DNA of 64,000 nt from an uncultured Gammaproteobacteria bacterium (GTDB taxonomy: Bacteria; Patescibacteriota; Patescibacteriia; Magasanikbacterales; UBA922): NCBI GenBank assembly GCA_964418775.1, contig CAYQNA010000003.1, positions 7,307 through 71,306 of the forward strand. Direction: 5' to 3'. Made by a program: the position numbers and the translations under genes. Every line of letters starts with the position of its first letter. Position 1 is the first letter of the stretch. A model generated the notes under the pieces. It had not been told where the DNA came from. It saw nothing but the letters and a program-made list of their open reading frames with translations, and did no database searches. This document shows, one piece after another, positions 1 through 64,000 of this stretch.

Positions 1-1337
1 ACGCTGTTCGTCTTGCTTACGTTATCGCTAAACACAAGCTCCGTCGCCCCAAACCAACCGTCAAGGCTGGCGCAATTGTGGCCGTAACTTTTTTAATCGA
101 AGTAGGACTCGCACTGTACAAACACAGCTGGGATGCCGTGTTCGGTCTCGTTATTTTCCGCCCCTTCCTAATTGCGCTCATCACATTTGTATCAAATAAA
201 ATCACCGAGCAGCTTAAAAACTGGTATATTTATCGGGCCAGTCGCAAACTGGCTAAACACCCAAACCTCACGATCATTGGGATCACTGGAAGCTACGGTA
301 AATCAACAGTCAAAGAATACACCAGCCACATCCTCAGTAAAAAATTCCGCGTTCTCAAGACCCCGGGCAACATTAATACTGATATTGGTGTGGCCTTATT
401 TTTATTGCGTCAAAATTTAAATGAAGCCGATGTGCTCGTGGTTGAAATGGGGGCTTACAAAATTGGCGAAATCGAAAAAATTTGCCAAATGGTTAAACCA
501 AAAATTGCCATCCTTACTGCCATTATCGAGCAACACTTAATTTTGTTTGGTTCCATAAAAAATGTCCAAACTGCGAAATACGAATTGCTGCGTTCAGTGC
601 CAGCCGATGGTTTGGTCATTACAAACGCCGACAATAAATATTGCACTGAATACTTGTCGGAATTAACTTGCAAAAATCAGCAAACATTTGGCGAGGAATT
701 GGAAAACCGCCCAACCTTGATGATCGAAGAAACAAATTTCCGCAATGGTTTTGCGAGCGGCCGCTACACATATCAAGGTCACAGTTGGCACATAACGGCT
801 CCCGTAGTTGGTGCACATCAGATTAATAATTTAGCGCCCGCAGTCATGGTCGCGACACACCTGGGCATGAACCAAGAAGAAATCACTGTTGCCTGTGCCA
901 CATTGCCAGCCGGGGACCATGGGCTTAAAATCTTCTCATTCGGGCAGGCCACGATTATTGACGACTCCTACAATTCCAATCCAAATGGCTTTACCGCTGC
1001 GCTCGAAGTGATGGGCTCATTCCCATCATCACAGTCACGTGTGGTCATTACCCGCGGTATGATGGAGCTGGGTGATCGTCACGAAGAACTACACGAAACT
1101 ATTGCCGAAGAAATTGCGTTCTATGCTGACACACTTGTTATCATTACGCCTGATGCCGCTGCACCACTCAAACGCGGTGTTGAACGCTTGAACCAAAAAT
1201 TCCATTTGTCTGTTGAAGAAATGTATGACCAAGCCGCGCTACGCAATTATTTGCTTGGGCTCAAAGAAACCAGCAGCGTAATTTTACTTGAAAATCGCAT
1301 GCCAGATTCGGTGCGGTCATTACTTGCAGCCAAATAA
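1..1337 (+). CDS. murF: UDP-N-acetylmuramoyl-tripeptide--D-alanyl-D-alanine ligase MurF; 5' end runs off the window (reading frame open to position 3); N-terminal region unusually hydrophobic
   Basis: Mur ligase P-loop GITGSYGKST, MurF-type C-terminal motif IIDDSYNSNP; track ORF starts at GTG 78 but frame is open upstream. Confidence 0.75.
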   Translation, partial: AVRLAYVIAKHKLRRPKPTVKAGAIVAVTFLIEVGLALYKHSWDAVFGLVIFRPFLIALITFVSNKITEQLKNWYIYRASRKLAKHPNLTIIGITGSYGKSTVKEYTSHILSKKFRVLKTPGNINTDIGVALFLLRQNLNEADVLVVEMGAYKIGEIEKICQMVKPKIAILTAIIEQHLILFGSIKNVQTAKYELLRSVPADGLVITNADNKYCTEYLSELTCKNQQTFGEELENRPTLMIEETNFRNGFASGRYTYQGHSWHITAPVVGAHQINNLAPAVMVATHLGMNQEEITVACATLPAGDHGLKIFSFGQATIIDDSYNSNPNGFTAALEVMGSFPSSQSRVVITRGMMELGDRHEELHETIAEEIAFYADTLVIITPDAAAPLKRGVERLNQKFHLSVEEMYDQAALRNYLLGLKETSSVILLENRMPDSVRSLLAAK

Positions 1338-1338
1338 T

Positions 1339-2574
1339 ATGCGCACGATTTTTACTGGGTATGCACCAACCGAAAGTCTTGTTCAGGTAAAAACTGCCCT
1401 TAGTCTTTTTTTGCCAAATCGCTGGTCGGAGTGGCGCACGTTTAAACATTCGTCGCAAGTCGAAGCCTGGTTTGCCAATCAGTACCACGTAAAGCAGGCT
1501 CACACTATTGATAGTGGACGAGCCGCTATCCAACTCGTCCTAGAAGCACTGCACCTTAAGCCTGGAGATGAAGTATTGGTGCAGGCATACACCTGTCTAG
1601 TTGTGGTAAATGCAATCTGTTGGGCTGGCGGCACGCCAGTTTTTGTTGATGTGCTTGATAATACAACTATGGATGTTACGGATGCTGCTTGCAAAATTAC
1701 AAACCGTACTAAAGCTATTTTAATCCAACATACATTTGGTTTTGCTGCCGACATGCCCGCGCTTTTGGCCTTGGCCAAAAAAAATCATCTGTTCACCATT
1801 GAGGATTGCGCTCACGCTATTGGCGTCTACGATAAAGAAAATAAATTACTAGGCTCACAGGGCGACGCTGCTATTTTTAGTTTTGGTAGTGACAAGGTCG
1901 TATCTTCGGGCCGTGGTGGCATAATTGTTACCAAACACCAAGACCTTAACCAAAAATTACGAAAAAGGATTGCTAAGCTGCCAATTGTACCCAGATGGTA
2001 TACTGCGACCCATCTTTTGCGTGTAGTCTGGTTTTACTACGGCAAGGCAACATATCATTTAGGAATAGGTAAATGGCTTATGGCCGCAATGGCCAAACTC
2101 GGTCTTTCAAATCCTCTTATATACCCTAACGAAAAAAAGGGGGAGGGAATGAGTCCATTTCCAGCCAGGTGGCCAAGTGCTTTTGCTGCCTTGGTTTTAC
2201 CACAATTAATGAACTTAGACAAAATTCAAGCCGCTCGCAAACGCTTAGTTTTGCGTTACGAAGAAGAGATCAATAACCCTAACGTACGACTCGCCCCTGG
2301 TGCAAGTAAATACCCCCTTATTCGTTTACCAGCATTTGTGGAAGACCCACAGGCGTGGCACAAGGCTGCCCAAAAGCAAGGAATATTTTTAGGTTACTGG
2401 TATGATGCCGTTATTTCGCCAGATGAACGTGTAGTCATTGAAAAATACACACCGGGCAGTTGCCCGAACGCCGAACGGTTGGCTGCTCAGACAATAAATT
2501 TTCCGACTGGGCCACGTCTAACACCAGCCGAGCAGGGGAAAGTGATTGCTTTTATCAATTCGTTTCAACCGTAA
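1339..2574 (+). CDS. DegT/DnrJ/EryC1/StrS family PLP-dependent aminotransferase (sugar aminotransferase)
   Basis: ATG at 1339 directly after murF stop; AIQLVLEALHLKPGDEVLVQAYTC...FSFGSDK typical of DegT family. Confidence 0.7.
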   Translation: MRTIFTGYAPTESLVQVKTALSLFLPNRWSEWRTFKHSSQVEAWFANQYHVKQAHTIDSGRAAIQLVLEALHLKPGDEVLVQAYTCLVVVNAICWAGGTPVFVDVLDNTTMDVTDAACKITNRTKAILIQHTFGFAADMPALLALAKKNHLFTIEDCAHAIGVYDKENKLLGSQGDAAIFSFGSDKVVSSGRGGIIVTKHQDLNQKLRKRIAKLPIVPRWYTATHLLRVVWFYYGKATYHLGIGKWLMAAMAKLGLSNPLIYPNEKKGEGMSPFPARWPSAFAALVLPQLMNLDKIQAARKRLVLRYEEEINNPNVRLAPGASKYPLIRLPAFVEDPQAWHKAAQKQGIFLGYWYDAVISPDERVVIEKYTPGSCPNAERLAAQTINFPTGPRLTPAEQGKVIAFINSFQP

Positions 2575-2576
2575 TT

Positions 2577-3617
2577 ATGCACATTGCCCAGATTACCGAT
2601 TTGGCTGCATGGGAGAAGTTTGTTCAAGACCAGCCATACACGCTCTTTACCCAATCCACGCACTACGCTGATTTTCACCGTTCAATGGGAGAGGAAGGTT
2701 GGATTTGGGGTGTGTTTGATGATGCGGATAATTTAATTTTAGGCACACTTGTAATTAGTGTGCACGCCCGGCGTGGTAATTTTTTGTTTATTCCGTACGG
2801 GCCAGTGTGGGCTCATAGCGCAGACCCAGCCACAGTGAGCAAGGCTGGTTTGGCACTGTTGGCAGAATTAAAAAAATTCGGCCTGGCGCACAATTATCAT
2901 TTCATTCGCACGAGTCCATTCACGCCAGATATTGCCGAGACACGCGCACACTACGCCGAGGCCGGTTTTCGCGATGCGCCAATGCACATGCTCGCCGAAC
3001 ACACCTGGTTATTGGACTTGCACGCAGACGAAGACACGCTCTTAAGTGCGATGGAAAAAAACCATCGCAATTTAATTCGCCGCTGCCAAAAAGAAGGCGT
3101 ACGCGTTGATTTTTCGAGCAGTAGCGAGGCGGTGGCTGACTTCAATCGTTTACACGACATCACGGCCGCCCGCCACAAATTTCATCGTTTTTCGGCCAAT
3201 TATATTCAAAAAGAATTTGAAGCGTTCGCGTCTACCGGTCAGGCAGTGGTTGCCCGCGCGTATTTAGCCGATGGTACCCTCGATTCAGCGGCAATTTTCA
3301 TGTATTATGGTACCATGAGTGCGTATCGCCATGGCGCCTCGCTTATGACGGATAAAAAAGTCCCCACCTCGTACTTGTTGCAGTGGGAAGCAATCCGTCG
3401 TGCGCGTGACCAGGGTATGCAGTGGCATAATTTTTGGGGCATTGCACCCGATGGTGCGTCACCAAAGCATCCGTTTTACGGCATCACGCACTTCAAAAAA
3501 GGGTTTGGTGGCCAGCCATACCAGCTCGTGCACTGCCAGGATTTTCCACTGTCATGGCGCTACTGGCCCAATTGGATTTTAGAAACTGCTCGCAGTATTC
3601 GTCGCGGTTTTGTTTAA
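2577..3617 (+). CDS. FemAB-family peptidoglycan interpeptide aminoacyltransferase-like protein
   Basis: Start at MHIAQITDLAAWEKF just after upstream stop; overall FemAB/FemX-like N-terminal pattern; sits in dcw-like context. Confidence 0.5.
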   Translation: MHIAQITDLAAWEKFVQDQPYTLFTQSTHYADFHRSMGEEGWIWGVFDDADNLILGTLVISVHARRGNFLFIPYGPVWAHSADPATVSKAGLALLAELKKFGLAHNYHFIRTSPFTPDIAETRAHYAEAGFRDAPMHMLAEHTWLLDLHADEDTLLSAMEKNHRNLIRRCQKEGVRVDFSSSSEAVADFNRLHDITAARHKFHRFSANYIQKEFEAFASTGQAVVARAYLADGTLDSAAIFMYYGTMSAYRHGASLMTDKKVPTSYLLQWEAIRRARDQGMQWHNFWGIAPDGASPKHPFYGITHFKKGFGGQPYQLVHCQDFPLSWRYWPNWILETARSIRRGFV

Positions 3618-3620
3618 ACC

Positions 3621-4616
3621 ATGCGTTTTAATCCATACAAAGCACAACGGCAGCTTGATCGTCGCTCGCGCGCCTGGCACCAGACCACGGCGTGGTTTCG
3701 TAATCTCTTACCCAGCGGTCCACAGCCTGGGCGCTACGCTAACCCACTTCATCAGCAAACCAAAAAACGTTGGCCTTTGCCAACACTGATTGTGATGTTG
3801 TTTACACTTGGCGGGGTTTTAGTTTGGCACCCATTTTTTACTGTACATCTAGTTGGCGTCACTGGCGCGACACGCGTTCCAGCCAGTGAAGTTTCCGAGG
3901 TTGCACAGGGGATTATGGACCGTACCCGTTGGTTGGTGCTACCAGGTACAAATTATTTTTTGATCAATACAAACGAAATTGCTAACATTCTTACCCAACG
4001 GTTTCCATTTTATCGCGTCGAACTCGTAAAACGTTTCCCAAGCCAGCTTGACATTAGGGTAGTTGAAAAAGATCCGGTGCTTATTTTTGATAATGGTCTG
4101 GAATATAGTTATGTTGACCCTAGTGGTCAAGTGATTAAAGTTCTGGAACGGGTTGGGGACAATGAGTGGCAGTTTAAAACTGCCGTGCCTACGCACGCCA
4201 CAACCACGCCAGGAGTTACAAGCACTCTAGAGATTGTCAGCCGCTGGCACGAACCCGCTGCTAAACGTATTGCAACGACCTATGGCCTTTACCCAATCCT
4301 ATATCAAGTAGGAGGAACAACCACATCACCAAATAGTCAAGCAGTTTCGTTTGAGATGGTAACTAATGTCCGTGCCTGGCAAGAGCGGCTTGATAACAGT
4401 TTAGGACAGCCCGGCGCTCTGTTTTTTGTCCAGGACAACGAGAGGGGTGAGGGGAGTATACGCACTCGGGCTGGCTGGTCACTCAAAGTCCGTCTACTCG
4501 ATGACGTGGAAGTGCAAGCCCAACGACTTGAACTTGTGCTACGTACTTTAGATAATCAAAAAGTAAAACCAAACTATATTGACGTCCGGTTTGAAGGTAA
4601 AGTCTTCTGGCAGTAG
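3621..4616 (+). CDS. FtsQ/DivIB-like cell division protein (single TM + POTRA-like region)
   Basis: TM helix WPLPTLIVMLFTLGGVLVW followed by LVGVTGATRVPASEV...FPSQLDIRVVEKDP pattern typical of POTRA domain; position after murF cluster. Confidence 0.45.
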   Translation: MRFNPYKAQRQLDRRSRAWHQTTAWFRNLLPSGPQPGRYANPLHQQTKKRWPLPTLIVMLFTLGGVLVWHPFFTVHLVGVTGATRVPASEVSEVAQGIMDRTRWLVLPGTNYFLINTNEIANILTQRFPFYRVELVKRFPSQLDIRVVEKDPVLIFDNGLEYSYVDPSGQVIKVLERVGDNEWQFKTAVPTHATTTPGVTSTLEIVSRWHEPAAKRIATTYGLYPILYQVGGTTTSPNSQAVSFEMVTNVRAWQERLDNSLGQPGALFFVQDNERGEGSIRTRAGWSLKVRLLDDVEVQAQRLELVLRTLDNQKVKPNYIDVRFEGKVFWQ

Positions 4617-5225
4617 AGGAGAGAAGATGATAGGCGCCATGGACCATGGCTGCGAAGGATAAATTCAATGTCGCACAATGTTTATTATACGACCCTATAT
4701 ACTGGGTTTACCTAGAATAGACTCCGATCCTACATTGGCTAATTGCCTTCTCCACCAAGCACACAGACCAGATATTAAACAGCAAACGCCGGCGGATTTT
4801 GATTTCAAAATTTTTAGTTTTAAGTCCTAAATTCTAATTTAATTATCAGACAATTTACCTAAGCATTCTAGGACCTGGCTAACCTATGCTAACTAGCCCG
4901 CTTACCCCACCCTCCTACGCATTTACCCTAATTAGTAATAATTTTGCGACACAACAGAATAGTCGTTATTTTTCAAGGGGTATAGAGATACCTCTTTTCT
5001 TTAAAAAAATCTGTCCGAGTTTTTTGGTGCGTTACAAACAAAAATAATTTTGTTGAAAATTGAATTTACCAAGGTAAATTAAGGGTAAAATTCATCTGAA
5101 AATTTTTGTAATTAGCGTTGCATGCTAGCACAAATTATTTATCGGTACACAATGTGTGATTTGATTGTAAGGAGCACTTCCCTGTTATGACCTATTCTAG
5201 GCTAATATATTGTGCGACACATGAC

Positions 5226-6023
5226 TTATTTAATCATGTACTCAACTGTGCTTGTTTGCCAATGATCCAAGAGGTATGCCACCGATCGCTTCCCAATTGC
5301 ATATCTACCTTGCGCTGGATTCCACACATAATAACTCTGCAGTGCGGTTTGCTTGACCTTCTGCTCCCCTGCTGTTAATTCAATTGTTTGGCTTTTATCA
5401 CTACTAATGTCACTAAAATAAATTTTTTGCTGAATGCCTTTAAACCTCTGCAGAGCTTTTTGCAAACTCCAATGGTCAGGGTTGCGGAAGTGCGCCTCCC
5501 CTGGTCCTGAGGCAAGGGTGATGTAGGTGCCATTACCTAACTGGTCGTATATCCGAGCAATCGCCGCCTCGGCTTCCTCAATACTCAAATGCGCGTCGTT
5601 GTATTTAGGTGTGGAAGTGCCATCTATCCCCCCACCATTGGTGAAAATAATATGTTCAGGGTTCAGGCCAATCGCTTGCATGGATGCAAACACTTCGCGA
5701 TTACGAGCAGCCGAAAAGGCGCGTGGACTAAGCTGTAAACTGCGACGCACAACCGAACCAGCCCCATCAGTTACAATGATTGCATAGACTGGCCTGCCTG
5801 TATTTACAAAACGATGCAAACTGCCGGCATAAAACATTTCGTCATCCTGATGCGCGAGCAGGGCCACGACTGGCCAGGGGCCTGGTTTGTCAACATTGAT
5901 GTGCGGTCGTGCTGGTTGTACAGACCACCACGGCCACAAAGCACTGCTGGCAAGCCCTAAGCTGACGGTCGATAAGAAACCGGCAATAAAGATTCTAATT
6001 GTGCCATGAGGCCGGGTTCTCAT
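5226..6023 (-). CDS. PIG-L/LmbE family N-acetylglucosaminyl deacetylase, membrane anchored
   Basis: VVALLAHQDDEMFYAGSL...AIIVTDGAG motifs (AHxDDE) ; start chosen at MRTRPHG abutting upstream stop. Confidence 0.6.
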   Translation of the reverse strand: MRTRPHGTIRIFIAGFLSTVSLGLASSALWPWWSVQPARPHINVDKPGPWPVVALLAHQDDEMFYAGSLHRFVNTGRPVYAIIVTDGAGSVVRRSLQLSPRAFSAARNREVFASMQAIGLNPEHIIFTNGGGIDGTSTPKYNDAHLSIEEAEAAIARIYDQLGNGTYITLASGPGEAHFRNPDHWSLQKALQRFKGIQQKIYFSDISSDKSQTIELTAGEQKVKQTALQSYYVWNPAQGRYAIGKRSVAYLLDHWQTSTVEYMIK

Positions 6024-6541
6024 AATCCGGCCTTGGCCTGCAGTGCTAAGTATACTTCCCACAACCAACGTGCGTCATCAAGGGCATTGTGCTGTACACC
6101 CGTTTGTTTAACCAAACCTAATTCTTTCCAAAAATTTTCCCGACCCATGCTATCTGGTGGATATCCAAGCGCAAACAGAATCGAAGCAAAATCAATCGGG
6201 ATCCAAAACGCAGGGTGGTCCATTGGTGAGCCAAACAAGTCGTACCAAAACACGGCATCAAATTGATTTACATAAGCCACTAAGTAGGGCTGGTCTGGAC
6301 CCACAAACTCACGCAGACGTTTTTTAGCTTCCTCACGTTCAACTTTTGGGCCTTTTAAATAAGGTAAGACTTTTTCCGTCACCCAAGGGTGTGGCTCACC
6401 TTTGTAATCAAGCTCTAAGTAAAGCTCTTCCCCACTGTACTTAACTAAACCAATTGAAATTAATTCACCGTTGCGCGGGTCTAAATGTGTAAACTCGGTA
6501 TCAAAGAAAATTAATCGGTCTGAATATGGTTTAAATTGCAT
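6020..6541 (-). CDS. Rv2179c-like DEDDh 3'-5' exonuclease (small standalone)
   Basis: Motif I FFDTEFT, ELISIGLV, motif III HNALDDARW; size ~170 aa as Rv2179c family; downstream of lexA-dinB in same orientation. Confidence 0.55.
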   Translation of the reverse strand: MQFKPYSDRLIFFDTEFTHLDPRNGELISIGLVKYSGEELYLELDYKGEPHPWVTEKVLPYLKGPKVEREEAKKRLREFVGPDQPYLVAYVNQFDAVFWYDLFGSPMDHPAFWIPIDFASILFALGYPPDSMGRENFWKELGLVKQTGVQHNALDDARWLWEVYLALQAKAGL

Positions 6542-6562
6542 ATGGATTTATTTGTCTATATT

Positions 6563-7822
6563 TTACCGCACAATACCAGCCATGACCAGTGGCAAATGCC
6601 ATGGTGCAGTAGCGCGGCCAGCCTGCTTGAACACTTTAGTCCCCTTTTGACCCGTTAAAGCCGCTGCACTATGGACAGTGTGCTTACCAAAACGCTTGGC
6701 TAGGGTATCTACAGCTTCATAAACTTGGCGTAATGCTGGTGCTGTAACCACAGACTCGAACAAATCACCCTGCACAGCATCTGCATCGCTTAATTCCGCC
6801 AACACAACTCCGGTAGCACGATAGGCCTGGCCAGACTTGTGCAAACGAGCAAACACTGGTTTGATCGCATTGATTACATCACGGTCAAACGCTGAAGGAC
6901 GCACGAGCTTAATTTCCATAGCCATAACATTAAAGGCCGTATTTTTGAGAAAAATTGAAACTCGAGCAGCGACCAGGTTATGCTGACGAGCTTTGGCACA
7001 AGCATTCTCAATGTTGCGCACGAGCTCAGCATACACGGCCTGACGATCAGTTCGACCAACTGTGAACGTATGCGTTTTGGAAATCGAAGCTACGGTTGTT
7101 TTTTCTTCAGAAATCACTGGGTATACGCTAACACCTTGCAATTCTTGCCAGATTTCCTGGTGCGGTTTGGAAAAATTGTCACGCACCGCGCCCAAGGATT
7201 GGCCAACAAAATCATACGCAGTAAAAATATTCATGCGACGCATATATTCAGCTGTGCTCGAACCAATCCCCCACACTTGGTCCACCAGAAAGTCGCGTAA
7301 ATACTCAGGCAAATCTTTGCAACTAATCGTTACTAAACCATTTGGTTTATTGCTACCCGAAGCTAACTTGGCCAAAACTTTTGTTGGCGCAAGACCAACC
7401 GACACAGTGATTCCGAGCTCGCGTTGGATTGTATTTTTAACTGTTTCCGCAATCTGTTTGTAGGTTAAACCTTCCACTTTATCTAAGCCGGTAATATCCA
7501 TGAAACCTTCGTCAATACTGTATTCCTCTACCTGGTCAGTAAAACGACGCATGATCGCAAACAAGCGACGTGAGAACAAGCTGTAGGCTTCATAATCGCC
7601 CTCGCACACAGCCAAATCTGGACATAACTGACGAGCTTGCGACACGAGCATGCAACGCTTGACCCCTTTGGCTTTAGCTTCATAACTAAGAGCAGTCACA
7701 ATGCCACGGTCACCGCCAACAACCACTGGACGTCCTTTTAAACTAGGGTGTAAAGCTTGCTCGCAGCTGGCAAAAAATGCGTCGGCATCAATGTGCACGA
7801 TCGCCTTAGGAAATAAATTCAT
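6563..7822 (-). CDS. dinB: DNA polymerase IV (Y-family, DinB)
   Basis: IVHIDADAFFASCEQ...GRPVVVGG...GLD motifs of Y-family polymerases; 20 bp downstream of lexA. Confidence 0.9.
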   Translation of the reverse strand: MNLFPKAIVHIDADAFFASCEQALHPSLKGRPVVVGGDRGIVTALSYEAKAKGVKRCMLVSQARQLCPDLAVCEGDYEAYSLFSRRLFAIMRRFTDQVEEYSIDEGFMDITGLDKVEGLTYKQIAETVKNTIQRELGITVSVGLAPTKVLAKLASGSNKPNGLVTISCKDLPEYLRDFLVDQVWGIGSSTAEYMRRMNIFTAYDFVGQSLGAVRDNFSKPHQEIWQELQGVSVYPVISEEKTTVASISKTHTFTVGRTDRQAVYAELVRNIENACAKARQHNLVAARVSIFLKNTAFNVMAMEIKLVRPSAFDRDVINAIKPVFARLHKSGQAYRATGVVLAELSDADAVQGDLFESVVTAPALRQVYEAVDTLAKRFGKHTVHSAAALTGQKGTKVFKQAGRATAPWHLPLVMAGIVR

Positions 7823-7842
7823 AAGCGACAGGTTAAGTGAGT

Positions 7843-8424
7843 TTAGACGTACTTACGAATGACACTGGAAACCACCCCGCCAATTTTTAGTTCTTCGCGC
7901 GGATGAATATCTGGATAATTCTGGTTGGCCGGACGCAGAATTACCCTGTCACCACGTTTGATGTAATATTTCATGGTCCAATCATGGTCGACCTCTGCCA
8001 CCACGATATCACCAGTCTTAGGGGAACGCGTACGATCAACAATAACCATGTCCCCTTCCATAATTCCCGCTTCGATCATTGAATCTCCAGACACAGTGAG
8101 CAGATAACTAGCTTGTGGATGTTCGATTAGCCATCGGTCCAAGCTAACTGTACTGGCGGTTGCATCCTCCTCTGCAGTCGTAGGGAACCCGGCTTGTACA
8201 GAACCAAGTACCCGTAGACCAAATAACTTATCGGTTGGTAGCAACTTACCCGTACTCCCCTTTTCTAGGACACCATCTTCCAAAAACTTTTGCACGTAGC
8301 GATACAGCGAGCCTTTGGATTTGAGGGCGAACAGACTCAGCATTTCATCGTACGTCGGCAGTTGCCGATACTCTTGAAAGTACTGGGCCAGCTTGCGTCG
8401 TCGCTGCTGGTACATTTCGTCCAT
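7843..8424 (-). CDS. lexA: LexA repressor (S24 peptidase)
   Basis: wHTH N-terminus, GDSMIEAGIMEGDMVIVDR Ser/Lys dyad region. Confidence 0.9.
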   Translation of the reverse strand: MDEMYQQRRRKLAQYFQEYRQLPTYDEMLSLFALKSKGSLYRYVQKFLEDGVLEKGSTGKLLPTDKLFGLRVLGSVQAGFPTTAEEDATASTVSLDRWLIEHPQASYLLTVSGDSMIEAGIMEGDMVIVDRTRSPKTGDIVVAEVDHDWTMKYYIKRGDRVILRPANQNYPDIHPREELKIGGVVSSVIRKYV

Positions 8425-8463
8425 ATGAGTAAAAGTAAGTAATTAGGTGATATTTGTATTATA

Positions 8464-8479
8464 GAGAACATTTGTTCTC
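8464..8479. promoter_or_regulatory. LexA/SOS box (GAAC-N4-GTTC type): GAGAACATTTGTTCTC, perfect palindrome in lexA / exonuclease divergent promoter region
   Basis: Perfect 16-bp palindrome matching Gram-positive-type LexA consensus CGAACRNRYGTTCG; located 40 bp upstream of lexA start and 117 bp upstream of divergent exonuclease gene. Confidence 0.7.
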
Positions 8480-8595
8480 ATTGCAATACTTGACGTGTGG
8501 ATAAGTAACAAAATCTCTGAATTTACGTCTTCTTAGACAGCCTGGAGCCACAATTTTACAGTAAAAAAAGTTAACCCATTACTTATTGTTTAGGT

Positions 8596-9084
8596 ATGAA
8601 AAATTTAATTTTTGTCGACGTTGAAGCAACTGGAGATTGTCCAGGTATCCACAAAATGACGGAATTTGGTGCAGTTGACTACGCAACAAAGCAGACTTTT
8701 CATGGTATTTTGTTTACCAGTGTGCCAAATAAAGAAAACCCAGCTATTTCTGAAATTATCGGTGAAGGATTTGACCAAGTTAAGGTGTTTACCGAATTTA
8801 AAGAATGGATTGGCACAGTGTGCAAAGGCCGTCCTATTTTTATGAGTGATAATCCGGCTTATGATTTTCAGTGGATTAATTATGGTTTTTGGCACGCAAT
8901 TGGCGAAAATCCGTTTGGACACTCGGGTCGCCGTATCAGTGATTTTTATGCAGGATTAACTGATAATTTTTCCAACACGCAAGATTGGAAAAAATTGCGT
9001 ATTACACCGCATGATCACAATCCGGTAAATGACGCCATGGGCAATGTCGAAGCGTTCGAAAGAATGATGAAGGGTGAACGCTAG
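8596..9084 (+). CDS. DEDDh-family 3'-5' exonuclease (DnaQ-like), small standalone
   Basis: Motif I IFVDVEATG, motif III HDHNPVNDAMGN; divergent from lexA with LexA box between. Confidence 0.55.
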   Translation: MKNLIFVDVEATGDCPGIHKMTEFGAVDYATKQTFHGILFTSVPNKENPAISEIIGEGFDQVKVFTEFKEWIGTVCKGRPIFMSDNPAYDFQWINYGFWHAIGENPFGHSGRRISDFYAGLTDNFSNTQDWKKLRITPHDHNPVNDAMGNVEAFERMMKGER

Positions 9085-9117
9085 AAAAAACCGACCCAAT
9101 TGGGTCGGTTTTATTTT
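9085..9117. terminator. Bidirectional rho-independent terminator (palindrome CCGACCCAATTGGGTCGG flanked by A- and T-runs)
   Basis: Perfect 18-nt palindrome between convergent genes. Confidence 0.5.
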
Positions 9118-10340
9118 AAGTAATTCAGCGGATTAACCGGAATACCATTTTTGCGCACTTCAAAGTGCAAGTGAGGACCGGTAGTGAATGGGCCTGCGCC
9201 GACTGTGCCTGGTGTGGCGCCTGAATAACCAATCACATCGCCACGCGCGACGAATTGATCTTCGGCCACACTGATGGCGCTTAAGTGGCCATACACGGTC
9301 GAAATGCCATCGGCATGTACAATCATGACATACGCATAGCAACTCGCCGAGGTGCAGCGTTTAGCGCGGGCCACATAGCCCGATGACGCGGCTTTAACCA
9401 CGCTGCCTTGGCTTGTACCAATATCAATCGCATTGTGTTCGAAAATCGTGCGATATGGGTAGCCTGGGTCATTAAAATACGCAGTTACACGGCGACTGGC
9501 AATTGGCCATGACAATGAGCCAGAGTTATCAAATTCTTCGGGATTCTTTTTTTGTGCAGCCTCAACTTTGGCACGCACTTGACGTTCAATACCGCTAATC
9601 TCACCCTCAGTTTGCTGGAATTGTGTTTTGAGCGAATTAACCAGCGCCTTATATTTTAATTCGGAAGATTGCGTTTGCACGAGCAAATTTTGCTTGTTTT
9701 GTGACTGCCCTTCGAGGTCGGATTTTTTACCCTTTAATTCTTCTTGCAATTCATTGTACGCACGCTGACGCTCCTCGGCCTGCTGGTGTTTTTCTTCTAA
9801 TTCTTCTTTGGCCAAACGTAAATTTTTCGCACTCAAACCCAAATCCTGTTGCACTTTGTTTAAATACTGCACGCGATCAAAAAAATCGGAAAAATTATCG
9901 TAGCCAGCCATAATTTCCACATAACTTTTGTCTTGTTCCTGTTGCAGATTACGAAGCAATTCAGCCAGGATCGCTTTTTGGCGCCCAATGGTTTTATTTT
10001 TGTCAGCAATGGAAATGTCGAGACCCTGAATTTGGAGCTTTACTGTGTCGAGTTTTTCTTGCGTAGTTTCAACATCAAGCTCGACCTGTGCAATATGATT
10101 ATCGAGGAGGGATAATTGATTTTTGAGCGACACAGCCTCCAAACGCGTTTGCGAAATCTTGGTGTTGTACTCGGACATGGCCTTTTCCAGCTCAGCAATG
10201 CGCTTTTTTTTAACTTCAATCTGCTGGTTGAGTGCGTCAATCTCGCTATTACCAGTGGTTTCGGCATGCGCAATTAAAAAAGGCCCGGTAATCCAGGTCA
10301 GTGTGACAAATAAAATTACGAACAGACGAAAAAAACGCAT
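9111..10340 (-). CDS. M23 family metallopeptidase with N-terminal coiled-coil (EnvC/LytM-like murein hydrolase/activator)
   Basis: Signal/TM, long coiled coil, C-terminal GYSGATPG...GPHLHFEVRKNGIPVNP M23 motif. Confidence 0.8.
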   Translation of the reverse strand: MRFFRLFVILFVTLTWITGPFLIAHAETTGNSEIDALNQQIEVKKKRIAELEKAMSEYNTKISQTRLEAVSLKNQLSLLDNHIAQVELDVETTQEKLDTVKLQIQGLDISIADKNKTIGRQKAILAELLRNLQQEQDKSYVEIMAGYDNFSDFFDRVQYLNKVQQDLGLSAKNLRLAKEELEEKHQQAEERQRAYNELQEELKGKKSDLEGQSQNKQNLLVQTQSSELKYKALVNSLKTQFQQTEGEISGIERQVRAKVEAAQKKNPEEFDNSGSLSWPIASRRVTAYFNDPGYPYRTIFEHNAIDIGTSQGSVVKAASSGYVARAKRCTSASCYAYVMIVHADGISTVYGHLSAISVAEDQFVARGDVIGYSGATPGTVGAGPFTTGPHLHFEVRKNGIPVNPLNYLK

Positions 10341-10376
10341 ACGTGGTACCAGTATACCACATTTGCAGGGCTGATG

Positions 10377-11840
10377 TTAGCCTAATTTGGTCGCGGCTGC
10401 GGATAAACGGGCCAAAGTTTCGGCTTGGCCAAGTACAGCGGCCAATTCAGTTGGACCTGGCGAATTTTTCTGTCCTGACAGTGCCACCCGGAGTGGCCAC
10501 ATCACATTCCCCACGCCATAGCCTTTGTCAGCAATCCACGCTTGGAGTTTGGTATCCAAAGTTTCTTTGGTCCATTCTAGAGTTGGCAAGAGGTCGATTA
10601 ATTCACCAAAAATTTGCTTAGCTTCCTCGGGTGTGCCTTTTTTCCACACCAGCATGTCGGCCTCGTACTCGCCTGGCTTTAACACAAATTGAATCGCGTC
10701 TGGCAATTGGGCCAAAGTTTCCACACGACCACGTTCCAAATCAATCGCCGCCGCAAGCTGCTCGACTGGTACATTGGCAAATTCAGGGCGGGCGACAAAA
10801 AATGATTTTGCACGCTCCACAATTTCGGCCAAAGGCGACTTGGCCAAATACTGGCGATTATACCAGGCCAGTTTTTCCAAATTAAACACTGCTGGCGACT
10901 TGGCCACCTTATCCAAACTAAAGGTTTGTTCGAGCTCGGTCAGGGTAAATAATTCTTGCGCTGTGCCAGGATTCCAACCCAAAAAAGCAATAAAATTAAC
11001 CAGTGCTTCGGGTAAATAACCCTTCTCAACATAATCGCGCACCGAAACATCGCCGTGACGTTTACTCAATTTTTTCTTTTCAATGTTAACTAGCAATGGC
11101 AAATGAGCAAATGTTGGCGCTTCCCAACCAAACATGTGGTAGAGCACAAGGTGTTTTGGTGTGGACGACAGCCACTCTTCGCCACGAATGACGTGAGTGC
11201 ACTGCATAAAATGGTCGTCGACCACCACGGCCAAATGGTAGGTTGGGAAACCGTCGGCCTTCATGAGTACTTGGTCGTCAACAAGGGCATTTTTAAATTC
11301 CACGCGACCGCGGATGGCGTCTTCGAACACGCTTGCTCCCTCTTTTGGCATCTTCATGCGTACCACGTGGGCCTCGCCAAAGGCCACGCGCTTGGCACTC
11401 TCACCTGCGTCAGCCTCGCGACAATGGCCGTCGTAGCCTGGTGCAAGTTTGTTTAACTCCTGAAATTTACGCAACTCATCGAGGCGTTCTTTGGTGCAAA
11501 AACAATAATACGCGTGTCCAGCGGCGATTAATTTTTCCGCATGCTCCTGGTAAATAGACAAACGTTCGGATTGAATATACGGACCACAATCACCTGTTTG
11601 AGTGATCGCTTCGTCTACAATATCTACGCCTTCATCAATCGTGAGGCCAGCCCAACGCAGACTAGTAACAAAATCTTGAATTGCACCCTCGACAAAACGT
11701 CCCTGGTCAGTGTCTTCGATGCGAAGCGCGAATTTACCACCTTCGCGACGAGCGACTAAATACGCATACAGCGCCGTACGCAAACCACCGACATGGAGAA
11801 AACCAGTCGGACTAGGGGCAAAACGAGTTTTAGTCATCAT
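10377..11840 (-). CDS. gltX: Glutamyl-tRNA synthetase
   Basis: RFAPSPTGFLHVGG (HIGH region), KLSKR (KMSKS variant). Confidence 0.9.
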   Translation of the reverse strand: MMTKTRFAPSPTGFLHVGGLRTALYAYLVARREGGKFALRIEDTDQGRFVEGAIQDFVTSLRWAGLTIDEGVDIVDEAITQTGDCGPYIQSERLSIYQEHAEKLIAAGHAYYCFCTKERLDELRKFQELNKLAPGYDGHCREADAGESAKRVAFGEAHVVRMKMPKEGASVFEDAIRGRVEFKNALVDDQVLMKADGFPTYHLAVVVDDHFMQCTHVIRGEEWLSSTPKHLVLYHMFGWEAPTFAHLPLLVNIEKKKLSKRHGDVSVRDYVEKGYLPEALVNFIAFLGWNPGTAQELFTLTELEQTFSLDKVAKSPAVFNLEKLAWYNRQYLAKSPLAEIVERAKSFFVARPEFANVPVEQLAAAIDLERGRVETLAQLPDAIQFVLKPGEYEADMLVWKKGTPEEAKQIFGELIDLLPTLEWTKETLDTKLQAWIADKGYGVGNVMWPLRVALSGQKNSPGPTELAAVLGQAETLARLSAAATKLG

Positions 11841-12604
11841 ACACGGGACATTACAATCGCGGCCGCAATGGCGACATTAAGCGATTCGGCCTGGCCGCGA
11901 CCGGGGATAGTGTAGCGCGTATCGATCAATTTTTCAAGGCCTGGGCGGACACCGTGTGACTCGCTGCCAAAGAGGAAAATTACCTTATCTGAGCCTTTTT
12001 TAAGGAGTTTCTCGGGCAAGGGTTCGCCAGTCATTTCCAGGGAAACGACGCGGTACCCATATTTTTCTTTGAGTGTCGTGAGCGAGGTGGCCAGGCTTTG
12101 GCTTTCAAAAATGTGAGCCCGGAACATGGACCCCATTGTACTACGCACTACTTTTGGATTATACGGGTCTACAGTATCCTCGGCTAACAAAAAATTCTGA
12201 ATTCCAAACCAATCCGCCGTGCGAATAATGGTGCCCAAATTCCCTGGGTCCTTGACCCCATCCAGCGCTACAATTGGTCCATCCACAATTTGATCCAGGC
12301 CAATATCTGGTGATGACACAATCGCGAGCACGCCTGGGAATGTGTCGGTAGTTTTAATTTGGCCAATATCTTTGCGGCCACAAAATTCTACCTGCGCCTC
12401 GTGCTCTTCGGCCAATTCAATCAAGGCCCCCATGTCGGCCTCATCGCGAATATTACCGTCCACCACTACAAGTAACACCTCGGCGTCATTCTCCAGCGCT
12501 TCTTGCACGCCTTTAACACCTTCCACAATAAATTCGTGCGCGGCGGCGCGGTGTTTTTTTTGCTGCAATTCATTGATATGTTTGATGGTAGCGAGGGTGA
12601 GCAT
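11837..12604 (-). CDS. TrmH/SpoU family RNA 2'-O-methyltransferase (RlmB-like)
   Basis: LDGVKDPGNLGTIIRTADWFG, SpoU methylase C-terminal motifs; start placed at M53 (12604) right after upstream stop, track ORF extends to 12760. Confidence 0.65.
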   Translation of the reverse strand: MLTLATIKHINELQQKKHRAAAHEFIVEGVKGVQEALENDAEVLLVVVDGNIRDEADMGALIELAEEHEAQVEFCGRKDIGQIKTTDTFPGVLAIVSSPDIGLDQIVDGPIVALDGVKDPGNLGTIIRTADWFGIQNFLLAEDTVDPYNPKVVRSTMGSMFRAHIFESQSLATSLTTLKEKYGYRVVSLEMTGEPLPEKLLKKGSDKVIFLFGSESHGVRPGLEKLIDTRYTIPGRGQAESLNVAIAAAIVMSRV

Positions 12605-12605
12605 A

Positions 12606-13262
12606 TTATTTTGCTTCGTAAACAACTGGCCAGGCTGGCATTTCCTCAGCCTCGGGATTTTGTAAATGGAATTCATCGGCTGCTTCGCACGACTGATACT
12701 CGGTTTTGAGTAAAGTGAATTCGGATCCGACTCTAAAAGTTTCGCGTGTACCACAGTCACCTACTCCGCGGTCTTTGGTAAATATACTTACGGTTTTTTC
12801 GACTTCGTTAAACGTATCAAAACCCAAAACCGAACCATTAATATCGTCATCGTACTCGTACATTCGCGACACGACTTTTTTCTGGGCTAAATCATACGTT
12901 GGCACTTGCAACAAGGTTGCGGTTGGTTTTCCGTTAACGGTTGCGACATGATAAAACAACATGGTAGTTTGATATGCATACACACCACAGGTGACTCGCA
13001 AAATTGACTCGGTTGGAGTGTAAGAAAATAAGGCCAAACCACCCAAACCAGCCTCAGCCCCAATCCTAAAATCTTCATCACATAATTCTGGCCACTGCGC
13101 AATTTCGCGCCACTCGGCTCGTTCTTCGACCGTAAAATCTTGTTTTAAGGTCGGAGTATAATCAGTGTTTCTATTGGTTTCTGGTGCATTGGCACAACCA
13201 GCCCCTACCAACCATATTGCCGCTACCAAGAGTGATGATTTTAGAATGTTCATAGTAATCAC
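12606..13262 (-). CDS. Putative lipoprotein (signal peptide with lipobox LVGAGC)
   Basis: N-terminal signal + Cys lipobox; no recognisable domain. Confidence 0.4.
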   Translation of the reverse strand: MITMNILKSSLLVAAIWLVGAGCANAPETNRNTDYTPTLKQDFTVEERAEWREIAQWPELCDEDFRIGAEAGLGGLALFSYTPTESILRVTCGVYAYQTTMLFYHVATVNGKPTATLLQVPTYDLAQKKVVSRMYEYDDDINGSVLGFDTFNEVEKTVSIFTKDRGVGDCGTRETFRVGSEFTLLKTEYQSCEAADEFHLQNPEAEEMPAWPVVYEAK

Positions 13263-13286
13263 ACTGTACTACAAGACTGGTCTAAA

Positions 13287-13324
13287 AACAAGAAACAGCC
13301 CGAGTAGGCTGTCTCTTGTTTTTT
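13287..13324. terminator. Rho-independent terminator hairpin (AACAAGAAACAGCC..GGCTGTCTCTTGTT + T/A runs)
   Basis: 14-bp near-perfect stem, flanking runs. Confidence 0.45.
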
Positions 13325-13330
13325 AAACAC

Positions 13331-13792
13331 TTAATGACCGTGCGGTACGAGTTCACCGAGGCCGAGAGCCAAAAACCACAGGGCGACCAGAAGTACAAGC
13401 ACCAAGCAAACTAAGCCAACGACTCGTTGTGTCGTTAATTCGGATTGGTGGTCACGGTAGGCGAAGGCTAAATATCCAAGTAGTACCCCGCCTGGCAACA
13501 AAACCGAAGCCATGCGTGGTCCATCCAAATAATGCTGGGTAGCGCCACTTACCATGCCAGTACCAATTGATACTGCGACTGACAAGGCCGTGTACAGTTT
13601 TAAATCCTGACGCTGGTCATGACGATGTTCTAACCAGACACCTGCGGCAAACATGGCTGCGCCAGCAGTGATCAAAACTATATACTTGAGCCATCCACCG
13701 CCAAGCGTGCTGGCATGGACAATTGAGCCGGAAATCAACCCAACCCCAACATACCGCAACAAGTGGGTGCTGTACGCCTCGTTTAGACGCAT
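13331..13792 (-). CDS. Hypothetical polytopic membrane protein ending in HGH
   Basis: 4 predicted TM helices; adjacent to DUF305 gene. Confidence 0.3.
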   Translation of the reverse strand: MRLNEAYSTHLLRYVGVGLISGSIVHASTLGGGWLKYIVLITAGAAMFAAGVWLEHRHDQRQDLKLYTALSVAVSIGTGMVSGATQHYLDGPRMASVLLPGGVLLGYLAFAYRDHQSELTTQRVVGLVCLVLVLLVALWFLALGLGELVPHGH

Positions 13793-13793
13793 A

Positions 13794-14198
13794 TTACTTT
13801 GACCATTCTGTTAACCAAGCGCGCATCTGAGCAATTTCGGCAGTCTGCACGCGGATAATATCAGCCCCCATTTTCTGCAATTCTGGACGTTTGGTTTCTT
13901 TAACCAAAATTTGGGCCATATCGACAGCGCCTTGGTGATGCACGATCATATCTTCGAGAAAAATCTTATCGAGTTCGTCCCCTGTTTTTCCTTTCATACG
14001 GTCGGTCATCGTCATCATCTGGTGTTCCATGCTGCCCATGCTGTGACCCATCATTTTTTCTTGGTTAGCTTTGGCGTCCATCATGACACAACTTCCAGTT
14101 GCTGGCTGACTAGTGTGCATTTGGGTAAAACAACAGTAACCAATGACCAAACCAAGTGCCAAAGCCACCACGCCAACCACAATATTCTTAGAGTTCAT
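13794..14198 (-). CDS. DUF305 family protein (copper/metal-resistance associated)
   Basis: IVHHQGAVDMAQIL and duplicated helical motif typical of DUF305; N-terminal TM. Confidence 0.55.
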   Translation of the reverse strand: MNSKNIVVGVVALALGLVIGYCCFTQMHTSQPATGSCVMMDAKANQEKMMGHSMGSMEHQMMTMTDRMKGKTGDELDKIFLEDMIVHHQGAVDMAQILVKETKRPELQKMGADIIRVQTAEIAQMRAWLTEWSK

Positions 14199-14245
14199 AT
14201 ATAGTATGTAAAGAGAATTAAATTAAACTAATCTAATTCTAAACT

Positions 14246-14632
14246 TTACGGAGCGCGCGGTTGAATTGTAGTGGTAAAGAAAACTCGAGACAGTGGCGGC
14301 GGCAAAGCATATTCAGCCGGCGTTAGCACCCGAATGCTTAAAGCCCAGTACGTACGAATAGACCGAGCGATAAACCAAACAATCAACAGCACTGCTAACA
14401 CTTTGGCCGTAATTATAATTTGCAAAAAATGCTGCCAGGCACTAACGTGGTCAGTAAAACTCATTAAACAATCACTCTGCTCACTGGGCATAAACGGGCA
14501 GGTGCTTTGCTGTGCCCCACCATGATGCCCGTGTGATTCTAAGCGTTCGGCAGTGATTAGCAAACCAAACACAGCTAAGCAGGCAAAGCTAAGCAACATC
14601 ATCCCCGCCATCATTTTTCGCCATATGTTCAT
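14246..14632 (-). CDS. Hypothetical membrane protein with His/Cys-rich loop (HGHHGG...CPFMPSEQSDC)
   Basis: TM helices plus potential metal-binding residues; low confidence. Confidence 0.3.
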   Translation of the reverse strand: MNIWRKMMAGMMLLSFACLAVFGLLITAERLESHGHHGGAQQSTCPFMPSEQSDCLMSFTDHVSAWQHFLQIIITAKVLAVLLIVWFIARSIRTYWALSIRVLTPAEYALPPPLSRVFFTTTIQPRAP

Positions 14633-15390
14633 ACGGTTCCGGTTAGGCGTTTACGCCAATACAGAATTGGAAAAATAATTGTTGCTCTAAGTATACGCCC
14701 AACACGGTGTGGTTCGCAAATCAGGCGCCACAACCACTCGAGTCCCAGGCGTTGCATCCAACGGGGTGCGCGTTTGGCAATACCGGCCCAAAAGCTTAAA
14801 GTGCCGCCAACCCCCATCGCAACTTTGAGACTGGGAATTTGGTGAGCAAATTCGGCAATCCATTTTTCTTGTTTATTGTGCCCAAACGCCACTAACAAAA
14901 CATCAGGGGCAGTCATAATAATGCGGTTGAGCAATTCCTCGTGCGCATTAGCATCAAACCGTAATTGCGCGCCTGTCTCACTGGGGACCAAGGTGATCGC
15001 ATACCCAGGGTCTGTGCCAACCACTTTGAGATTCGGATATCGCACTGACAGATGAATCGCCGCGCGTTGCACTACCTCTGGCTTGCCAGTGCCCAGTAAA
15101 TACACGGACTTCCCTGCCTCTACCGCTAAGCCACACAGCGTCATGGCAAAATCAACGCCAGCAATTTTTGGTATGCCCGTAAATAAACTAATGCCAAAGC
15201 CATCACACAAATTTAAATCACCAGTGTTAAGTGTATCCAAAAAAAAACGATCATGCTGCGCCTCTACCAGCATTTCGGGGTTGGGCGTAAAAATATAGTT
15301 AATTTTCTCGCTACGCAAAAAATTGCGTGCCTGCTCTTGGGCAGCAGCCTCGTTTATATTATCAATTCGTACACCCAAAACAGTTTCCAT
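14629..15390 (-). CDS. WecB/TagA/CpsF family glycosyltransferase (N-acetylmannosaminyltransferase-like)
   Basis: ETVLGVRIDNI...LWRLICEPHRVGR...YW C-terminal motifs of TagA/WecG; start set at METVLGV (15390), track ORF extends to 15468. Confidence 0.65.
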   Translation of the reverse strand: METVLGVRIDNINEAAAQEQARNFLRSEKINYIFTPNPEMLVEAQHDRFFLDTLNTGDLNLCDGFGISLFTGIPKIAGVDFAMTLCGLAVEAGKSVYLLGTGKPEVVQRAAIHLSVRYPNLKVVGTDPGYAITLVPSETGAQLRFDANAHEELLNRIIMTAPDVLLVAFGHNKQEKWIAEFAHQIPSLKVAMGVGGTLSFWAGIAKRAPRWMQRLGLEWLWRLICEPHRVGRILRATIIFPILYWRKRLTGTV

Positions 15391-15391
15391 G

Positions 15392-15778
15392 TTATTTTTG
15401 GTAATCACAGACCCACTTGCCATTTTTTTCAGTTGGTTCAAGGCCAGCACAACAGTTTGGTGTATCAACCGTAATCATTTCGTTTGGAGCCGCACAAACG
15501 CGCGGTTTCCAACCGGTGCCAGGTTTACCGCACACACTAAAGGCGTGGTCCAAGGCAACATCCTCTAAACCAGCACAGCAGACTTGGGTATTGATATCTC
15601 TAGGCTGCCCTTCGGGGACGCAACTTTCGGCAGTACTAGTGGCGGGTGTAGTGCTCGTGGCCGCGATCTGCTTTTCCCAGGCACGATCTTTAGTATTCCA
15701 TTCCGACTCATATTTATACGAACAACCAGCGCCTACCAGGACGATTGTGGCTGCTAAAACTGTGAATAATTTAGTCAT
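15392..15778 (-). CDS. Cys-rich lipoprotein with internal CCAGLE repeat
   Basis: Signal peptide, lipobox LVGAGC, two CCAGLE(D/P) motifs. Confidence 0.4.
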   Translation of the reverse strand: MTKLFTVLAATIVLVGAGCSYKYESEWNTKDRAWEKQIAATSTTPATSTAESCVPEGQPRDINTQVCCAGLEDVALDHAFSVCGKPGTGWKPRVCAAPNEMITVDTPNCCAGLEPTEKNGKWVCDYQK

Positions 15779-15833
15779 AATTGGGCTAAAGATAGCTAAA
15801 AATATGCTATACTAAGCTTAAATATACCCCTTC

Positions 15834-15862
15834 TTGACACCTTTGTCTAGGCGCGGTATATT
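15834..15862 (+). promoter_or_regulatory. Sigma-70-type promoter for clpB (TTGACA-17-TATATT)
   Basis: Consensus -35, 17-nt spacer, near-consensus -10 immediately upstream of CIRCE. Confidence 0.5.
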
Positions 15863-15887
15863 AGCACTCGTAGGTTGTGAGTGCTAA
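15861..15887. promoter_or_regulatory. CIRCE element (HrcA operator) TTAGCACTC-N9-GAGTGCTAA
   Basis: Perfect match to CIRCE consensus, between promoter and clpB start. Confidence 0.75.
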
Positions 15888-15897
15888 ATTAACCCCT

Positions 15898-18534
15898 ATG
15901 ATACCACAAAACTTTACCCACAAATCACAGGAGGCAATTCAGGCAGCGCAAGAAATTGCCATGATGAACGGCCAGCCACAAGTTGAGCCGCCACATTTGT
16001 TTTTGGCGTTGCTTGAGCAAGAAGATGGTGTGGTTTTGTCAGTGCTCAAAAAATTGAACGTGAACACTGTACAAGTGGCCGAAGATATTCAACAGCTGAT
16101 TAACACCATTCCTAAACAGGGCGAAATGGGCGCACGGCCAATGGGTCAAGTGCTGCTTGGCCAGGCCACGATGTATATTTTGCAGGCCGCCGAACAAGAA
16201 GCGCGCAAAATGCACGATGAGTATATTAGTGTGGAGCACATGCTGCTTGCATTTTTGACAAACAAAAATCCAGTTAGTGACTCGCTCGCTCGCCAGGGCG
16301 CGCATTACAATGATATTTTAAAAACACTCGCCACAATTCGTGGCACGCAGCGTGTTGATTCACCTGAACCGGAAAGTAAATACCAGGCCCTCGAAAAATA
16401 CGGGATAAATTTAACTGACCGTGCACGCAAAGAAAAACTGGACCCAGTGATTGGTCGCGATGATGAAATTCGCCGCGTCATGCAAGTGCTTACTCGCCGC
16501 ACGAAAAATAACCCAGTCCTGATTGGCGAACCAGGGGTTGGTAAAACAGCGGTGGCCGAAGGTTTGGCACAGCGCATTGTGAATGGTGATGTACCAGAAA
16601 ACTTAAAAGACAAAGAAATTATTTCCCTTGATATTGGTGCTCTCATTGCTGGCACAAAGTTTCGCGGTGAATTTGAAGAACGTTTTAAGGCCGTGATTAA
16701 AGAGATTACAGAGGCGCGCGGCAAAGTGGTGTTATTTATTGATGAATTGCACACAATTGTTGGCGCAGGTAGTTCAGATGGCGCAGTTGACGCGAGCAAC
16801 ATGCTTAAACCTGGTCTGGCGCGCGGTGAATTGCACATTATTGGCGCCACTACACTTAAAGAATACCAAAAACACATCGAAAAAGACGCGGCGTTTGAAC
16901 GCCGTTTCCAGCCTGTGCTCGTGAATGAGCCGAACGAAGAAGATGCAATCGCGATTTTACGCGGGATTAAAGAAAAGTACGAAGTCCACCACGGTGTACG
17001 CATTACTGACCCAGCCGTAGTATCGGCTGTCACTTTGTCGACGCGCTATATTTCGGACCGCTTCCTACCTGACAAAGCCATTGACCTAATTGACGAAGCC
17101 GCCAGTGCGCTCAAAATGCAAATTGATTCCATGCCTGATGACCTCGATAAAATGAAGCGCCAGGCCATGAAAATTGAAATTGAATTGCGTGCGCTCAAAA
17201 AAGAAGCGGATACAGAGTCGCGCGAGCGCCAACAAAAATTAAAAGAAGAGCTCGCGAATTTAAAGGAGAAAACGCAGGCCCTGGAAATGCAGTGGCAAAA
17301 TGAAAAAGACATTATTACCAAAATTCGCGATTACAAAAAAGAAATTGACAAATTAAAACAGGAGGCCGAAATTCAGGAACGCCGCGGTGATTTGCAAAAA
17401 GTTGCCGAGATTCGTTATGGCAAAATTCCCACGACCGAAGAAGCAATCCAAAAGTTGCAAACTAAGCTCCTTGATATTCAAAAAACGCGCGGCATTTTAA
17501 AAGAAGAAGTAACTGAGCGCGATATTGCCGCAGTGGTGGCGCGTTGGACTGGAATTCCCGTGTCCAAAATGCTCGAGGATGAAACCAAAAAATTGGCCCG
17601 TATGGAAGAAGAATTGAACAAACGCGTAGTTGGTCAAGACGAAGCGATCAAAGCCGTGTCCAATGCCATTCGCCGCTCCCGCGCTGGCATTGCCGAGGAA
17701 AAACGCCCAATTGGTTCATTTATATTCATGGGTCCAACGGGTGTTGGTAAAACCGAACTCGCAAAATCACTGGCGCAATTCTTGTTCAACGACGATGACG
17801 CATTAGTGCGTGTGGATATGACCGAATACATGGAAAAACACGCGGTATCGCGCTTGATTGGCTCCCCGCCTGGTTATGTTGGCTTCGAGGAAGGCGGCCA
17901 GCTCACCGAAATTATTCGTCGCAAACCATACTCGGTCATTTTGTTTGATGAAGTGGAAAAAGCCCACCCAGACACATTCAACATCATGCTGCAGATTCTT
18001 GAAGATGGCCATTTGACCGATGCCAAGGGTCGCAAAGTCAACTTCAAAAACACCGTCATTATCATGACCAGCAACATTGCCAGCAGCGTGATTATGGAAA
18101 TGGGCAAACGCGGTGAATTTGGTTTTGGTGACAAAAAGAAAACCGCGACCACCAAAGACCAGGAAGAAAAAATGAACGAGAAAGTCCGCGACGCCCTGAA
18201 GGATTACTTTAAACCTGAATTCCTCAATCGTATTGACGAAGTGATCGTCTTCCACCCACTTGCCGCGAATCAAATCCGCTCGATTGTGGACAAACAGCTC
18301 GCGATTGTGGCCACCCGCCTACTCAAGCAAAAAATTACGCTCGAAGTTTCGAATGAAGCCAAGGATTGGCTAGCCAAAAAAGGCTACGACCCAAATCTTG
18401 GTGCTCGCCCACTCAAGCGCGTCATTCAAACCGAACTTCTCGACCCACTTGCCCTCAAAATTGTCGCTGGCGAAGTTGGTGAGGGTCAAACTGTGCGCGT
18501 CACCGTAGACAAAGAAAAACTCGAGATTGTGTAA
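15898..18534 (+). CDS. clpB: ATP-dependent chaperone ClpB (two AAA+ modules, middle coiled-coil)
   Basis: Two Walker A motifs GEPGVGKTA / GPTGVGKTE, middle coiled coil, ClpB N-domain; ATG 15898 chosen because GTG 15877 lies inside CIRCE. Confidence 0.9.
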
Positions 18535-18540
18535 ATTGAA

Positions 18541-18559
18541 AAGCCCCATCATGGGGCTT
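18541..18559. terminator. Bidirectional terminator hairpin AAGCCCCAT-C-ATGGGGCTT with flanking A/T runs
   Basis: Perfect 9-bp stem between convergent clpB and ferredoxin genes. Confidence 0.55.
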
Positions 18560-18563
18560 TTTG

Positions 18564-18848
18564 TTATTCTTCGGGGAAAATTTGTTTACCATCTTCGTCG
18601 TACAACCGAATGGCCAGCACCGGGCATGACTGCGCGGCCATTAAAATTGTATCCTCGTCCGTGCCATCTGGGTCAGTCACATAGGCCAGGTTTTCATCAT
18701 CCATTTGGAATACACCTGGCGCAACAACGACACACGAACGCGCGCCAATACAGCCCTGGCGGTCAACCACAATGCGGCGGATTTTCCCACCGGCGCGAAT
18801 TTTCTGCGAGATTTCTTCGGGTAAATTATCAGGTAATTTTGGTTCCAT
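18564..18848 (-). CDS. Small ferredoxin (single-cluster, Fer4_13/15-like)
   Basis: CIGARSC...CP cysteine pattern, ~90 aa; last gene of suf-associated string. Confidence 0.5.
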   Translation of the reverse strand: MEPKLPDNLPEEISQKIRAGGKIRRIVVDRQGCIGARSCVVVAPGVFQMDDENLAYVTDPDGTDEDTILMAAQSCPVLAIRLYDEDGKQIFPEE

Positions 18849-18868
18849 AGTGACTCTATACTAACACA

Positions 18869-19294
18869 TTATTTAAAATTGCCAAGTTCGGCCTCGGACA
18901 CAGGGCTAAACTGCGCCGCTAGTGTGGCAGCAAACGACGCTGCCTCGGGGCCAAGCAAAGCATACGAACGGGGCTTGCGTGCACCCACCTTAATCACCAG
19001 CGCCACCCAGCCATACTTTGGGCGTGGCACAACCGATAAACCACTAATCTCCCCCACCCTCAGCGTACGCCAGAAACCAGAACGAAAATAAATTCGCAGG
19101 GTTTGATCAGTATACGTAATTTTGCGGACACTAATTAACCAACTAAACCCTAAGGCAAAAAAAATCAAACCACAAAAAATTATAATTTTAATGTTTCCCG
19201 CCGTGAGTCCATGATACATCGGCCAAATCATGCCAAATCCAAACAACCATAGTAAGCACCATTCAGTAGAGGCTGGTTGACGGAACTCAAGCAT
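18869..19294 (-). CDS. Hypothetical membrane protein (bacterial PH-like)
   Basis: Two N-terminal TM helices; no motif. Confidence 0.3.
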   Translation of the reverse strand: MLEFRQPASTEWCLLWLFGFGMIWPMYHGLTAGNIKIIIFCGLIFFALGFSWLISVRKITYTDQTLRIYFRSGFWRTLRVGEISGLSVVPRPKYGWVALVIKVGARKPRSYALLGPEAASFAATLAAQFSPVSEAELGNFK

Positions 19295-19295
19295 A

Positions 19296-19586
19296 CTAAA
19301 TTCCCAACATTAACCGCAGCTCCTCGCTGGGTTGCCACTTAGGCTCGTAGGTAATAGTTACACCCACATCACTAGCCCCTAAATCAAGAATTTTTTCCTT
19401 AACTTGCGCGGTTAACAGAGGTCCAAACGGACACAGTGGCGTGGTGTACGTCATCACTACCTGTACCGTGTTATCCGTCGCAATTTGAATATCGTAAATT
19501 AATCCCATGGTCCAGATATCCAGATTAATTTCGGGATCAAACACGGTTTTGAGTTCTGCGATAATCGCCTCTTTGGTCAAACTCAT
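19296..19586 (-). CDS. DUF59/MIP18-family Fe-S assembly protein (SufT-like)
   Basis: DPEI...LGLIY...TPLCP signature of DUF59. Confidence 0.65.
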   Translation of the reverse strand: MSLTKEAIIAELKTVFDPEINLDIWTMGLIYDIQIATDNTVQVVMTYTTPLCPFGPLLTAQVKEKILDLGASDVGVTITYEPKWQPSEELRLMLGI

Positions 19587-20068
19587 ACTTTGCGCAACGA
19601 GTGTAAATTGGCGGCAATGGTAGCAGCCACGGCAATAAGGGCTAGGTTTTTAATAATATATTGCCCTTCCAAAGTTGGCACAAATGGACCAGTCCAAGCC
19701 AAGGCTGGCAAAACAATGAGCGGCAAAACCGTCGTCACCATATGAACCCCTAACATTGGCAGCACAATCCGCTCTTGTTTACGAACCAAAAATAAAATCC
19801 CGATTAAAACCTCGAACAAACCAAACCCAATTAAAAACTCATCAATGCCGTGAGCCGTATTGAACACACGCTCGTATAATGCGCGCACCAATGGTGAGGC
19901 TGGACTCAAGCCAAGCACTTTTAAAATCCCAAACCAAAAGAAAATCACAAACAGCGAAACACGACTGTAACTTTCGTGGTGGCGACGCACAAAATGAATA
20001 ATTTTGTCATCGGTTTTTTCAAGCTTATGATCCATAGAAGTTCGGTTAATTAAAATCAGTATACCCAT
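19583..20068 (-). CDS. DoxX-like small membrane protein
   Basis: 4 TM helices, size and hydropathy consistent with DoxX/DUF417; low confidence. Confidence 0.3.
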   Translation of the reverse strand: MGILILINRTSMDHKLEKTDDKIIHFVRRHHESYSRVSLFVIFFWFGILKVLGLSPASPLVRALYERVFNTAHGIDEFLIGFGLFEVLIGILFLVRKQERIVLPMLGVHMVTTVLPLIVLPALAWTGPFVPTLEGQYIIKNLALIAVAATIAANLHSLRKV

Positions 20069-20774
20069 TGGCCTCGATTGTGGCCACTAATTCGGGTCCA
20101 CCGTGCGCAATTAGTTTTCCGGCGCGCATAATGTGGACGTGGGTTGGTTTAATGTATTCCAGCAGCCGCGCGTAGTGGGTAATTAACAATACCCCATTGG
20201 TCGGTGCTTGAAACTGGGCGATCCCCTGCCCGACAATTTTGAGTGCGTCCACATCCAACCCCGAGTCTGTTTCGTCGAGTAGCGCATAGGTCGGTTGCAA
20301 CAACGCGAGTTGCAAAATCTCGGCTCGCTTTTTCTCGCCCCCCGAAAAGCCAGTGTTTAAAGACCGTTTAGCAAAGTTCTCGTCAATTCCTAATTTAGCC
20401 ATGGCCGCTTTTAATTCCTGATAAAAATCAAGGGGGTTGACCGAAACACCCCGCCGCGCAGATACAGCCAAGCGCAAAAAATTCGCAATTGTTACCCCTG
20501 CAATTTCGGGTGAATATTGTGGTGACAAAAATAATCCAGCCTTGGCGCGCTCTTCGGGTTTGGCTGCGGTAATATCAACTCCGTCGGCCGTAATTGTTCC
20601 GGCAGTAACGGTGTACTTGGGGTGACCAGCCAGCGTGTTTACGAGGGTGGATTTACCCGAACCATTTGGGCCCATAATCACGTGCACTTCGCCTTGGTTT
20701 ACCACCAAATCCAAACCATGCAAAATTTCTTTGCCCTCGGTGCTGACGGTTAAATTTTTAATTTCAAGTGACAT
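20046..20774 (-). CDS. sufC: Fe-S cluster assembly ATPase SufC
   Basis: LEIKNLTVS...GPNGSGKSTL, ABC signature; start at MSLEIKN. Confidence 0.85.
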   Translation of the reverse strand: MSLEIKNLTVSTEGKEILHGLDLVVNQGEVHVIMGPNGSGKSTLVNTLAGHPKYTVTAGTITADGVDITAAKPEERAKAGLFLSPQYSPEIAGVTIANFLRLAVSARRGVSVNPLDFYQELKAAMAKLGIDENFAKRSLNTGFSGGEKKRAEILQLALLQPTYALLDETDSGLDVDALKIVGQGIAQFQAPTNGVLLITHYARLLEYIKPTHVHIMRAGKLIAHGGPELVATIEANGYTDFN

Positions 20775-20775
20775 A

Positions 20776-21183
20776 TTATGTTTCGCTGCGGGAAATAATG
20801 GCTCGCCATTCGGTGGGTGTGACTGGTTGAACCGACAGGCGGCCATGCGTAACCAATTTCATGGTTTTGCATTCGCTCATACTCTTGGCTTCTTCCAAAC
20901 TAACCGGCCGCATTAATTTTTTGACTGGCGCAACATCGACACAGTGCCACACACCAGTATTATCGGTTGAATCCTGATGTGCCAGCGCAATCACTTTGGC
21001 AATCCCGACAATTTCTTTACCCTCCACACTGTGATAAATGAACACTTCGTCCCCGATTTGCATGGCTTTCATGTGGTTGCGCGCTGCGTAATTGCGCACA
21101 CCCGTCCATTCGGCGCGACCATCACGCACCAAATCGTCCCACGAAAAAGTTGTTGGTTCGGTTTTCATTAACCAGTAGTTCAT
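20776..21183 (-). CDS. EVE (PUA-like) domain protein
   Basis: NYWLMKTEP...FSWDDL...WTGVRNYAARN...GDEVFIYHS hallmark of EVE domain. Confidence 0.6.
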   Translation of the reverse strand: MNYWLMKTEPTTFSWDDLVRDGRAEWTGVRNYAARNHMKAMQIGDEVFIYHSVEGKEIVGIAKVIALAHQDSTDNTGVWHCVDVAPVKKLMRPVSLEEAKSMSECKTMKLVTHGRLSVQPVTPTEWRAIISRSET

Positions 21184-21551
21184 AGCAGGGATTTTTGCAA
21201 AACTCTTAGCCCCAGCGTAGCACATTTTAGGCGCGTGTGGCTAATTGGGATATTGAGGAGCTTCACGGCGTCATCACCACTCATGGCCAACACATCAGCG
21301 CGTGATTTCCCTTTTACATTTTCCGTCACGAGCGAAACCGCGGCCTGCGAAATTGCACAACCAACACCACTGTGTTTAATTTCCGCAATCGCATCACTGT
21401 CGATTCGCACCATCACGCGAATTTGGTCGCCACAACTTGGATTCACATCCTCGGCCTCGGCATCAGGCCCACTCAAAACACCCGCATTTAAAGGGTGGCG
21501 GTACAGGTCCAAAATATATTCTTGGTAAATTGGGTCAAAAGCCTCACTCAT
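21180..21551 (-). CDS. sufU: SufU/IscU-type Fe-S scaffold / sulfur acceptor
   Basis: NifU N-terminal-like with conserved Cys (PSCGD, GCAIS, HTRLKCA). Confidence 0.8.
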   Translation of the reverse strand: MSEAFDPIYQEYILDLYRHPLNAGVLSGPDAEAEDVNPSCGDQIRVMVRIDSDAIAEIKHSGVGCAISQAAVSLVTENVKGKSRADVLAMSGDDAVKLLNIPISHTRLKCATLGLRVLQKSLL

Positions 21552-22741
21552 ACTTTGAGGATTTGTTTGGCTTCTTGCAAAGCACTAACCAACGCATCAA
21601 TATCATTTTTGGTTGTGTACAATCCAAACGAAGCGCGCGTTGTGCCCACTAAACCGAGGTGTTTCATCAGTGGCATGGCACAATGGTGGCCAGCCCGAAC
21701 GGCAATATTACTGCGATTCAAAATCTCGGCCACATCGTGCGGATGTGCATCACCCAAGGTGAACGAAAAGACTGGAACGCGCTTGTCACCAAATGGTCCA
21801 ATAATTTTTACCACTGGATTCAATTTGGTCAGTACGTAATTAATCAGCTCAAAATTATGGGCAAAAATTGCGTCCCAACCAATACTCTCGATGAATGTAA
21901 TGGCTGCAGCCAGGCCAATCGCCTCGGCAATTGGTGGCGTACCAGCTTCAAACTTCTGTGGTGCATCGGCCCAGGTAGCGGCTTCGTACGTAACCTCACG
22001 AATCATCTCGCCCCCAAAATTCACTGGTTCTAATTCTGTCAGCAATTCACTTTTGCCATACAAGACCCCAATCCCAGTTGGACCATACACTTTGTGCCCA
22101 GAAAAAGCTAGAAAATCAACATCCCATTCGTTAACATGGATTTCTTTGTGCGCCACCAATTGCGCGGCATCCACGACTGTATACGCGCCAACTTTTTTGG
22201 CCAATCTGACCAATTCGTTTACGTTAACAATCGTACCTAACACATTTGACGCCGCACTGAACGCCACAATTTTTGTTTTCGAACCAATCATGGAATTAGC
22301 CGAATTCCAATCTAAATGGTAATCCGCGTCCAATTCAATAAACTTCAAAATTGCGCCCGTACGCTGAGCCACTTGTTGCCACGGAATTAAATTCGCATGA
22401 TGTTCAAAACGCGTCAGGACAATTTCATCGCTAGGCTGCAGTTTTTGTTCCAATAAACGCGCGGCTAAATTCAAACTGGCCGTAGTGCCACTGGTAAAAA
22501 TAATTTCTTCTGGTTTAGCTTTAATAAAATTAGCCACCGCTTTGCGTGAATCCTCATACATCATCGTGGCTCGTTCAGACAAATCATACAAACCACGGTG
22601 TACATTGGCCCCCACTGTCTGGTAATATTGATCCATGGCGCTAAGCACGACCTGGGGTTTAAGGGTAGTCGCCGCGCTATCAAAGTACGCTAAATCCGGC
22701 TGGTTAGCCAACAGTGGAAATTGGGCGCGGATTTGGTCCAT
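21548..22741 (-). CDS. sufS: Cysteine desulfurase SufS (class V aminotransferase)
   Basis: FSGHKVYGPTGIGVLYGK PLP-lysine region, C-terminal active Cys loop. Confidence 0.85.
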   Translation of the reverse strand: MDQIRAQFPLLANQPDLAYFDSAATTLKPQVVLSAMDQYYQTVGANVHRGLYDLSERATMMYEDSRKAVANFIKAKPEEIIFTSGTTASLNLAARLLEQKLQPSDEIVLTRFEHHANLIPWQQVAQRTGAILKFIELDADYHLDWNSANSMIGSKTKIVAFSAASNVLGTIVNVNELVRLAKKVGAYTVVDAAQLVAHKEIHVNEWDVDFLAFSGHKVYGPTGIGVLYGKSELLTELEPVNFGGEMIREVTYEAATWADAPQKFEAGTPPIAEAIGLAAAITFIESIGWDAIFAHNFELINYVLTKLNPVVKIIGPFGDKRVPVFSFTLGDAHPHDVAEILNRSNIAVRAGHHCAMPLMKHLGLVGTTRASFGLYTTKNDIDALVSALQEAKQILKV

Positions 22742-22796
22742 ATTTACGCTATATTAAGCCTTATTCTCCCATATTTTAGGGAAAAAGTAAAGCCCT

Positions 22797-23324
22797 ATGC
22801 CTACTGTCGTTATTAGTTCCAAAAACCCAGTAAAAGTTAATGCCACCAAGCAGGCCTTTGCCCTTGTGTTTCCTGATCAAACCTTTGACTTTGTAGAGAT
22901 TTCGGCAGAATCAGGCGTTTCCAACCAGCCGCTTAGCAATCAGGAGACTCAAGCAGGGGCCACGAATCGGGTGAATAATGTCGCAGCCGCACATCCTGGA
23001 GCTGATTTTTATGTGGGCATTGAGGGCGGTGTGGAGCAAGTTGGTCCAGACATGCACTCATTTGCCTGGGTCATAATTAAAGGACAAAATAAAAATGGAC
23101 AGGCACGTACTGGAACTTTTTTCTTGCCAGCTAAAGTGGCTGAACTCATCCACCAAGGCGTAGAGCTAGGCGCAGCCGATGACATTGTATTTGCAAAAAA
23201 CAATTCTAAACAACAAAATGGTGCGGTGGGAATTTTAACTGGTGATGTAATCGACCGCACCAAATATTATTTGGACGCGGTGGTGTTAGCACTTATCCCC
23301 TTCCGGAATCCGGATTTGTATTAA
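22797..23324 (+). CDS. Inosine/xanthosine triphosphatase (YjjX family non-canonical NTP pyrophosphatase)
   Basis: Collinear with E. coli YjjX: SSKNPVK, ESGVSNQP..ETQAGA.NR, DFYVGIEGG, ILALIPF. Confidence 0.7.
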   Translation: MPTVVISSKNPVKVNATKQAFALVFPDQTFDFVEISAESGVSNQPLSNQETQAGATNRVNNVAAAHPGADFYVGIEGGVEQVGPDMHSFAWVIIKGQNKNGQARTGTFFLPAKVAELIHQGVELGAADDIVFAKNNSKQQNGAVGILTGDVIDRTKYYLDAVVLALIPFRNPDLY

Positions 23325-23341
23325 TTTCCAGATAAAATTTT

Positions 23342-23650
23342 ATGAATCTACTTAGATGGGACATATACGAAATCACTACAATCTCGACCCCAATTACCGG
23401 AGTTATGCTCAGGGGTAAAATTAGAAAACTTTGCCTAGAAAACAACAAAAATGTTTTGGTTGAGAACGCTGAAGATCTTAAAGATGTGGTTAGATTTGCT
23501 GTCGTTGAGGGTGAAGAAATTTCGATAATAAATAATTACCTAAAAAAAATTGTTCCCGATCTTAATATAACAAAGGTACGAGAATCTGTTCCTAATCCGG
23601 TATTATCTAAATTAAAAATTAATTTAGAAGATAGATATATCTTACACTAA
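23342..23650 (+). CDS. Hypothetical small protein, possibly acylphosphatase-like fold; markedly AT-rich relative to neighbours
   Basis: ITGVMLRGKIRK..VLVEN..VVRFAVVEG loosely resembles acylphosphatase motifs; compositional outlier. Confidence 0.25.
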   Translation: MNLLRWDIYEITTISTPITGVMLRGKIRKLCLENNKNVLVENAEDLKDVVRFAVVEGEEISIINNYLKKIVPDLNITKVRESVPNPVLSKLKINLEDRYILH

Positions 23651-23658
23651 ATCATACG

Positions 23659-23676
23659 ATATATAAATTTATATAT
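23659..23676. repeat. Perfect 18-bp palindrome ATATATAAATTTATATAT between convergent genes
   Basis: Seen directly; likely bidirectional terminator/AT hairpin. Confidence 0.5.
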
Positions 23677-23690
23677 GTCAGAGGTAAAGA

Positions 23691-24368
23691 CTAAAAAGAT
23701 ACCAATTTCAAATCCAAGTCTGTTTGCACTTCTTCTGGAATCTGCTCCAAAATACTGTTGATATGCGCCTCAATTAAAAGTTGTCGGCTCGTAGTTTCAT
23801 CCAATCCCCGGCTCGCTAAGTAAAATAATTTTTCCTTGTTCAGACGTGTAGTCGTGACGGCGTGTTTACACTGCACATCATTATTACCAATTTCTAATTC
23901 TGGTACGGCAATTACCCGCGCATTGTCGGAAAGTAAAATGGTGTCTGACCGTTCATCACCAGAACAGCCCGGTTGATTTGGTAGTATTTCAATGCGACTA
24001 ATTTGGTGCGCAAAACTTGAACCGCTCAAAATTCCTTTTGATTCCAATCGTGATGTTGTTCGTGGGGCCACGTGAATTACCTTATGGGAAATCCTTAGAC
24101 TATCATTCCCCTGTCCGGCAAATAAGCCAAGTAATTTTACTTCTGCACCCTCGCCCACCAATTCCACCAACACATCGGTTTTGCGTTCAGTGCCCCCATT
24201 ACCAATTTGCAAATCAATCACGGTCAATTTCGCATTCGCCCCAACCCTAAAGACACGCGTAAAAACACCGTTTTCACTGGGTTGCAACACCTGTACGCTT
24301 ACCTGACCAGATTGTAACGTAAATAATTCCATATAATTATCCCACTGACCCCTCCATTTCCAGCTCAA
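23691..24368 (-). CDS. sufD: SufD-like Fe-S assembly protein (short form)
   Basis: Beta-helix repeat pattern and position between sufB and rest of suf genes; overlaps sufB by 32 nt. Confidence 0.55.
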   Translation of the reverse strand: MSWKWRGQWDNYMELFTLQSGQVSVQVLQPSENGVFTRVFRVGANAKLTVIDLQIGNGGTERKTDVLVELVGEGAEVKLLGLFAGQGNDSLRISHKVIHVAPRTTSRLESKGILSGSSFAHQISRIEILPNQPGCSGDERSDTILLSDNARVIAVPELEIGNNDVQCKHAVTTTRLNKEKLFYLASRGLDETTSRQLLIEAHINSILEQIPEEVQTDLDLKLVSF

Positions 24369-25743
24369 TTAATTTATTGAGTTCAATAGCATATTCGAGT
24401 GGCAAGGCTTTGACAATTGGTTCAATAAAGCCGGCGACAACGAGTTGGCGGGCCTGATCCTCGGACAAACCACGGGAACGCAAATAGAAAATTTCGTCAT
24501 CGCCAATTTTTCCCACTGTGGCCTCGTGCGCCATATCTACATCGGCCTGGTCGATTTTCATGGTTGGATAGGTGTTGGAAACTGATGCATCGTCAATGAG
24601 GAGCGCGTCACAATTTACGGCCACGCTTGAATTGGCGGCCTTTGGGGTCACGCGCACGAGCCCACGATACGTGGAAATTCCACCCCCAACCGAAATTGAT
24701 TTGGCTTTGATGGTTGATTTGGTGTCTGGGGCCACGTGAATTGCTTTGGCGCCCGTGTCCTGATTTTGTCCCGGACCGGCAAACGCCACCCCAAGACTGT
24801 CTGAACGCGCTCCGCGACCGCGCAAAATTGAACATGGGTACAGCATGGTCACGCCACTGCCCATGTTGCCATTAATCCACTCAATCACCCCATTTTCATC
24901 AACGAGCGCGCGTTTGGTATTCAGGTTGTACGTATTTTTGGACCAGTTTTCAATGGAATAATATCTGGCGCGTGCGTTTTTATGGACAAAAATTTCCACA
25001 CAGCCGGCGTGGAGCGAACTCGTAGTGTAGCGCGGCGCACTACAGCCTTCGATATATTGGACCTCGGCACCCTCATCCACAATAATCAGGGTATGTTCAA
25101 ACTGGCCGCCACTTTTGGCATTCATACGGAAATAGGCTTGCAACGGCAAATCAACTTTTACGCCCTTGGGCACATAAATAAAGGTTCCACCGCTCCACAC
25201 CGCCGCGTGCAGCATCACAAACTTGTGGTCATTAATTGGTACGCATTGAGTCATGAAATACTTTTGCACGAGCTCTGGATATTCGTGCACGGCCGTATCC
25301 ATGTTTTCAAAAATCACACCTTGTTCGCGCAGTTGTTGCTGAATATTGTGATACACCACGTCACTATCATACTGTGCACCCACGCCAGCCAGAACGTTTT
25401 TTTCGGCCTCGGGAATACCAAGACGATCGAAAGTCTGTTTAATTTCGGCCGGGACATCGTCCCAACTTTTGGCTTCGTTAGTATCGGGGCGCACAAAATA
25501 AATAATTTCGTTGAGTTTAAGACCAGACAAATCCGGCCCCCAACTTGGCATTGGCGCTTGTTCAAATAATTCAAATGCTTGCAGACGCTTTGCCAACATC
25601 CACTCGGGTTCGTTTTTTTGTTTGGAAATTTCAATCACGACCTCGCGCGTTAAGCCAGGTTTGGATTTGTATTTTGACCGTTCTTCGTTCGCATCGTCGT
25701 AAAGCGCGCGGTCTAGATAAATTGTTGGCTTTTGCAGGGCCAT
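24337..25743 (-). CDS. sufB: Fe-S cluster assembly protein SufB
   Basis: SufB core motifs (RGARSDSLGVAFAGPGQ...); start set at MALQKPTIYLD (25743) matching canonical SufB N-terminus. Confidence 0.85.
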   Translation of the reverse strand: MALQKPTIYLDRALYDDANEERSKYKSKPGLTREVVIEISKQKNEPEWMLAKRLQAFELFEQAPMPSWGPDLSGLKLNEIIYFVRPDTNEAKSWDDVPAEIKQTFDRLGIPEAEKNVLAGVGAQYDSDVVYHNIQQQLREQGVIFENMDTAVHEYPELVQKYFMTQCVPINDHKFVMLHAAVWSGGTFIYVPKGVKVDLPLQAYFRMNAKSGGQFEHTLIIVDEGAEVQYIEGCSAPRYTTSSLHAGCVEIFVHKNARARYYSIENWSKNTYNLNTKRALVDENGVIEWINGNMGSGVTMLYPCSILRGRGARSDSLGVAFAGPGQNQDTGAKAIHVAPDTKSTIKAKSISVGGGISTYRGLVRVTPKAANSSVAVNCDALLIDDASVSNTYPTMKIDQADVDMAHEATVGKIGDDEIFYLRSRGLSEDQARQLVVAGFIEPIVKALPLEYAIELNKLIELEMEGSVG

Positions 25744-25744
25744 A

Positions 25745-25773
25745 TTGACAAAATGATGATTTTTGGCTATACT
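25745..25773 (+). promoter_or_regulatory. Consensus sigma-70 promoter TTGACA-17-TATACT reading into GC-rich island
   Basis: Perfect -35, 17-nt spacer, TATACT -10, located 2 nt after sufB start codon on the opposite strand. Confidence 0.55.
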
Positions 25774-25795
25774 CCGCAGTTCGTTGCCTGAAAGG

Positions 25796-25954
25796 ATGTC
25801 TATGCCGAACACTGCGTACATGGGGGCGCCACCCCTTCCCAACTGGGTGAACACCGTAGTGGGACTCATCACGAGCCCGCTACAGACCGCCCACTACCTC
25901 CTCCAAGATCTGTGGGCATGGATCACCAACCTATTTTCCGGAGGTGAACCCTAG
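25796..25954 (+). CDS. Possible small ORF (52 aa, amphipathic) at start of GC-rich island
   Basis: AAAGGA then ATG; GC-rich codons; followed by structured repeat copy 1. Confidence 0.25.
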   Translation: MSMPNTAYMGAPPLPNWVNTVVGLITSPLQTAHYLLQDLWAWITNLFSGGEP

Positions 25955-26001
25955 AGAAAAGCAGTGTCTGGTGGAGATCAACTAAGGGCGACGAACAACC
26001 G

Positions 26002-26068
26002 AACCACCCGACACTGCGTCTCTGCAGAAATATTTCTGACGAGGCGTGGAGGCGGGTGGTTTTGGTTT
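26002..26068 (+). repeat. Structured 66-nt repeat, copy 1 (long imperfect hairpin CCACCCG...CGGGTGG followed by TTTTGGTTT; terminator-like)
   Basis: Direct repeat of 26935-27001; inner palindrome CAGAAATATTTCTG. Confidence 0.6.
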
Positions 26069-26118
26069 ATTTGACAGCCGTGGATTTCTTGGAGAGAATC
26101 TGTGTCACAGGAGGCGTC

Positions 26119-26343
26119 ATGTTCTTTTACAAGCAACTCGAGCTAGTCGGTCCCAAGCACCACGAACTCATTCTCGGGGCCTTTAAGGAAAGGCCTCCGC
26201 TACCACTGTTCCAAACCGCCATCGTCATCAAACCAGAATATGTCGGCGCTCTGTGCTCGGTCTGCCAAAACTCGGCCGTGGACCGGAACCCCGAAGGCTT
26301 GCGCTGCCCCAAGTGCGGAGCCGAGTGGCCTAACCCGCCTTGA
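26119..26343 (+). CDS. Small Cys4 zinc-ribbon protein (74 aa)
   Basis: AGGAGG 5 nt before ATG; CSVCQ-x13-CPKCG; GC-rich. Confidence 0.45.
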   Translation: MFFYKQLELVGPKHHELILGAFKERPPLPLFQTAIVIKPEYVGALCSVCQNSAVDRNPEGLRCPKCGAEWPNPP

Positions 26344-26397
26344 CAAAAGGCCGGTTTTCCGCTTTACTTGGGCCAGTTTTCCACCACAAAGGGTCTA

Positions 26398-26649
26398 ATG
26401 GCACGAGTTCGAGCATTCGCCGCACTTGCCCTGATTCTTAACCAGCGACGGGTGGAGAAGCCCGCAACCAAGGAACCAAACCGGTATTTCCCACCCAAAG
26501 GTGAGCTGTTCCAGGCCTGCAGTCAGTGCCCAGGGACAACCGACCTTTACCTCGAGACACAAAACGGCCAGGAAATCGTCATCTGCGGGGATTGCGGCGG
26601 CAGGGTGCTGCTACTAACCGCCGATGACGGTGTTAACTGGGTGACCTGA
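26398..26649 (+). CDS. Small Cys4 zinc-ribbon protein (83 aa)
   Basis: CSQCPG-x20-CGDCGG; hydrophobic N-terminus; GC-rich. Confidence 0.4.
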   Translation: MARVRAFAALALILNQRRVEKPATKEPNRYFPPKGELFQACSQCPGTTDLYLETQNGQEIVICGDCGGRVLLLTADDGVNWVT

Positions 26650-26656
26650 GGAGATC

Positions 26657-26887
26657 ATGAACACGCAAGATCTGATCGACTGGCTTCCGTTCCCCCTTAA
26701 CGTAGCCCTGTTCGGGGCCGAGTTGATCGCAGGCGGCGTCCTGCTGACCGGTATGGTCTTCGGCGCCAGCCTGGCGCTGCAGGGAACTGCCTTGACCGAC
26801 GAGGTCAAGGAGGTTCTGAAGGCGATCGGTGCTTTTTTCCAGTGGCTCTTTGAACTGCCCGGCACGGGCGAGGAGGTGAACGCCTGA
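26657..26887 (+). CDS. Small single-TM membrane peptide (76 aa)
   Basis: GAGGAG 5 nt before ATG; TM helix LNVALFGAELIAGGVLLTGMVFGASLAL; acidic C-terminus. Confidence 0.45.
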   Translation: MNTQDLIDWLPFPLNVALFGAELIAGGVLLTGMVFGASLALQGTALTDEVKEVLKAIGAFFQWLFELPGTGEEVNA

Positions 26888-26934
26888 TGGGCCGCAGTGT
26901 TGGGTACAAACCCCACGATCCGGCCCCCACCCAC

Positions 26935-27001
26935 AACCACCCGACACTGCGTCTGTTGAGAAACATTCTCACCAGGCGTGGAGGCGGGTGGTTTTGGTTT
27001 T
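26935..27001 (+). repeat. Structured 66-nt repeat, copy 2 (same outer stem and T-tail as copy 1, inner stem GAGAAACATTCTC with compensatory changes)
   Basis: Direct repeat of 26002-26068 with covarying inner-stem bases; abuts stop of convergent nifS-like gene. Confidence 0.6.
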
Positions 27002-28229
27002 AGGGGTTACCGGCTTGCATGACGCGTACGCCCGCAACAATGCCAGGCAAATATTTGAGGACATAATCCAGGTCCTCTTTTTTTGTCTCGCGACCAATCG
27101 TAAACCGCACACTGGATTTGGAGTCATCGAATTTTAATCCACAGGCCGTGAGCACATGCGACGCATCGTCACTATCAGTTGCACAGGCCGAACCTGTGGC
27201 CGCGATAATTCCATACGCATCCAAATACAATACTAATGTCTCGCCTTCGAGTCCGACAAAACGAACATTCAAATTATTGGCAAGGCGCTGTTCAGTTAAT
27301 TCAGGTCCATTCAAAAATGCATTGGGAATTTTTTTGCTGATTTGTTGCCACAAATAATTACGCAATTTAGTTTGACGTGCATTTTCTTTCTCGGCATTCT
27401 TTTGGACTAATTCGAGCGCACTCGCAAACCCAATAATTCCAGACACATTCTCGGTACCACTGCGAAGTTTATTTTCCTGTCCACCGCCAAGCATAATTGG
27501 TGCAATTGGCGTGCCACGACGAACAAACAAGGCGCCTACGCCTTTGGGCCCATAAATCTTGCTCGAATTAATCGTCATGAGGTCGACATGCAAACGCTCC
27601 ACCTGCAAATCAAGCGCACCCGCGGCCTGGCACGCATCAGTGTGAAAATATGGATATTGCGTTTTGTGCTGCTTACGATATTTCAAAAGTTCGCGACCCA
27701 ATTCGGCAATTGGATTAATCGTCCCAATTTCATTGTTCGCATACATAATCGAAATCAAGCGTGTTTCGGGGCGGATTGCGTTCATTATTTCTTTCACATT
27801 AATTTCTCCGCGTTCATTCATCGGCACATACGTTACTTCCACTCCCCACTTCTCCAATTCACGTAATGGCTCGAGCACCGAGTGGTGTTCGATTGCCGTG
27901 GTAATAACATGGATCTTCTCGGGTGAATTATTTTTCAAAGCTTTAACAACACCGGTAAGCGCTAAATTATTCGCTTCTGTTCCACCACTCGTAAACGTAA
28001 TACAATCTGGATGTGTAAACAAAATTTCCGCCACACGCGCACGCGCTTGTTCAACAGCCTCGTGATTCGCGCGCCCGAGTGAATACAACGCCGATGGATT
28101 CGCAAAACGCTTGGTCCAAAATGGCGCCATAGCTTTGACCACACGCGGATCAGTCGGGGTTGTCGCCGCATGGTCCAAGTAGACCACGCGCTTCTTGATT
28201 GGTTTCGGTGGAAACTTCATAATTGCCAA
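27000..28229 (-). CDS. Cysteine desulfurase, NifS/IscS family
   Basis: VYLDHAATTP, SSKIYGPKGVGALFV PLP-lysine region, class V aminotransferase. Confidence 0.85.
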   Translation of the reverse strand: MAIMKFPPKPIKKRVVYLDHAATTPTDPRVVKAMAPFWTKRFANPSALYSLGRANHEAVEQARARVAEILFTHPDCITFTSGGTEANNLALTGVVKALKNNSPEKIHVITTAIEHHSVLEPLRELEKWGVEVTYVPMNERGEINVKEIMNAIRPETRLISIMYANNEIGTINPIAELGRELLKYRKQHKTQYPYFHTDACQAAGALDLQVERLHVDLMTINSSKIYGPKGVGALFVRRGTPIAPIMLGGGQENKLRSGTENVSGIIGFASALELVQKNAEKENARQTKLRNYLWQQISKKIPNAFLNGPELTEQRLANNLNVRFVGLEGETLVLYLDAYGIIAATGSACATDSDDASHVLTACGLKFDDSKSSVRFTIGRETKKEDLDYVLKYLPGIVAGVRVMQAGNP

Positions 28230-28290
28230 AGCCCGTTAAATATGCTAGGCTTGAACCACAATTTTAAGCCAAATTTAGCCAAAAGTCAAT

Positions 28291-28977
28291 ATGGCCCCGG
28301 CCCGCTTTACTGCTCCAATTATAGCCAAAAAAATGCTTAACGACTATGTCCTCGAAGTCCGTTTTGCCAAACCCTCGAGTTTTGTGTACGAGGCTGGTCA
28401 ATTTTTACAACTCCTGGTGCCAGGGGAAAAGGCCGAAATGCCGCGCTCGTACTCACTCTCCTCCACCCCGGCCGATGATTATTTGGAATTTGGCATTAAA
28501 TTGTACGAAACAGGTTTAACAATGCCATACCTCGACAAAACAAATATTGGTGAAGAAGTTGCCTTGCGCGGACCATTTGGCCGTTTTACAAACACGCACG
28601 CAGACCCAATCGTTGGGGTGGCCACTGGCGTCGGCTTAGTGCCAATTGTAGGGATTGCGCGCGATGAATTGCTCAACAAAAAATCAACGACACCAATCAA
28701 AATAATTTTTGGTGTGCGTACCGAGGCTGATCTGTTTTGGCTCGACGAATTACAAGCACTCGCCAATGACCACACCAACTTCACGTTCGAAGTCACACTC
28801 ACGCAACCTAGCGAAGCCTGGGCCAAACTGCGCGGTCGCGTGACCGAACACCTGACACACACCGACTCGCTCACCCGCTACTTTATTTGCGGCAGCCCAG
28901 AAATGGTTAAGGACGTAAAAACAAAACTGACCGGGCTTGGAGCCGCGGCCAGTCAGTTACACTTTGAAATTTTCTAA
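28291..28977 (+). CDS. FAD/NAD(P)-binding oxidoreductase, ferredoxin-NADP reductase-like
   Basis: RSYS FAD-binding motif, GVATGVGLVP NAD-binding motif, CGSPEM C-terminal motif. Confidence 0.6.
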   Translation: MAPARFTAPIIAKKMLNDYVLEVRFAKPSSFVYEAGQFLQLLVPGEKAEMPRSYSLSSTPADDYLEFGIKLYETGLTMPYLDKTNIGEEVALRGPFGRFTNTHADPIVGVATGVGLVPIVGIARDELLNKKSTTPIKIIFGVRTEADLFWLDELQALANDHTNFTFEVTLTQPSEAWAKLRGRVTEHLTHTDSLTRYFICGSPEMVKDVKTKLTGLGAAASQLHFEIF

Positions 28978-29567
28978 AACGGAAGTGTTAAATTAATTGA
29001 TCCACCCACAGTCGCGCCTGCACCACTGACACCGGCCGGCACAACCGGCATATCAAAGTTCACGGCAATTGGCAAAACTTCGCCCGTCAAGGTTGGATAA
29101 TACAGCATTTTATTTTTGCGACCAAAGTCATAGACTTCTTTGGTGACTTTTACGTCTTGTTCGCAGTATTGTTTAATGAGGTCCATTTTGCCTTCTTTAA
29201 ACCACTCCATGGCTTGCAAACCATCGGCACTTTTTTCAATTTGCAATGTGGCCTTGGCAATGTCATTGAGTTTATAACGGCGGCCTGATGATTCTTTAAT
29301 CACCTTGAGAATATCAAGATGCGGGATGCGCGTTAAGTCACCCGCATAATATTTACCCAAAATCGGCAAGTCAAAGTGTTCGCTGTTAAAACCAATTAAA
29401 CGCTCGGCCTTTTCGAAAATCGGCCAAAGAGCGCCTAATTCGTGTTCTTCGAACGACGTATATTTATCAGTTTCAAATTCGTAAATCGAAGCAACCGTCA
29501 ACTTCATGGTCGACATGTCGCGAATATCACCAATAGTTTCAATATCAAACACGACTTCACGGGACAT
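28974..29567 (-). CDS. DEDDy 3'-5' exonuclease, PolB-exonuclease-like (standalone)
   Basis: VVFDIETIGD (Exo I), FNSEHFDLPIL (Exo II), YCEQDVKVTKEVY (Exo III, Y-x3-D); start set at MSREVVFDIE. Confidence 0.55.
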   Translation of the reverse strand: MSREVVFDIETIGDIRDMSTMKLTVASIYEFETDKYTSFEEHELGALWPIFEKAERLIGFNSEHFDLPILGKYYAGDLTRIPHLDILKVIKESSGRRYKLNDIAKATLQIEKSADGLQAMEWFKEGKMDLIKQYCEQDVKVTKEVYDFGRKNKMLYYPTLTGEVLPIAVNFDMPVVPAGVSGAGATVGGSINLTLPF

Positions 29568-29568
29568 A

Positions 29569-29925
29569 TTATTTTGCTTTGCGGAATTTAACAGTAAAAA
29601 CTGGTTCGTACTGATTTTGGTATTTGTCAGTGACTTCAACTTGTTCACCTTTAACCAAACGCGTGAGCGCAATGTCACTGAGCATTTCCATGTCCGAGTC
29701 CATGTCGACTTTAAGGTCTTCGAGTTCTGTGGCTTCTTTGGTAAAATTTTCGCGGATCGTATTTTCAATTTGTTTTTTACGTTCGCGTAAAGTTTTTATT
29801 TTATCGTTTAACTCAGTGTATTCCTGTGTGCCAGCGAGCGCATCTTTGTACATGGTGCGCAATTCCTTCATACGCGCGCGGTTTTTTTCAACGCGATCAA
29901 AAATTTCCTGAACCGAGTGTTCCAT
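29569..29925 (-). CDS. Hypothetical coiled-coil protein, likely co-transcribed with exonuclease
   Basis: Heptad-rich KE-rich sequence; start at MEHSVQEIF. Confidence 0.3.
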   Translation of the reverse strand: MEHSVQEIFDRVEKNRARMKELRTMYKDALAGTQEYTELNDKIKTLRERKKQIENTIRENFTKEATELEDLKVDMDSDMEMLSDIALTRLVKGEQVEVTDKYQNQYEPVFTVKFRKAK

Positions 29926-30024
29926 AGAAATGAAAAAGACAAAAGTAGTGCGGAGTATATCATAGCCATGGAGGCCTGCCAAGCGCGTTGACGGGCCCCG
30001 CGGGCGCCAGTATACTAAGCTCAT

Positions 30025-31167
30025 ATGAATACTTTTTGGAAAGCCTTGGGCATTACCGCCTTCTTTTTTACCATGGTGGCTGGAGTCGTATTTTTGGCCA
30101 ATTTTCGGTTAAATTTGTATCATGATGCGTTTTACGAATCGCCGGCCAGCAAAACTGTGGCGCCGAGTTTAACGACCGCGCGGTTTTGGCATAATTTGTA
30201 TCGTTGGGACGCAGGCTGGTATTGGGATGTAATTAGCAAAGGATACACGGCCGAAAACGCGACGTTTTTCCCGCTCTACCCCATGACTGTGCGAGCACTC
30301 ATGGCTTTGCAACCAAATACCCCTGGCGCATATCCAAATGCAGCATTGGTGATTTCGTTGGTCTCGGTGTTTAGCATTGCAGTACTCCTAATTACGTTTG
30401 CTAAACGCGAGGGACAAGCTGATACCACGTTTGCCGCGTTATTATTTTTGTTCTTCCCAACAGCCATGTTTTTGGCAGCACCATACACCGAGGGTTTGTT
30501 TATCGCATTATTGTTGGGATTTGTGCTTGCAGTGCAAACACAAAAATGGTGGTGGGCGTTGGCGGTAGGAATTTTGCTTGGACTCACGCGCGTAAGTGGA
30601 GTGACCCTTATTCTGTACCCATTGTATTTGGCCTGGACAAATCGTCATGACCGTGCCCTGTTAAAACACTATGCACTCGCAATAGCTGGTCCGCTCATTG
30701 GCGTGGGAATTTTCGCTGGCATTCAATACCATATACTCCACAATGCGTTGGCATTTATCACAACCCAAAACACGTGGGGACGCACAACCACGTTTGATAT
30801 TACGGCAATCGCGGCCAATTATGCCAAAAATTGGCGTGACTTTATGAGCCTATCCATGTTCCACCCCCGCTTTATTGGCTGGGGTCTGAATTATATTTTC
30901 ACCACGCTTGGACTTGGCCTCACTGCCTGGCTCTGGTTTGTGCGTCGCGAGTACAGTGTGGTCGCCCTCGCCATAATCGCCCTACCACTCCTGAGCGGCA
31001 CCACGCACTCATTCCCCCGCCTCCTCTTGCCAGCCATTCCCCTAACCGCATTAGTTATTGCAGACAAATTAAAAAATCCAACTGCCCGCACCATGCTTTT
31101 GATCGCCTGTGTGGCTGGTTGGACTTTTTTCTTGGTCTTGTTTACGCGCGGATACTGGGTGGCTTAA
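30025..31167 (+). CDS. Polytopic membrane protein, putative glycosyl(mannosyl)transferase of PIG-V/Gpi18-like family
   Basis: WDAGWYWDVISKGY...FFPLYP motif resembling Mannosyl_trans2 family; 9-10 TM. Confidence 0.35.
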   Translation: MNTFWKALGITAFFFTMVAGVVFLANFRLNLYHDAFYESPASKTVAPSLTTARFWHNLYRWDAGWYWDVISKGYTAENATFFPLYPMTVRALMALQPNTPGAYPNAALVISLVSVFSIAVLLITFAKREGQADTTFAALLFLFFPTAMFLAAPYTEGLFIALLLGFVLAVQTQKWWWALAVGILLGLTRVSGVTLILYPLYLAWTNRHDRALLKHYALAIAGPLIGVGIFAGIQYHILHNALAFITTQNTWGRTTTFDITAIAANYAKNWRDFMSLSMFHPRFIGWGLNYIFTTLGLGLTAWLWFVRREYSVVALAIIALPLLSGTTHSFPRLLLPAIPLTALVIADKLKNPTARTMLLIACVAGWTFFLVLFTRGYWVA

Positions 31168-31601
31168 TCAAATATTGTAACCACTTGTGTAAAACAATCG
31201 TGGCCGGCGTTGTGATTCCACACGCTTCTATCGCCATACGAATTATACATATGCTCGTTTAATTCATTCTTGGTATTAAACTGAGCACAAAGTTCAAACT
31301 CACGCGTAGTCGTGCTTAACACACGGTACTCGTATGGCGCGCTTGATTGCGGATCCTTAAGGTTCAAGGTCTGGTTAAAATACTTTTGGTTATACTCATC
31401 TAATTGTGTAATTGTCTCTGGCATGGTTTTGCTGCGATTGTAGTAGTTGGTAACCGCATTGGAAATCGCGTCTAGATCTTGGACGCGAATATTGTCAAAA
31501 CGTTTGGCGCGAGCATCTTTTGGCGAACCTGCCAAATAAATTCCCACACTCACCAAGACAACGAAAAAGACTGCGAGACCAATTAAAAGGGCGCGTTTCA
31601 T
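31164..31601 (-). CDS. Hypothetical signal-anchored protein
   Basis: N-terminal TM (MKRALLIGLAVFFVVLV); no motif. Confidence 0.3.
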   Translation of the reverse strand: MKRALLIGLAVFFVVLVSVGIYLAGSPKDARAKRFDNIRVQDLDAISNAVTNYYNRSKTMPETITQLDEYNQKYFNQTLNLKDPQSSAPYEYRVLSTTTREFELCAQFNTKNELNEHMYNSYGDRSVWNHNAGHDCFTQVVTIFD

Positions 31602-31602
31602 A

Positions 31603-32091
31603 TTAGGCTTTTGGTGCCTTGTGTGTGCGGGCGTCCCACAAATAATAGCCAAACACCGCACCACCAACGACGAGCATGGACAATAATTTCAAGCTAAAAC
31701 GGAGTGTTAGCTCGCCATCGAGCAAACGGTTTACTGCGGTTACAAGCATCACCATCATGCTCACAGCCGCTGCAAACATGGTGAGCCCGACCAAGAAACG
31801 ACGAATAAGCATGTGACGAATCGCTGGCATGGCGTCCATGCGGCGCATCATAAACCAAGCCATGCCGATTTGTACTGGAAAAAATACAATGAGCGTGGAC
31901 AGAGCGCCCTTTAGAGTGCTTTTATACATCTCGCTCGGATAATACTGGCTGTACTCCAAGCTGTCTGGCACGGTAATATTAATGACCTGAAAGAGTACGA
32001 TGAGTAAACTAATGAGAGTTGTGTACAACACCACCATGTTAAAGAGATGGAGAAAAAATTCTCGAGCTCCGTTTTCGACATGTTGTTCCAT
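31603..32091 (-). CDS. Hypothetical 4-TM membrane protein
   Basis: Hydropathy only. Confidence 0.3.
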   Translation of the reverse strand: MEQHVENGAREFFLHLFNMVVLYTTLISLLIVLFQVINITVPDSLEYSQYYPSEMYKSTLKGALSTLIVFFPVQIGMAWFMMRRMDAMPAIRHMLIRRFLVGLTMFAAAVSMMVMLVTAVNRLLDGELTLRFSLKLLSMLVVGGAVFGYYLWDARTHKAPKA

Positions 32092-32100
32092 AAAAATTGG

Positions 32101-32856
32101 TTAGGCCAGTAACCTGGCTTCTAGGAATAAAAATAAGGGAATTTCTTTACGTGATTGTTCAAGCGCAGCAAACGTGCGGCCTTTTGGACCCGGACGATTT
32201 GAAATCCACTCCTCCAAACGCGTTACCCCAAAGCCAGCTTTGCCAAGCGCTTTCACATATGACTGCAAGGGACGATGAAAACTGACCGTGTACGAATCCG
32301 GGTCTGCACCCGGGTGCATTTGAATTTTGTGTTTGCTTTCGGATAAGTACGCGTCAATACGACGGAACTGTACGTCGCGGTCGCGGCTCCAATCCCAACC
32401 CGACGCGCGGGGCACACGAAACACGGGATGATTCAAAACTAAAAATAAAGAACCGCCGGGCTTGAGTACACGTGCACACTCACCTACCACGCCCGCAAGA
32501 TTTTCCATGTTTTGCAGGGCAAGTACAATTGTGACCGCATCAAACGTTTTGTCTTTTAATTTACTGATATTGTCGGCGCTGGCTTTAAAATATTCAATGT
32601 CCCCGCCCGCCTCTTTGGCCAAGCGGATCATATCAGCCCCATTATCCACACCCACTACTTCGGCCCCGGATTGGGCAAAGGCGCGCGCAAAAAACCCAGT
32701 ACCGCAGCCCAGGTCGAGCAGCCTCATCCCCTGTTTTGGGGCCACGAGACGCATTAAATTAGGCAACAAAATATCAGTTTGAAATGTCCCCGCCCCTTCG
32801 GCGAGCAAAGCCTGATACCATTCGGCTGATTCGTGCCATGACGTGTCTTTTTTCAT
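32101..32856 (-). CDS. Class I SAM-dependent methyltransferase
   Basis: LLDLGCGTGFFARAF (motif I), VGVD, Methyltransf_11-like. Confidence 0.7.
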   Translation of the reverse strand: MKKDTSWHESAEWYQALLAEGAGTFQTDILLPNLMRLVAPKQGMRLLDLGCGTGFFARAFAQSGAEVVGVDNGADMIRLAKEAGGDIEYFKASADNISKLKDKTFDAVTIVLALQNMENLAGVVGECARVLKPGGSLFLVLNHPVFRVPRASGWDWSRDRDVQFRRIDAYLSESKHKIQMHPGADPDSYTVSFHRPLQSYVKALGKAGFGVTRLEEWISNRPGPKGRTFAALEQSRKEIPLFLFLEARLLA

Positions 32857-32948
32857 ATATACCCAGAATATCAGACTTTTCCCAATAAATAAAGGACCAG
32901 GCCCCCAGGGCCCAGTCCTTTTTCGCACTGGTTAAATTGTGGGGAATT

Positions 32949-33464
32949 CTATTTGGCAACCTCCGTTCTATTCTTTGATTTTAATTTCATCTCGACGCGC
33001 TTAGTCTCCATTTCGGCCTGACGAGTTTTCATGGCAGTAAGGCGAGCGTCGGCCTGTGCCTGTGTGATGTAACCCTTGGTTACCAAAGCTTGCAAGGTTT
33101 CTTTTTGTTTTGTTTCCGCAGCGGCTTTTAATTTTTCCGCGAGTTGTTCGCGAGTAATTCCCTTTTCTGTGGCCAAGTCTTCAAGCGTTTTACCCTGTGA
33201 CCACGCAGTCTTCATTTCATCCACGCTAATGCCAAGGATTGAAGCTTCGGAAGTAATGCGGTTAAGCCACTGGTCTGGGTCACGCTCAAAATTACCACCA
33301 TGGCCAAACCCGCCGCGGCCACCTGGTCCACGCATTTCACCCTGGCCAAACGGAACTGCTTTGTTTGCGGTGGTAAGGCCTTGTGCAGAAGCCGCACCCG
33401 CACCAGCAAACAATGTTAACGCTAACGCTGGCACAACCAAATATTGCTTCTTAAACTTTTTCAT
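32949..33464 (-). CDS. Secreted hypothetical protein (Gly-rich then helical)
   Basis: Signal peptide; GPGGRGGFGHGG low complexity. Confidence 0.35.
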   Translation of the reverse strand: MKKFKKQYLVVPALALTLFAGAGAASAQGLTTANKAVPFGQGEMRGPGGRGGFGHGGNFERDPDQWLNRITSEASILGISVDEMKTAWSQGKTLEDLATEKGITREQLAEKLKAAAETKQKETLQALVTKGYITQAQADARLTAMKTRQAEMETKRVEMKLKSKNRTEVAK

Positions 33465-33529
33465 ATAGTGTGTAATAAGTGAGTAAGGAGGCTAGCCTTC
33501 TGTCTTATACTACGACTTACACACACGAT

Positions 33530-34270
33530 TTATTTCATTGGTTCTTGTGGTGGCACATTTTGACCATGACGCTCAATGATTTGACGGCGTAGCAAGCGCG
33601 CCTCATCTGGCGAAATTACCCGCACACGTTCAGCCCAAAATTCCGGTGGTCGTAATTTACCAATTGACACTACAAATAAGCCCGGCTCAAGTGTTGGTAA
33701 TGGTTTATACGCGTATTCCAAATGCACAATCAAATCACCCTGTGGTGTTTGAAGAAGTAAGGTCATGGGCGCAACCTGTAAGACACGGCCAACCACGCCG
33801 TGCGAACGCGTTTCTAGGCTGCGACGGATAAATGGTTTGATAAAACGTTGACTTTCCAATGTTTCAGCCACATTGGTCGCGGCAAGTGATGCGCCACCTA
33901 AGATAATTACGAACAGCAACCCAAGCGCCACATAGGCATACGAATATTTGTAAACAAGGTCGGTTTTCTTGAGTAAATAGCCGGCAAGCAAAATTACACC
34001 AGTTAATAAAAACACGAGCGTGTATGGAAACGAATCCAAAAACGCGGCCAAACCACTGTGACCAAAATTCAAATAGGCTAACGCATCAGACGCATTCAAA
34101 TAAAATAGTGCGAGTGTGCATACGAGTACGGCTACAAAAATCGACAACACCACCGCACTGCCCAGGCCTAATTTTTCAGCCGCAAACACAAAGCGCGAAC
34201 GCAACTTAACACGCCCACTCTGAATGTCGGCCATGACTTTTTGTTGAATGTCCGTGTGATTGTCGCTCAT
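33530..34270 (-). CDS. Putative anti-sigma factor (membrane protein downstream of ECF sigma)
   Basis: Overlaps sigma gene stop by 4 nt; cytoplasmic N-term, TM helices. Confidence 0.35.
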   Translation of the reverse strand: MSDNHTDIQQKVMADIQSGRVKLRSRFVFAAEKLGLGSAVVLSIFVAVLVCTLALFYLNASDALAYLNFGHSGLAAFLDSFPYTLVFLLTGVILLAGYLLKKTDLVYKYSYAYVALGLLFVIILGGASLAATNVAETLESQRFIKPFIRRSLETRSHGVVGRVLQVAPMTLLLQTPQGDLIVHLEYAYKPLPTLEPGLFVVSIGKLRPPEFWAERVRVISPDEARLLRRQIIERHGQNVPPQEPMK

Positions 34271-34818
34271 ACAGGCGGCTGTAACAAACTTTTTAACTGT
34301 GATTTGGCGCGGGAAATTAATGTTCCAACTGTGTTGCGCGGCAAGCGCAAGATTTCACTGATTTCTTCGTACGTACGCTCTTCAAAATAGAATAGGACCA
34401 GCGGCTCGCGATATTTTGATTTGAGCTGACCAAGTGCAGCGGCCATGGTCTCGCGCGTGAACGTGTGGTCCATTTCGCGCGACAGGTCCAGACGCTCGTC
34501 CGCCACTTCCCACTCGTGCTCGTCAATAATCAGTGGTTCGCGCTTGTGCTTTTTAATGTGATTCAACGCTTCGTTATGCGCAATCCGGTACAGCCACGGC
34601 GAAAAACGGCGCTCTACATCAAAGCCGTTTAAATTACGGTACGCCTTTATAAAAACATCCTGAAGCACATCTTCTTGTTCGGCCTGGTTAGGCACAAACT
34701 TACGAATATAGCGCCCCAGCTTCCCCTCGTACCGCTGAATTAGCTCACCATACGGCTCTGACTCGCCAGCCCGCACGCGGGCTACCAGCGACTCGTCGCT
34801 CTCTGCTGTAGGGTTCAT
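34267..34818 (-). CDS. ECF-type RNA polymerase sigma factor (sigma-70 regions 2 and 4)
   Basis: FSPWLYRIAHNEALN (region 2.x), YEEISEILRLPRNTVGTLISRA (region 4 HTH). Confidence 0.8.
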   Translation of the reverse strand: MNPTAESDESLVARVRAGESEPYGELIQRYEGKLGRYIRKFVPNQAEQEDVLQDVFIKAYRNLNGFDVERRFSPWLYRIAHNEALNHIKKHKREPLIIDEHEWEVADERLDLSREMDHTFTRETMAAALGQLKSKYREPLVLFYFEERTYEEISEILRLPRNTVGTLISRAKSQLKSLLQPPV

Positions 34819-34903
34819 ACCCTATATACAATACACGAAGGGCTTTTATTTCGCCATTGGCGGCTTGCCAAATTTTACTTTTTAGGCTATATTTAGCCCT
34901 ATT

Positions 34904-36649
34904 ATGTCTAAACCAACCCCCAACACTAAGCCCAAACAACCCAGTGTGTTTGGTCTCCTGGGCCCATACCGCAAGCTGGTCATTGGCCTGGTTTTACTCA
35001 CAGTGGCGGCCAATGCGCTCAGCTTGGTCTTGCCACTCATGATTTCACGCGGCATTGACGCCTACACAGCCGGCACCTTGCATTTGGGCCGACTGAGCGC
35101 CGAGTTCATTGCCGTGGCCTTGTTTATTTTTATATTCACGTATTTGCAAAGCATTGTGCAGGCCTTTGCATCCGAACGCGTGGCGCGCGACTTGCGTACT
35201 CAGGTGACTGCGAAAATTTCCGAACAAACCTACGCGTTTGTGCAAAAAATTACGCCTGCAAAATTGCTTACGAATTTAACCGCGGACATTGATTCAATCA
35301 AAATGTTTGTGGCCCAAGCGATTGCTGCCCTAATTTCTTCGGTCGTGATTATTATTGGGGCCAGTACGCTGCTGCTAATTATTGATTGGCGCTTAGGCTT
35401 GAGCGTGCTCGCATTATTGCCAATTATTGCGGTCGTATTTTCATTTGTGCTTGGCAAAGTGCGCGCTTTGTTTTTGCAAAGTCGCGAAGTGCTCGACAAG
35501 CTCAATCGCGTCATTAATGAAACAATTTTGGGAGCAGCGCTCATTCGCGTACTCAATTCAACGAACAATGAAAATGCGAAATTCAAAGTTGCCAATACTG
35601 AAGCCACCAATTTAGGCCTGCGCATTCTTGCCTTGTTCGCCACCATGATTCCAATTGTCACGTTTGTGGCCAACATGGGCACAGTTGTAATTCTCATGCT
35701 TGGTGGTTGGTTTGTAATTAATGGTAGCCTGAGCGTGGGTGACTTTGCCGCATTCATGAGTTACTTGGTAATTCTGATTTTCCCAATCTTTGTAATTGGG
35801 TTTATGAGCAATATTATTGCCCAAGCCACAGCTTCGTACCAGCGCATTCGCGAAGTGATTGATACGCCAGTGGCCGCAGCCCCAGGCACCAAGAGCGCGA
35901 CACTACGTGGTGATGTGGCCATGGACGGCGTGACAATTTCGTATGGTGAAAAAACTGCGCTCAAAGATGTCAGCTTTGCAATTAAGGGCGGCACACGCAC
36001 GGCAATTATTGGGCCAACCGCCGCGGGTAAAACCCAATTACTCTACGCGCTCACGGGCCTAATCAAACCGCAAACCGGAGCAGTGTTATTTGATGGCACA
36101 CCAGTTGAGGCCTATGACCCTGCGTCATTGCACGCGCAAGTTGGCTTTGTGTTTCAGGACAGTATTATCTTTAACCTGAGCTTGCGTGAAAATATTGCGT
36201 TTAGCAGCGCTGTGACTGACGCGGACTTAACCAAAGCTCTTGATACGGCTGAGCTAACGGAGTTTGTCGATGCGTTGCCCGAAAAATTAAACACGATTGT
36301 GTCTGAACGCGGTACATCATTGTCTGGCGGCCAAAAACAACGCATCATGTTGGCTCGTGCCCTAGCCTTGAATCCAAAGATTTTACTCCTCGATGACTTT
36401 ACAGCTCGTGTTGATACACACACAGAGCAAAAAATCTTGGCTAATATCGCACGCAATTATCCAAATCTCACGTTAATTTCGGTCACACAAAAATTGGCCA
36501 CAGTCGAGGCTTATAACCAAATCATTGTGTTAATGGAGGGTGAAGTTTTGGCCACAGGCACACATGCCGAACTTATGGATACTTCGCCAGAATACGTGCA
36601 AATTTATAATTCACAGCAAAGCACCAATGCGTATGACGTACACGTTTAA
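34904..36649 (+). CDS. ABC transporter permease/ATPase (type I exporter half-transporter)
   Basis: 6 TM + NBD with Walker A GPTAAGKTQ, LSGGQKQR signature. Confidence 0.85.
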   Translation: MSKPTPNTKPKQPSVFGLLGPYRKLVIGLVLLTVAANALSLVLPLMISRGIDAYTAGTLHLGRLSAEFIAVALFIFIFTYLQSIVQAFASERVARDLRTQVTAKISEQTYAFVQKITPAKLLTNLTADIDSIKMFVAQAIAALISSVVIIIGASTLLLIIDWRLGLSVLALLPIIAVVFSFVLGKVRALFLQSREVLDKLNRVINETILGAALIRVLNSTNNENAKFKVANTEATNLGLRILALFATMIPIVTFVANMGTVVILMLGGWFVINGSLSVGDFAAFMSYLVILIFPIFVIGFMSNIIAQATASYQRIREVIDTPVAAAPGTKSATLRGDVAMDGVTISYGEKTALKDVSFAIKGGTRTAIIGPTAAGKTQLLYALTGLIKPQTGAVLFDGTPVEAYDPASLHAQVGFVFQDSIIFNLSLRENIAFSSAVTDADLTKALDTAELTEFVDALPEKLNTIVSERGTSLSGGQKQRIMLARALALNPKILLLDDFTARVDTHTEQKILANIARNYPNLTLISVTQKLATVEAYNQIIVLMEGEVLATGTHAELMDTSPEYVQIYNSQQSTNAYDVHV

Positions 36650-38351
36650 AAATCTTTGGCCGCTCATGCGTGACGAGCGATTTAACCTGGTCCGCGCTGG
36701 CGTCGCGATTGCGATTAACTCGCTGTGTAACTTGGCCGGCCCAATTGTGGTTGGTCATGCACTCGACACCTACATCCAAAACCGTGATTATTCGGGCGTA
36801 CTGCGCTCTACTGGTCTTTTAGTAGTTGTATACCTGATCGCTCTTGTCAGTAGTTATTTGCAAACTCGCTGGATGGGTGGCGTTGGCCAGCGCGTTTTGT
36901 TTACTGTGCGTACCACGTTGTTTGGTAAACTACAGTCACTCCCAGTGTCTTTTTTTAACAAACACCAATCTGGTGACCTGATTTCGCGCCTTAATAATGA
37001 CACTGATAAACTCAATCAATTCTTCTCGCAAGCACTCATGCAGTTTATTGGCAATGCGTTTATCATGCTTGGGGCCGCAATTTTCTTGGTTGTGCTTAAT
37101 CCTGCGCTTGGTTTGGCCACGCTCGTACCAGCTGCCCTATTGTTGATTTTTAATCGTTCTGTGTCAGCCTGGGTTAAAAACAAAAATGCCAACAGTTTAA
37201 AAAGTACCGGTGGCCTAAGTGCGGAAATTCAAGAAAGTCTGGATAATTTCAAAGTAATTGTGGCGTTTAATCGTCGCGATTATTTCCGCAGTAAATTCTC
37301 GGAAGCCAATGAAGCCAACTACAAAGCCGCCGTTGGCGCTGGCATTGCCAACAATATTTTCACCCCAGTGTATGGGCTCTCGTCCGCACTCGCTCAGCTC
37401 ATTGTCCTGGTATACGGTATTTATTTAATCACGCACGGCAGCTTTACAGTTGGTTTGCTCGTCAGTTTCCTGGCCTATGCCACAAACTTCTACAACCCAC
37501 TTCGCCATTTGGCTGCGCTCTGGGCCAACTTTCAGGTCGCTGTAGCTGGTTGGGACCGTATTGCCGCGATTTTAGCCGTTGAATCTGACCTTGTCACCGT
37601 TCCAGAAAAAGACACAGCGCCAATTACGAACGCCCCCCTGCTCGAATTCAAAGACGTACACTTTGCATACCCAAATGGCAAAGTCATATTACATGATATT
37701 AACTTGCAACTGGAAGCTGGTAAAACGTATGCGCTGGTGGGTCCAACTGGCGGCGGCAAAACGACAACTGCATCGCTCATGGCACGCTTGTACGACCCAA
37801 CTCAGGGCTCAATTAACTTGCACGGCCATGATCTGCGTAGCTACTCACCCGAAGACCGTGCTCAAAAAATTGGTTTTATTTTACAAGAACCAATGCTCTT
37901 TAGCGGCACGATTCGCGACAACATTAAATATGGCCACGCTGAATACGCAGATTACACGAACCAACAGTTACTTGAGGTATTAAAAAAGGCGGGTTTGGAC
38001 CGCCTCATGACACGCTTTGACCAAGGCCTCGACACACCAGTCGCACACAGTGGCGACAGTATTAGTCTGGGCCAAAAACAAATTATTGCGTTTATGCGCG
38101 CCGTGCTCCGCCAACCAGAGTTACTGATTTTGGACGAAGCCACGGCTAACATCGACACAGTAACTGAACAAATTCTCGAGGAAATCTTAGCCAAATTACC
38201 AACCAGTACCACGCGTGTAATTATTGCACACCGCTTAAATACGATTGCGAATGCTGATGAAATATTCTTTGTGAATAGCGGTGCAGTGACACCAGCGGGC
38301 TCCATGGAACACGCTGTCGAAATGCTGCTGCACCACAAACGACAGAGTTAA
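36627..38351 (+). CDS. ABC transporter permease/ATPase (partner half-transporter)
   Basis: Walker A GPTGGGKTT, signature SLGQKQ; start overlaps upstream stop. Confidence 0.85.
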   Translation: MRMTYTFKNLWPLMRDERFNLVRAGVAIAINSLCNLAGPIVVGHALDTYIQNRDYSGVLRSTGLLVVVYLIALVSSYLQTRWMGGVGQRVLFTVRTTLFGKLQSLPVSFFNKHQSGDLISRLNNDTDKLNQFFSQALMQFIGNAFIMLGAAIFLVVLNPALGLATLVPAALLLIFNRSVSAWVKNKNANSLKSTGGLSAEIQESLDNFKVIVAFNRRDYFRSKFSEANEANYKAAVGAGIANNIFTPVYGLSSALAQLIVLVYGIYLITHGSFTVGLLVSFLAYATNFYNPLRHLAALWANFQVAVAGWDRIAAILAVESDLVTVPEKDTAPITNAPLLEFKDVHFAYPNGKVILHDINLQLEAGKTYALVGPTGGGKTTTASLMARLYDPTQGSINLHGHDLRSYSPEDRAQKIGFILQEPMLFSGTIRDNIKYGHAEYADYTNQQLLEVLKKAGLDRLMTRFDQGLDTPVAHSGDSISLGQKQIIAFMRAVLRQPELLILDEATANIDTVTEQILEEILAKLPTSTTRVIIAHRLNTIANADEIFFVNSGAVTPAGSMEHAVEMLLHHKRQS

Positions 38352-38542
38352 AGCGTATTTTCGTCAATCCGCTTTTTGCGTTCTTCTTCACGTTTTTCGC
38401 GCGCCGCTTTTCTGGCGTTACCCTTTTGCATGCCTACCAAAAGTCCGGCTGTGAATGCCGAGGCACGTTTTTTACGTTTTTTTTCCCGCTCTTCGGGTGT
38501 AGAAGTAAAAATGCCCATAGGCACAGAGTTAAAAGTAACCAT
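38348..38542 (-). CDS. Possible small basic protein (64 aa)
   Basis: Lys/Arg-rich; no motif; weak. Confidence 0.2.
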   Translation of the reverse strand: MVTFNSVPMGIFTSTPEEREKKRKKRASAFTAGLLVGMQKGNARKAAREKREEERKKRIDENTL

Positions 38543-39034
38543 CTACTCAGCCATCTCATCCTTAAAATCTTGCCAACGATTTTTGAGCATGCGGCTCAAA
38601 TCAGTGGCGGCTTTTTTGGTTAAGGTTTTTTGTTTAGCGTACTTTTTTACCAAGTCATCGGCTGCTTTATCAAAGCTCTTACGCGAAACTTTGGCCGCGT
38701 CGCTAAATTCAGCCTTTAAATCCGCGTACAAAGCGCGTGCTTGAATATAATGCCAACGCTTTTTTAACTCATCGGCCAAATAATCGGCAGTACCCGTGGA
38801 AAGTTTTTTATTTTTGGCATACAGTTCCACCATTGTATCGACTGCGTCATCGTATGTTTCACGCGTGGCATCACCAAGTTCGGCAATACGGTGACCCATT
38901 TTGTCGTACAAATCTTCCAACTCTGCGTGAACTTTCTTCGTAATTTCCTTACCCTTCTTAGTTTTGCTCAAAGCCAACATTGCGCCGCCAATTAACGCAC
39001 CAAATGCCAGCCCTTTTTTGAATCCAGAACTCAT
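38543..39034 (-). CDS. YtxH-like membrane-anchored coiled-coil protein
   Basis: N-terminal TM (GLAFGALIGGAMLAL) then helical repeats. Confidence 0.3.
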   Translation of the reverse strand: MSSGFKKGLAFGALIGGAMLALSKTKKGKEITKKVHAELEDLYDKMGHRIAELGDATRETYDDAVDTMVELYAKNKKLSTGTADYLADELKKRWHYIQARALYADLKAEFSDAAKVSRKSFDKAADDLVKKYAKQKTLTKKAATDLSRMLKNRWQDFKDEMAE

Positions 39035-39107
39035 AGGCGTATTGTAAGCGACCTAACAGGCCATATAATTAACCATACGCCCGAAGATAGTGATTTGTCA
39101 ACCTAAA

Positions 39108-39626
39108 TCACAGTCTGCGGCTGTCGTAAGCCCAGTGCAACACTGCCTGGCGTTGGCGTGGACGGCAAAAAATATCACCTGTGCGACAATTGCGCTTGAT
39201 TTGCATAAGGTGGCGCGAGATTGCTTTCCAGCGGCGAATTTGGCGCGCGTCTTCTTTTGGTAAACGGCGGCCCATGTAATAGCGACAATACCATTGAAAC
39301 CAACCACGCGGATCAACCGGATTAATCCAACCTTTGGCGCGCCACACTGATAACGGTTGACTCGCACGCACGCCAAAATAATTTAATTTACGGTCTGCTT
39401 TGATTGGACTTAGTTTCGCATGTACAAACCAACTCGCGGGAAATTCCGCACGGCAATCGGTCATATACTTGCCACCAAAAACCCCAAGCTCCAACATCTC
39501 GGCCGGAGTTAAATGCGGTTTAAATTCCGGGTCAAAATTTTTTCCAATCGGTTCGGTTAATTCGTATTCGTAATCTTGCTGCATCAAATCGTTCACGACC
39601 ACAGTTTTTGGTTTGCTGCGAGACAT
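39108..39626 (-). CDS. Hypothetical protein (W/Y/R-rich: GWFQWYCRYYMGRR)
   Basis: No recognisable family. Confidence 0.3.
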   Translation of the reverse strand: MSRSKPKTVVVNDLMQQDYEYELTEPIGKNFDPEFKPHLTPAEMLELGVFGGKYMTDCRAEFPASWFVHAKLSPIKADRKLNYFGVRASQPLSVWRAKGWINPVDPRGWFQWYCRYYMGRRLPKEDARQIRRWKAISRHLMQIKRNCRTGDIFCRPRQRQAVLHWAYDSRRL

Positions 39627-39627
39627 A

Positions 39628-40320
39628 TTATTGCAATTGATACGTCCCGAAAATCTCTAATGAATTGGAAGCACAAACACTATTGCACGCAATTAAATTG
39701 AGTTTAGTAATAGGCACCTCACCAATCACTATGGTTCGCAGTTCGCGTAATTTTTGTTTAAATGCTTCGCCCGGTTCATGCGCAAAACGACAAAACGTGA
39801 TATTCCCAAAGAAAATCGAATCAGACATTAATTTTTTGTTATCAGGCACACCAATGATTTTCAAATTACTGCCCAATGTTTGGACCAGTGCCCGCAAGCG
39901 TTCGTCACTGTAACCCATTAACGAAAGGCTGGCAGGAAAGCGAATTACATCCTCGAGTACAAACGAAAACGCCTGATGTTGCGGCACAGTGTCGCGACAC
40001 ATAGCATCCACCGCCTGCACATCATCAGCTGTGAACGTGGGCGGGTTGTTAATCACTTGCACGTTTTTAATCGTCAAATGCATTGATTCGGCCGGATAAA
40101 AATAATGCTCGGGTTCAATTGCACGCAGCGGCTCTATAACCTCACGAATAATTTTAGTACTGATTGCTACGGGCACAAACGCCACAATCGTTAAACAAAG
40201 TCGTTTATCGTTAATAAAATCAGTTGGCCCGGTAACAATTGTGGCTGGATACGCATCATGTGCCACCGCTTTTTCAAGCTCAAGCACTAATTTTTTCTGT
40301 TTATCTTGATACATACACAT
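39628..40320 (-). CDS. Hypothetical protein, possibly 2H phosphoesterase-like
   Basis: One H-x-T-like motif (SMHLTIK); second motif degenerate; weak. Confidence 0.25.
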   Translation of the reverse strand: MCMYQDKQKKLVLELEKAVAHDAYPATIVTGPTDFINDKRLCLTIVAFVPVAISTKIIREVIEPLRAIEPEHYFYPAESMHLTIKNVQVINNPPTFTADDVQAVDAMCRDTVPQHQAFSFVLEDVIRFPASLSLMGYSDERLRALVQTLGSNLKIIGVPDNKKLMSDSIFFGNITFCRFAHEPGEAFKQKLRELRTIVIGEVPITKLNLIACNSVCASNSLEIFGTYQLQ

Positions 40321-40323
40321 AAT

Positions 40324-41079
40324 TTAAGCACACTCTAGATACAGAGGGCTATGATCCGAAAGAACATCAGGCAAAACCTTAAATTCATTAATCGTAATTC
40401 CCCTACTCACCAGCGCATAATCCGCAAATTTCCCAGGCTTAGTGTACAACAGAGTGCGCGTGGATTGAATACTATTCTCAATGATTAAATTGTGCAGACC
40501 CTCATTTTCCAACATGCGCAGACTTTCGGTATTTGGCTCTAAATTAAAATCCCCAATGATTATATACGGGTGGTCGAGTGTTTGGGTGAACTCAATTATT
40601 TTTTGTGATTGTTCCAAACGCGCAGGTGTATCCCCTTTTCCACTTTTATTCCACAAACAATGAACATTAATTACCGTGCGCAAGCCCCCATCAGTTTTGA
40701 ATGTAATATAGTCGAAATTCCGCGCATGATCTCTAACTACTGTTGACGACGCATAACCAGGAATTTGGTACACATATTTCTCACCCTCACTCACAATTTC
40801 ATATGCACGATTAACCAAAATTGCTTGACCAAAAAATTTGTAAAAGGCCGGATGGAAAAACCCTTGATGGCTGGGAAAAAAGTCCTGCACTTTTGGCCAC
40901 AGTTGATATTCGACTCCAACCAATGAGAGGTCTTGTCCAACGATTGGAAATAAATCTTCGCCACCACTGATCATTTCCTGAAAACAAAAAATATCCACGT
41001 CACGGTGACGTTCAAAAAATTCGGCAAACGCTGGCCACTCTACTCGGCCAGCGTTAATATTAAGACTAATGATTTTCAT
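40324..41079 (-). CDS. Endonuclease/exonuclease/phosphatase (EEP) family protein
   Basis: SLNINAG...CFQE, IIIGDFN, SDHSPL motifs. Confidence 0.75.
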   Translation of the reverse strand: MKIISLNINAGRVEWPAFAEFFERHRDVDIFCFQEMISGGEDLFPIVGQDLSLVGVEYQLWPKVQDFFPSHQGFFHPAFYKFFGQAILVNRAYEIVSEGEKYVYQIPGYASSTVVRDHARNFDYITFKTDGGLRTVINVHCLWNKSGKGDTPARLEQSQKIIEFTQTLDHPYIIIGDFNLEPNTESLRMLENEGLHNLIIENSIQSTRTLLYTKPGKFADYALVSRGITINEFKVLPDVLSDHSPLYLECA

Positions 41080-41101
41080 ATTGGGCTAAGGGTACCACAA
41101 T

Positions 41102-41126
41102 AAAAAAACACCCTCAAGGTGTTTTT
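41102..41126. terminator. Bidirectional terminator AACACC-CTCAA-GGTGTT with A/T runs
   Basis: Hairpin plus flanking runs. Confidence 0.55.
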
Positions 41127-41179
41127 CAGATGGAATGACGGGGCGACTGATGTCGTCGCCCCGGGCCTTCGTTCCTTGG

Positions 41180-41296
41180 CTAGAACGAGTAGCCGCTCGT
41201 ACGGCCCGAGGCATGGTACGCCCGAGTGCAGCCGAAGCCGCGCTCGAAGTGCCACACCACATTGATGCCGTTCGCGCGCTTGACAGTGACGCGCAT
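41180..41296 (-). other. GC-rich, highly structured ~200-nt locus: 38-codon ORF (MRVTVKRANGINVVWHFERGFGCTRAYHASGRTSGYSF) with AAAGGAGG SD, or structured sRNA
   Basis: Own promoter, strong SD, multiple perfect hairpins (GTCCAC-TCC-GTGGAC; CGGC-UUCG-GCUG; GGGGCGAC-N7-GUCGCCCC), terminator. Confidence 0.3.
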
Positions 41297-41329
41297 GGTC
41301 CCTCCTTTCGTCCACGGAGTGGACAAGTC

Positions 41330-41358
41330 ATAGTACTCTAAAAAGCCACTTTTGTCAA
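41330..41358 (-). promoter_or_regulatory. Minus-strand sigma-70 promoter TTGACA-17-TACTAT for the GC-rich small locus
   Basis: Consensus spacing and hexamers. Confidence 0.45.
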
Positions 41359-41367
41359 GATTTTCTA

Positions 41368-41396
41368 TTGGAAGGGAAAGAAAAAAATGCTATGAT
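41368..41396 (+). promoter_or_regulatory. Promoter TTGGAA-17-TATGAT for greA; ATG 6 nt downstream suggests near-leaderless mRNA
   Basis: Seen in sequence. Confidence 0.4.
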
Positions 41397-41402
41397 GTGG
41401 CT

Positions 41403-41900
41403 ATGCGCACGCTTGATCGAAAACCAGGCAAATATGGGCAAATGAAAGCTGACCCGTTTTTGACCGTGGATAAATTTCAAGAATTGGAACGGCAGTTGGC
41501 CCGGCTCAAAAAAAGCCAACCCGAGGCTGCGGCCGAAGTGGCTCGTTTGGCTGAAATGGGTGATTTTTCCGAGAATTTTGCTTACCAGCATGCCAAAGGA
41601 CGCTTGCGCGGTATTAACCAACGCATTTTGGAACTTGAGCATAAATTAAACCAGGCCGAGGTAATTCAACCTGGTGGTATGGATACAGTAGAGGTCGGCC
41701 ATACCGTTACCGTGGAATGTGACGGTGCGCAAAAAACCTTCCAAATCCTAGGGTCGACTGAAACTGACCCTCGCCGCGGTGTGATTTCGCACAACTCCCC
41801 GATTGGCGCAGCATTACTTGGCCACAAAGTTGGCGATATTGTGACAGTAAAAATTGTCAACAAAGCGCGCGAATATCAAATCATTAGCATCACTGTATGA
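41403..41900 (+). CDS. greA: Transcription elongation factor GreA
   Basis: N-terminal coiled coil with GDFSENFAYQHAK, C-terminal FKBP-like; alternative start 41442. Confidence 0.8.
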   Translation: MRTLDRKPGKYGQMKADPFLTVDKFQELERQLARLKKSQPEAAAEVARLAEMGDFSENFAYQHAKGRLRGINQRILELEHKLNQAEVIQPGGMDTVEVGHTVTVECDGAQKTFQILGSTETDPRRGVISHNSPIGAALLGHKVGDIVTVKIVNKAREYQIISITV

Positions 41901-42631
41901 AATGGACCATACTGACAGTAATTGGCGCCATTGGTTTATACGCTTGGATTGCGTATGCACACATGTACAATGACCGCACCGGTTTAACCACCCTCGACCC
42001 AACCCCAGAAGTTATGACGATTGCTGATGGTGAAGGTGGCGGCACAGGTTTAGTGTATGCTGCGCTTGGTGATAGTTTAACTGCGGGCACAGGCGTGGAC
42101 CAGGCTAGTGACTCGTACCCATACCAGCTTGGCCTCAAATTATCGAGTGAAAATAATTTTCCCGTAACTGTCATTAACTTAGGCATTCCCGGCGCTGTGG
42201 CTGCTGATGTTTTAAATACTGAGATTCCGCAATTAGCAGACCGTTACACTGATATTGTCACGCTGGCAATTGGTACAAACGATGTTCACAATCGCACGCC
42301 ACTGCCTGAATTTAAAAAAACATTAGAGACAATTGTCACCACACTGCACGAACGCGATGGCCAATTATACGTTATTAATATTCCCTATTTAGGCGACAAA
42401 CGTTTAGTGTGGTCACCATACCGTTCAATCATTGACCGCAGAATTCAGGCCTATAACCGCGTTATTAACGAAGTAGCCGATACCCAAGGTGTGTTTGTGA
42501 TTGACCTGTATAGCGAAACCAAAGCCGCAGCCTGGGCTGGCGGTGACTATTATTCAATTGATAAATTTCACCCTTCAGCGCAAGGGTATTTGTTATGGAG
42601 TTCTATTATTTATGACACACTTAATCACTAA
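41897..42631 (+). CDS. SGNH/GDSL hydrolase
   Basis: ALGDSLTAGTG block I, GTND block, DxxH C-terminal (DKFHPS). Confidence 0.75.
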   Translation: MKWTILTVIGAIGLYAWIAYAHMYNDRTGLTTLDPTPEVMTIADGEGGGTGLVYAALGDSLTAGTGVDQASDSYPYQLGLKLSSENNFPVTVINLGIPGAVAADVLNTEIPQLADRYTDIVTLAIGTNDVHNRTPLPEFKKTLETIVTTLHERDGQLYVINIPYLGDKRLVWSPYRSIIDRRIQAYNRVINEVADTQGVFVIDLYSETKAAAWAGGDYYSIDKFHPSAQGYLLWSSIIYDTLNH

Positions 42632-43700
42632 CGCAGTCACGCAAACGTATATTGTTATTGGGGTTTTGCTCGCTGGTTTACTGCTCACAATTCGCAAACG
42701 TCCGCTTGGCGCACTGTTTCCACCCGAGGCCACGACTGAATTAAAGGGACTGGCGATTTTGTTTGTGGTATTGTCGCATATCGGGTACTTTTTGGTCAGT
42801 GACCATGAGTTTTTGCAGCCACTCTCGAATTTTGCCGGTGTGGGCGTGGATATTTTCTTTATTTTATCAGGCTATGGGTTAGTGGCGAGCGCGCTCCAAC
42901 GCCCAATTTCGGTGTGGCAATTTTACCGCAAGCGTTTGCTAAAAATTTTTGTGCCCGTGCTTGTAACCATGCTGCTTTTGCTCGGTCTTGATTATTTGGT
43001 TCTCGACATCACGTATCCAACCGCGCTCACCATTAAAAATTTGTTTGGCTTTTTCCCACAGGCAGATTTGTATCGCGAAATCAATTCCCCACTCTGGTAC
43101 ATCACACCGCTCCTCGCCTACTACATTTTGTTCCCACTCGTATTTTGGCGCAAACAACCGCTGATTTCGGCCGGTGTTTTGGCCCTGGCAGCGTGGGTGT
43201 TTATTTACTTCTTGCCAGACCTAAATTTAGTGAGTGAAAGTTTAGTACACATGTACAAGCTGCATTTTATGGCCTTCCCCGTGGGTATGGCCGTGGCCGC
43301 ACTCACGAGTGAACCAATCCATTTGTCGCAAAAAAATCGCTGGGTTTGGACCGCTATTACGGCTGTGCTCGTGACCTACATGCTCAACAACACACAAGTT
43401 GGCAGCAGTTGGAAAAATGAATCAGCCTCGAGTATTGTGACTGCGCTCGCACTCGTTGGTTTGTTTATGGCCAAACCAATCAACAACAAAATACTGGCGC
43501 TCTTTGGCCTGTTTTCATTCGAAATTTATTTGCTACACTGGCCGCTCGTATATCGCTACGATTTCCTGTATGGCGGTGGTGTGCCAGCCGGTATTGCTAC
43601 AATCCTCTATCTCTTGATTTTATTGGGTCTCGGCTATTTGATGCAAAACTCAATTGCGCTCGCGCTCCAATCTAGGGCTGAAAAGCGTCGGTTAGCCTAA
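42612..43700 (+). CDS. Acyltransferase family 3 (membrane O-acyltransferase, OatA-like N-domain)
   Basis: ~10 TM, AT3 pattern; overlaps GDSL gene stop. Confidence 0.7.
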   Translation: MTHLITNAVTQTYIVIGVLLAGLLLTIRKRPLGALFPPEATTELKGLAILFVVLSHIGYFLVSDHEFLQPLSNFAGVGVDIFFILSGYGLVASALQRPISVWQFYRKRLLKIFVPVLVTMLLLLGLDYLVLDITYPTALTIKNLFGFFPQADLYREINSPLWYITPLLAYYILFPLVFWRKQPLISAGVLALAAWVFIYFLPDLNLVSESLVHMYKLHFMAFPVGMAVAALTSEPIHLSQKNRWVWTAITAVLVTYMLNNTQVGSSWKNESASSIVTALALVGLFMAKPINNKILALFGLFSFEIYLLHWPLVYRYDFLYGGGVPAGIATILYLLILLGLGYLMQNSIALALQSRAEKRRLA

Positions 43701-43706
43701 GCAGCG

Positions 43707-44165
43707 CTAAATTTTCTTCCACAATTCAACTGTGACTGGCATCATTCCCAAAGATTTGTACAAAGCCTGAGCAGCCTCGTTTTCCCAATCCGTGTGCGTG
43801 ATACTATGGTCGCATTTTTTGTTTTTAAATTCACGTACCAGACTTTTGATTAATTGTGTGCTAATACCTTGATTGCGAAAATTCTTGGAAATAAACAATT
43901 CACTAATATAACCCATTTTAGATAGAGTATGGCCGGGCCGTTTGAAAATTTCACCAAATACAAATCCGGCCAATTCACCGTCCACTTCTGCTACCAAAAC
44001 AACCTCACCGGCACCCAGTTTAGTGATTAAGCTAATTGATTTTGTGCGTTCATGAAACGCCCGACTCTTTTTCCATAATTTCTGCCGCGCCTTTTGCAAT
44101 TCATTTTGCCATTCCTGAATTTTAGGCAGGTCTTTTTTGGTGGCTTTACGAATAATTGTTTTCAT
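43707..44165 (-). CDS. GNAT family N-acetyltransferase
   Basis: Acetyl-CoA binding motif region Q/RxxGxG/A-like (NQGISTQLI). Confidence 0.6.
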   Translation of the reverse strand: MKTIIRKATKKDLPKIQEWQNELQKARQKLWKKSRAFHERTKSISLITKLGAGEVVLVAEVDGELAGFVFGEIFKRPGHTLSKMGYISELFISKNFRNQGISTQLIKSLVREFKNKKCDHSITHTDWENEAAQALYKSLGMMPVTVELWKKI

Positions 44166-44169
44166 AAAA

Positions 44170-44976
44170 TTAGAATTCTTTCTGAATATATAAATTCTCA
44201 ATTTCCTCAGCATCATTGGAATTTAAAATTAACTGCCTCCAAAAATCATACGGAGTATACCCTTTTTTATTCTCTAATGAATCCTTGGCATGAGGTACAC
44301 CATGAGCTACAGTGTTCTCCATATCAAAAGGTTCTGACCAAGCAAACATTGGATGGTCATTATTCAGCAATTCAACAAACTCAGGGAACTTTTGTGGAAA
44401 ATTTGCAAAGAAATTATGGTAGAAAGTTACCGGTAGATCAATTAATCCCAACTCTTCGTGAGTGCTATGTGTAGTAAACGCGCGATTACCCGCATAAACC
44501 TCATGCAAGGCCTCGCCAAATCCAGCAAAACGATCCACATACTTGAGGAACTTTGCCTCAGTTGTTTGAAGCTCTTGGGACTCCTTTAAAAGATCTTCGT
44601 AGGAATAATTCATTAGTTTGTACGGAAAGCGAGCAGACATTGCCGCGATTGCGTTTTGCTCTTGATTAGCAACTTCAGCAAGCTGGGCTGGTGCCATTTT
44701 AATTTTGTGACCTGCCTGCACATCGCCCATCACAATTTCCATATCATCGTGAACTGCGGCCATTAATTGAACTTTTGTTGAATCAAAACTACTGCCGAAT
44801 ACCTTTTCTGCAAGTGGCAAAATACTCTGGAGCAACCAAAGAACATGTTTAGAATGAGTAAACAAATTAGTACGATAATACATCGGACTATAAATGTGGT
44901 AACGCGTTACCTGGCGCAGGTCGTGCTCGCGGCCTTCAAAGTTCGCAAAAATCTCAGGATAGTTTATTTTTTCCAT
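44170..44976 (-). CDS. HD-domain phosphohydrolase (YfbR-like)
   Basis: HSKHV...AAVHDDMEIVMGD HD motif. Confidence 0.5.
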   Translation of the reverse strand: MEKINYPEIFANFEGREHDLRQVTRYHIYSPMYYRTNLFTHSKHVLWLLQSILPLAEKVFGSSFDSTKVQLMAAVHDDMEIVMGDVQAGHKIKMAPAQLAEVANQEQNAIAAMSARFPYKLMNYSYEDLLKESQELQTTEAKFLKYVDRFAGFGEALHEVYAGNRAFTTHSTHEELGLIDLPVTFYHNFFANFPQKFPEFVELLNNDHPMFAWSEPFDMENTVAHGVPHAKDSLENKKGYTPYDFWRQLILNSNDAEEIENLYIQKEF

Positions 44977-46078
44977 AGACTTGTTTGGAGAGTAGCATGA
45001 TTGGGAACACAAAAAACAGTACTGCCATAATCAAAAATGCTTCGCGGAGGTGACCTGTATACACAATTACTGATAAAGAAACGAGCGTAATTGTACGGCC
45101 AATGTTCAAATATAATTCGCGTGAGATCCAGGTAATTGACGCATTAGTAACATTATCAAGCAAAATATTGGAACGGATTGGGTTAAGCAGATTGTTCAGA
45201 AATTGATACGCAATAATGATAATCACGGCCAATCCTAGTGACTGCACAAAATATAGTGAAGTCATAAGGATACCGATCACAACGGACAATGGCCAAATAA
45301 ACTCCAGACGTTTTTTGGTTCGGTCAGAAATTCGGGCCAACCGGAGTGATAGCACCACTGACACCAGTGCAATCATGGACAACACTTGCCCAAAGTTAAA
45401 TTCACTTTTTATAAACGTGAGTAAATACAGCGCAATTAAAAGGCCGGATGTACTTTGCAATGCACCGTCAAGCATGGAAATCACACGAAAATTTTTGATG
45501 TGGTTAGTGATCTCAGCACGTGTATACGGATATTCTACGCGTTTAACCCATACCGTCAGAATCAAAGCCAGCACTAAAATCGCCAGGCCAATTGCAATAA
45601 ACGTGTGCAAACCAAATTGGCTCATAATCCAACCGCCCGTCATTGGCGCGAGTACACTGACCGCGCTACCAATCCCCCAATACAGAGCCATGCGTTGCAT
45701 TTTCTTTTCCTGGTGTGTATTCTCGAAAAACAAAATATTGTATGGCACGTAAAACAAGATGCCACCGCTGAGTTTGAGGAGTGTGTACGGAAACAAAATA
45801 TAGAGCGGCGCAATGGGGGTCAAAAGTAATGGCAGGCTAAGTAAAACCAGGCCCAATCCAAGCTGCATGCCACGCTGAGTGGTAAAACGACGCTTACTAA
45901 GTAAAAACAATGCACTGAGCCCATACCCTAGCCCCTCGGCCAAAAGCACGAGCCCAAAATTCAAATTATTTTTAACAAAATACGCAAACAAAATCGCCAA
46001 AAAACCAGACTGCACTGTGCTATAGGCAATGAGCACCCACCAGACTTGAAATTTTGACTTCAAATTCATAATGCACAT
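44954..46078 (-). CDS. MFS transporter
   Basis: 12 predicted TM helices. Confidence 0.7.
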   Translation of the reverse strand: MCIMNLKSKFQVWWVLIAYSTVQSGFLAILFAYFVKNNLNFGLVLLAEGLGYGLSALFLLSKRRFTTQRGMQLGLGLVLLSLPLLLTPIAPLYILFPYTLLKLSGGILFYVPYNILFFENTHQEKKMQRMALYWGIGSAVSVLAPMTGGWIMSQFGLHTFIAIGLAILVLALILTVWVKRVEYPYTRAEITNHIKNFRVISMLDGALQSTSGLLIALYLLTFIKSEFNFGQVLSMIALVSVVLSLRLARISDRTKKRLEFIWPLSVVIGILMTSLYFVQSLGLAVIIIIAYQFLNNLLNPIRSNILLDNVTNASITWISRELYLNIGRTITLVSLSVIVYTGHLREAFLIMAVLFFVFPIMLLSKQVYGKNKLS

Positions 46079-46102
46079 ACGATATCACAAACCCTGGAAA
46101 AA

Positions 46103-46127
46103 CAAAAAGACCTTGTGGGTCTTTTGT
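46103..46127. terminator. Terminator hairpin AAGACC-TTGTG-GGTCTT + T-run, downstream of intron-containing tRNA
   Basis: Seen in sequence. Confidence 0.5.
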
Positions 46128-46134
46128 ATACGAG

Positions 46135-46550
46135 CTCGACGGGTCGGATTCGAACCGACGACCAATTGGTTACACGTTATCCTTGCTTTCGCAAAGCGTG
46201 GACTATATCTTCACCCACGTCATAATCTGGTCAAGCCAGAAACGTTAGGGTGCGAAGCGCTTCCCCCGATAAATCGAGGTACTCCCATATGGGATAGTCT
46301 CTGAACCTTCAATGCCGTCCAGACAGTCATAAAGACAAATCCTTCTCAGCAAAGCTTGGCTGCAGATTGCCATATCCCGAACAAGTCGGGCTTTAGGTTT
46401 CCTGATCCGGTTAACCGGATTTTTCCAAATAAATGGAAAACAGTTCACTTCGTTTTTCATCCGAGCATTACTGCCCGGAGCTGCTATTCAGCTCTCTCGC
46501 GAGAGGAGCCGTAGCTACAGCCAACTGCTCTACCACTGAGCTACCGTCGA
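46135..46550 (-). tRNA. tRNA gene (U1-A72, G73) interrupted in the anticodon loop by a group I intron; spliced anticodon loop CUGUUAA (Asn, GUU) favoured, CUUGUAA (Thr, UGU) not excluded
   Basis: Intact acceptor/D arm (TCGACGG TA GCTC AGTGGTA GAGC) and T arm/acceptor (GTCGG TTCGAAT CCGAC CCGTCGA G) separated by ~340 nt carrying group I core elements; coordinates +/-2. Confidence 0.7.
46173..46516 (-). ncRNA. Group I intron (approx. boundaries) within tRNA
   Basis: Conserved R element GGTTCAGAGACTA and S element AAGATATAGTCC (P7 pairing GACTA/TAGTC), Q-like AATCTGCAGCCAAG; candidate IGS GCAGCU pairing exon GGCUGU with U.G at splice site; ends in G. Confidence 0.65.
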
Positions 46551-46635
46551 ATGATTGGTTTAAAGAACTGGCAAAAGTATATCAAAATCTTAAGAGGGTG
46601 TCAAGCACGGCAAAAAGGCAGAATTTTCTCTTTAC

Positions 46636-47106
46636 TTAGCCTATTTTAATCAAAAAATCAGGAATGATTCCCAAGGCAATGTAACGCGCCTGTAATTCTG
46701 CTGGTAAATATTGGAAATCGCGAATTAAACCACGGCACAACAGACTGCCGCACTCACACGTCATTTCATTCGCATCATTGTACATGGTAGTGGAATAATC
46801 GTAAGTGATTTGTTCACCCGCACCAATGTCTTTGATAGCAATTAAATCCGCCAGCTCGCCCACCACGCGATACCCGGCATTTGGGTCGCACGAGTGATTG
46901 ACATAATCATCAACCTCACCCGACGAACCTAAAAATGTGCGCTCCCCGATTTGCAAACAATGCTCGTCCTCGTATGAGCCATCCTCAAAATCATCATAAT
47001 CCAAAATTGGCCCCTTGGCTTCGAGGATTTTCTCACCTTTGGCAAACGGCCTGGCCGCAAACACGCCCTGGCCATATTTGGTTTGTTTGGTGATAATATC
47101 GGGCAT
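46636..47106 (-). CDS. SET-domain protein (putative lysine methyltransferase)
   Basis: NHSCDPN, ITYDY and post-SET CECGSLLCRG motifs; start set at MPDIITK because track ORF (TTG 47175) would overlap tRNA-Gln. Confidence 0.65.
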   Translation of the reverse strand: MPDIITKQTKYGQGVFAARPFAKGEKILEAKGPILDYDDFEDGSYEDEHCLQIGERTFLGSSGEVDDYVNHSCDPNAGYRVVGELADLIAIKDIGAGEQITYDYSTTMYNDANEMTCECGSLLCRGLIRDFQYLPAELQARYIALGIIPDFLIKIG

Positions 47107-47129
47107 ATAAAAACAGAGGTTGTCCTCTG
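47104..47129. terminator. Terminator hairpin CAGAGG-TTGT-CCTCTG followed by U-run on minus strand
   Basis: Immediately downstream of tRNA-Gln. Confidence 0.45.
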
Positions 47130-47136
47130 CAAATAG

Positions 47137-47207
47137 TTCCGGGGCAAGGATTCGAACCTCGATACGCAGCTTCAAAGGCTGCTGTCCTACCTTTAGACGA
47201 CCCCGGA
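47137..47207 (-). tRNA. tRNA-Gln (anticodon UUG), U1-A72
   Basis: Cloverleaf: TCCGGGG/CCCCGGA acceptor, anticodon arm GCAGC-CTTTGAA-GCTGC, T loop TTCGAAT. Confidence 0.85.
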
Positions 47208-47218
47208 GTGTTCCCTAC

Positions 47219-48127
47219 CTAGACCTTGAGGTAGCGGCGCATGGCCAGGTAACTGGTGCCAACGGTCAAAATCACGACCGCACCCAGCTGCCAGGCAGCG
47301 AGCTCAATTATATGGGCCGACAGGTAATTTGTCAATATTCCCGAACGGTTGAAGACCGCGGTTAAATACGGCTCGGCATAGCGCAAAACCAGGCGTACGA
47401 GCCCATACGAGGCCACAAGCGCGATGAGTGAGAAAAAGACTGACTCGACCACATACGGCCCGCGCACATACCAATTGGTCGCGCCCACGAGCTTTTTGAT
47501 GCTGATTTCCACGCGCTGGGTGTAGATGGCCACGCGCACAGTGTTGAAAATAATGATAAATGAAATCAAGCCAAATAAAACCGTGAGACCAAACGTAAAG
47601 CGCTCGATTTGATTCGTGACTTGCTGGATTTTGCTAATCGCGGCCTGAGTATCGCCAAATGTTTTCGCATCAATGACCTTGTCATATTCGGGGAGCGACA
47701 ACGCACTCATGACTTTGTCATAATCTTGTGGCTCGCGCGTTTTGACAATAAGTGTGGCGCCCAGTGGATTTTCACCTAATTCTTCGAGCGAACTTAAGAT
47801 CGCGGGGTTGGCCTGGTACAATTCACGGAATTTTTCGAGTGTCTCGTCTTTATTCAAAAACGTGGTCTTGGTGACTTCGGGGAAGGCATCAACAAACGCA
47901 CGCACCTCGCTCACCTGCGTGTCGGTAGCAGTTGGTTTAAAATAAATACTCACGTCAATTTGCTGCTTCACAGCTGTGATTGCTTCGCCAGTCAGTACGC
48001 GCACAGCAATCATAGTGTTCACGGAGAGCAGGAGTAAAATCAAAATAAGCACAGTCATGAATGACAGGCTGAAATTTCGGAACATGTCTTGGAGCGCAAA
48101 TCGAACAATGCGGAAAAATGGCAACAT
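47219..48127 (-). CDS. ftsX: Cell division permease FtsX
   Basis: 4 TM, FtsX periplasmic domain, directly downstream of ftsE. Confidence 0.8.
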   Translation of the reverse strand: MLPFFRIVRFALQDMFRNFSLSFMTVLILILLLLSVNTMIAVRVLTGEAITAVKQQIDVSIYFKPTATDTQVSEVRAFVDAFPEVTKTTFLNKDETLEKFRELYQANPAILSSLEELGENPLGATLIVKTREPQDYDKVMSALSLPEYDKVIDAKTFGDTQAAISKIQQVTNQIERFTFGLTVLFGLISFIIIFNTVRVAIYTQRVEISIKKLVGATNWYVRGPYVVESVFFSLIALVASYGLVRLVLRYAEPYLTAVFNRSGILTNYLSAHIIELAAWQLGAVVILTVGTSYLAMRRYLKV

Positions 48128-48129
48128 AA

Positions 48130-48810
48130 TTAGAGTCGATATTTGCCTTTAGCTTCGTCCGACACCACACGCCCACCATGCAGCGTAATCACGCGGCGGT
48201 TCAAGCGATTCACAATGTCGCGATTGTGTGTGACGAGCACAACTGTGGTCCCAAAACTATTGATTTTTTTGAGAATTTCAATAATTTCGTGTGTGTTGAT
48301 CGTGTCCAAATTCCCGGTTGGTTCGTCAGCGACCAAAATTTTGGGGCGGTGCACGAGTGAACGCGCAATGGCCACGCGCTGTTGTTCACCACCAGACAAT
48401 TGGCCGGGATACCGCTCGGCTTTGTTGCCAAGCCCAACAATTTCAAGCACCCGCGGCACAACTTCGCGAATGCGCTTGCCTGGTTCGCCGGCGACTTGCA
48501 GTGCAAACGCAATATTTTCACTCACGGTTTTTTTGCCCAGCAATTTAAAGTCCTGAAAAATCACGCCGATCTGGCGGCGGAGCAGCGGCACATCGCGATA
48601 CGCAATTTTAGTAATATCCCAGCCACCCACTTCAATTTTGCCATGTGACGGGCGCTCCTCGGCAATCAAAACTTTGACGAGTGTGGTCTTGCCCGTGCCA
48701 CTCTGACCCACAATAGACACAAACTCGCCCGGCGCAATTGCGAGCGAAACATTATCGAGGCCAACACTTTTGTGGCCGTAGTGCTTACTGACATTAGTCA
48801 GGTTAATCAT
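48130..48810 (-). CDS. ftsE: Cell division ATPase FtsE
   Basis: Walker A GQSGTGKTT, LSGGEQQR signature. Confidence 0.9.
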   Translation of the reverse strand: MINLTNVSKHYGHKSVGLDNVSLAIAPGEFVSIVGQSGTGKTTLVKVLIAEERPSHGKIEVGGWDITKIAYRDVPLLRRQIGVIFQDFKLLGKKTVSENIAFALQVAGEPGKRIREVVPRVLEIVGLGNKAERYPGQLSGGEQQRVAIARSLVHRPKILVADEPTGNLDTINTHEIIEILKKINSFGTTVVLVTHNRDIVNRLNRRVITLHGGRVVSDEAKGKYRL

Positions 48811-48876
48811 ACGCTAGTGCGTACAGTATAGCACATTTTTTACAAAACAAAAAAGGGCCGATTAAGGCCCTTTATA

Positions 48877-49281
48877 TTATTCTTGTTCCTCGAGCATTTG
48901 CAAAATGCGATTGAGCTTACCATTAATTTCATCGAGCTGTTGTTTGACGTTGCTATCAACCTTATCAGCCCCATATGAACGTTGAGGGCGCTCACTAAAG
49001 CGTGGACGGTCGAAATTCTTTGGACCAAATTTGGCGCCACTGTCTTGCTTACCAAAACAAGTGCTGCACAAAACTGGTTTGCGACCGTTTGGACGGAATG
49101 GCACTTGGCACTCATTGCCACATTGGCCGCAAGTCGCGTCATACATCATGGCCGAGCGAGCAGGACGGTCCCCGCGTTCAGCGCGGTCAGACTTTGGATA
49201 GCGAGGCTTTTTAAAACCCCACTCCGTTGACTTGCTTTTGCCACCACTTTTGCCACGGCCCACTTTGTCAAAATTAATCAT
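48877..49281 (-). CDS. Basic zinc-ribbon protein (C-x2-C-x17-C-x2-C) with C-terminal coiled coil
   Basis: CGQCGNECQVPFRPNGRKPVLCSTCF; Lys/Arg-rich N-terminus. Confidence 0.4.
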   Translation of the reverse strand: MINFDKVGRGKSGGKSKSTEWGFKKPRYPKSDRAERGDRPARSAMMYDATCGQCGNECQVPFRPNGRKPVLCSTCFGKQDSGAKFGPKNFDRPRFSERPQRSYGADKVDSNVKQQLDEINGKLNRILQMLEEQE

Positions 49282-49468
49282 AATTGAGCTAAAAAATAAT
49301 CAGATAAGCCAACACTATAGCCTAGTATACCCTAAAAAGCAAGGGGTAACAAAAAACCGTCCAACCTCCTGCCCTGCTCTTGAAATTCAGAAACAAAGCA
49401 CGGTATTGGACGGTTCTCTGACAACCACCTCACGTGTCGCTCGCCAACTGTTGCAGTCGGGCGAACGA

Positions 49469-49948
49469 TTAGTAGCCCTTGGAGGGCGTGATAACGGCGT
49501 CGTTGACGCGGATGATCCCGCCTTCAAGGATCTCCGCAACAATGCCACCGCGCTCGGTGAACGCCTTCCGGAAGTCACCCTTGCCGGAGAGCTTGCCCGG
49601 AAGCGGGCAGGGGTCGCAGTACTTGATGCCGCGGAACTTTGCCTCTCCGACCTGGAATTCCACGTTAACCAGGTCAATGAGCTCGAAGCGCTCCTCACCC
49701 TCGGCCGCATCAACGATGAGGTTGCGACGACTGTCGGCGTATTCGAACTTCGTTCCCTCGAAGAAGCAGCCTCGGATGAGCGTGACCTGCCGTCGGCCCA
49801 CGTTCCCCTTGTTGAATCTCCCCTTCCCCGTGCAGTACCGGTCCCCCTCGAGGCCCTGGCCAGCGACGGCCCGGACCTCATCAACAAGACGCATCGGTGC
49901 ACCCGCTGCGGGCGCGATGCAGACTGCGATCACTTTTCCCTCAGGCAT
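49469..49948 (-). CDS. MOSC-domain protein (YiiM-like); GC-rich (~62%) compositional outlier
   Basis: GKVIAVCIAP...GLEGDRYC...RRQVTLI...RRNLIV...YCDPC pattern typical of MOSC; overlapping track ORFs on other frames are GC artefacts. Confidence 0.6.
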   Translation of the reverse strand: MPEGKVIAVCIAPAAGAPMRLVDEVRAVAGQGLEGDRYCTGKGRFNKGNVGRRQVTLIRGCFFEGTKFEYADSRRNLIVDAAEGEERFELIDLVNVEFQVGEAKFRGIKYCDPCPLPGKLSGKGDFRKAFTERGGIVAEILEGGIIRVNDAVITPSKGY

Positions 49949-50011
49949 TTTCTCACACCCCGTGAGTGGTTTACAGGGATACTAACGAAACACCGACTCA
50001 AAGTCAATCGC

Positions 50012-50039
50012 TTGACCAACCTCATGGGGCCTGTATACT
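50012..50039 (+). promoter_or_regulatory. Promoter TTGACC-16-TATACT with ATG 7 nt downstream (leaderless mRNA for 50046 gene)
   Basis: Seen in sequence. Confidence 0.45.
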
Positions 50040-50045
50040 AATCGC

Positions 50046-50747
50046 ATGAAACACCAATATTTTGGGGATAAAACGGATTACATTAAACACGGCCTCCTGC
50101 GGGGCTTATGTCGTGCCAACATCCCACTTGGCATTCACTGGACCCTGACGCCTGATGACAAAAGTTCAGATGGTTCACGCACAACATACCTCAAAAATCC
50201 CGATCAATGGCGGCACTACGACCCGCCGTTGTTTGATGTCATCCAAAAAAGTTTACAAAATAACCACCGCAATTTATTAATTTTACAAAAACACGCTCTG
50301 CTAACAGGCGCAAATGAGTGTTTTGATGAATGGACGGCGAATAAAGAATCTCGTCAAAAAAGTTTAACCTCTTTTACAAAGACTTTACCAAAAAATTCAC
50401 TTATATTTTTAGACCCAGATAACGGGCTCGAAACTAAATCAATGAAACCAGGTTCTGAGGCTTGTAGTAAATATGTTTATTTTGATGAGGTTGCGCAACT
50501 CTGGAAACAAGGATTCTCACTAATTCTCTACCAACATTTTCCACGTGTTTCTCGGGAAAAATATCTTAACGAACGCTTCACACAATTAGAAAAATATACG
50601 CCAAAAGCAAATCAATTTGCGCTGATTACTAGTCATGTCGCATTTATTGTTTTAGCCCAACCAAACAAAAAGAAAATCGATTCCACAATAAAAAATCTTG
50701 TGACCCATTGGCATCCCCATGTCACTATTCACTCACCAGTTTCATAG
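50046..50747 (+). CDS. Hypothetical protein with distant RlmJ/DUF519-like features (degenerate catalytic motif DPDN)
   Basis: N-terminal YFGDKTDYIKHGLL resembles RlmJ HAGNHADVLKH; LIFLDPDNGLE resembles LIDPPYE region; weak. Confidence 0.3.
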   Translation: MKHQYFGDKTDYIKHGLLRGLCRANIPLGIHWTLTPDDKSSDGSRTTYLKNPDQWRHYDPPLFDVIQKSLQNNHRNLLILQKHALLTGANECFDEWTANKESRQKSLTSFTKTLPKNSLIFLDPDNGLETKSMKPGSEACSKYVYFDEVAQLWKQGFSLILYQHFPRVSREKYLNERFTQLEKYTPKANQFALITSHVAFIVLAQPNKKKIDSTIKNLVTHWHPHVTIHSPVS

Positions 50748-50749
50748 TG

Positions 50750-50822
50750 CTCCCAGGGCTGGACTCGAACCAGCGATATCCGCGTTAACAGCGCGGTGTT
50801 GTACCAACTCAACTACCCGGGA
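50750..50822 (-). tRNA. tRNA-Asn (anticodon GUU), U1-A72, G73
   Basis: Acceptor TCCCGGG/CCTGGGA, anticodon loop CTGTTAA, T loop TTCGAGT. Confidence 0.85.
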
Positions 50823-50853
50823 ATAAAAAACTCTCCTGTGCGGAGAGTTTTGT
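50823..50853. terminator. Bidirectional terminator AACTCTCC-TGTGC-GGAGAGTT with A/T runs
   Basis: Seen in sequence. Confidence 0.5.
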
Positions 50854-50969
50854 GTGTGCAAAAAATCACCGCTTAGGCAGAGTAATTATTGTTATTATTA
50901 GTGAATGAGTGCTTCATACTTATATACTATATCATGCCTTAAAATTTATGCAACTGGTTTATCCACAAC

Positions 50970-51671
50970 CTACTTCCAGGCTGTGGCTGACGTAATCTTA
51001 ACCGGCAACAAGTCTTGCGAAGATATAAAGTAGAGTTCATTTGTATTAAATTGTCCTTTTTCACTAACAACAACTTTTGAGTCAACAATCTTTACAAATT
51101 TATTGCGCATAATGTCGTATTTTCCGCCAAGATACATGTGTTCCATTTTCTTGAACGCCCGCGTTGCTTTTTGTTCTGCCTCTTTAAGCGATTTAGCAAA
51201 CACAAGATATGCGCGACCCTCTTGCTGCTGAGTACCATAACTTTTCCCTTTTGTTTGATACACAAACAATCCGGTAACCAAATGCCAGTCCGACTCTCGT
51301 TTAGGTAATTTGGTAATTGTAATCTGTTTGCGTCCGCGTATTTTATCAATCTGCACAACACGAATTGCCGCGCGGCTGTTAATCAATCTGTGCAAGTTTG
51401 GACCAGTGATTACCGCTTTAAAGATATCTGGCTCACGATGGTTCTCATCACGCACGAACACATCCTCTAAAGCAAAATTGGCCATTGTTTTTTGCAACGA
51501 ATCTTTGAGAAACTTTTCGGTAAACTTTTTACGCTCCGGTACAGTCAAGGGCACCATTTTTTTAACCGATGGCCACTCTAAGAAAACTGTGACTTCAATT
51601 TTGGTACTTAAACTCTTTAAATCTTTTTCTTTTAGACCGTACAAATCTAACCCCCAGATTGGAATTTGCAT
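50970..51671 (-). CDS. Hypothetical protein, paralog B of tandem pair (unknown family)
   Basis: Aligns along full length with 51685-52383 product (IPIWGLDLYGLKEKDLK...KKMVPLTV.ERKKF...YLVFAKSLKEAEQKA). Confidence 0.4.
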   Translation of the reverse strand: MQIPIWGLDLYGLKEKDLKSLSTKIEVTVFLEWPSVKKMVPLTVPERKKFTEKFLKDSLQKTMANFALEDVFVRDENHREPDIFKAVITGPNLHRLINSRAAIRVVQIDKIRGRKQITITKLPKRESDWHLVTGLFVYQTKGKSYGTQQQEGRAYLVFAKSLKEAEQKATRAFKKMEHMYLGGKYDIMRNKFVKIVDSKVVVSEKGQFNTNELYFISSQDLLPVKITSATAWK

Positions 51672-51684
51672 ATAAAAAAGTAAT

Positions 51685-52383
51685 TTACAACCATGCATTT
51701 TGCGCCGTAATTTTACCCGGCTCGACGATACGGCTCAAAATTATGTTTGACTCTGACTTGTTAATTATTTCATTATCTGTACCTGCATAGCGAGATTCCA
51801 GAAATTCAACAAAGGTATGTTTGACTAATTGATACCTCTGATCAAAGTACACTTTTTCCATTTTTCGAACCGTCTTTTTGGCCCTACGTTCGGCCTCATT
51901 ATACGAATGCGCAAATACCAACAGGACTTTTTCCTGTCGCATATGTACCCCTTTATTTTTGCCCCTTACCCGCTCTTCAAAAAGAGCAATAAAATAAAAC
52001 CAGCTTGTTGGAAAAATTTGTTTGGTTTTAATTGGCTTCATTCCGATAATCCTCTGTACAGCCAATGATTCAACTCCAGTGGCTTGATTCAATATTTGAT
52101 ATAACGTCTGCCCCGAAACTACAATCGTAGCTTTTCTTAAATTAAGAGGCCAACCGTCCTCGCCGTGACGAGCTTCAACGAGCGGAAAGTTTGATACTAA
52201 CTTTTGATATAACGCATTGTAATATTTGTGCGCAAACTTTTTTCGCTCTAACACAGAAAGCGGAAGCATTTTTTTAAGCGGCGGCTCGGCAAACGTAACA
52301 AAAAGAGTAATTTTGTTATCAACATTCTTTAAATCTTTAACTGTAAGACCGTAAACATCCAAAAAGTAGATAGGAATTGACAT
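51685..52383 (-). CDS. Hypothetical protein, paralog A of tandem pair (unknown family)
   Basis: IPIYFLDVYGLTVKDLK...KKMLPLSVLERKKF...VLLVFAHSYNEAERRA; no recognisable catalytic motif. Confidence 0.4.
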   Translation of the reverse strand: MSIPIYFLDVYGLTVKDLKNVDNKITLFVTFAEPPLKKMLPLSVLERKKFAHKYYNALYQKLVSNFPLVEARHGEDGWPLNLRKATIVVSGQTLYQILNQATGVESLAVQRIIGMKPIKTKQIFPTSWFYFIALFEERVRGKNKGVHMRQEKVLLVFAHSYNEAERRAKKTVRKMEKVYFDQRYQLVKHTFVEFLESRYAGTDNEIINKSESNIILSRIVEPGKITAQNAWL

Positions 52384-52400
52384 ATTTGGCTATTAAACCA

Positions 52401-52985
52401 CTAATTTAAACTACCTTCGACGAAACTAACAATTCGCTGGTGCGTATCGTCTTTGGCCCAAGTGCCATTAATCTTTAGAAATTTAGCTTTTGGTCGCGAA
52501 TTCTTTTTGTATGAATTTGCCAGAACCTTGAGCCACGGTGCATTCATCGCCACTTCGTCAACTGCTTCCTGTTTGGTTTTTGTGTGGCGGTCGAGTGACA
52601 AATCAATTGCGTTTTCAAAATAAATAATACCATCCACAAATTTTTGGAAGCGTTTGAACGTTGTTTTAAGGGCCTGATTTTCGGCGATAGAAATTTCTTT
52701 AAAATGGCGACGCACATCGGCCCACACTGGAACATCAAAAATACCGCGGTCAATGAGCAAATAATCAACTTTGTCTTTATGTTTGTAATACGCCTCAACA
52801 ACCGCGGCAAAAAATACGAGTGTGTAAGCGAGGCCTTCAGTTGGTGGAGTGGCCAATGAACTGGCGCGTTCGCGATCAGTTAACACCGCGACTTTGTAAC
52901 CCTGTTTTTGCAAATATTTTTTGAGGAGATTAATTTGCGTTGTCTTGCCTGCTCGGGCCATGCCCAAAAATTCAATAGTTTTCAT
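52401..52985 (-). CDS. P-loop nucleoside/nucleotide kinase-like protein (dNK/Tmk-like)
   Basis: Walker A FLGMARAGKTT; DRERAS and LIDRGIFD segments reminiscent of dNK ERS/LID regions. Confidence 0.5.
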   Translation of the reverse strand: MKTIEFLGMARAGKTTQINLLKKYLQKQGYKVAVLTDRERASSLATPPTEGLAYTLVFFAAVVEAYYKHKDKVDYLLIDRGIFDVPVWADVRRHFKEISIAENQALKTTFKRFQKFVDGIIYFENAIDLSLDRHTKTKQEAVDEVAMNAPWLKVLANSYKKNSRPKAKFLKINGTWAKDDTHQRIVSFVEGSLN

Positions 52986-53111
52986 ACGACACAATCCTAT
53001 CACCAATTGCCCGCTGACGCAAAATTGAAACTATATATAGCTTGTCAATTATGATAACTATATATAGTTCCATTTTTCCATAAAACAAAACTGCCTTAAG
53101 GGCAGTTTATC

Positions 53112-53186
53112 TGAGCCGATGGCCAGGATTGAACTGGCGACCTGTACGTTACGAGTGTACCGCTCTACCAACTGAGCTACATCGGC
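53112..53186 (-). tRNA. tRNA-Thr (anticodon CGU)
   Basis: Acceptor GCCGATG/CATCGGC, D arm GCTCAGTTGGTAGAGC, anticodon loop CTCGTAA, T loop TTCAATC. Confidence 0.85.
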
Positions 53187-53304
53187 CAATAAGCGAGCGA
53201 AATGCTGAGCTGGCTCAAGCATTTCCGAGCGTTTGGACGATGCACGAAGTGCAGCGGCAAACGGTCTAGGCCAAAATTATAATTGGAGAAGATGGTTTTG
53301 TCAA

Positions 53305-53862
53305 TTAACCCTGCACCTGAATTTCGGCCGCACCACCACCATCGCAAATGATGGTGTATGTGCCAGCGGTTGGGGCTTTGGCAATGACATAGTCATAGCC
53401 CAACACCGAGAAGGATTGCTTGCCCATTTTAAAGGTGTGCTTTTCGCTATCGCGATTATCGAGCATGAGCGGCAGGCCGGCCTTAAGGGTCAGACGGCTT
53501 GGGTTGGCCTGGCAGTTAAGGAATTGAAGACGATATTGGTAGGTCCCCAGGGCCTTTTGGTAGGTTTCGGCGCTCTTGACCGTGCGAGGGGCTTCCTGGC
53601 CGCCCACGGCCTTTCTAAGGGCCTCCAAAGGGGTTGTATTAGCATTTGGCACCACCTGGCGCTGTTGTTGGCCGGCTGGCTGTGTACCCGTGGCCTGAGT
53701 GCCCGAAGAGGCCTCCACAGGGGTAGTAGAGGTTAAACTGGTCTCTTGGACCGTCTGGACCGCCAGGTCAGCCTTTTTGGTACAGCCCCAACCAACCAGG
53801 GTTACCAGGGCTAAAACGCTTGCGATACGAAAAACCGGGGATGACATAAGTAGAAACAGCAT
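53305..53862 (-). CDS. Putative lipoprotein (lipobox LVGWGC) with low-complexity linker and C-terminal ~100-aa domain
   Basis: Signal peptide + Cys; moderately GC-rich. Confidence 0.4.
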   Translation of the reverse strand: MLFLLMSSPVFRIASVLALVTLVGWGCTKKADLAVQTVQETSLTSTTPVEASSGTQATGTQPAGQQQRQVVPNANTTPLEALRKAVGGQEAPRTVKSAETYQKALGTYQYRLQFLNCQANPSRLTLKAGLPLMLDNRDSEKHTFKMGKQSFSVLGYDYVIAKAPTAGTYTIICDGGGAAEIQVQG

Positions 53863-53912
53863 ACCACAACTCCCCTTTTGGAGCAAGTCTAAAGCGGTAT
53901 ATTTGGCTTAAT

Positions 53913-54542
53913 TTAGCTAAAACTAGGCTTAATATACTCCAGCAAAGCCGCCACTGTTCGACCCTCACTAATTTCACCTGTTTTACATTTCTCAATAATC
54001 TCGGCAAAACTGAGCCAGGCAGTATCGTGGATGTCCTCGCCTTCATTGTGCTCCAGCGCCGCCTCAAGCGTCGATACATCCTCGGCCACCACGTAATACA
54101 AATCCCACTCAACTGTGGCCCCGTCTTCTTTTTTGCAAAACACGGAAAAATGTTCACTTTGCAAACCAGCTTCTTCGCCCAATTCTTTAGCGGCTGCAGC
54201 CAAAATTATTTCTTCAGGAATTTCCTTGCCGAGATACTGTTTGTATTCAACAAAACTATCCACAACTTTGCCGCCCGGTAAACGCCAATCAGGCACATTG
54301 TTTTTCTCCCACCGCGCTTCTTTTTGGAAAAATATTTTTCCATCACGAACAGCCATAATACGTGTGCCTGGCGCACGCACAAATTTCTCAAACTTTTTTT
54401 CCACATATCCATGACCTTCGTCAACCAAAACCGGAAATTGCACAATTGCACCAATTCTACCCTCGCTTAAAATTGCAGGCTCACCATCGCGAATAATCTT
54501 TGGCTCATCAGGATTGCGCTGTCTTTTAATTGTTGCGTTCAT
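53913..54542 (-). CDS. NUDIX hydrolase
   Basis: Nudix box GGKVVDSFVEYKQYLGKEIPEEIILAAAAKELGEEAGL. Confidence 0.75.
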   Translation of the reverse strand: MNATIKRQRNPDEPKIIRDGEPAILSEGRIGAIVQFPVLVDEGHGYVEKKFEKFVRAPGTRIMAVRDGKIFFQKEARWEKNNVPDWRLPGGKVVDSFVEYKQYLGKEIPEEIILAAAAKELGEEAGLQSEHFSVFCKKEDGATVEWDLYYVVAEDVSTLEAALEHNEGEDIHDTAWLSFAEIIEKCKTGEISEGRTVAALLEYIKPSFS

Positions 54543-54545
54543 AGT

Positions 54546-54618
54546 TGAGCGGGTAAGGAGAATCGAACTCCTGGCTTATCCTTGGGAAGGATACATATTA
54601 CCATTATACTATACCCGC
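54546..54618 (-). tRNA. tRNA-Gly (anticodon CCC)
   Basis: Acceptor GCGGGTA/TACCCGC, anticodon arm TATCC-TTCCCAA-GGATA, T loop TTCGATT. Confidence 0.85.
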
Positions 54619-54648
54619 GCGAGGGGGATTTTAATCTCCCCCGGAATT

Positions 54649-55713
54649 TTATTTTGTAGTTGTTGCGGCAGCTGCCCCAGCACCCATGGCCTCGGCTTTG
54701 AGCTGGGCAAATGGGTCGTGGAGCGAACCAAAAACACGTACATCGGCCTTGCCAATAAGGTTCTTAATATAAGCTGTATACACCGCACTGTCAACTGGGA
54801 CCAAGATGTGACGGGCACGTACTTCGGTCTCGTCTGGCTGACCAGCGGTTTTACTTTTTACAGTGCGGACACCATCAACTTTAATGATGTGGTAACCATA
54901 CTCAGTGCGCACTGGCTCTGGGCTAACTTCGCCAGCTTTGAGTGCAAATGCGGCAGCTTCGAACTCTGGCACCATGGCGCCACGACCAAACCAACCTAGG
55001 TCACCGCCTTTGTCTTTGGTGGCATCAGTCCCAAACTCCTTAGCGAGTTTAGCAAAGTCCTCGCCTTTTTTGGCGCGAGCCACGAGATCGACGGCTTTTT
55101 GTTTGGCCGCATCACCACCATTTTTGGCAATAAAAGACTCGGCTAATTTCTGTTCAAGCAAAACTGAGCGCACCACGTGGTCCATGAATTGATCGAGTTC
55201 GAGGTCGTAATTCTGTTTCAAGAATTCTTCGGCTTTTTCTTCACTACCCTCGAAACGCTGTAAGAAATCAGTGCGTGCTTTATTGAATTCTTCGTCAGGC
55301 AAAATCACATTCTGTTCAGTCGCTGCTTTGGCAATTAATTGATTCACCACCAAACGACTAAGCACGCGGTCGGACTCTTCCTGCTCACTGGCTGGAGCTG
55401 ATTCCTGGCCAGCGTTAGCTTTATAAAAATGATTCATGGAGCGACGGTCACGAATGTAGTCGGAAAAACTAATCCGTTCGCCATTCACACTGGCGGCAGT
55501 CAAACCAAACATACGCGCCGTTGTGGCTGACCAATTGGACATATCACCTTTGTAAACACGTGAAATACTGTAACCCTCGGCCACAGCCGCACCAATCACA
55601 ATGGCGCCCACAGTGCCGAGCACAAGTGGCATCCACACTTTGCGTGCAGGCTTTGGGGCGCTGGTTGGCGCACTGTCAATTACTTCCACCTCTGGCATTT
55701 TTTGTTCATCCAT
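54649..55713 (-). CDS. PpiC-type (parvulin) peptidyl-prolyl isomerase, PrsA/SurA-like, N-terminal TM
   Basis: C-terminal parvulin motif EPVRTEYGYHIIKVDG; N-terminal anchor. Confidence 0.75.
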   Translation of the reverse strand: MDEQKMPEVEVIDSAPTSAPKPARKVWMPLVLGTVGAIVIGAAVAEGYSISRVYKGDMSNWSATTARMFGLTAASVNGERISFSDYIRDRRSMNHFYKANAGQESAPASEQEESDRVLSRLVVNQLIAKAATEQNVILPDEEFNKARTDFLQRFEGSEEKAEEFLKQNYDLELDQFMDHVVRSVLLEQKLAESFIAKNGGDAAKQKAVDLVARAKKGEDFAKLAKEFGTDATKDKGGDLGWFGRGAMVPEFEAAAFALKAGEVSPEPVRTEYGYHIIKVDGVRTVKSKTAGQPDETEVRARHILVPVDSAVYTAYIKNLIGKADVRVFGSLHDPFAQLKAEAMGAGAAAATTTK

Positions 55714-55723
55714 ACAAAATAAA

Positions 55724-56131
55724 TTATTCAGTTATTGGTAAATGATGTACTGTAAAGTAATACCACCAACGCACTGGGTTTGAGGCTTTGGACTCGGGCA
55801 AGGGTCCATTGACTGTAGTACCAGTCGCACGATGTTCTTGGGGAATTACCAGTACGCGTTCGCCGGGCTTTTTTAAATTAAGCTCGGTTCTCCCCCGTTC
55901 TTCGACAAAATCCGGGCTCATGACATAGGACAGGAGCGCCGCTGATTCGATTTTTTTCTTTTGCAGCTGGCTGACCTGGTCTTGCAAAGCGCGGATTTCT
56001 TGGGCCACTTGGTAGTCCTGGTAATAGGCGCGGCCAAGCCCAACAAGGGCTAAAATAAGCAGCGGCACAGTGACCAGCCAAAATAGGCGGGATTGAAAAA
56101 ACCGGCGTACTCGGGGCGTTTCGGCTTTCAT
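55724..56131 (-). CDS. FtsB/DivIC-like septum formation initiator
   Basis: TM helix then coiled coil (EIRALQDQVSQLQKKK). Confidence 0.45.
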   Translation of the reverse strand: MKAETPRVRRFFQSRLFWLVTVPLLILALVGLGRAYYQDYQVAQEIRALQDQVSQLQKKKIESAALLSYVMSPDFVEERGRTELNLKKPGERVLVIPQEHRATGTTVNGPLPESKASNPVRWWYYFTVHHLPITE

Positions 56132-56160
56132 ACGGGGAAATTATACCTTAGGGTCAGAAT

Positions 56161-57300
56161 TTACTCAAGCCAGGCACGAAGGCCGGACAGTTGGTGAGTC
56201 CAATTGAATTCAGCGCGCATGCGGGCCTGGCCAGCGCGGCCGAGTTGTTCGCAAAGTGCTGGGTCATGGAGCAAATTCACAATTGCCGCACTAATTTCGG
56301 CTTTTTGATTATACACATCGAAAATAAAACCGGTTTGATTGTGTTTAACACCCTCCTCCACCCCACCACTTTTACCCGCAATAACCGGCAGTCCAACGGC
56401 GGCGGCTTCCAAAAACACCAAACCAAGCCCTTCTTCTTGTCCATTATCCGGATGTGTGAGGAGGACAAAAATGTCTGCCAAATGATAGTACAAATTTAAA
56501 TCTACGTGCGCAACTTCGCCCACAAAGCGCACGGAATTTTGCAAGCCGTGTTTTTGAATTAGGTTTACGACTTCAGCAGTTTTGGGACCACTGCCCACAA
56601 TAATCCACACGGTGTTCGGGTCGTCTTTGAGCACAGTTTCCAAAATTGGAATCAGGTGTGGAAAACCTTTACCATCAACCAAACGCGCGACCGTAAGGAG
56701 CACACGCTTACCTTCGAGTGCGAACTTAGTGCGAACTCTTTCCAAATCAATTGATGCAGGCGGTGTGTAAAATAATTCATCAGGGCATGGGTAAATCACG
56801 CCAGATTTAGTTTGAAATTCAGGGACGCGGGCGAGGGCGCGCGACAAAAGCGACTGACTATTAAACACGACGGCGTCAGCACGGCGCAATACTTGGCGCA
56901 GACGCTTGGTTTTCCAATTCGTGCGCGTCGCGAGTGCAATGTCTGTGCCATGCGAGAACACGACAAATTTAACTTTGAGCAAACGCGCAGCGAGTTGGGC
57001 CACATACCCAACCGGCAACACATGATGAACCAAAATGCGTTCGACGTTTTCTTTTTTTACCAATTGTTTAACCTCGCGCCACAAACGCCACCAACGAGGC
57101 CACACAAATGCAGGATACAAAAATGGTGCACGAATGACACGGTACGTCTGAGCCTTGTCCCATTCTTCATTATCATGCGCGGGTGGAGCAAGGACAATTG
57201 TCTGTTCGGCTGGCAGCGCACTTGCGAGCGCGTGCACATACGTGGCAATCCCACCGACCTGTGGTGGATATTCAAGTGAAATTATAAGAGTTTTTTTCAT
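56161..57300 (-). CDS. Glycosyltransferase family 4
   Basis: EGLGLVFLEAAAVGLPVIAGKSGG (E-x7-E motif). Confidence 0.8.
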   Translation of the reverse strand: MKKTLIISLEYPPQVGGIATYVHALASALPAEQTIVLAPPAHDNEEWDKAQTYRVIRAPFLYPAFVWPRWWRLWREVKQLVKKENVERILVHHVLPVGYVAQLAARLLKVKFVVFSHGTDIALATRTNWKTKRLRQVLRRADAVVFNSQSLLSRALARVPEFQTKSGVIYPCPDELFYTPPASIDLERVRTKFALEGKRVLLTVARLVDGKGFPHLIPILETVLKDDPNTVWIIVGSGPKTAEVVNLIQKHGLQNSVRFVGEVAHVDLNLYYHLADIFVLLTHPDNGQEEGLGLVFLEAAAVGLPVIAGKSGGVEEGVKHNQTGFIFDVYNQKAEISAAIVNLLHDPALCEQLGRAGQARMRAEFNWTHQLSGLRAWLE

Positions 57301-58769
57301 ACAGTAGGCTGGGTTGGGCGACGGTACAATTTGCTAAATAATTGTTGCCAATGTGTTGGTGCAATCACGCGAAGCACGACAATAAAGAGCGCGTAAATCG
57401 CTGATCCAATGACACCCACGGCAATAAAATGCAATTGATTCCGCAAAATATAGAGCGCCGCTGACATGGCTACACCAGCAAAGATAATTTTTATGATGGC
57501 GAGTAAAATCGTACCGTGTTTAATCGCCGCGTCACGCGGCATCAGCATGTATCCACCTGCAGTCAAAACCACATTACCAATGAGCGTGGCCCACGCTGCG
57601 GCCACAGCGCCAAAATGCGGAATAAAATACCAATTCAAACCAGCGTTTATGACGAGCACAATACCGGTTAGCATAGTTTGACGGGTCTGACGGTTGCTCG
57701 CATTGAGCAAGGCCCCAACTGGGAACGAGGCAAAGGCCCACGCCAAACTAAGGCCCAAAATTTGCAACGGAACAATTGCACCGCGATACTCTTCGCCAAA
57801 CAAAAACAGAGTAAGTGGTTCGGCTAACCAATATAAACCTAATGTCACTGGCAGTGCAATGAGCGTCAAATACACAAAACTATCGGTAAACGCTTGCGCA
57901 CATTTAGCTTTGTTCGTTTGGTAAAATTCACTGAGGCGTGGATACAGAGCCGCGACCAATGCAAGTGGAATAAATTGAAACGCAAACGTGATTTTTGACG
58001 GTGTGCTGTACAGCGCAGTCGCGGCATTGCCCGCGAGACGGTTGAGCATGAGCACGTCGAGGTATGAATAAATGCGGTTAAAAATTGCGGCCAAAGCAAA
58101 TGGAATTACGGCAATTACCAAACTTTTAAAATGTGAGCCGGGCCAACGCCATTTGACCACCACACCGGCGCCACGCAATTGGTACCAGGCATACAGCGCG
58201 TTAGACATAGACGCGACCAAAAAACCAACCAACAAAAGCATGACCGGACCGCGCCACAGCCACAGAGCCGCGCCACCAATTACAAGCGTAATGAATTGAC
58301 TCGCAACCATACCAACCGCTTCATACTTTAATTCCCCGCGCACACGCAGCGCGCCATACAATGTTAGGTGCAGCGAATCAAACAACATTGTGAGGCCAGA
58401 CACTGCAGTTAGCAGCAAAAATTCCGGTCCAAACCCAGACCAATGTACGGCGAGCAATAAACCAACATATGAGAGTAGGCCAGTTACCAACTTTACGGTG
58501 AGCATATTGCCCAATGCAACCGGTAGCCGGCTTGGGTCACGGGCCGTGTCACGAATAAACACGTTTGTCAGTCCCAAATCTACAAACACTACAGCAATCG
58601 TTGTTGTGGCGAGCACTGACGTATACAAACCAGTTTGTTCTGGTCCGAGCAGACGCGCGACTAATGCAAAATACACGAGCGAAATCACCTTTTGCCCAAT
58701 CGAAGCCGCGAGCATAAAGCTCGTGTTTTTGAACAGTGAAGCCATAGAAATATGGCTTAATAATACCAT
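57297..58769 (-). CDS. MOP-superfamily polysaccharide flippase (Wzx-like)
   Basis: 12-14 TM, polysaccharide biosynthesis protein pattern; start set at MVLLSHIS (58769) because upstream extension runs through a terminator and the GC-rich insert. Confidence 0.6.
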   Translation of the reverse strand: MVLLSHISMASLFKNTSFMLAASIGQKVISLVYFALVARLLGPEQTGLYTSVLATTTIAVVFVDLGLTNVFIRDTARDPSRLPVALGNMLTVKLVTGLLSYVGLLLAVHWSGFGPEFLLLTAVSGLTMLFDSLHLTLYGALRVRGELKYEAVGMVASQFITLVIGGAALWLWRGPVMLLLVGFLVASMSNALYAWYQLRGAGVVVKWRWPGSHFKSLVIAVIPFALAAIFNRIYSYLDVLMLNRLAGNAATALYSTPSKITFAFQFIPLALVAALYPRLSEFYQTNKAKCAQAFTDSFVYLTLIALPVTLGLYWLAEPLTLFLFGEEYRGAIVPLQILGLSLAWAFASFPVGALLNASNRQTRQTMLTGIVLVINAGLNWYFIPHFGAVAAAWATLIGNVVLTAGGYMLMPRDAAIKHGTILLAIIKIIFAGVAMSAALYILRNQLHFIAVGVIGSAIYALFIVVLRVIAPTHWQQLFSKLYRRPTQPTV

Positions 58770-58800
58770 CAATCCCCTGCCCTGTACATAATATAAACTA

Positions 58801-58834
58801 AAAACAAAAACAACTCTTGGTAAGAGTTGCTTTT
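58801..58834. terminator. Terminator CAACTCTT-GGTA-AGAGTTG with U-run on minus strand (ends 2OG-oxygenase transcript)
   Basis: Seen in sequence. Confidence 0.5.
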
Positions 58835-58927
58835 GACTGACTCCGACGGGCTGCGGTGGTTCCCAAAGGAGCCAGCGGCGTATGCCGTCGGAGATGCGCG
58901 CGAAGCGCCGTCCTCCTGTTGCTGATG

Positions 58928-60031
58928 TCAAATCAGCGCCGTCATGTCCCCGTCGGTGATGGGGATGAGCTCATCGCCCGCGACCTCGCGGGTGGCGAGA
59001 CCAATGTCGATGAGGACCTCCCAGCTGCGCGTGCCCGCGAGCGTGGGCGGATACCTCTGTGACACATTGTCATGGTCCACGGGCGCCTCCTCCATGACGC
59101 CCATGACCGCGTCGGTATGCAGATGCAGGAAGAGCGAACGTGCAACACGGAACGGCGAACGTCCATCCGCCACTGCCCCGATCACGGAGTTCGCCGCTCG
59201 CTGCGTGCACGAGACCTCGTGGTACCCCGCGAGAAAGTACCCACCGGTCACGTACTCGAGTTGCTGTCCGACCTGCACCAGGAAGCACCCGGGCGGGATC
59301 GAGACCTCGAGCTTGGTGCCGTCCCGAAGCCAGATCACCAACCCCGGGAACGTCGAGCGGTCGTGCGCCGTCAGGAACCCGAAGTCGTTGTGGCAGGCGT
59401 TGATGACGTCGCCCACCTTCAACGTGCTCAGGTCAATGGCGTTGAGGGCCAGGATCGTTGCACCGTCGATGAGTCGATGCGTGAGCCGTCCCGCCTTGAG
59501 CCCGAGCCCCCGCTCCACCAGCATCGTGCAGGTGAGAGAGGTGTTGATGAGCACCTGAGCCTGCCGGTCCATGAGGGACGGCCACAGGTCGGTGAACACG
59601 GCCGGCACGACCTGTTCCTCGCGCTTGTTCAGCTTGGGGAACCGCGTCTTGGCCGGCTGCGTACCCGCGCGCCACATGAACCGCATCTTGGGATCCGCGA
59701 ATCCGGCGGGGCACACGGTCGGGTAGTTCTCAGGGTTGAGCGTCCGGAGGAACTCCGCGCACTCGACCGCCTTCTCGACGCCCGGGGGCGTCAGTCCGAC
59801 CTGGTACCCGAGCTCCTCACGCACATCTGACGCCAGGAGCTCCCACGGCTGCGCGAAGTACTGCTGAGCCATGGTCCGGACCTGCACGTCCTCGCCAGAC
59901 GTGAGAACGCGCGGATCCCGCACGATGACCGCACCGAACCGGTGCAGGGCATCGACGAGCGTGCGCGCCGTGTCTAGGTCATCCTCACCCGCCAACGTGC
60001 TGGTGAGGTCGATGATGGGAAGATCCTTCAT
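58928..60031 (-). CDS. 2OG-Fe(II) oxygenase family protein (isopenicillin N synthase-like); GC-rich (~63%) outlier
   Basis: N-terminal DIOX_N-like LPIIDLTS...FGAVIVRDPRV, H-x-D (CHNDFG) iron-binding motif; GAGGTG SD before MKDLPI start; many overlapping GC-artefact ORFs. Confidence 0.65.
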   Translation of the reverse strand: MKDLPIIDLTSTLAGEDDLDTARTLVDALHRFGAVIVRDPRVLTSGEDVQVRTMAQQYFAQPWELLASDVREELGYQVGLTPPGVEKAVECAEFLRTLNPENYPTVCPAGFADPKMRFMWRAGTQPAKTRFPKLNKREEQVVPAVFTDLWPSLMDRQAQVLINTSLTCTMLVERGLGLKAGRLTHRLIDGATILALNAIDLSTLKVGDVINACHNDFGFLTAHDRSTFPGLVIWLRDGTKLEVSIPPGCFLVQVGQQLEYVTGGYFLAGYHEVSCTQRAANSVIGAVADGRSPFRVARSLFLHLHTDAVMGVMEEAPVDHDNVSQRYPPTLAGTRSWEVLIDIGLATREVAGDELIPITDGDMTALI

Positions 60032-60110
60032 TGTCACCTCTTGCGCTTGAGACCACTGCGGTCTGGCTTTTAAATACCATAAACAAGCCAAAAACGCAAC
60101 TAAAAAAATT

Positions 60111-60148
60111 TGAAAACAAAAAATCCCCCACCACATGGGCGAGGGATT
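60111..60148. terminator. Terminator AATCCC-N16-GGGATT + U-run on minus strand downstream of rpsI
   Basis: Seen in sequence. Confidence 0.5.
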
Positions 60149-60169
60149 CTTGATTTTGAAAATTGCGGA

Positions 60170-60580
60170 TTAACGCTTTCTCCACTGGTGACCACGGCGA
60201 GCTTTGCGCTTACCTGGCTTCTTACGTTCCTTGGCACGAGCGTCGCGTGTCAAGTAACCTTCGGCGCGGAGCACTGGGCGGAGGTCTTCGTTCCACTTGG
60301 TCAAAGCGCGAGCAATACCATGGCGAGCAGCCACAGCCTGGGCGTGAACGCCACCACCGCTAACTTTGATACTAATGTCGAGCTGACCTTCGCGGCCGGC
60401 GAGCTTAAGTGGAGCAACCACTTTTTCGCGCCAGAGTGCGACTGGGAAGTACGCTTCGAGCGTCTTGCCGTTTACTGTAATTGTACCATTACCTGGGGCC
60501 ATTTGAACGCGGGCAGCCGCGGTTTTGCGGCGACCAACAGCGCGTTCTGCGCCACCAGTTGTTTTTGCTTTAGTAGCCAT
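60170..60580 (-). CDS. rpsI: 30S ribosomal protein S9
   Basis: S9 signature GGG..QA.A..HGIARAL, basic C-terminus. Confidence 0.9.
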   Translation of the reverse strand: MATKAKTTGGAERAVGRRKTAAARVQMAPGNGTITVNGKTLEAYFPVALWREKVVAPLKLAGREGQLDISIKVSGGGVHAQAVAARHGIARALTKWNEDLRPVLRAEGYLTRDARAKERKKPGKRKARRGHQWRKR

Positions 60581-60591
60581 AAATATTCAGA

Positions 60592-60957
60592 TTAGGCTTC
60601 GATAGTCAAGCGGTTCATAAGGTCACTGCGACGGCGGTTTTTTGGCAACATGCCATTAACAGCGTGACGCATAACCTCGGCTGGACTCTGCTTGAAGACT
60701 TTGGCCATGGCCACGGTTTTCAAACCACCAGGATGCATGGTGTGGTGTTTAAAATCTTTCTGGGCTAATTTTTTACCCGTAAAGATTACCTTGCCAGCGT
60801 TTTTTACAACCACTGACACGTTTGGGTCAAGGTGAGGCACCATGCCTGGCTTATCCTTGCCCATGAGTGCCATGGCGATCTGAGTTGACACACGACCTAC
60901 GGCCTGACCAGCCGCGTCGATTTCCACAGTGCGTGGAGCGGGATTAGTTAATGCCAT
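60592..60957 (-). CDS. rplM: 50S ribosomal protein L13
   Basis: IDAAGQAVGRVSTQIA...GK motif; start at MALTNP (track ORF extends upstream). Confidence 0.9.
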   Translation of the reverse strand: MALTNPAPRTVEIDAAGQAVGRVSTQIAMALMGKDKPGMVPHLDPNVSVVVKNAGKVIFTGKKLAQKDFKHHTMHPGGLKTVAMAKVFKQSPAEVMRHAVNGMLPKNRRRSDLMNRLTIEA

Positions 60958-60961
60958 AGGA

Positions 60962-61312
60962 TTAGACAAACTCAATTCTGACCATTTCCGCACTGTCGTT
61001 GCGACGGCGGCCGATCTTAATAATGCGAGTATAACCACCGGCGCGGGTTGTGTAACGTGGCGCAATGTCGGTGAGCAAGCGGTGCATGGCATCGCTGGTG
61101 TACAACACTTTGGTGATTTGTTCGCGGTCACTTGGTTGATTGCGCTTGGCTTTGGTAACCAATGGCTCTACAACCGAGCGAACAGCTTTGGCCTTGGCTT
61201 TGGTAGTATTAATACCATCGTGCAAAACCAAACTTTCGGCCAAGCTGCGCAACAGCGCTTTGCGTGGACCAGCCTCGCGGCCTAATTTTACAGATTTTTT
61301 CTGATGTCTCAT
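60962..61312 (-). CDS. rplQ: 50S ribosomal protein L17
   Basis: MRHQKKSVKLGR...TTKAKAKA. Confidence 0.9.
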   Translation of the reverse strand: MRHQKKSVKLGREAGPRKALLRSLAESLVLHDGINTTKAKAKAVRSVVEPLVTKAKRNQPSDREQITKVLYTSDAMHRLLTDIAPRYTTRAGGYTRIIKIGRRRNDSAEMVRIEFV

Positions 61313-61325
61313 AACAGGTCAAAAC

Positions 61326-62033
61326 TTACGCCTCTTTAGAGGTTTCAGACGCTTCAAGAATAATACTGAAGTGGTTCATCAGGATCTTAGTCGTTTCACG
61401 CACTGCTTCGCGAGGCATGATCGTACCATTGGTTTCAATGGTGAGCGTCAATTTTTCGTAGTCAGTAATATCGCCAACGCGGGTGTTTTCCACATCGTAG
61501 CCAACATCCTTAACCGGGGAGTAGAAGGAGTCTACGAGCATGGTGCCCAAGTCGAGATTCTTACTGTTCTTTTCCGCAGCTGGGATATAGCCCAAGCCGC
61601 GACCTACGATAACTTCCATGGAGAAAGTTTTCTTCGCGTCAGTAACAGTTGCCAAAACGGCGTCCTGATTAATAATTTCCACATCAGCGTTCTTTTCAAA
61701 ATCAGCCGCAGTGACTGGGCCAAGACCCTTTTTAGTCAATGTCAGCTTTACTGGCGCGTCGCTGTGGGACACAACGGCCAACTGCTTCAAGTTCAACAAA
61801 ATATCAATGACATCTTCCTGCACACCGTCAATGCCAGCAAATTCATGCTGCACACCCTCGATCTTCACAGCTTCAACCGCTGCGCCTGGGATGGAGGACA
61901 AGAGCACGCGGCGGAGCGCATTGCCCAAAGTTGTACCATAGCCCTGGTGACATGGAGTCACTACCAACTTACCAACCAATGGATTTTCAGTTGTCTGAAA
62001 CTCGATCGTGGACGGAATGAGAATGTGTTCCAT
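61326..62033 (-). CDS. rpoA: DNA-directed RNA polymerase alpha subunit, N-terminal domain only (no alpha-CTD)
   Basis: Alpha NTD motifs (GYGTTLGNALRRVLLSSIPG, EVIVGRGLGY); ends ~235 aa at ...TKILMNHFSIILEAS with stop 14 nt before rplQ. Confidence 0.85.
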   Translation of the reverse strand: MEHILIPSTIEFQTTENPLVGKLVVTPCHQGYGTTLGNALRRVLLSSIPGAAVEAVKIEGVQHEFAGIDGVQEDVIDILLNLKQLAVVSHSDAPVKLTLTKKGLGPVTAADFEKNADVEIINQDAVLATVTDAKKTFSMEVIVGRGLGYIPAAEKNSKNLDLGTMLVDSFYSPVKDVGYDVENTRVGDITDYEKLTLTIETNGTIMPREAVRETTKILMNHFSIILEASETSKEA

Positions 62034-62034
62034 A

Positions 62035-62658
62035 TTAGCGGGTAGAGAAATACTCAATAATAAGGGTAACGTCAAAAAGTTTCTCAAAGTCGTCCTTCTG
62101 TGGTTCACTCAAAACTTTACCAGACAGGGCGGCAGAATCATTGGACACCCATGATGGAAGGGTGGCTTTTTCTAATTTCTCGGACATGCCTTCGAACAAC
62201 TTGCTCTTGGCCTTGGTTGGCTTAACGGTTACGACATCGCCCGGCTTAACCAAGTGCGAAGCCACGTCGAGTTTCTTGCCATTCAAGAAGAACATGCCGT
62301 GAGTCACCATTTGGCGAGCTTGGGCGCGAGTAAGAGCAAAACCCATACGGTACACCACGTTGTCGAGACGCATTTCGAGGGCCTGTTGCAAGTGAACACC
62401 AGAGTCACCCTTTACGCGAGTGGCTTCGTCAACATAGCGACGGAGCTGGCGTTCGCGGATACCATAAATATACTTGGCTTTTTGTTTTTCCAAAAGTTGC
62501 TTACCAAAACTCGATGGTGCCTTAACACGCTTGCCAGGACCATGGACGCCAGGCTGCTGATTCAAACGGCGGGCAACCTTGGCTGGATTACTCTTGAGGC
62601 CAAGATTAACGCCAAAGCGGCGGGCGATTTTATTACGTGGACCAGTAAATCTTCCCAT
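62035..62658 (-). CDS. rpsD: 30S ribosomal protein S4
   Basis: MGRFTGPRNKIARRFG, S4 domain. Confidence 0.9.
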   Translation of the reverse strand: MGRFTGPRNKIARRFGVNLGLKSNPAKVARRLNQQPGVHGPGKRVKAPSSFGKQLLEKQKAKYIYGIRERQLRRYVDEATRVKGDSGVHLQQALEMRLDNVVYRMGFALTRAQARQMVTHGMFFLNGKKLDVASHLVKPGDVVTVKPTKAKSKLFEGMSEKLEKATLPSWVSNDSAALSGKVLSEPQKDDFEKLFDVTLIIEYFSTR

Positions 62659-62681
62659 ATCAGAACAAAATAGTTACCAAA

Positions 62682-63071
62682 TTAGACGCGACGGCGCTTT
62701 GGTGGACGGCAGCCATTGTGTGGCATTGGGGTCATATCTTTTACCCCGAGCACCTGCACACCATTGGTGTTAAAAGCGCGGATAGCGGCTTCGCGACCAC
62801 CACCAATACCCTTAACAAACACAGTTACTTCTTTGAGGCCTGCGTCTTTGATAGACTCCAGCACCTTCTTGACCACCATACCAGCAGCGTATGGAGTGGC
62901 CTTTTTGGCGCCTTTAAAACCAGCGCCACCAGCACTTGCCCAACCCATTACATCACCGTTCTGGTCAGTCAACGTCACAATTGTGTTATTGAAAGTAGCC
63001 TGAACATAGGCGCGTCCATGAGCAACAAGTTTAAGGACTTTCTTCTTTTTTACAACTTTCTTTTCAGCCAT
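62682..63071 (-). CDS. rpsK: 30S ribosomal protein S11
   Basis: Typical S11 sequence (FNNTIVTLTD..GDV..WASAG). Confidence 0.9.
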   Translation of the reverse strand: MAEKKVVKKKKVLKLVAHGRAYVQATFNNTIVTLTDQNGDVMGWASAGGAGFKGAKKATPYAAGMVVKKVLESIKDAGLKEVTVFVKGIGGGREAAIRAFNTNGVQVLGVKDMTPMPHNGCRPPKRRRV

Positions 63072-63091
63072 ATAATGCAGTTAAATCAAGA

Positions 63092-63478
63092 CTAGGTCTT
63101 CTGAGCCGCTGGCTTCTTGCCACTGGCTGCCAAGTTACGCTTGTTACCGCGTACGGTACGAGAATTTGTTTTGGTACGCTGGCCACGAACTGGCAAATGA
63201 CGCATGTGACGGACACCACGGTAAGCCTTGATATCCTTGAGGCGCTTAATGTTGGCCTGCACTTGGCGACGGAGGTCACCCTCGGTGGTGTGTTGCTTTT
63301 CAACAATTGTGCGGACCATGTCCTGCTCGTCCTGAGTCAACTCGCTCACACGCTTGGTCAACGGGAGTTTAGCTGCAGCTACGATTTTAGCAGCAGTGGT
63401 TGGACCAATCCCGTAAATATACTCGAGCGCAATTACGAGACGCTTCTCCTTTGGAATAGTTACACCGGCAATACGCAT
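63092..63478 (-). CDS. rpsM: 30S ribosomal protein S13
   Basis: MRIAGVTIP..YIYGIG. Confidence 0.9.
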   Translation of the reverse strand: MRIAGVTIPKEKRLVIALEYIYGIGPTTAAKIVAAAKLPLTKRVSELTQDEQDMVRTIVEKQHTTEGDLRRQVQANIKRLKDIKAYRGVRHMRHLPVRGQRTKTNSRTVRGNKRNLAASGKKPAAQKT

Positions 63479-63489
63479 ACTGAATAATA

Positions 63490-63627
63490 TTAAGCGGCTT
63501 TAATGCGCTGTTTAGTACCCTGACGCTGTTTGTGGCGTGGAGTTTCGCAGATAATGTGAACTACCTGGCGACGACGCACCACTTTGCACTTATTGCAACG
63601 AGGTTTAACTGAGGCTGTCACTTTCAT
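63490..63627 (-). CDS. rpmJ: 50S ribosomal protein L36 (45 aa, below ORF-track cutoff)
   Basis: Translates to [37 protein letters not shown]...; C-x2-C...C...H zinc ribbon. Confidence 0.8.
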
Positions 63628-63778
63628 ACTGTAATAAAATTCCCAAATTTTAAATTACTAAATTCCCCTATAAACAAAAAAATTCAACCACTGCCGCGAT
63701 ATCATAGCTAATATTTGACCCTGCCCTTTTAAAGGCCGCTAGTCATTAGCTCCACCGCACTGGTTGATTTATTGAGTT

Positions 63779-63994
63779 TTAGAAACGGTAGGTCACGCGA
63801 CCTTTGGTCAAGTCGTAGGGCGAAAGCTCTACTTTGACCTCATCCCCAATACTCAAACGAATATTGTGGACGCGCATTTTCCCTGATAAGTGGGCAATGA
63901 CCACTAGCTCATTTTCCAAAATTACCCTAAATTTTGCTCCGGGTAGAACCTCATCGATTTTACCACGGACCTCCAAAACGCTGTCTTTAGGCAT
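63779..63994 (-). CDS. infA: Translation initiation factor IF-1
   Basis: S1-like OB fold sequence typical of IF-1. Confidence 0.9.
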
Positions 63995-64000
63995 GAGAGA

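Follow-up and report, generated by a model that had tools for sequence, protein, structure and literature searches.

A predicted self-repressed lexA-dinB SOS operon with two neighbouring DEDDh exonuclease genes in a Magasanikbacteria-like Patescibacteria genome

Two genes for DEDDh exonucleases lie beside a lexA-dinB pair in a stretch of 64,000 nucleotides (the window) from a small-genome, Magasanikbacteria-like member of the Patescibacteria, raising the question of whether they belong to the SOS unit of their neighbours. A first-pass annotation had suggested that both exonucleases are LexA-controlled partners of Pol IV, active in proofreading in trans or in 3′-end processing during the SOS response. 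All four ORFs and the inverted repeat GAGAAC-ATTT-GTTCTC were found where that annotation had placed them. In our analysis, the locus is very probably a canonical self-repressed lexA-dinB SOS operon; the exonuclease genes lie next to it because of how the genome is laid out and because of an insertion specific to this strain, not because of a repair partnership. The features concerned are as follows.

5226-6023, minus strand: PIG-L/LmbE-like deacetylase gene (PIG-L, 2.4e-10)
6020-6541, minus strand: exo1, RNase AS (Rv2179c)-like DEDDh 3′-5′ exoribonuclease, 173 aa (RNase_T, 3.1e-06, above gathering)
6563-7822, minus strand: dinB, Y-family (Pol IV-like) translesion polymerase, 419 aa (IMS, PF00817, 6.5e-50; IMS_C, PF11799, 5.2e-13)
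7843-8424, minus strand: lexA, SOS repressor, 193 aa (Peptidase_S24, PF00717, 2.8e-28; TIGR00498, 1.3e-30)
8458-8486, minus strand: predicted lexA promoter (-35 TTGCAA, 8486-8481; 17-bp spacer with the operator; -10 TATAAT, 8463-8458)
8464-8479, no strand: predicted LexA operator, Cheo-box type (GAAC-N4-GTTC), GAGAACATTTGTTCTC
8496-8504, minus strand: DnaA-box-like 9-mer TTATCCACA, marking the far end of the conserved promoter block at 9 nt upstream of the -35 hexamer
8508-9110, plus strand: strain-specific insertion with exo2 (promoter-like site, 8534-8562; terminator, 9087-9112)
8596-9084, plus strand: exo2, Cap18-like DEDDh exonuclease, 162 aa (RNase_T at 7e-4 only, below gathering)
9111-10340, minus strand: M23 peptidase gene (Peptidase_M23, 8.8e-26), a backbone gene upstream of the variable region

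The lexA-dinB pair and its operator

The lexA product possesses an S24 peptidase domain with a Ser/Lys dyad (S115 in GDSM, and K152) and an Ala-Gly site (A78-G79), all of which are invariant among 18 homologues, and the gene carries a conserved palindrome in its own promoter. The match to TIGR00498 covers residues 16-192 with 106.6 bits, just below the cut-off of 110.95, and no match to Pfam LexA_DNA_bind was reported. Solved LexA structures could be aligned along the entire protein (3K2Z, residues 5-195; E. coli LexA, 21-197), and the match to UmuD was restricted to residues 75-190. As had been annotated, dinB starts 20 bp after the lexA stop. Its product has the IMS core, the IMS_C little-finger domain and the catalytic acidic residues (DxD in HIDADAFF and DE in SIDEGF). 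The NCBIfam Pol IV models matched at up to 3.6e-78, the best of them scoring 238-263 bits, which is under their cut-offs (256-381); since these were not reached, we describe the enzyme as a DinB-like polymerase of the Y family and not as a Pol IV equivalog.

The inverted repeat upstream of lexA had been called a perfect palindrome over 16 nt. This is true of its two 6-bp arms (GAGAAC and GTTCTC), but the 4-nt spacer (ATTT) is non-palindromic, so that the reverse strand differs at two positions. The 12-nt core GAAC-N4-GTTC has no significance alone, since 0.88 copies are expected by chance per window and one was observed, the only perfect core in the 64 kb; for the form with 6-bp arms, the chance expectation in the window is 0.03. 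The real support for a LexA box comes from the position of the repeat within the predicted lexA promoter (10/12 consensus matches) and from its conservation among relatives. Of the 80 related loci, 56 have a perfect core no further than 250 bp upstream of lexA and 67 have one within 400 bp; a promoter-type copy is present in 71, four of these copies lying beyond 400 bp. Elsewhere in 1.06 Mb there were only 11 chance sites, in genes. The layout TTGACA-xx-GAAC-N4-GTTC-xx-TATAAT was found again in almost all related loci, and TGAGAAC-AAAT-GTTCTCT, the same element as the operator of the window, occurs in six of them (L001-L003, L162, L163 and L166). These sequence data indicated that the palindrome at 8464-8479 is a LexA operator, and the earlier reading of box and gene pair as an SOS unit was upheld.

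Regulation would then proceed in the manner of an autoregulated SOS operon. LexA dimers would bind GAGAAC-N4-GTTCTC between the -35 hexamer TTGCAA and the -10 hexamer TATAAT, and since the operator fills the spacer of the lexA promoter, bound LexA would exclude RNA polymerase. Upon DNA damage, RecA bound to single-stranded DNA would promote self-cleavage of LexA at A78-G79 through the S115/K152 dyad; the promoter would then open, and lexA would be transcribed along with dinB.

The first-pass annotation had regarded the architecture as non-standard. In 39 of the 80 related loci, however, dinB follows lexA within 300 bp, and this adjacency spans Patescibacteria, Nitrospirota, Syntrophales, Omnitrophota and WOR-3. 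The lexA-dinB unit is a common SOS operon type that has already been described: a passage in PMC6511836, citing Jara et al. 2003 for Geobacter, describes operons of lexA with a Y-family polymerase gene, and dinB is among the core LexA targets (PMC8565304). The locus resembles such autoregulated operons (e.g., that of Geobacter sulfurreducens) in having lexA first and the polymerase gene directly after it, a palindromic LexA operator in its own promoter, and a small local regulon, as far as the 64 kb extend. According to passages in PMC8565304 and PMC6511836, the Geobacter operator reads GGTT-N10-AACC and the operon includes a standalone imuB-C gene, whereas the operator here is GAAC-N4-GTTC, no gene lies between lexA and dinB, and the operon is trailed by the RNase gene of the backbone and by that of a deacetylase.

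The predicted operator is also close to that of Gram-positive bacteria in its GAAC-N4-GTTC core and in the logic of promoter overlap, but its flanks in the Magasanikbacteria group, (A/T)GAGAAC...GTTCTCT, are different from those of the Cheo box. The latter, the LexA/DinR operator of Bacillus subtilis, reads CGAAC-N4-GTTCG. Other clades among the related loci have GGTGAAC...GTTCACC or ATAGAAC...GTTCTAT. Also close to the present operon is the LexA regulon of Patescibacteria, reportedly described by Sanchez-Osuna, Barbe and Erill in 2017 (Environ Microbiol 19:3465).

Apart from the operator, a perfect DnaA-box-like 9-mer, TTATCCACA, was noticed that precedes the -35 hexamer of the lexA promoter at a constant distance in many Patescibacteria, namely in the window, in L001-L003 and in about 11 further loci. 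Perfect copies number 31 in 1.06 Mb, 14 of them at this promoter position, and the element presumably has a function there.

exo2 and its insertion

All DEDDh residues are kept in exo2 and are invariant in its family. By far its closest solved relative, in sequence as well as in fold, is Cap18, a CBASS-associated DEDDh exonuclease of E. coli upec-117 (PDB 7T2S), with which it also shares an NPFG motif. The two were matched at 1.4e-13 by phmmer and at 1.8e-17 by a profile, and the AF2 model of exo2 (pLDDT 94.7) had 7T2S as its best fold match (E 1.7e-11; runner-up, 3e-6); the PADLOC model PDLC00753 matched at 1.6e-16. According to a recent report, the Cap18 family cleaves 2′-5′-linked cGAS intermediates (bioRxiv 10.1101/2025.03.04.641389). 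Unlike Cap18, exo2 is 162 aa long instead of 187, its neighbours are lexA and the M23 gene with no CBASS genes nearby, and its family is widespread on viral contigs, where 120 homologues were found; it is a family common in phages or on such contigs.

Comparison of relatives revealed that the exo2 gene is a strain-specific insertion. In L001, whose LexA is 100% and dinB 97% identical to those of the window, 115 bp separate the M23 stop from lexA, exo2 is absent, and identity to the window picks up again at TTACTTATCCACAC; in L166, a third, unrelated sequence occupies the M23-lexA junction. The GC content of the insertion is 0.40, versus 0.45-0.49 in the adjacent genes. exo2 was absent from all 80 lexA loci, neither dinB nor an upstream LexA box was found at any of 80 metagenomic loci with exo2 homologues, and no conserved neighbour of these homologues emerged from 80 metagenome and 80 viral loci. 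exo2 would have been inserted in the window strain only, in the space that separates the M23 terminator from the lexA promoter, together with a promoter and a terminator of its own, the latter (9087-9112) being common to exo2 and the convergent M23 gene.

It had been proposed that exo2 is transcribed from the LexA box. This did not hold: the box is part of the lexA promoter, and no plus-strand promoter with at least 9/12 matches overlaps it, the sole candidate being the site at 8534-8562, which starts 55 bp beyond the box. Repression of exo2 by LexA through a divergent promoter with a shared operator, as for yneA beside lexA in Bacillus subtilis, would fit the divergent orientation of the gene, the 117 bp between box and exo2 ATG, the self-reverse-complementary -35 hexamer TTGCAA and the capture of another cargo gene, BRO-N, downstream of the same boxed promoter in L003. 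We nevertheless consider such an arrangement very improbable, given the location of the only candidate promoter and the box-free loci of the exo2 homologues. Furthermore, the insertion has its boundary upstream of the TTATCCACA element, so that the exo2 cassette came with an 88-bp leader of its own, which argues against a shared operator. With neither an operator overlapping its own promoter nor a linkage kept in relatives, exo2 is placed outside the predicted SOS unit. It is probably expressed independently, and LexA bound at the box, 55 bp upstream of the promoter-like site, might conceivably have some effect on it.

exo1 and the gene order downstream of dinB

The label Rv2179c-like, given earlier to exo1, agrees with the fold search. 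The best Foldseek match of the AF2 model (pLDDT 89.6) was RNase AS of Mycobacterium tuberculosis (4OKE; E 9.5e-9, TM 0.70/0.76, 27% identity), followed by 6S0M and 4HEC, and exo1 resembles RNase AS/Rv2179c in its predicted fold, its length of about 170 aa and its DEDDh residues (D14, E16, D95, H151 and D156, invariant in the family). Sequence similarity to these proteins is weak, however. The Rv2179c-like Pfam family PF16473 matched at 1.9e-05 with 24.9 bits, short of its gathering score (27), NCBIfam RNase_AS (NF033638) gave 35.2 bits where its cut-off is 200, and the PDB profile match is confined to the N-terminal 100 residues. Since the curated family thresholds were missed, exo1 is a distant relative of RNase AS and not an equivalog. 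In the fold search, its closest solved relatives were RNases (RNase AS, RNase T and Orn) and not DNA proofreaders, which speaks against a role in proofreading for Pol IV.

Synteny indicates that exo1 is a backbone gene with its normal place 3′ of the M23 peptidase gene, in the order gltX-M23-...-exo1, then FtsQ. The M23 gene is kept in relatives, where it precedes either lexA or, immediately, exo1: in L168 and L171 the distance from M23 to exo1 is 4 bp, in L167 and L169 other cargo separates the two, and neither lexA-dinB nor a LexA box was found at the exo1 locus in any of these four. The slot between M23 and exo1 is variable and is taken here by the lexA-dinB pair. Most lexA-dinB loci (L004-L009 and all the more distant ones) lack exo1 beside them. 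The gap between dinB and exo1, 21 bp in the window, amounts to 247 bp in L002, 343 bp in L162 and about 1 kb in L170, where it holds an extra gene; no second LexA box was found in these large intervals, and in L002 and L162 exo1 is closely preceded by a promoter-like site. Upstream of exo1, no LexA box of its own was found in any locus compared.

In the window genome, exo1 is probably co-transcribed with lexA-dinB by read-through that would include the PIG-L gene, because no terminator was detected downstream of the pair, between lexA and exo1; a weak promoter-like site for exo1 (6588-6560, 9/12 matches) lies within the 3′ end of dinB and could uncouple its transcription from that of the pair. 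Several Magasanikbacteria with LexA only 69-70% identical and with different flanks (L163-L165) share the order lexA-dinB-exo1 and its gap of about 20 bp, and this recurrence suggests that exo1 may routinely be induced by SOS throughout the subclade, an induction that could have been put to use. One may go further and suppose that exo1 alone was recruited to the SOS operon in this subclade, is induced by damage along with dinB and has taken on a function in the response to damage, such as 3′-end trimming or RNA turnover under replication stress. The gaps of 18-22 bp in the window and in L163, L164, L165 and L166 despite differing flanks, and the lack of a detectable dinB-exo1 terminator, are in line with this; yet the same order simply results when lexA-dinB sits in a slot that precedes a fixed backbone gene, and the large box-free gaps, the promoter-like sites before exo1, and the loci that have exo1 without lexA-dinB or lexA-dinB without exo1 all tell against it. 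We therefore regard recruitment as unlikely.

The two-exonuclease arrangement proposed at the outset fares worse, and we hold it to be extremely unlikely. In its favour, the genes lie near one another in the window, the catalytic residues of both proteins are intact and a common transcript of dinB and exo1 is probable. Against it stand the strain with identical LexA and no exo2, the 80 lexA loci and 80 exo2-homologue loci in which the linkage is missing, the exo2 promoter-like site that is clear of the box, the kinship of exo1 with RNases and its unchanged position in genomes that have no lexA-dinB there. For exo2 the proposal is already largely refuted; as to the linkage of the exonucleases to lexA and dinB in relatives, that of exo2 is refuted and that of exo1 largely so. 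Our reading remains that of a self-repressed lexA-dinB operon in front of a backbone gene: exo1 has neither an operator of its own nor an obligate co-transcription from the boxed promoter that is conserved in relatives, and neither exo1 nor the PIG-L gene is an SOS gene by design.

The PIG-L gene is found 3′ of exo1 in some relatives only (L002, L162, L166 and L170). An overlap of exo1 with the start of this gene had been annotated and does exist; it is most likely the 4-nt ATGA (ATG at 6023, TGA at 6022-6020) and not the 49-nt overlap that a TTG start at 6068 would give.

Genes of the lexA-dinB locus and its operator

The locus is an ordinary lexA-dinB operon with a housekeeping-type RNase gene downstream (exo1, an RNase AS-like DEDDh gene) and a phage-type exonuclease gene (exo2, a Cap18-like DEDDh gene) inserted in one strain. 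Going by the names of the matching sources, the organism belongs to the Patescibacteria and is of the Magasanikbacteria type. The coordinates in the first-pass annotation are those read in the sequence for the repeat and the four genes listed here, and its gene labels agree with our domain searches.

Features of the lexA-dinB locus (window coordinates)
8464-8479: GAGAACATTTGTTCTC inverted repeat, 6-bp arms around an ATTT spacer
7843-8424, minus strand: lexA; Peptidase_S24 2.8e-28, TIGR00498 lexA 1.3e-30
6563-7822, minus strand: dinB, beginning 20 bp past lexA; IMS 6.5e-50 and IMS_C
6020-6541, minus strand: exo1, beginning 21 bp past dinB; RNase_T and Rv2179c-like domain matches
8596-9084, plus strand: exo2, divergent to lexA; weak RNase_T match

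Two details needed adjustment. The repeat had been called a perfect palindrome; it does have 6-bp arms, but the ATTT spacer is non-palindromic, and hence there is no perfect 16-nt palindrome. Likewise, exo1 does overlap the next gene, but most likely by only 4 nt (ATGA), the PIG-L/LmbE-like gene starting with the ATG at 6023. The window LexA scores just under the TIGR00498 cut-off; solved LexA repressors align to it over its full length, and in the homologue alignment neither the Ala-Gly cleavage site nor the Ser/Lys dyad varies. No recA was found within the 64-kb window.

Read on the minus strand, the sequence is TTGCAA-tGAGAACAAATGTTCTC-TATAAT, which gives 10/12 matches to a sigma-70-type promoter, and its 17-bp spacer is filled by the operator. 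Taken alone, the 12-nt core GAAC-N4-GTTC (the LexA box) would turn up 0.88 times by chance in a window this long, and one copy was observed, while the 6-bp-arm form of the repeat is expected 0.03 times per window. We then considered 80 genome loci fetched around LexA relatives (44-79% identity), which came from Patescibacteria, Nitrospirota, Syntrophales, Omnitrophota and WOR-3. A perfect box lies upstream of lexA within 250 bp in 56 of these loci, a count that rises to 67 for 400 bp, and 4 further loci carry a promoter-type box farther upstream, with a gene intervening before lexA. The other 11 boxes in the 1.06 Mb are intragenic and without promoter context, a number equal to the chance rate. 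Nearly all boxed loci share the layout TTGACA-xx-GAAC-N4-GTTC-xx-TATAAT. We read the box upstream of lexA as a strong phylogenetic footprint, and the repeat at 8464-8479 appears to be the LexA operator inside the lexA promoter, to which LexA would bind. Both its placement in the promoter and its conservation among relatives bear out the annotation of box and lexA-dinB as an SOS unit. The SOS network of Patescibacteria was reportedly the subject of a comparative study by Sanchez-Osuna et al. in 2017.

The architecture of this unit had been taken to be unusual. This claim did not survive, since dinB follows lexA on the same strand within 300 bp in 39/80 loci from several phyla (dinB occurs anywhere in 51/80), and operons uniting lexA with Y-family polymerases are already in the literature, including a damage-induced one in Geobacter (PMC6511836). 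Core LexA targets also include dinB (PMC8565304). lexA-dinB is thus a common unit rather than an unusual one. What the sequence data show directly are the identities of the genes, where the operator lies and how far it is conserved, the synteny, and the insertion polymorphism at exo2. As for LexA binding, damage induction and read-through, we infer that operator-bound LexA in the promoter spacer would block RNA polymerase, that RecA-stimulated self-cleavage of LexA would derepress lexA-dinB, and that transcription would run on from dinB into both exo1 and the PIG-L gene; exo2 would be expressed from a promoter of its own.

Exo1 and its genomic context

The AF2 model of exo1 (pLDDT 89.6) has Mycobacterium tuberculosis RNase AS/Rv2179c as its closest fold (against 4OKE: E 9.5e-9, TM 0.70/0.76, 27% identity), followed by RNase T and oligoribonucleases. 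Matches at the sequence level are weak, yet point in the same RNase AS-like direction, and the DEDDh residues are invariant in the exo1 family.

When only the 80 genome loci were considered, exo1 was seemingly limited to the two closest relatives, and look-ups of the context of exo1 homologues widened this picture. These loci share a conserved backbone of SpoU-methylase, gltX, M23 and exo1, followed by the convergent FtsQ-FemAB genes. In L168 and L171, exo1 follows M23 after 4 bp; the two are separated by other genes in L167 and L169; and lexA, dinB and LexA boxes are all absent within 5 kb either side in these four loci. The slot between M23 and exo1 is filled by lexA-dinB in the window, L002, L003, L162-L166 and L170. 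There, dinB and exo1 are separated by 18-22 bp in the window and in L163, L164, L165 and L166, by 247 bp in L002, by 343 bp in L162, and by about 1 kb, which includes an extra gene, in L170. The larger gaps (L002, L162 and L170) lack a second box, and a promoter-like site stands ahead of exo1 in L002 and L162; a scan of the related loci turned up no further LexA box close to exo1 or to a neighbouring gene. lexA, with or without dinB, occurs without exo1 in the Magasanikbacteria loci L004-L009 and in all more distant loci. Confinement of exo1 to the two closest relatives was overturned by the wider lexA-dinB-exo1 subclade, together with loci that keep exo1 at this site but have no lexA-dinB there.

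The first-pass annotation had proposed to look for co-occurrence of the exonucleases with dinB in relatives. For exo1, the order lexA-dinB-exo1 does recur in a subclade, but the gaps are variable and each unit is also found without the other, so the two vary independently, and synteny accounts for their adjacency. Exo1 is an RNase gene of the backbone, and lexA-dinB just happens to lie ahead of it. Since no terminator was detected in the window from lexA through the end of the PIG-L gene, exo1 is probably induced with the operon as a passenger, by read-through. It is improbable, in our judgment, that such passenger induction has become functionally meaningful in the lexA-dinB-exo1 subclade.

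Exo2 and the M23/lexA junction

Exo2 matches the exonuclease of Escherichia coli upec-117 in PDB entry 7T2S, which is Cap18 (PMC12345164), at 1.4e-13 with a single sequence and at 1.8e-17 with a profile. Its AF2 model (pLDDT 94.7) also has 7T2S as the best fold match (E 1.7e-11), five orders of magnitude before RNase T, and the PADLOC model "Effector: Exonuclease" matches it at 1.6e-16.

In L001, whose LexA and DinB are 100% and 97% identical to those of the window, lexA lies 115 bp after the stop codon of the M23 peptidase gene, and exo2 is absent. In a by-eye alignment, identity between the two strains returns on the lexA side, at TTACTTATCCACAC (window 8507 and downstream). This comparison indicated that about 600 bp are inserted in the window, at about 8508-9110, bringing along a terminator (9087-9112) and an 88-bp leader that holds a promoter-like site (8534-8562). 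Exo2 had been described as divergently transcribed from the box; this finds no support, as the box is part of the ancestral lexA promoter. A divergent exo2 promoter sharing the operator was rejected, because no plus-strand promoter overlapping the box was found at 9/12 matches or more.

The M23/lexA junction (window about 8505-9112; L001 70-105; L166 1-72) is occupied by three unrelated sequences in strains with 98-100% identical LexA: the exo2 cassette in the window, a bare terminator in L001 and yet another, different sequence in L166 (LexA 98%). The breakpoint lies just upstream of the DnaA-box-like element TTATCCACA in all three, and two other genes are inserted at the same junction in L003.

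Exo2 occurs in 0/80 lexA loci. Conversely, among 80 metagenomic loci of exo2 homologues (56-72% identity), dinB and an upstream box were each found in 0/80, and a distant S24 protein lies about 5 kb away in 2/80. Exo2 is the gene of a phage-type, Cap18-like nuclease, inserted in this strain only. With exo2 unlinked to lexA/dinB in relatives, and exo1 and lexA-dinB varying independently, the proposed coupling of the exonucleases to the SOS response fails. The apparent "SOS proofreading module" splits into three separate things, and the main value of the analysis is this negative result: adjacency of genes in compact Patescibacteria genomes is weak evidence of a functional link.

Clustering of the neighbouring ORFs in the 80 metagenome loci and 80 viral loci revealed no conserved neighbour of exo2, and an operon partner or a CBASS context was rejected on this basis. 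The contigs of exo2 homologues range from 30 to 73% in GC, and 120 homologues reside on IMG/VR viral contigs. The family has more than 2000 members, occurs frequently on viral contigs and shows unusual conservation, with identities of 57-75% on contigs whose GC spans 30-73%. Its members are best described as putative mobile, standalone Cap18-like nucleases forming a large and very conserved family.

A DnaA-box-like element and other side observations

A perfect copy of TTATCCACA is located at 8496-8504 on the minus strand, 9 nt upstream of the -35 element of the lexA promoter. It is present at the same offset in L001-L003, L014, L019, L020, L022, L025, L029, L059, L070 and L077, and slightly farther upstream in L008, L063 and L068; about eight more Patescibacteria loci have it with one mismatch. 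The element is absent from the non-Patescibacteria loci except for one one-mismatch match, possibly due to chance, in L045 (Nitrospirae). The 1.06 Mb contains 31 perfect copies, 14 of which are at the promoter position. In three near-identical strains with unrelated upstream DNA, the conserved block starts exactly at this element. We tentatively suggest, as a possible but doubtful reading, that the conserved Patescibacteria lexA promoter might be a two-input switch at which LexA and the replication initiator DnaA jointly set the expression of lexA-dinB and downstream cargo. If so, the cargo would comprise exo1 in the window, a BRO-N gene in L003 and an ORF of 65-69 aa in Paceibacteria-type loci. 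The fixation of a DnaA-box-like element beside a LexA-controlled promoter across Patescibacteria is a side product worth following.

In L003, a 78%-identical relative, a boxed promoter (box 4397-4408) leads into a gene for a 276-aa BRO-N-domain protein (4456-5286), the next gene being lexA; the arrangement spans 4390-6480, and dinB there is frame-broken and truncated. The 65-69 aa ORF is conserved in L014, L019-L022, L025, L026, L029, L059, L065, L070, L074 and L077-L079, where it occupies the roughly 200 bp that separate lexA from the LexA box, and its product ends in a hydrophobic tail. In many Paceibacteria-type genomes the boxed lexA operon opens with this ORF, which has the consensus MSKxQ..IRxEIxKLNxxIDLKIIKGLPYxxEARRHKFL... 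and gave no Pfam match; its product could be a small SOS-induced membrane protein.

Elsewhere in the window, a group I intron (RF00028, 54.5 bits; Rfam match 46180-46456) splits a tRNA gene at about 46135-46550 on the minus strand. The intron sits in the anticodon loop, and ARAGORN misses the split gene; trial splicing with ARAGORN suggests tRNA-Thr(UGU), with an ambiguous junction. SET domains are sporadic in bacteria, and a SET-domain protein of 179 aa (PF00856, 3.6e-15) is encoded next to this tRNA gene, at 46636-47175 on the minus strand.

What the first reader, a model, noticed from the sequence alone, without database searches (positions are those of the whole stretch)
25744..27001. GC-rich ~1.2-kb island in the suf/nif locus: strong promoter, four tiny proteins (two Cys4 zinc ribbons, one TM peptide) and two covarying 66-nt structured repeats
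The 1.2 kb between the sufB start and the stop of the convergent nifS-like gene is ~58-60% GC, against ~47% around it. A textbook promoter (TTGACA-17-TATACT, 25745-25773) sits 2 nt past the sufB start codon and reads away from sufB into the island. The island encodes a 52-aa amphipathic ORF, then two zinc-ribbon proteins (74 aa, CSVCQ..CPKCG; 83 aa, CSQCPG..CGDCGG), then a 76-aa single-TM peptide. Three of the four have AGGAGG/GAGGAG Shine-Dalgarno sites, and none carries a recognisable enzymatic domain. Two 66-nt direct repeats (26002-26068, 26935-27001) share the outer stem AACCACCCG/CGGGTGGTT and a TTTTGGTTT tail. Their inner stems differ by compensatory changes (CAGAAATATTTCTG versus GAGAAACATTCTC), so they are selected as RNA structures (terminators, attenuators or a small structured RNA) rather than inert duplications. 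A horizontally acquired small-protein cassette sitting in the presumed sufB promoter region and terminating head-on into nifS is not explained by any standard annotation. It is a candidate membrane-acting toxin/immunity or regulatory module.
Basis: seen in the sequence. Interest (0 to 1): 0.8.

Follow-up and report, generated by a model that had tools for sequence, protein, structure and literature searches.

The report
Swappable small-gene cassettes splitting an operon
In an uncultured Magasanikbacteria (CPR) genome, the 1.26 kb between nifS and sufB holds two self-contained, GC-rich small-gene cassettes, each ending in the same conserved RNA hairpin terminator, and related genomes carry different cassettes, or none, at this exact spot.

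Summary
In detail: GC-rich island, strong promoter, four small ORFs and two covarying 66-70-nt hairpins. The context was misread. nifS and sufB are co-directional, and 15 relatives have them 4-33 nt apart. The island therefore splits an operon and is transcribed antisense; it is not the sufB promoter region.

It is a two-cassette array:
- A: P1, ORF1, hairpin.
- B: P2-ORF2, P3-ORF3-ORF4, hairpin.

Seven related loci carry other cassette sets at the same junction: A alone; B+C; an upstream hairpin then B (partial contig); reshuffled ORF2/C/ORF3; D+ORF4; E; F.

The ORFs are real genes (dN/dS 0.2-0.4, invariant Cys4) and are found almost nowhere else.

The hairpin family has 10 covarying pairs, conserved G·U pairs, an invariant GGAGG-containing base and a U-tail. 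It occurs only at the 3' ends of GC-rich cassettes, including a MOSC cassette at 49.3-50.0 kb.

Best reading: moron-like autonomous transcription units at a recombination hot spot. The hairpins act as one-way terminators and probably also as exchange points.

An integron-like mechanism, antisense control of the operon and a toxin role are unproven. Protein function is unknown.

The parts
24337..25743 (-). sufB, the flank and downstream gene of the interrupted operon
   Evidence: ORF. 468 aa, 64-99% identical to SufB of Magasanikbacteria and other CPR or archaeal MAGs.
25745..25773 (+). P1, promoter of cassette A (TTGACA-17-TATACT); its -35 box is 1 nt from the sufB start codon
   Evidence: 11/12 match. 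The same promoter and 5'UTR are conserved in L002 and L004.
25796..25954 (+). ORF1, 52 aa, no TM segment by hydropathy
   Evidence: Ortholog in L002: 70% aa identity, dN/dS 0.39, dS 0.51 (sufB between the same genomes has dS 0.45). Hydropathy.
25952..25975 (+). Inferred antiterminator strand of cassette A, starting at the ORF1 stop codon and complementary to the 5' arm of hairpin 1
   Evidence: Duplex -30.5 kcal/mol, z -5.8, 0/300 shuffles. It is the MFE of the nascent RNA before the 3' arm is made. No covariation is possible.
25996..26070 (+). Hairpin terminator 1 (apical variant alpha) with tail TTTTGGTTTA
   Evidence: Fold -41 kcal/mol. CM R2 83.8 bits. 98.6% identical to the hairpin that follows cassette B in L095.
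26071..26099 (+). P2, promoter of ORF2 (TTGACA-17-GAGAAT), directly after the hairpin tail
   Evidence: 10/12. Conserved in L095 and L096.
26119..26343 (+). ORF2, 74 aa, C-terminal Cys4 zinc ribbon; its stop codon TGA lies inside the next TTGACA
   Evidence: dN/dS 0.22. Four invariant Cys in 5 homologs. Only 2 real relatives among 1.84 billion representatives.
26340..26368 (+). P3, promoter of ORF3-ORF4 (TTGACA-17-TTTACT)
   Evidence: 76% identical to P1 (D3). The same element precedes the ORF3 homologs in L095, L096 and L097.
26398..26649 (+). ORF3, 83 aa, Cys4 zinc ribbon
   Evidence: dN/dS 0.25. Invariant Cys. Only one other homolog found in 5.8 billion proteins. AF2 pLDDT 61.6 with beta-hairpins at 50-74.
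26657..26887 (+). ORF4, 76 aa, one TM-like segment, conserved QDLIDRLPFPL N-terminus and ELPGTGEEV C-terminus
   Evidence: dN/dS 0.25 against L095 and 0.21 against L003. Alignment, hydropathy. Only one other homolog in the word-indexed search.
26885..26905 (+). Inferred antiterminator strand of cassette B, starting at the ORF4 stop codon
   Evidence: Duplex -28.6 kcal/mol, z -5.0. Nascent-RNA MFE.
26929..27002 (+). Hairpin terminator 2 (apical variant beta); its tail TTTTGGTTTTA contains the complement of the nifS stop codon (27000-27002)
   Evidence: Fold -40.7 kcal/mol. CM R2 92.2 bits. 95.5% identical to the nifS-proximal hairpin of L095.
27000..28229 (-). nifS-like cysteine desulfurase, the flank and upstream gene of the interrupted operon
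   Evidence: ORF. Aminotran_5 on the identical gene in L001.
28261..28289 (-). Candidate promoter of the nifS-(island)-sufB operon (TTGACT-17-TAAAAT)
   Evidence: Pattern scan. Inferred, not tested.
49347..49421 (-). Third hairpin of the same family in this window; it ends a separate GC-rich cassette
   Evidence: CM R1 32.1 bits and CM R2 54.5 bits. Sequence.
49469..50007 (-). Second-site cassette: promoter TTGACT-17-TAGTAT (50007-49979) plus a 159-aa MOSC-domain ORF (49469-49948); GC about 0.60
   Evidence: The same cassette and hairpin occur in L099.

Best explanation
The segment is a two-unit array of small, self-contained accessory transcription units. I call them moron-like cassettes. They are inserted in antisense orientation into the junction of the nifS-sufB operon of a Candidatus Magasanikbacteria (CPR) genome.

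Each unit has three parts:
- a sigma-70-type promoter that begins with TTGACA;
- one to three small GC-rich genes (a 52-aa protein; two Cys4 zinc-ribbon proteins and a one-TM protein);
- a long hairpin plus U-tail from one conserved family.

The hairpin works as RNA on the cassette strand, as a one-way intrinsic terminator. It stops the strong cassette promoters from running antisense into nifS, and it is not a terminator for the operon strand.

The junction is a hot spot. Related genomes carry different cassette sets there, or none. Modules have been reassorted at two conserved boundaries, the hairpin and the -35 box. The most likely route is homologous or short-homology recombination of DNA taken up from relatives.

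Shown:
- the anatomy;
- the insertion;
- variability between genomes;
- coding constraint on the ORFs;
- RNA-structure constraint on the hairpin;
- association of the hairpin with GC-rich cassettes.

Inferred:
- promoter and terminator activity;
- the recombination route;
- a translation-sensitive antiterminator that starts at the stop codons of ORF1 and ORF4;
- that the products are accessory envelope or regulatory proteins, for example exclusion or defence-type functions, as in phage morons.
For: Insertion into an operon:
- nifS and sufB are 4-33 nt apart in 15 relatives.
- The window, L095, L096, L097, L002, L003, L004, L013 and L014 carry antisense small-ORF units at that junction.

Different arrays in different genomes:
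- Window: A|B.
- L002 (SufB 99%): A only.
- L095: B|C.
- L096: an upstream hairpin, then B (966-bp contig cut at both ends).
- L097: ORF2''-C' | ORF3''.
- L003: D | ORF4' only.
- L004: E.
- L013: F.

Autonomy of the units:
- Promoter-like sites score 10-11/12, and P3 resembles P1.
- TTGACA is enriched: 3 of the 14 plus-strand copies fall in the island.

Foreign composition:
- Island GC is 0.59 against 0.47 for the window.
- GC3 is 0.63-0.79 against 0.46-0.51.
- The same shift is seen in hosts of 37-45% GC.

Real genes:
- dN/dS is 0.21-0.39.
- The Cys4 residues are invariant.

Hairpin:
- 10 pairs change on both sides and 97.6% of cells are paired.
- G·U pairs are conserved, and the + strand is about 10 kcal/mol more stable than the - strand.
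- The U-rich tail is on the + strand only, and no terminator-like site is found on the - strand within the island.
- The base sequence CCACCCGA.ACTGC / GGAGGCGGGTGG is invariant across genomes whose sufB dS exceeds 1.
- Beyond the hairpins the models were built from, R1/R2 gave one other full-length hit in about 920 kb of relatives' loci: an AT-rich generic terminator in L037, which I rejected. In four loci fetched later they found the L097 and L099 copies. Every accepted copy ends a GC-rich cassette.

Exchange at hairpins:
- The L002 hairpin combines the 5' flank of window hairpin 1 with the apex and 3' side of hairpin 2.
- Window hairpin 1, which precedes B, is 98.6% identical to the hairpin that follows B in L095.

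Exchange at -35 boxes: the ORF2 stop codon sits inside the next TTGACA, whichever module follows it.

Recent movement: cassette B genes have dS 0.5-1.1 between the window and L095, against 1.7 for the adjacent nifS.

Match to the moron definition: an insertion between genes adjacent in relatives, with its own promoter and terminator and a deviant GC content (PMC3594210).
Against: - There are no expression data. Promoters and terminators are consensus or thermodynamic predictions only.
- No phage genes flank the island. There is no match in phage, plasmid or IMG/VR collections, so 'moron' is an analogy, not a membership.
- An ordinary terminator needs no sequence conservation. The invariant GGAGG-containing base says that something sequence-specific also reads this hairpin, whether a protein, a recombinase or an RNA partner. 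The model does not explain this.
- No GC-rich donor or vector has been found. The ORF families exist only at this locus in this clade. The high GC could instead come from biased gene conversion at a recombination hot spot.
- The arms of about 20 nt and the -35 boxes are short for RecA-type exchange.
- The dS comparison rests on very short genes.
- Protein function is unassigned.
Confidence: 0.6

Rival explanations
1. An integron-like site-specific cassette system. The conserved hairpin would be the recombination site, an analogue of attC. It would be folded from single-stranded DNA and cut and joined by a recombinase encoded elsewhere in the genome. The array would grow and shrink by insertion and excision of circular cassettes.
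For: - The locus is an array of cassettes, each ending in the same imperfect hairpin, with a different complement in close relatives.
- Hairpin layout: conserved basal stem, 3x3 internal loop, second stem and variable apex. This mirrors the R box, unpaired central spacer, L box and variable terminal structure of attC (PMC5027507).
- The L002 hairpin looks like a window hairpin 1 / hairpin 2 recombinant.
- The invariant base sequence suggests a sequence-specific reader.
Against: - The defining attC features fail. The AAC/GTT triplet is at the outer end of the stem, not next to the internal loop, and it is replaced by GGC or AGC in L004 and L013.
- There are no extrahelical bases.
- The more stable, G·T-containing strand is the coding strand, not the bottom strand (against PMC5027507).
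- The base sequence is conserved, whereas attC sequences are not.
- Every cassette carries its own promoter.
- There is no hairpin at the sufB-proximal end of any array.
- No integrase gene adjoins the array, and a crude motif screen found no tyrosine- or serine-recombinase motif in the 64 kb.
- The alpha hairpin lies upstream of B in the window and downstream of B in L095, which a single fixed crossover point does not predict.
Confidence: 0.15
2. A cis-antisense regulator of the Fe-S cluster operon, like an excludon. The cassette promoters fire head-on against nifS-to-sufB transcription. Conditional read-through of the hairpins then sends antisense RNA into nifS, and sufB expression is decoupled from nifS. 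Read-through would be allowed when the antiterminator forms because the small ORF is not being translated. On this view the small ORFs act mainly as translated sensors.
For: - The orientation is antisense in all nine cassette-bearing loci.
- No promoter-like site for sufB is found on the minus strand of the island, so sufB probably depends on read-through from the nifS promoter.
- A strand beginning at the stop codon pairs with the 5' arm of the terminator in cassettes A, B and E. Energies are -17 to -30 kcal/mol, z is -2.0 to -5.8, and five of the seven copies are at or below -3.0. It is the MFE of the nascent RNA in 5 of 7 of these.
- 80% of cells are paired, against 29-48% in slid registers.
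Against: - The ORFs are under purifying selection along their whole length and have invariant Cys4. Mere translated spacers would not show this.
- Cargo differs completely between genomes, and most relatives live without any insert. A core regulatory role is therefore unlikely.
- Cassettes D, F, L013b and MOSC lack the antiterminator strand.
- The same hairpin family ends cassettes at two unrelated loci.
- There is no covariation support for the alternative helix.
Confidence: 0.15
3. A membrane-acting toxin/immunity or type I toxin-antitoxin module. ORF1 or ORF4 would be a small membrane toxin held in check by a neighbouring product or an antisense RNA.
For: - ORF4 is small and has one hydrophobic segment.
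- Most other cassettes at this junction encode 1-4-TM small proteins.
- The units are patchy and tandemly arranged, as type I loci often are (established knowledge).
Against: - There is no promoter-like site on the opposite strand inside the island.
- ORF1 has no TM segment.
- ORF4 is 76 aa with an acidic conserved C-terminus, not the usual short basic-tailed peptide.
- It is co-transcribed with a zinc-ribbon gene.
- No match in PADLOC, Pfam or PHROGs.
- Cargo also includes a MOSC enzyme and soluble proteins.
Confidence: 0.07
4. Not a real feature. The island would be a chimeric assembly join, or non-coding GC-rich DNA with chance ORFs, and the repeats ordinary REP-like elements.
For: - The sequence comes from a metagenome-assembled genome.
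- The composition jumps abruptly.
- GC-rich DNA gives long spurious ORFs on both strands.
Against: - The same junctions were assembled independently in L001 (100% identical).
- Homologous arrays occur between the same two genes in samples from at least six other runs or MAGs.
- dN/dS is 0.2-0.4 in the + frames.
- Only three hairpin copies occur in 64 kb.
Confidence: 0.02

Closest known systems
Phage morons (Juhala/Hendrix definition; reviewed in PMC3594210)
   Same: Each is an extra unit inserted between two genes that are adjacent in relatives. It has its own sigma-70 promoter, its own factor-independent terminator and a GC content unlike its neighbours. The cargo is small and often membrane-located. 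The unit is spread by horizontal transfer.
   Different: - These units sit in a bacterial chromosome, inside a housekeeping Fe-S operon, with no phage genes nearby and no phage homologs.
- They form arrays.
- Unrelated cargos share one conserved terminator family.
- All are antisense to the host operon.
Integron cassette arrays, and CALINs (clusters of attC sites lacking an integrase)
   Same: Tandem cassettes, each closed by an imperfect hairpin with a conserved base, internal loop and variable apex. The cassette complement differs between close strains. The cargo is mostly small orphan proteins.
   Different: - No IntI, attI or Pc.
- The AAC/GTT core is in the wrong place and is not conserved.
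- No extrahelical bases.
- The stable strand is the coding strand.
- The base sequence is conserved.
- Each cassette has its own promoter.
- The hairpin carries a U-tail and looks like a terminator.
Excludons and convergent antisense transcription units (Listeria-type)
   Same: A strongly promoted unit is transcribed head-on into a neighbouring operon, so expression of the two could be mutually exclusive.
   Different: Here terminators stand between the unit and the operon gene. Any overlap would need read-through. No transcript data exist.
Leader-peptide transcription attenuators (trp and pyrBI type)
   Same: A small translated ORF is followed by mutually exclusive antiterminator and terminator helices. 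The ribosome position at the end of the ORF could decide which forms.
   Different: - The ORFs are conserved proteins of 52-89 aa, not short leader peptides.
- What lies downstream is another self-promoted cassette or the antisense of nifS, not a regulated sense gene.
- The evidence is complementarity only.
Type I toxin-antitoxin loci and small membrane proteins
   Same: Small hydrophobic products, strong promoters, structured 3' ends, patchy and tandem distribution.
   Different: No antisense RNA gene was detected. The proteins are larger, and several cassettes encode soluble zinc-ribbon or enzyme proteins.

Membership tests
Phage moron | Lies between two genes that are adjacent in related genomes | tested here: met
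   nifS and sufB are 4-33 nt apart in 15 relatives. The inserts are 327-1588 nt in the window, L002, L003, L004, L013, L014 and L095.
Phage moron | Own promoter and own factor-independent terminator | tested here: met
   Tested in silico only. There are three TTGACA-17-(-10) sites and two hairpins of -41 kcal/mol with U-tails. No expression data exist.
Phage moron | [quoted passage not shown] | tested here: met
   GC is 0.59 against 0.47. GC3 is 0.63-0.79 against 0.46-0.51.
Phage moron | Resides in a phage or prophage genome | tested here: not met
   The flanks are nifS and sufB. There is no significant PHROG match and no phage, plasmid or IMG/VR match.
Integron gene cassette / attC | Conserved 5'-AAC-3'/GTT triplet in the R box next to the unpaired central spacer (RYYYAAC / GTTRRRY; PMC5027507) | tested here: not met
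   AAC/GTT is at the outer end of the 9-bp basal stem, and it is GGC or AGC in L004 and L013. The flanks do not fit RYYYAAC or GTTRRRY.
Integron gene cassette / attC | Extrahelical bases, and a bottom strand that folds better than the top strand | tested here: not met
   The internal loop is a symmetric 3x3 with no bulged bases. The coding strand folds at -41, the complement at -30 kcal/mol.
Integron gene cassette / attC | Integrase, attI and Pc platform adjacent; cassettes mostly promoterless | tested here: not met
   The array is bounded by sufB and nifS. Every cassette starts with its own TTGACA promoter. No recombinase motif was found in the 64 kb by a crude screen. The rest of the genome was not searched.
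Integron gene cassette / attC | Array of hairpin-bounded cassettes whose complement varies between close relatives | tested here: met
   Arrays: window A|B; L002 A; L095 B|C; L096 upstream hairpin then B (contig cut at both ends); L097 ORF2''-C'|ORF3''; L003 D|ORF4'; L004 E; L013 F.
Rho-independent (intrinsic) terminator | Stable G+C-rich hairpin followed at once by a U-tract on the transcribed strand | tested here: met
   Energies are -41 and -40.7 kcal/mol, with tails UUUUGGUUUA and UUUUGGUUUUA. The same tail is present in all family members. The complement strand has no U-tract. Activity was not measured.
REP/BIME or MITE-type dispersed repeat | Many copies scattered through intergenic regions, independent of particular genes | tested here: not met
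   There are three copies in 64 kb. Beyond the hairpins the models were built from, about 920 kb of relatives' loci gave only one other full-length hit (L037, rejected). All accepted copies end GC-rich cassettes. Whole genomes were not scanned.
Type I toxin-antitoxin | Small hydrophobic toxin plus an overlapping or divergent antisense RNA gene with its own promoter | tested here: not met
   ORF4 has one TM-like segment and ORF1 has none. No promoter-like site is found on the minus strand of the island. This is a weak test, since sRNA promoters can be non-consensus.
Leader-peptide transcription attenuator | Mutually exclusive antiterminator and terminator helices placed so that the ribosome chooses between them | tested here: inconclusive
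   The antiterminator strand starts at the stop codon in A, B and E. Energies are -17 to -30 kcal/mol, with z from -2.0 to -5.8. There is no covariation, because the partner arm is invariant. It is absent from D, F, L013b and MOSC.
Zinc-ribbon proteins (ORF2, ORF3) | Two CxxC knuckles, conserved, on beta-hairpins | tested here: met
   All four Cys are invariant in 5 ORF2 homologs and 4 ORF3 homologs. Pfam zinc-ribbon matches are all below the curated cut-offs. AF2 models are of low confidence, pLDDT 54-62. Foldseek gave no match with E<0.2.

The most novel reading that the evidence does not exclude
CPR bacteria of the Magasanikbacteria group possess an undescribed cassette-exchange system. In it, one conserved, structured hairpin serves two roles. 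It is a (possibly translation-sensitive) transcription terminator, and it is the recombination site recognised by a sequence-specific factor encoded elsewhere. This would be an integron analogue whose cassettes bring their own promoters and are stockpiled antisense inside an essential operon.
Probability: 0.15. Interest if true: 0.85.

Novelty: new variant of a known kind. Interest (0 to 1): 0.6.

Why it matters
CPR/Patescibacteria have tiny genomes, and little is known about how they gain and lose accessory functions. This locus shows a compact and repeatable route. Promoter-ORF-terminator units are swapped at one fixed junction between two highly conserved genes.

The hairpin's base sequence is conserved far more than a terminator needs. 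The cargo is mostly orphan small membrane and zinc-ribbon proteins, the class most often missed by annotation.

The hairpin model gives a handle for finding more such cassettes, and thus a catalogue of CPR accessory small proteins. If a dedicated recombinase reads the hairpin, this would be a new cassette system.

The antisense placement inside the Fe-S assembly operon also gives a testable case of an acquired element rewiring expression of an essential operon.

Tried and rejected
Searches that found nothing:
- Rfam scan of 25.5-27.3 kb at E<=10: only sub-threshold noise.
- Pfam, PHROGs and PADLOC on the four proteins and on cassette C: nothing above the cut-offs.
- The 16-mer of the hairpin in IMG/VR gave 13 hits, all chance, with no partner arm.
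- The two-arm hairpin pattern gave 0 hits in JGI metagenomes and 0 in IMG/VR.
- blastn of the island against phage and plasmid collections, and tblastn of ORF3 against phages: no match.
- Back-translated searches of the ORF2 and ORF3 families in IMG/VR: none.
- Literature searches for integrons or cassettes in Patescibacteria or Magasanikbacteria: nothing relevant.

Protein searches and models:
- Homolog searches found only self plus one relative each for ORF4 and ORF3.
- For ORF2, 2 real relatives among 12 hits; the rest are long repetitive proteins.
- AlphaFold2 of ORF2 and ORF3 gave low confidence. Foldseek against PDB returned only generic zinc-ribbon hits at E>0.2. I drew no functional inference from these.

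Ideas I dropped:
- ORF1 and ORF4 as paralogs. It looked plausible by eye but was not supported (local alignment score 27.5).
- The L037 hit of the broadened hairpin model. It is an AT-rich generic long terminator without the GGAGG core, so I rejected it as a family member.
- The hairpin base as a DNA-uptake sequence or a Chi-like site. I considered this from memory, but the copy number is far too low for an uptake signal and Chi could not be tested.
- An IS200/IS605-type element. Single cassettes have no left-end hairpin.

A crude motif screen for tyrosine, serine or HUH recombinases in the window's 77 ORFs was negative. It is not a proper domain search.


Full report
**1. The observation**

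- GC rises to 0.52-0.61 between 25.7 and 27.05 kb. The stretch 26151-27050 is 0.591, against 0.471 for the window.
- TTGACA-17-TATACT lies at 25745-25773 and begins 1 nt after the sufB start codon.
- The four ORFs are at 25796-25954, 26119-26343, 26398-26649 and 26657-26887.
- The two repeats are at 26002-26068 and 26935-27001. Chance expectation is 0.
- The repeats fold far better than shuffles, and about 10 kcal/mol better on the + strand than on the - strand.
- Only ORF2 and ORF4 have strong Shine-Dalgarno sites.
- An independent Logan assembly has the identical 1258 nt, so the segment is not a chimeric join.

**2. Context**

SufB places the window in Candidatus Magasanikbacteria (CPR).

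- nifS (27000-28229) and sufB (24337-25743) are both on the minus strand.
- In 15 related genomes the nifS stop and the sufB start are 4-33 nt apart.
- The island therefore interrupts an operon and is transcribed antisense to it. It is not the sufB promoter region.
- A promoter-like site for the operon lies upstream of nifS, at 28289-28261 on the minus strand.
- No promoter-like or terminator-like site lies on the minus strand inside the island. sufB probably depends on read-through across the island. This step is inferred.

**3. It is an array of separable cassettes**

Related loci carry different units at exactly this junction, always antisense.

| Locus | Content between sufB and nifS |
|---|---|
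| Window | A (P1, ORF1, hairpin), then B (P2-ORF2, P3-ORF3-ORF4, hairpin) |
| L002 (SufB 99%) | Promoter, ORF1 ortholog, one hairpin |
| L095 | Remnant of P1; ORF2-ORF3-ORF4 with hairpin; then a new cassette with a 149-aa ORF and hairpin |
| L096 | End of an upstream hairpin, a 28-nt spacer, then ORF2-ORF3-ORF4 homologs and the start of the next hairpin (966-bp contig cut at both ends, flanking genes not included) |
| L097 | Distant ORF2, the 148-aa ORF and a hairpin; then P3, a distant ORF3 and a hairpin |
| L003 | A 33-aa ORF with hairpin; then an ORF4 homolog alone with hairpin |
| L004 | A single 89-aa membrane ORF |
| L013 | A single 126-aa membrane ORF |
| L014 | Two small 2-TM ORFs with plain terminators |

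- Four other genomes (L015, L019, L024, L029) have ordinary sense-strand genes inserted at the same junction. The junction is a general insertion hot spot.
- Each module starts with TTGACA. The first TTGACA abuts the sufB start codon.
- Later modules follow the previous hairpin tail by 7-16 nt.
- The ORF2 stop codon TGA lies inside the next TTGACA, whichever module follows.

**4. The ORFs are genes**

- dN/dS is 0.22, 0.25 and 0.25 for ORF2-4 (window against L095), 0.21 for ORF4 against L003, and 0.39 for ORF1 against L002.
- The codon-position GC pattern is that of coding DNA, with GC3 of 0.63-0.79 against 0.46-0.51 in sufB and nifS.
- All four Cys of ORF2 and ORF3 are invariant.
- ORF4 has a conserved N-terminus and an ELPGTGEEV C-terminus around a variable hydrophobic core.
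- The families are tiny and confined to this locus. ORF4 and ORF3 each have one other homolog in 5.8 billion proteins. ORF2 has two real relatives in 1.84 billion representatives.
- Pfam, PHROGs and PADLOC gave no match. Structure models were of low confidence and fold search was uninformative.
- Function is unknown. The zinc-ribbon and one-TM descriptions stand.

**5. The hairpin**

- Seven copies from five genomes give a structure with 24 pairs. 97.6% of cells are paired, and 10 pairs change on both sides. 0/500 shuffles reach this, and slid registers give 44-51%.
- Three G·U pairs are conserved. They would be C·A mismatches on the other strand.
- The U-rich tail (TTTT-G/GG-TTT(T)-A) is on the cassette strand only.
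- It is therefore an RNA element on the cassette transcript, and it has the form of an intrinsic terminator.
- The apex is free to vary with compensation. The base is invariant even between genomes whose sufB is saturated at synonymous sites: CCACCCGA.ACTGC on the 5' side and GGAGGCGGGTGG on the 3' side, enclosing an A.A/AGG internal loop.
- GGAGG is invariant in all 11 aligned copies, including the most diverged one.
- A plain terminator needs no such sequence conservation. This remains unexplained and is the main reason to keep a sequence-specific reader in play.

**6. Distribution of the hairpin**

- Covariance models R1 and R2 searched the window plus about 920 kb of loci from relatives.
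- They found the family only at the 3' ends of GC-rich promoter-ORF units. These are the nifS-sufB arrays, a MOSC-domain cassette at window 49.3-50.0 kb, and a two-ORF membrane-protein island in L013.
- Four loci fetched later added the two L097 hairpins and the MOSC-cassette hairpin in L099.
- One other full-length hit, in L037, is an AT-rich generic terminator without the core motif. I rejected it.
- The MOSC cassette has the same hairpin in a 79%-identical relative at the same locus. A 60%-identical MOSC gene in another CPR genome has normal GC and a short terminator.
- The hairpin therefore travels with a GC-rich gene pool. It is neither a REP element nor a feature private to this island.

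**7. Evidence for exchange**

- The single hairpin of L002 has the 5' flank of window hairpin 1 and the apex and 3' side of hairpin 2.
- Window hairpin 1, upstream of cassette B, is 98.6% identical to the hairpin downstream of B in L095. Window hairpin 2 is 95.5% identical to the nifS-proximal hairpin of L095.
- Cassette B genes differ by dS 0.5-1.1 between the window and L095, while the adjacent nifS differs by 1.7.
- These points fit recombination within the conserved hairpin arms and at the -35 boxes. They do not show whether it is homologous or site-specific.

**8. Tests against known families**

- **attC.** These tests fail. The AAC/GTT triplet is misplaced and not conserved. There are no extrahelical bases. 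The coding strand is the stable one. The base sequence is conserved. Every cassette has a promoter. There is no adjacent integrase, and no hairpin at the sufB-proximal end.
- **Phage moron.** The definition fits point for point: an insertion between neighbours, own promoter and terminator, deviant GC (PMC3594210). The exception is that nothing here is phage.
- **Type I toxin-antitoxin.** The features are not met.

**9. A possible attenuator (inferred)**

- In cassettes A, B and E, a strand that begins at the stop codon is complementary to the 5' arm of the terminator, including its ACA loop.
- Duplex energies are -17 to -30 kcal/mol. z is -2.0 to -5.8 against shuffles, and five of the seven copies are at or below -3.0.
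- In folds of the nascent RNA, before the 3' arm exists, this helix is the minimum-energy structure in 5 of 7 cases.
- A ribosome terminating at the stop codon would cover it, so termination might depend on translation.
- The arm is invariant, so covariation cannot test this.
- Cassettes D, F, L013b and MOSC lack the strand, and the C-type and L097 ORF3 cassettes show only partial pairing that is not significant against shuffles. I report it as a hypothesis.

**10. Verdict**

It is a hot-spot array of moron-like, GC-rich small-gene cassettes, closed by a conserved terminator-type RNA hairpin, inserted antisense into the nifS-sufB operon of a CPR bacterium.
- I rate it a new variant of a known kind, with interest 0.6.

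Noticed in passing
window 49340-50040 (-): A second GC-rich (about 0.60) cassette. It has promoter TTGACT-17-TAGTAT, a 159-aa MOSC-domain ORF (49469-49948) and a hairpin of the same family (49347-49421). The same cassette and hairpin occur in L099. A 60%-identical MOSC gene in L100 has normal GC and a short terminator.
   Followed up: yes
window 58928-60136 (-): A 402-aa ORF with GC 0.63 and a weak 2OG-Fe(II) oxygenase match. It is wedged between rpsI and a flippase-like gene. It looks like another acquired gene but has a different 3' structure and no hairpin of this family.
   Followed up: partly
L013 940-1925: A further GC-rich island at an unrelated locus. It holds a promoter, a 157-aa 4-TM ORF and a plain terminator, then a 75-aa 2-TM ORF closed by a family hairpin (1855-1928).
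   Followed up: partly
L014 4400-5045: At the same nifS-sufB junction there are two antisense cassettes (59-aa and 82-aa 2-TM proteins). Each has a TTGACA promoter, a GGAGG Shine-Dalgarno site and a short ordinary terminator instead of the conserved hairpin.
   Followed up: partly
L015, L019, L024 (about 1 kb) and L029 (about 0.4 kb) upstream of sufB: The same junction holds sense-strand inserts in these genomes. L015 and L019 carry a 240-300-aa Pro/Thr-rich, secreted-looking protein, and L024 carries a gene interrupted by an assembly gap that looks similar. L029 carries a 123-aa protein. The site is a general insertion hot spot.
   Followed up: no
window 26341-26343; L095 349-351; L096 332-334; L097 1110-1112: The ORF2 stop codon TGA is embedded in the -35 hexamer TTGACA of the next promoter in all four genomes. 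This holds even though the next module differs (ORF3 in three genomes, the 148-aa ORF in L097).
   Followed up: partly
window 25952-25975 and 26885-26905: Strands that begin at the ORF1 and ORF4 stop codons can pair with the 5' arm of the following terminator (-28 to -30 kcal/mol). This gives an antiterminator-like alternative fold in the nascent RNA.
   Followed up: partly
window 26988-27137 (+) and 26887-27003 (+): Gene callers and ORF lists give small ORFs that run through the hairpins. One is a 38-aa product called in L001; the other is a 49-aa ORF antisense to nifS. They are probably spurious.
   Followed up: no
locus titles (e.g. L002, L003, L012-L016): Many MAG records titled 'uncultured Gammaproteobacteria bacterium' have SufB 75-99% identical to this Magasanikbacteria-type protein, with matching gene order. 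The taxonomic labels look wrong.
   Followed up: no
window 23691-24368 (-): The SufD-like gene after sufB is only 225 aa and overlaps the sufB stop by 32 nt. This looks like a shortened SufD typical of reduced genomes.
   Followed up: no

Follow-up and report, generated by a model that had tools for sequence, protein, structure and literature searches.

In leader-peptide attenuators of the trpL/hisL type, a promoter is followed by a short open reading frame (ORF), a terminator, and the downstream operon, in that order. SgrS/SgrT, RNAIII/hld, and SR1/SR1P are dual-function sRNAs, which encode small peptides, and in the ompA and ermC type of mRNA, a stem-loop at the 5' terminus acts as a stabiliser. 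Strain-specific small ORFs (microproteins) are also reported from ribosome profiling in mycobacteria (PMC4633059); ORFs of this kind are very short, with their own promoter, ribosome-binding site, and terminator and with no detectable homologues.

The locus described here lies on the minus strand of the window (the whole 64-kb stretch of DNA that was analysed) and can be compared with all of these systems. From 41358 to 41102, it comprises a promoter, a 5' hairpin, a Shine-Dalgarno (SD) sequence, a 38-codon ORF, a GC-rich hairpin, and a U-tract terminator. This is the order seen in trpL/hisL attenuators, and the U-tract lies only 22 nt from the next start codon, that of an endonuclease/exonuclease/phosphatase (EEP) family gene; however, the unit has neither an antiterminator nor a run of regulatory codons, and it lacks conservation upstream of EEP homologues. 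As a structured RNA of ~200 nt with a small ORF, it is like the dual-function sRNAs, but it shows no sign of acting by base pairing, matches no Rfam family, and is not conserved. Its hairpin, which begins no more than 1-2 nt from the predicted 5' end and precedes the ribosome-binding site, is reminiscent of the ompA/ermC stabilisers, and a co-positioned hairpin is present in a close relative, L164. Unlike the ompA/ermC case, the transcription start of the unit is a predicted one, and the hairpins of the unit and of L164 each give a z of about -1.4. Finally, the unit shares with the mycobacterial microproteins the features listed above, and it differs from them in that it is known from sequence alone, that its host is otherwise without SD-led genes, and that its untranslated regions (UTRs) frame unrelated genes in relatives.

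We favour, with a probability of roughly 0.55, the interpretation that the locus is an mRNA-type unit for a strain-specific orphan 38-codon ORF, situated in a recurrent slot divergent from greA in a Patescibacteria lineage (Magasanikbacteria/Falkowbacteria-like), and that it is not a conserved sRNA. In favour of an mRNA, all of the signals occur in the right order and with the right spacing. Against it are the orphan status of the peptide, a coding score of only about +1 bit, a predicted pairing of the SD sequence, and a host that otherwise does without SD sequences.

Layout of the unit and folding of its RNA

The promoter (41330..41358, minus strand) is of the sigma-70 type, with TTGACA at 41358-41353, a 17-nt spacer, and TACTAT at 41335-41330. 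A promoter scan scores it as 10/12, and its spacer is within the 16-18 nt expected of a sigma-70 promoter, making it a predicted promoter of this class. The context of its -35 element, CTTGACAA, recurs at the matching place divergent from greA in L164, L032, L003, and L004. The 5' UTR (41297..41324, with a predicted transcription start at ~41324-41322) begins with the hairpin GUCCAC-UCC-GUGGAC (41324-41310), which is followed by the SD sequence AAAGGAGG (41308-41301), the four nucleotides GACC, and the ATG at 41296. The ORF and its TAG stop codon (41182-41180) occupy 41180..41296 and specify the product MRVTVKRANGINVVWHFERGFGCTRAYHASGRTSGYSF, of which ANGINVVWHFER is a segment. The 3' UTR contains a GC-rich stem-loop (41132..41175) whose core, CGGGGCGAC-N7-GTCGCCCCG at 41163-41139 (as RNA, CGGGGCGAC-GACAUCA-GUCGCCCCG), is extended by GGAA/UUCC. 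The promoter, SD-N4-ATG, 38-codon ORF, 5' hairpin, and 3' hairpin of the initial annotation are thus all present. Its description of several perfect hairpins needs a small correction for the one inside the ORF, CGGC-TTCG-GCTG (41240-41229), which contains one G.U pair.

The unit ends with the intrinsic terminator A5-CACC-TTGA-GGGTG-T7 (41102..41126, minus strand; DNA, AAAAACACCTTGAGGGTGTTTTTTT; RNA, AAAAACACC-UUGA-GGGUGUUUUUUU). An 11-bp stem, including A:U extensions, is followed by U7, which corresponds to the stable stem-loop and U-run of an intrinsic terminator. A terminator had been proposed for this locus, correctly, but it is located just outside the end originally assigned to the locus (41127) rather than within it. 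A simple terminator scan did not list the structure at 41126-41102, probably because the A/T runs lengthen the stem.

The unit has a GC content of 65-68%, compared to 47% for the window. In 120-nt windows, the maximum at the unit is 68%, against a mean of 47% (sd 6.8%), and the GC content jumps sharply at both edges. Further regions of at least 60% GC exist in the window, and the composition of the unit is consequently extreme but not unique.

A 236-nt RNA representing the unit folds with -105.8 kcal/mol (z = -5.0), and none of 200 shuffled sequences folds as well. The opposite strand is nearly as well folded (z = -4.2), and the ORF alone gives z = -1.96. Two hairpins are individually significant, the 3' GC-rich stem-loop (-23.8 kcal/mol, z = -4.15) and the terminator hairpin (-10.9 kcal/mol, z = -3.9). 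The 5' hairpin alone has -8.5 kcal/mol and is, like that of L164, not significant on its own (z about -1.4 each). Thus, the bulk of the folding signal is due to the UTR hairpins and not to the ORF, and the earlier characterisation of the locus as GC-rich and highly structured is borne out for the transcript as a whole, but the structure resides mostly in its UTRs.

The predicted folds also bear on translation and termination. An alternative pairing at the 5' end, between GUCC.ACUCC and GGAGGGAC, sequesters the SD sequence and is favoured at -11.8 kcal/mol over the simple 5' hairpin at -8.5 kcal/mol. In the full-length fold, the SD pairs with the 3' segment GUCaUUCC. Prediction thus places the SD of the unit in a pairing whether the RNA is folded locally or at full length, and translation of the 38-codon ORF may therefore be structurally damped; the SD of L164 is free in its predicted fold. 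At the other end of the RNA, no antiterminator was found. When the 3' arm of the terminator is blocked in a constrained fold, the 5' arm is left unpaired, and the energy cost of the blocking, 10.8 kcal/mol, equals the energy of the hairpin itself. The lack of a competing antiterminator argues against a riboswitch or a classical attenuator.

The order of the parts was read from the sequence; that the unit is transcribed and translated, and that its peptide has any function, is inferred. In the mRNA interpretation, the near-consensus sigma-70 promoter would start transcription at ~41324, and the hairpin at the extreme 5' end would probably stabilise the transcript. The perfect SD, 4 nt ahead of the ATG, would direct translation of a basic, predicted beta-rich peptide of 38 residues. 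The strong GC-rich stem-loop and the U-tract terminator would then end most transcripts, and the EEP nuclease gene, which begins 22 nt further on, would probably be supplied by read-through.

The 38-codon ORF and the search for homologues

The composition of the ORF is that of coding DNA: its GC content at codon positions 1, 2, and 3 is 53/55/87%, a periodicity that spans the entire ORF. When codons were scored by the usage of the two clearly GC-rich genes of the window, the log-likelihood ratio was +1.0 bit in the ORF frame and -7 to -38 in the other five. The ORF frame is the best of the six, and 0.6% of shuffled sequences reach the observed score (p about 0.006). By composition and frame, then, the ORF behaves as a protein-coding gene, with a signal that is modest because only 37 codons could be scored. 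Such a pattern, which is unexpected of an RNA gene, would be that of coding or recently coding DNA from a background of higher GC content. However, ORFs are present in all six frames of the GC-rich stretch, and by our own calculation, the chance expectation for an open frame of this length at this GC content is ~39%. Together with the order of the signals, the coding-type frame upholds the initial proposal of a discrete promoter-to-terminator unit with a small ORF.

By inspection of its sequence, the peptide is basic and hydrophilic and lacks a hydrophobic stretch. A single-sequence AlphaFold model contains three beta strands, with a pLDDT of 64 that is too weak for a fold search. A type I toxin peptide was considered and rejected, given the lack of a hydrophobic stretch and of any antisense promoter in the scan. 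The locus had been thought to be unannotated, its ORF missed by length cutoffs. This is not the case, since the exact 38-aa product is recorded from NCBI and Logan and the peptide is a called gene on a Logan contig.

The peptide forms a singleton 90% cluster. In a phmmer search of 1.84 billion representatives, the sole hits besides the peptide itself were two artefacts, repeat proteins whose scores come from a repeated 13-aa motif (ANGxxVVWxxxR) of a beta-propeller repeat protein. A word-indexed search of 5.8 billion clusters returned the peptide alone. No family of Pfam, NCBIfam, or PADLOC was matched, and Pfam was null even at E <= 10. Membership in a conserved small-protein family was accordingly rejected, with no homologue in other genomes among the 1.84 billion representatives and 5.8 billion clusters. 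An origin as a fragment of a known larger gene was also rejected, the only resemblance being that inflated by the 13-aa repeat, with Pfam null at E <= 10 and the slot ORFs of L164, L032, and L003 (see below) dissimilar.

At the nucleotide level, no match to the region was found in Rfam 15 at the gathering threshold. At E <= 10, there were only chance-level matches of 15-17 bits, compared to gathering scores of 47-91. Searches of the element by blastn and nhmmer against 80 greA loci and 78 EEP loci gave same-species copies only, and no nucleotide homologue was found among 180 related or pattern-matched loci. Collections of plasmids and phages held nothing meaningful for the element, and no second copy exists within the 64-kb window, leading us to reject a repeated element such as a REP or MITE. 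The initial annotation had held that a conserved small peptide might be encoded here and had named a lack of conservation in relatives, at the level of both peptide and structure, as the outcome that would speak against it. Neither the peptide nor the nucleotide search found a homologue in relatives, and with neither the peptide nor any structure internal to the ORF conserved, the idea of a conserved peptide is contradicted by the test that came with it; the peptide is instead a singleton.

In viral contigs, searches with the peptide and with the pattern of the 5' hairpin and SD were both null, and searches with the hairpin and terminator patterns yielded generic GC hairpins and a single low-complexity terminator match. 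The latter is a stretch of 25 nt, AAAAAACACCTTGAGGGTGTTTTTTT, that is identical in an unrelated AT-rich viral contig (L178-L180, IMG/VR) with no other similarity to the unit, an identity that is probably the result of low-complexity convergence. It serves as a warning that identity of a terminator is by itself no proof of homology.

The SD sequence sets the unit apart from the other genes of its host. GGAGG is found upstream of none of the 71 long ORFs of the window, making the perfect SD of the unit atypical for this organism. Counted over both strands, AGGAGG appears 19 times, by estimate no more often than base composition would predict. A -10 box lies 5-14 nt before the ATG in 10 of the 71 ORFs (~14%), versus 5% at random positions. 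This suggests that leaderless mRNAs may be frequent in the host, that of greA (ATG 41403) included. A literature search found nothing specific on the use of SD sequences in Patescibacteria. As the only gene with a GGAGG-type SD among those checked in 64 kb, the unit could be a probe for translation start in reduced bacteria.

The slot divergent from greA

The gene greA (41368..41900, plus strand), a conserved landmark by which relatives were retrieved, is transcribed divergently from the unit; its promoter is TTGGAA-17-TATGAT (41368-41396), and it starts at ATG 41403, as a leaderless type, or at ATG 41442. By the relatives retrieved with GreA, the window belongs with uncultured Patescibacteria related to Magasanikbacteria and Falkowbacteria. 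On the other side of the unit, all on the minus strand, are the EEP gene (40324..41079; 251 aa; Pfam PF03372, E = 1.1e-13), a 2H-phosphoesterase-like gene (40320-39628), a 172-aa gene of unknown function (39626-39108), and a YtxH-like gene (39034-38543). As judged by synteny, the segment from greA to the YtxH-like gene (39035-41400) varies among close relatives (L001, L163, L164, and L165) and may hold the EEP nuclease, the 2H-like gene, an MBL-fold (Apyc1-like) gene, and orphan ORFs. In L163, whose GreA is 87.5% identical, there are only the 2H-like and 172-aa genes, separated from greA by a gap of ~55 nt, so that relative to L163, both the unit and the EEP gene are extra. L001 has an MBL-fold gene at this site. 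In L164 (GreA identity, 79%), the order is orphan ORF, MBL (Apyc1-like) gene, and 2H-like gene. More distant relatives have the 2H-like gene in clusters with NUDIX, Ham1, Maf, and HD genes of nucleotide house-cleaning.

The orphan ORF of L164 (190 aa, within L164 2375-3150) is framed by signals homologous to those of the window. On the 5' side, CTTGACAA-17-TAGTGT is followed by a 5' hairpin, by GAGGAG as the SD, and by an ATG that aligns with that of the window, with a column identity of 73%. On the 3' side, the stop codon has an aligned CTAGCC context, and after it come a stretch rich in purines, a GC stem-loop, and, as terminator, AAAAAACACCTTGtGGGTGTTTTTTT. L164 3121-3155 is 88.6% identical over 35 nt to the terminator of the window and the similar sequence downstream of it. 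Between these signals, the 190-aa ORF, which has a normal coding periodicity (GC1/2/3 = 61/37/67%) and is itself an orphan, is unrelated to the 38-aa ORF at both the DNA and the protein level.

In L032, L003, and L004, a TTGACAA promoter is found at the same distance from greA as in the window, and the slot ORFs exceed the GC content of their genomes by 13-17 percentage points. That of L032 (L032 1858-2400, minus strand) encodes 156 aa without a Pfam match. The ORF upstream of greA in L003 spans ~199 aa, and its product contains an alpha-CTD domain of RNA polymerase (E = 2.4e-9); that of L004, in the same position, has 157 aa or more; a weak match to sigma-70 region 4 was also noted for the L003/L004 protein. 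A clear SD precedes the slot ORFs of L164 and L032, and an SD-like motif that of L003. At the same position of their 3' UTRs, L164, L003, and L004 share with the window a GC stem-loop and, after it, a motif resembling CCCGTTC. The slot proteins of L164, L032, and L003/L004 and the 38-aa peptide have no mutual relationship, and the GC3 of the relatives' slot ORFs is 67-70%, versus 87% for the 38-codon ORF. Since relatives have long protein genes inside these signals, the signal frame is one used for mRNAs. The homology of the slot rests mainly on one close relative, L164.

These observations can be extended to a more general model, which we regard as rather doubtful. In it, the leading signals (promoter, 5' UTR, and SD) and the trailing ones (GC hairpin and terminator) would form a conserved landing frame, in which unrelated, GC-richer orphan genes would be swapped by recombination among Patescibacteria. 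Such a cassette-exchange hotspot would have the 38-codon ORF as its smallest known cargo, and the frame would supply a translation signal in genomes otherwise devoid of SD sequences. Taken alone, the unit adds another orphan small ORF from an uncultured bacterium, and one already listed by gene callers. A slot that holds unrelated, GC-richer genes under similar expression signals is the more interesting lead, as it may mark a hotspot of gene turnover adjoining greA and, if such turnover is general, would bear on the origin or capture of orphan genes in CPR genomes.

The EEP gene, whose start codon is 22 nt past the end of the terminator, is absent from this site in L163, L164, and L001. No promoter was found by the scan on the minus strand between the terminator and the EEP ATG; by eye, a weak possible promoter, TTGAGG-17-TACCCT, overlaps the terminator. 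The EEP gene is probably fed by read-through from the promoter of the unit, which would be the simplest source of EEP transcripts. No element-like sequence occurs upstream of 78 EEP homologues, and the GC-rich stretches found there in L087 and L144 belong to a coding gene, judged from its sequence to be a candidate PAP2-type membrane phosphatase. A link to defence systems was rejected (PADLOC null), as was an operon link, because EEP homologues elsewhere do not adjoin the 2H-like or 172-aa genes. With a unit of 65% GC next to an EEP gene of 41% GC, the insert is itself a mosaic.

Copies of the unit and competing explanations

Copies from the same organism were found in Logan, ENA, and JGI assemblies. 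They are identical over the element, save for one extra A in the A-run of the JGI terminator, and the unit is thus real DNA. Element and flanks are 100% identical between the window and Logan; ENA matches across the element and JGI over the part covered. One low-coverage ENA contig of 874 nt (L162, ERZ4216102) agrees with the window at 100% over the unit and the start of EEP but at only ~70% over the greA flank, and within EEP, ~40 nt have been exchanged for other sequence. This mosaic points either to strains having recombined or to a chimera arising at low coverage. An assembly chimera or a contaminant fragment in the contig of the window itself could be suspected from the sharp GC jump at both edges and from the mosaic contig. 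We find it hardly credible, however, given the full identity to Logan, the ENA and JGI matches (the latter with its one extra A), and the homology of the AT-richer promoter and terminator flanks to L164.

Of the explanations that accept the unit as genuine, a collapsed remnant is possible, though less than likely. A slot gene of 150-200 aa would have been deleted down to 117 nt of GC-rich, coding-derived sequence between conserved UTRs, so that an RNA would be made but the peptide would have no selected function. The relatives' ORFs of 156-199 aa in the matching signal frame, the start and stop contexts that align with L164, the orphan peptide, and the barely positive coding score are all consistent with this. 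Yet neither the DNA nor the peptide retains any detectable likeness to a slot ORF, the GC3 of 87% exceeds the 67-70% of those ORFs, and the reading frame is unbroken between the ATG next to the SD and the stop. Likewise, as the initial annotation considered, the unit may derive from a larger GC-rich gene that has degraded. In the mRNA interpretation, too, the strain-specific orphan ORF, whose composition is that of coding DNA of higher-GC origin, could be a young or captured microprotein gene or what is left of a larger slot gene.

The remaining explanations assign the function to the RNA. The unit might be a cis-regulatory leader of the EEP operon, a structured 220-nt leader that attenuates transcription of the nuclease gene by way of a leader peptide or a riboswitch-like element. 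The short distance from the terminator to the EEP ATG, with no other promoter in the scan, and the presence of two anti-SD-like segments, GUCCaCUCC and GUCaUUCC, that could sequester the SD would fit such a leader. We nevertheless consider it unlikely. The constrained fold reveals no antiterminator, Rfam gives no riboswitch or leader match, and the peptide has no run of regulatory codons. Furthermore, the 78 loci of EEP homologues have nothing comparable upstream and no conserved sensor domain there, the same terminator ends an ordinary 190-aa gene in L164, and the weak TTGAGG-17-TACCCT candidate seen by eye over the terminator may offer the nuclease gene a promoter of its own. A structured sRNA had been one of the two original proposals for this locus; a trans-acting or dual-function one of ~220 nt, with an ORF that is incidental or secondary, appears very unlikely. 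It can appeal to the z of -5.0, to several stable hairpins, a UUCG tetraloop, and a closing pairing of the 5' and 3' ends in the minimum free energy structure, and to the unit's own promoter and terminator. However, there is no Rfam family even at E <= 10, only identical copies and no homologue were found, the ORF part folds no better than chance, and a 3-nt GC periodicity is unexpected of an RNA gene. The sRNA proposal thus finds neither comparative nor Rfam support, and relatives house long protein genes in the same signal frame.

Elsewhere in the window, two further GC-rich genes, both on the minus strand, have probably been acquired horizontally, judging by their composition. One (58928-60136; 63% GC, GC3 82%) has a weak match to 2OG-Fe(II) oxygenases, and the other (49469-49948; GC3 78%) has a MOSC domain. 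The gain of higher-GC DNA is thus not unique to the locus of the unit. An intron-split tRNA gene, missed by ARAGORN, was also noted at 46125-46550 (minus strand). Its 5' half, TCGACGGTAGCTCAGTGGTAGAGCAGTTGGCT..., and its 3' half, ...CCAATTGGTCGTCGGTTCGAATCCGACCCGTCGAG, flank an Rfam match to a group I intron at 46180-46456. The identity of the tRNA depends on the junctions: if the 5' exon ends with U 46519 and the intron with G 46175, the spliced model is a tRNA-Thr(UGU).
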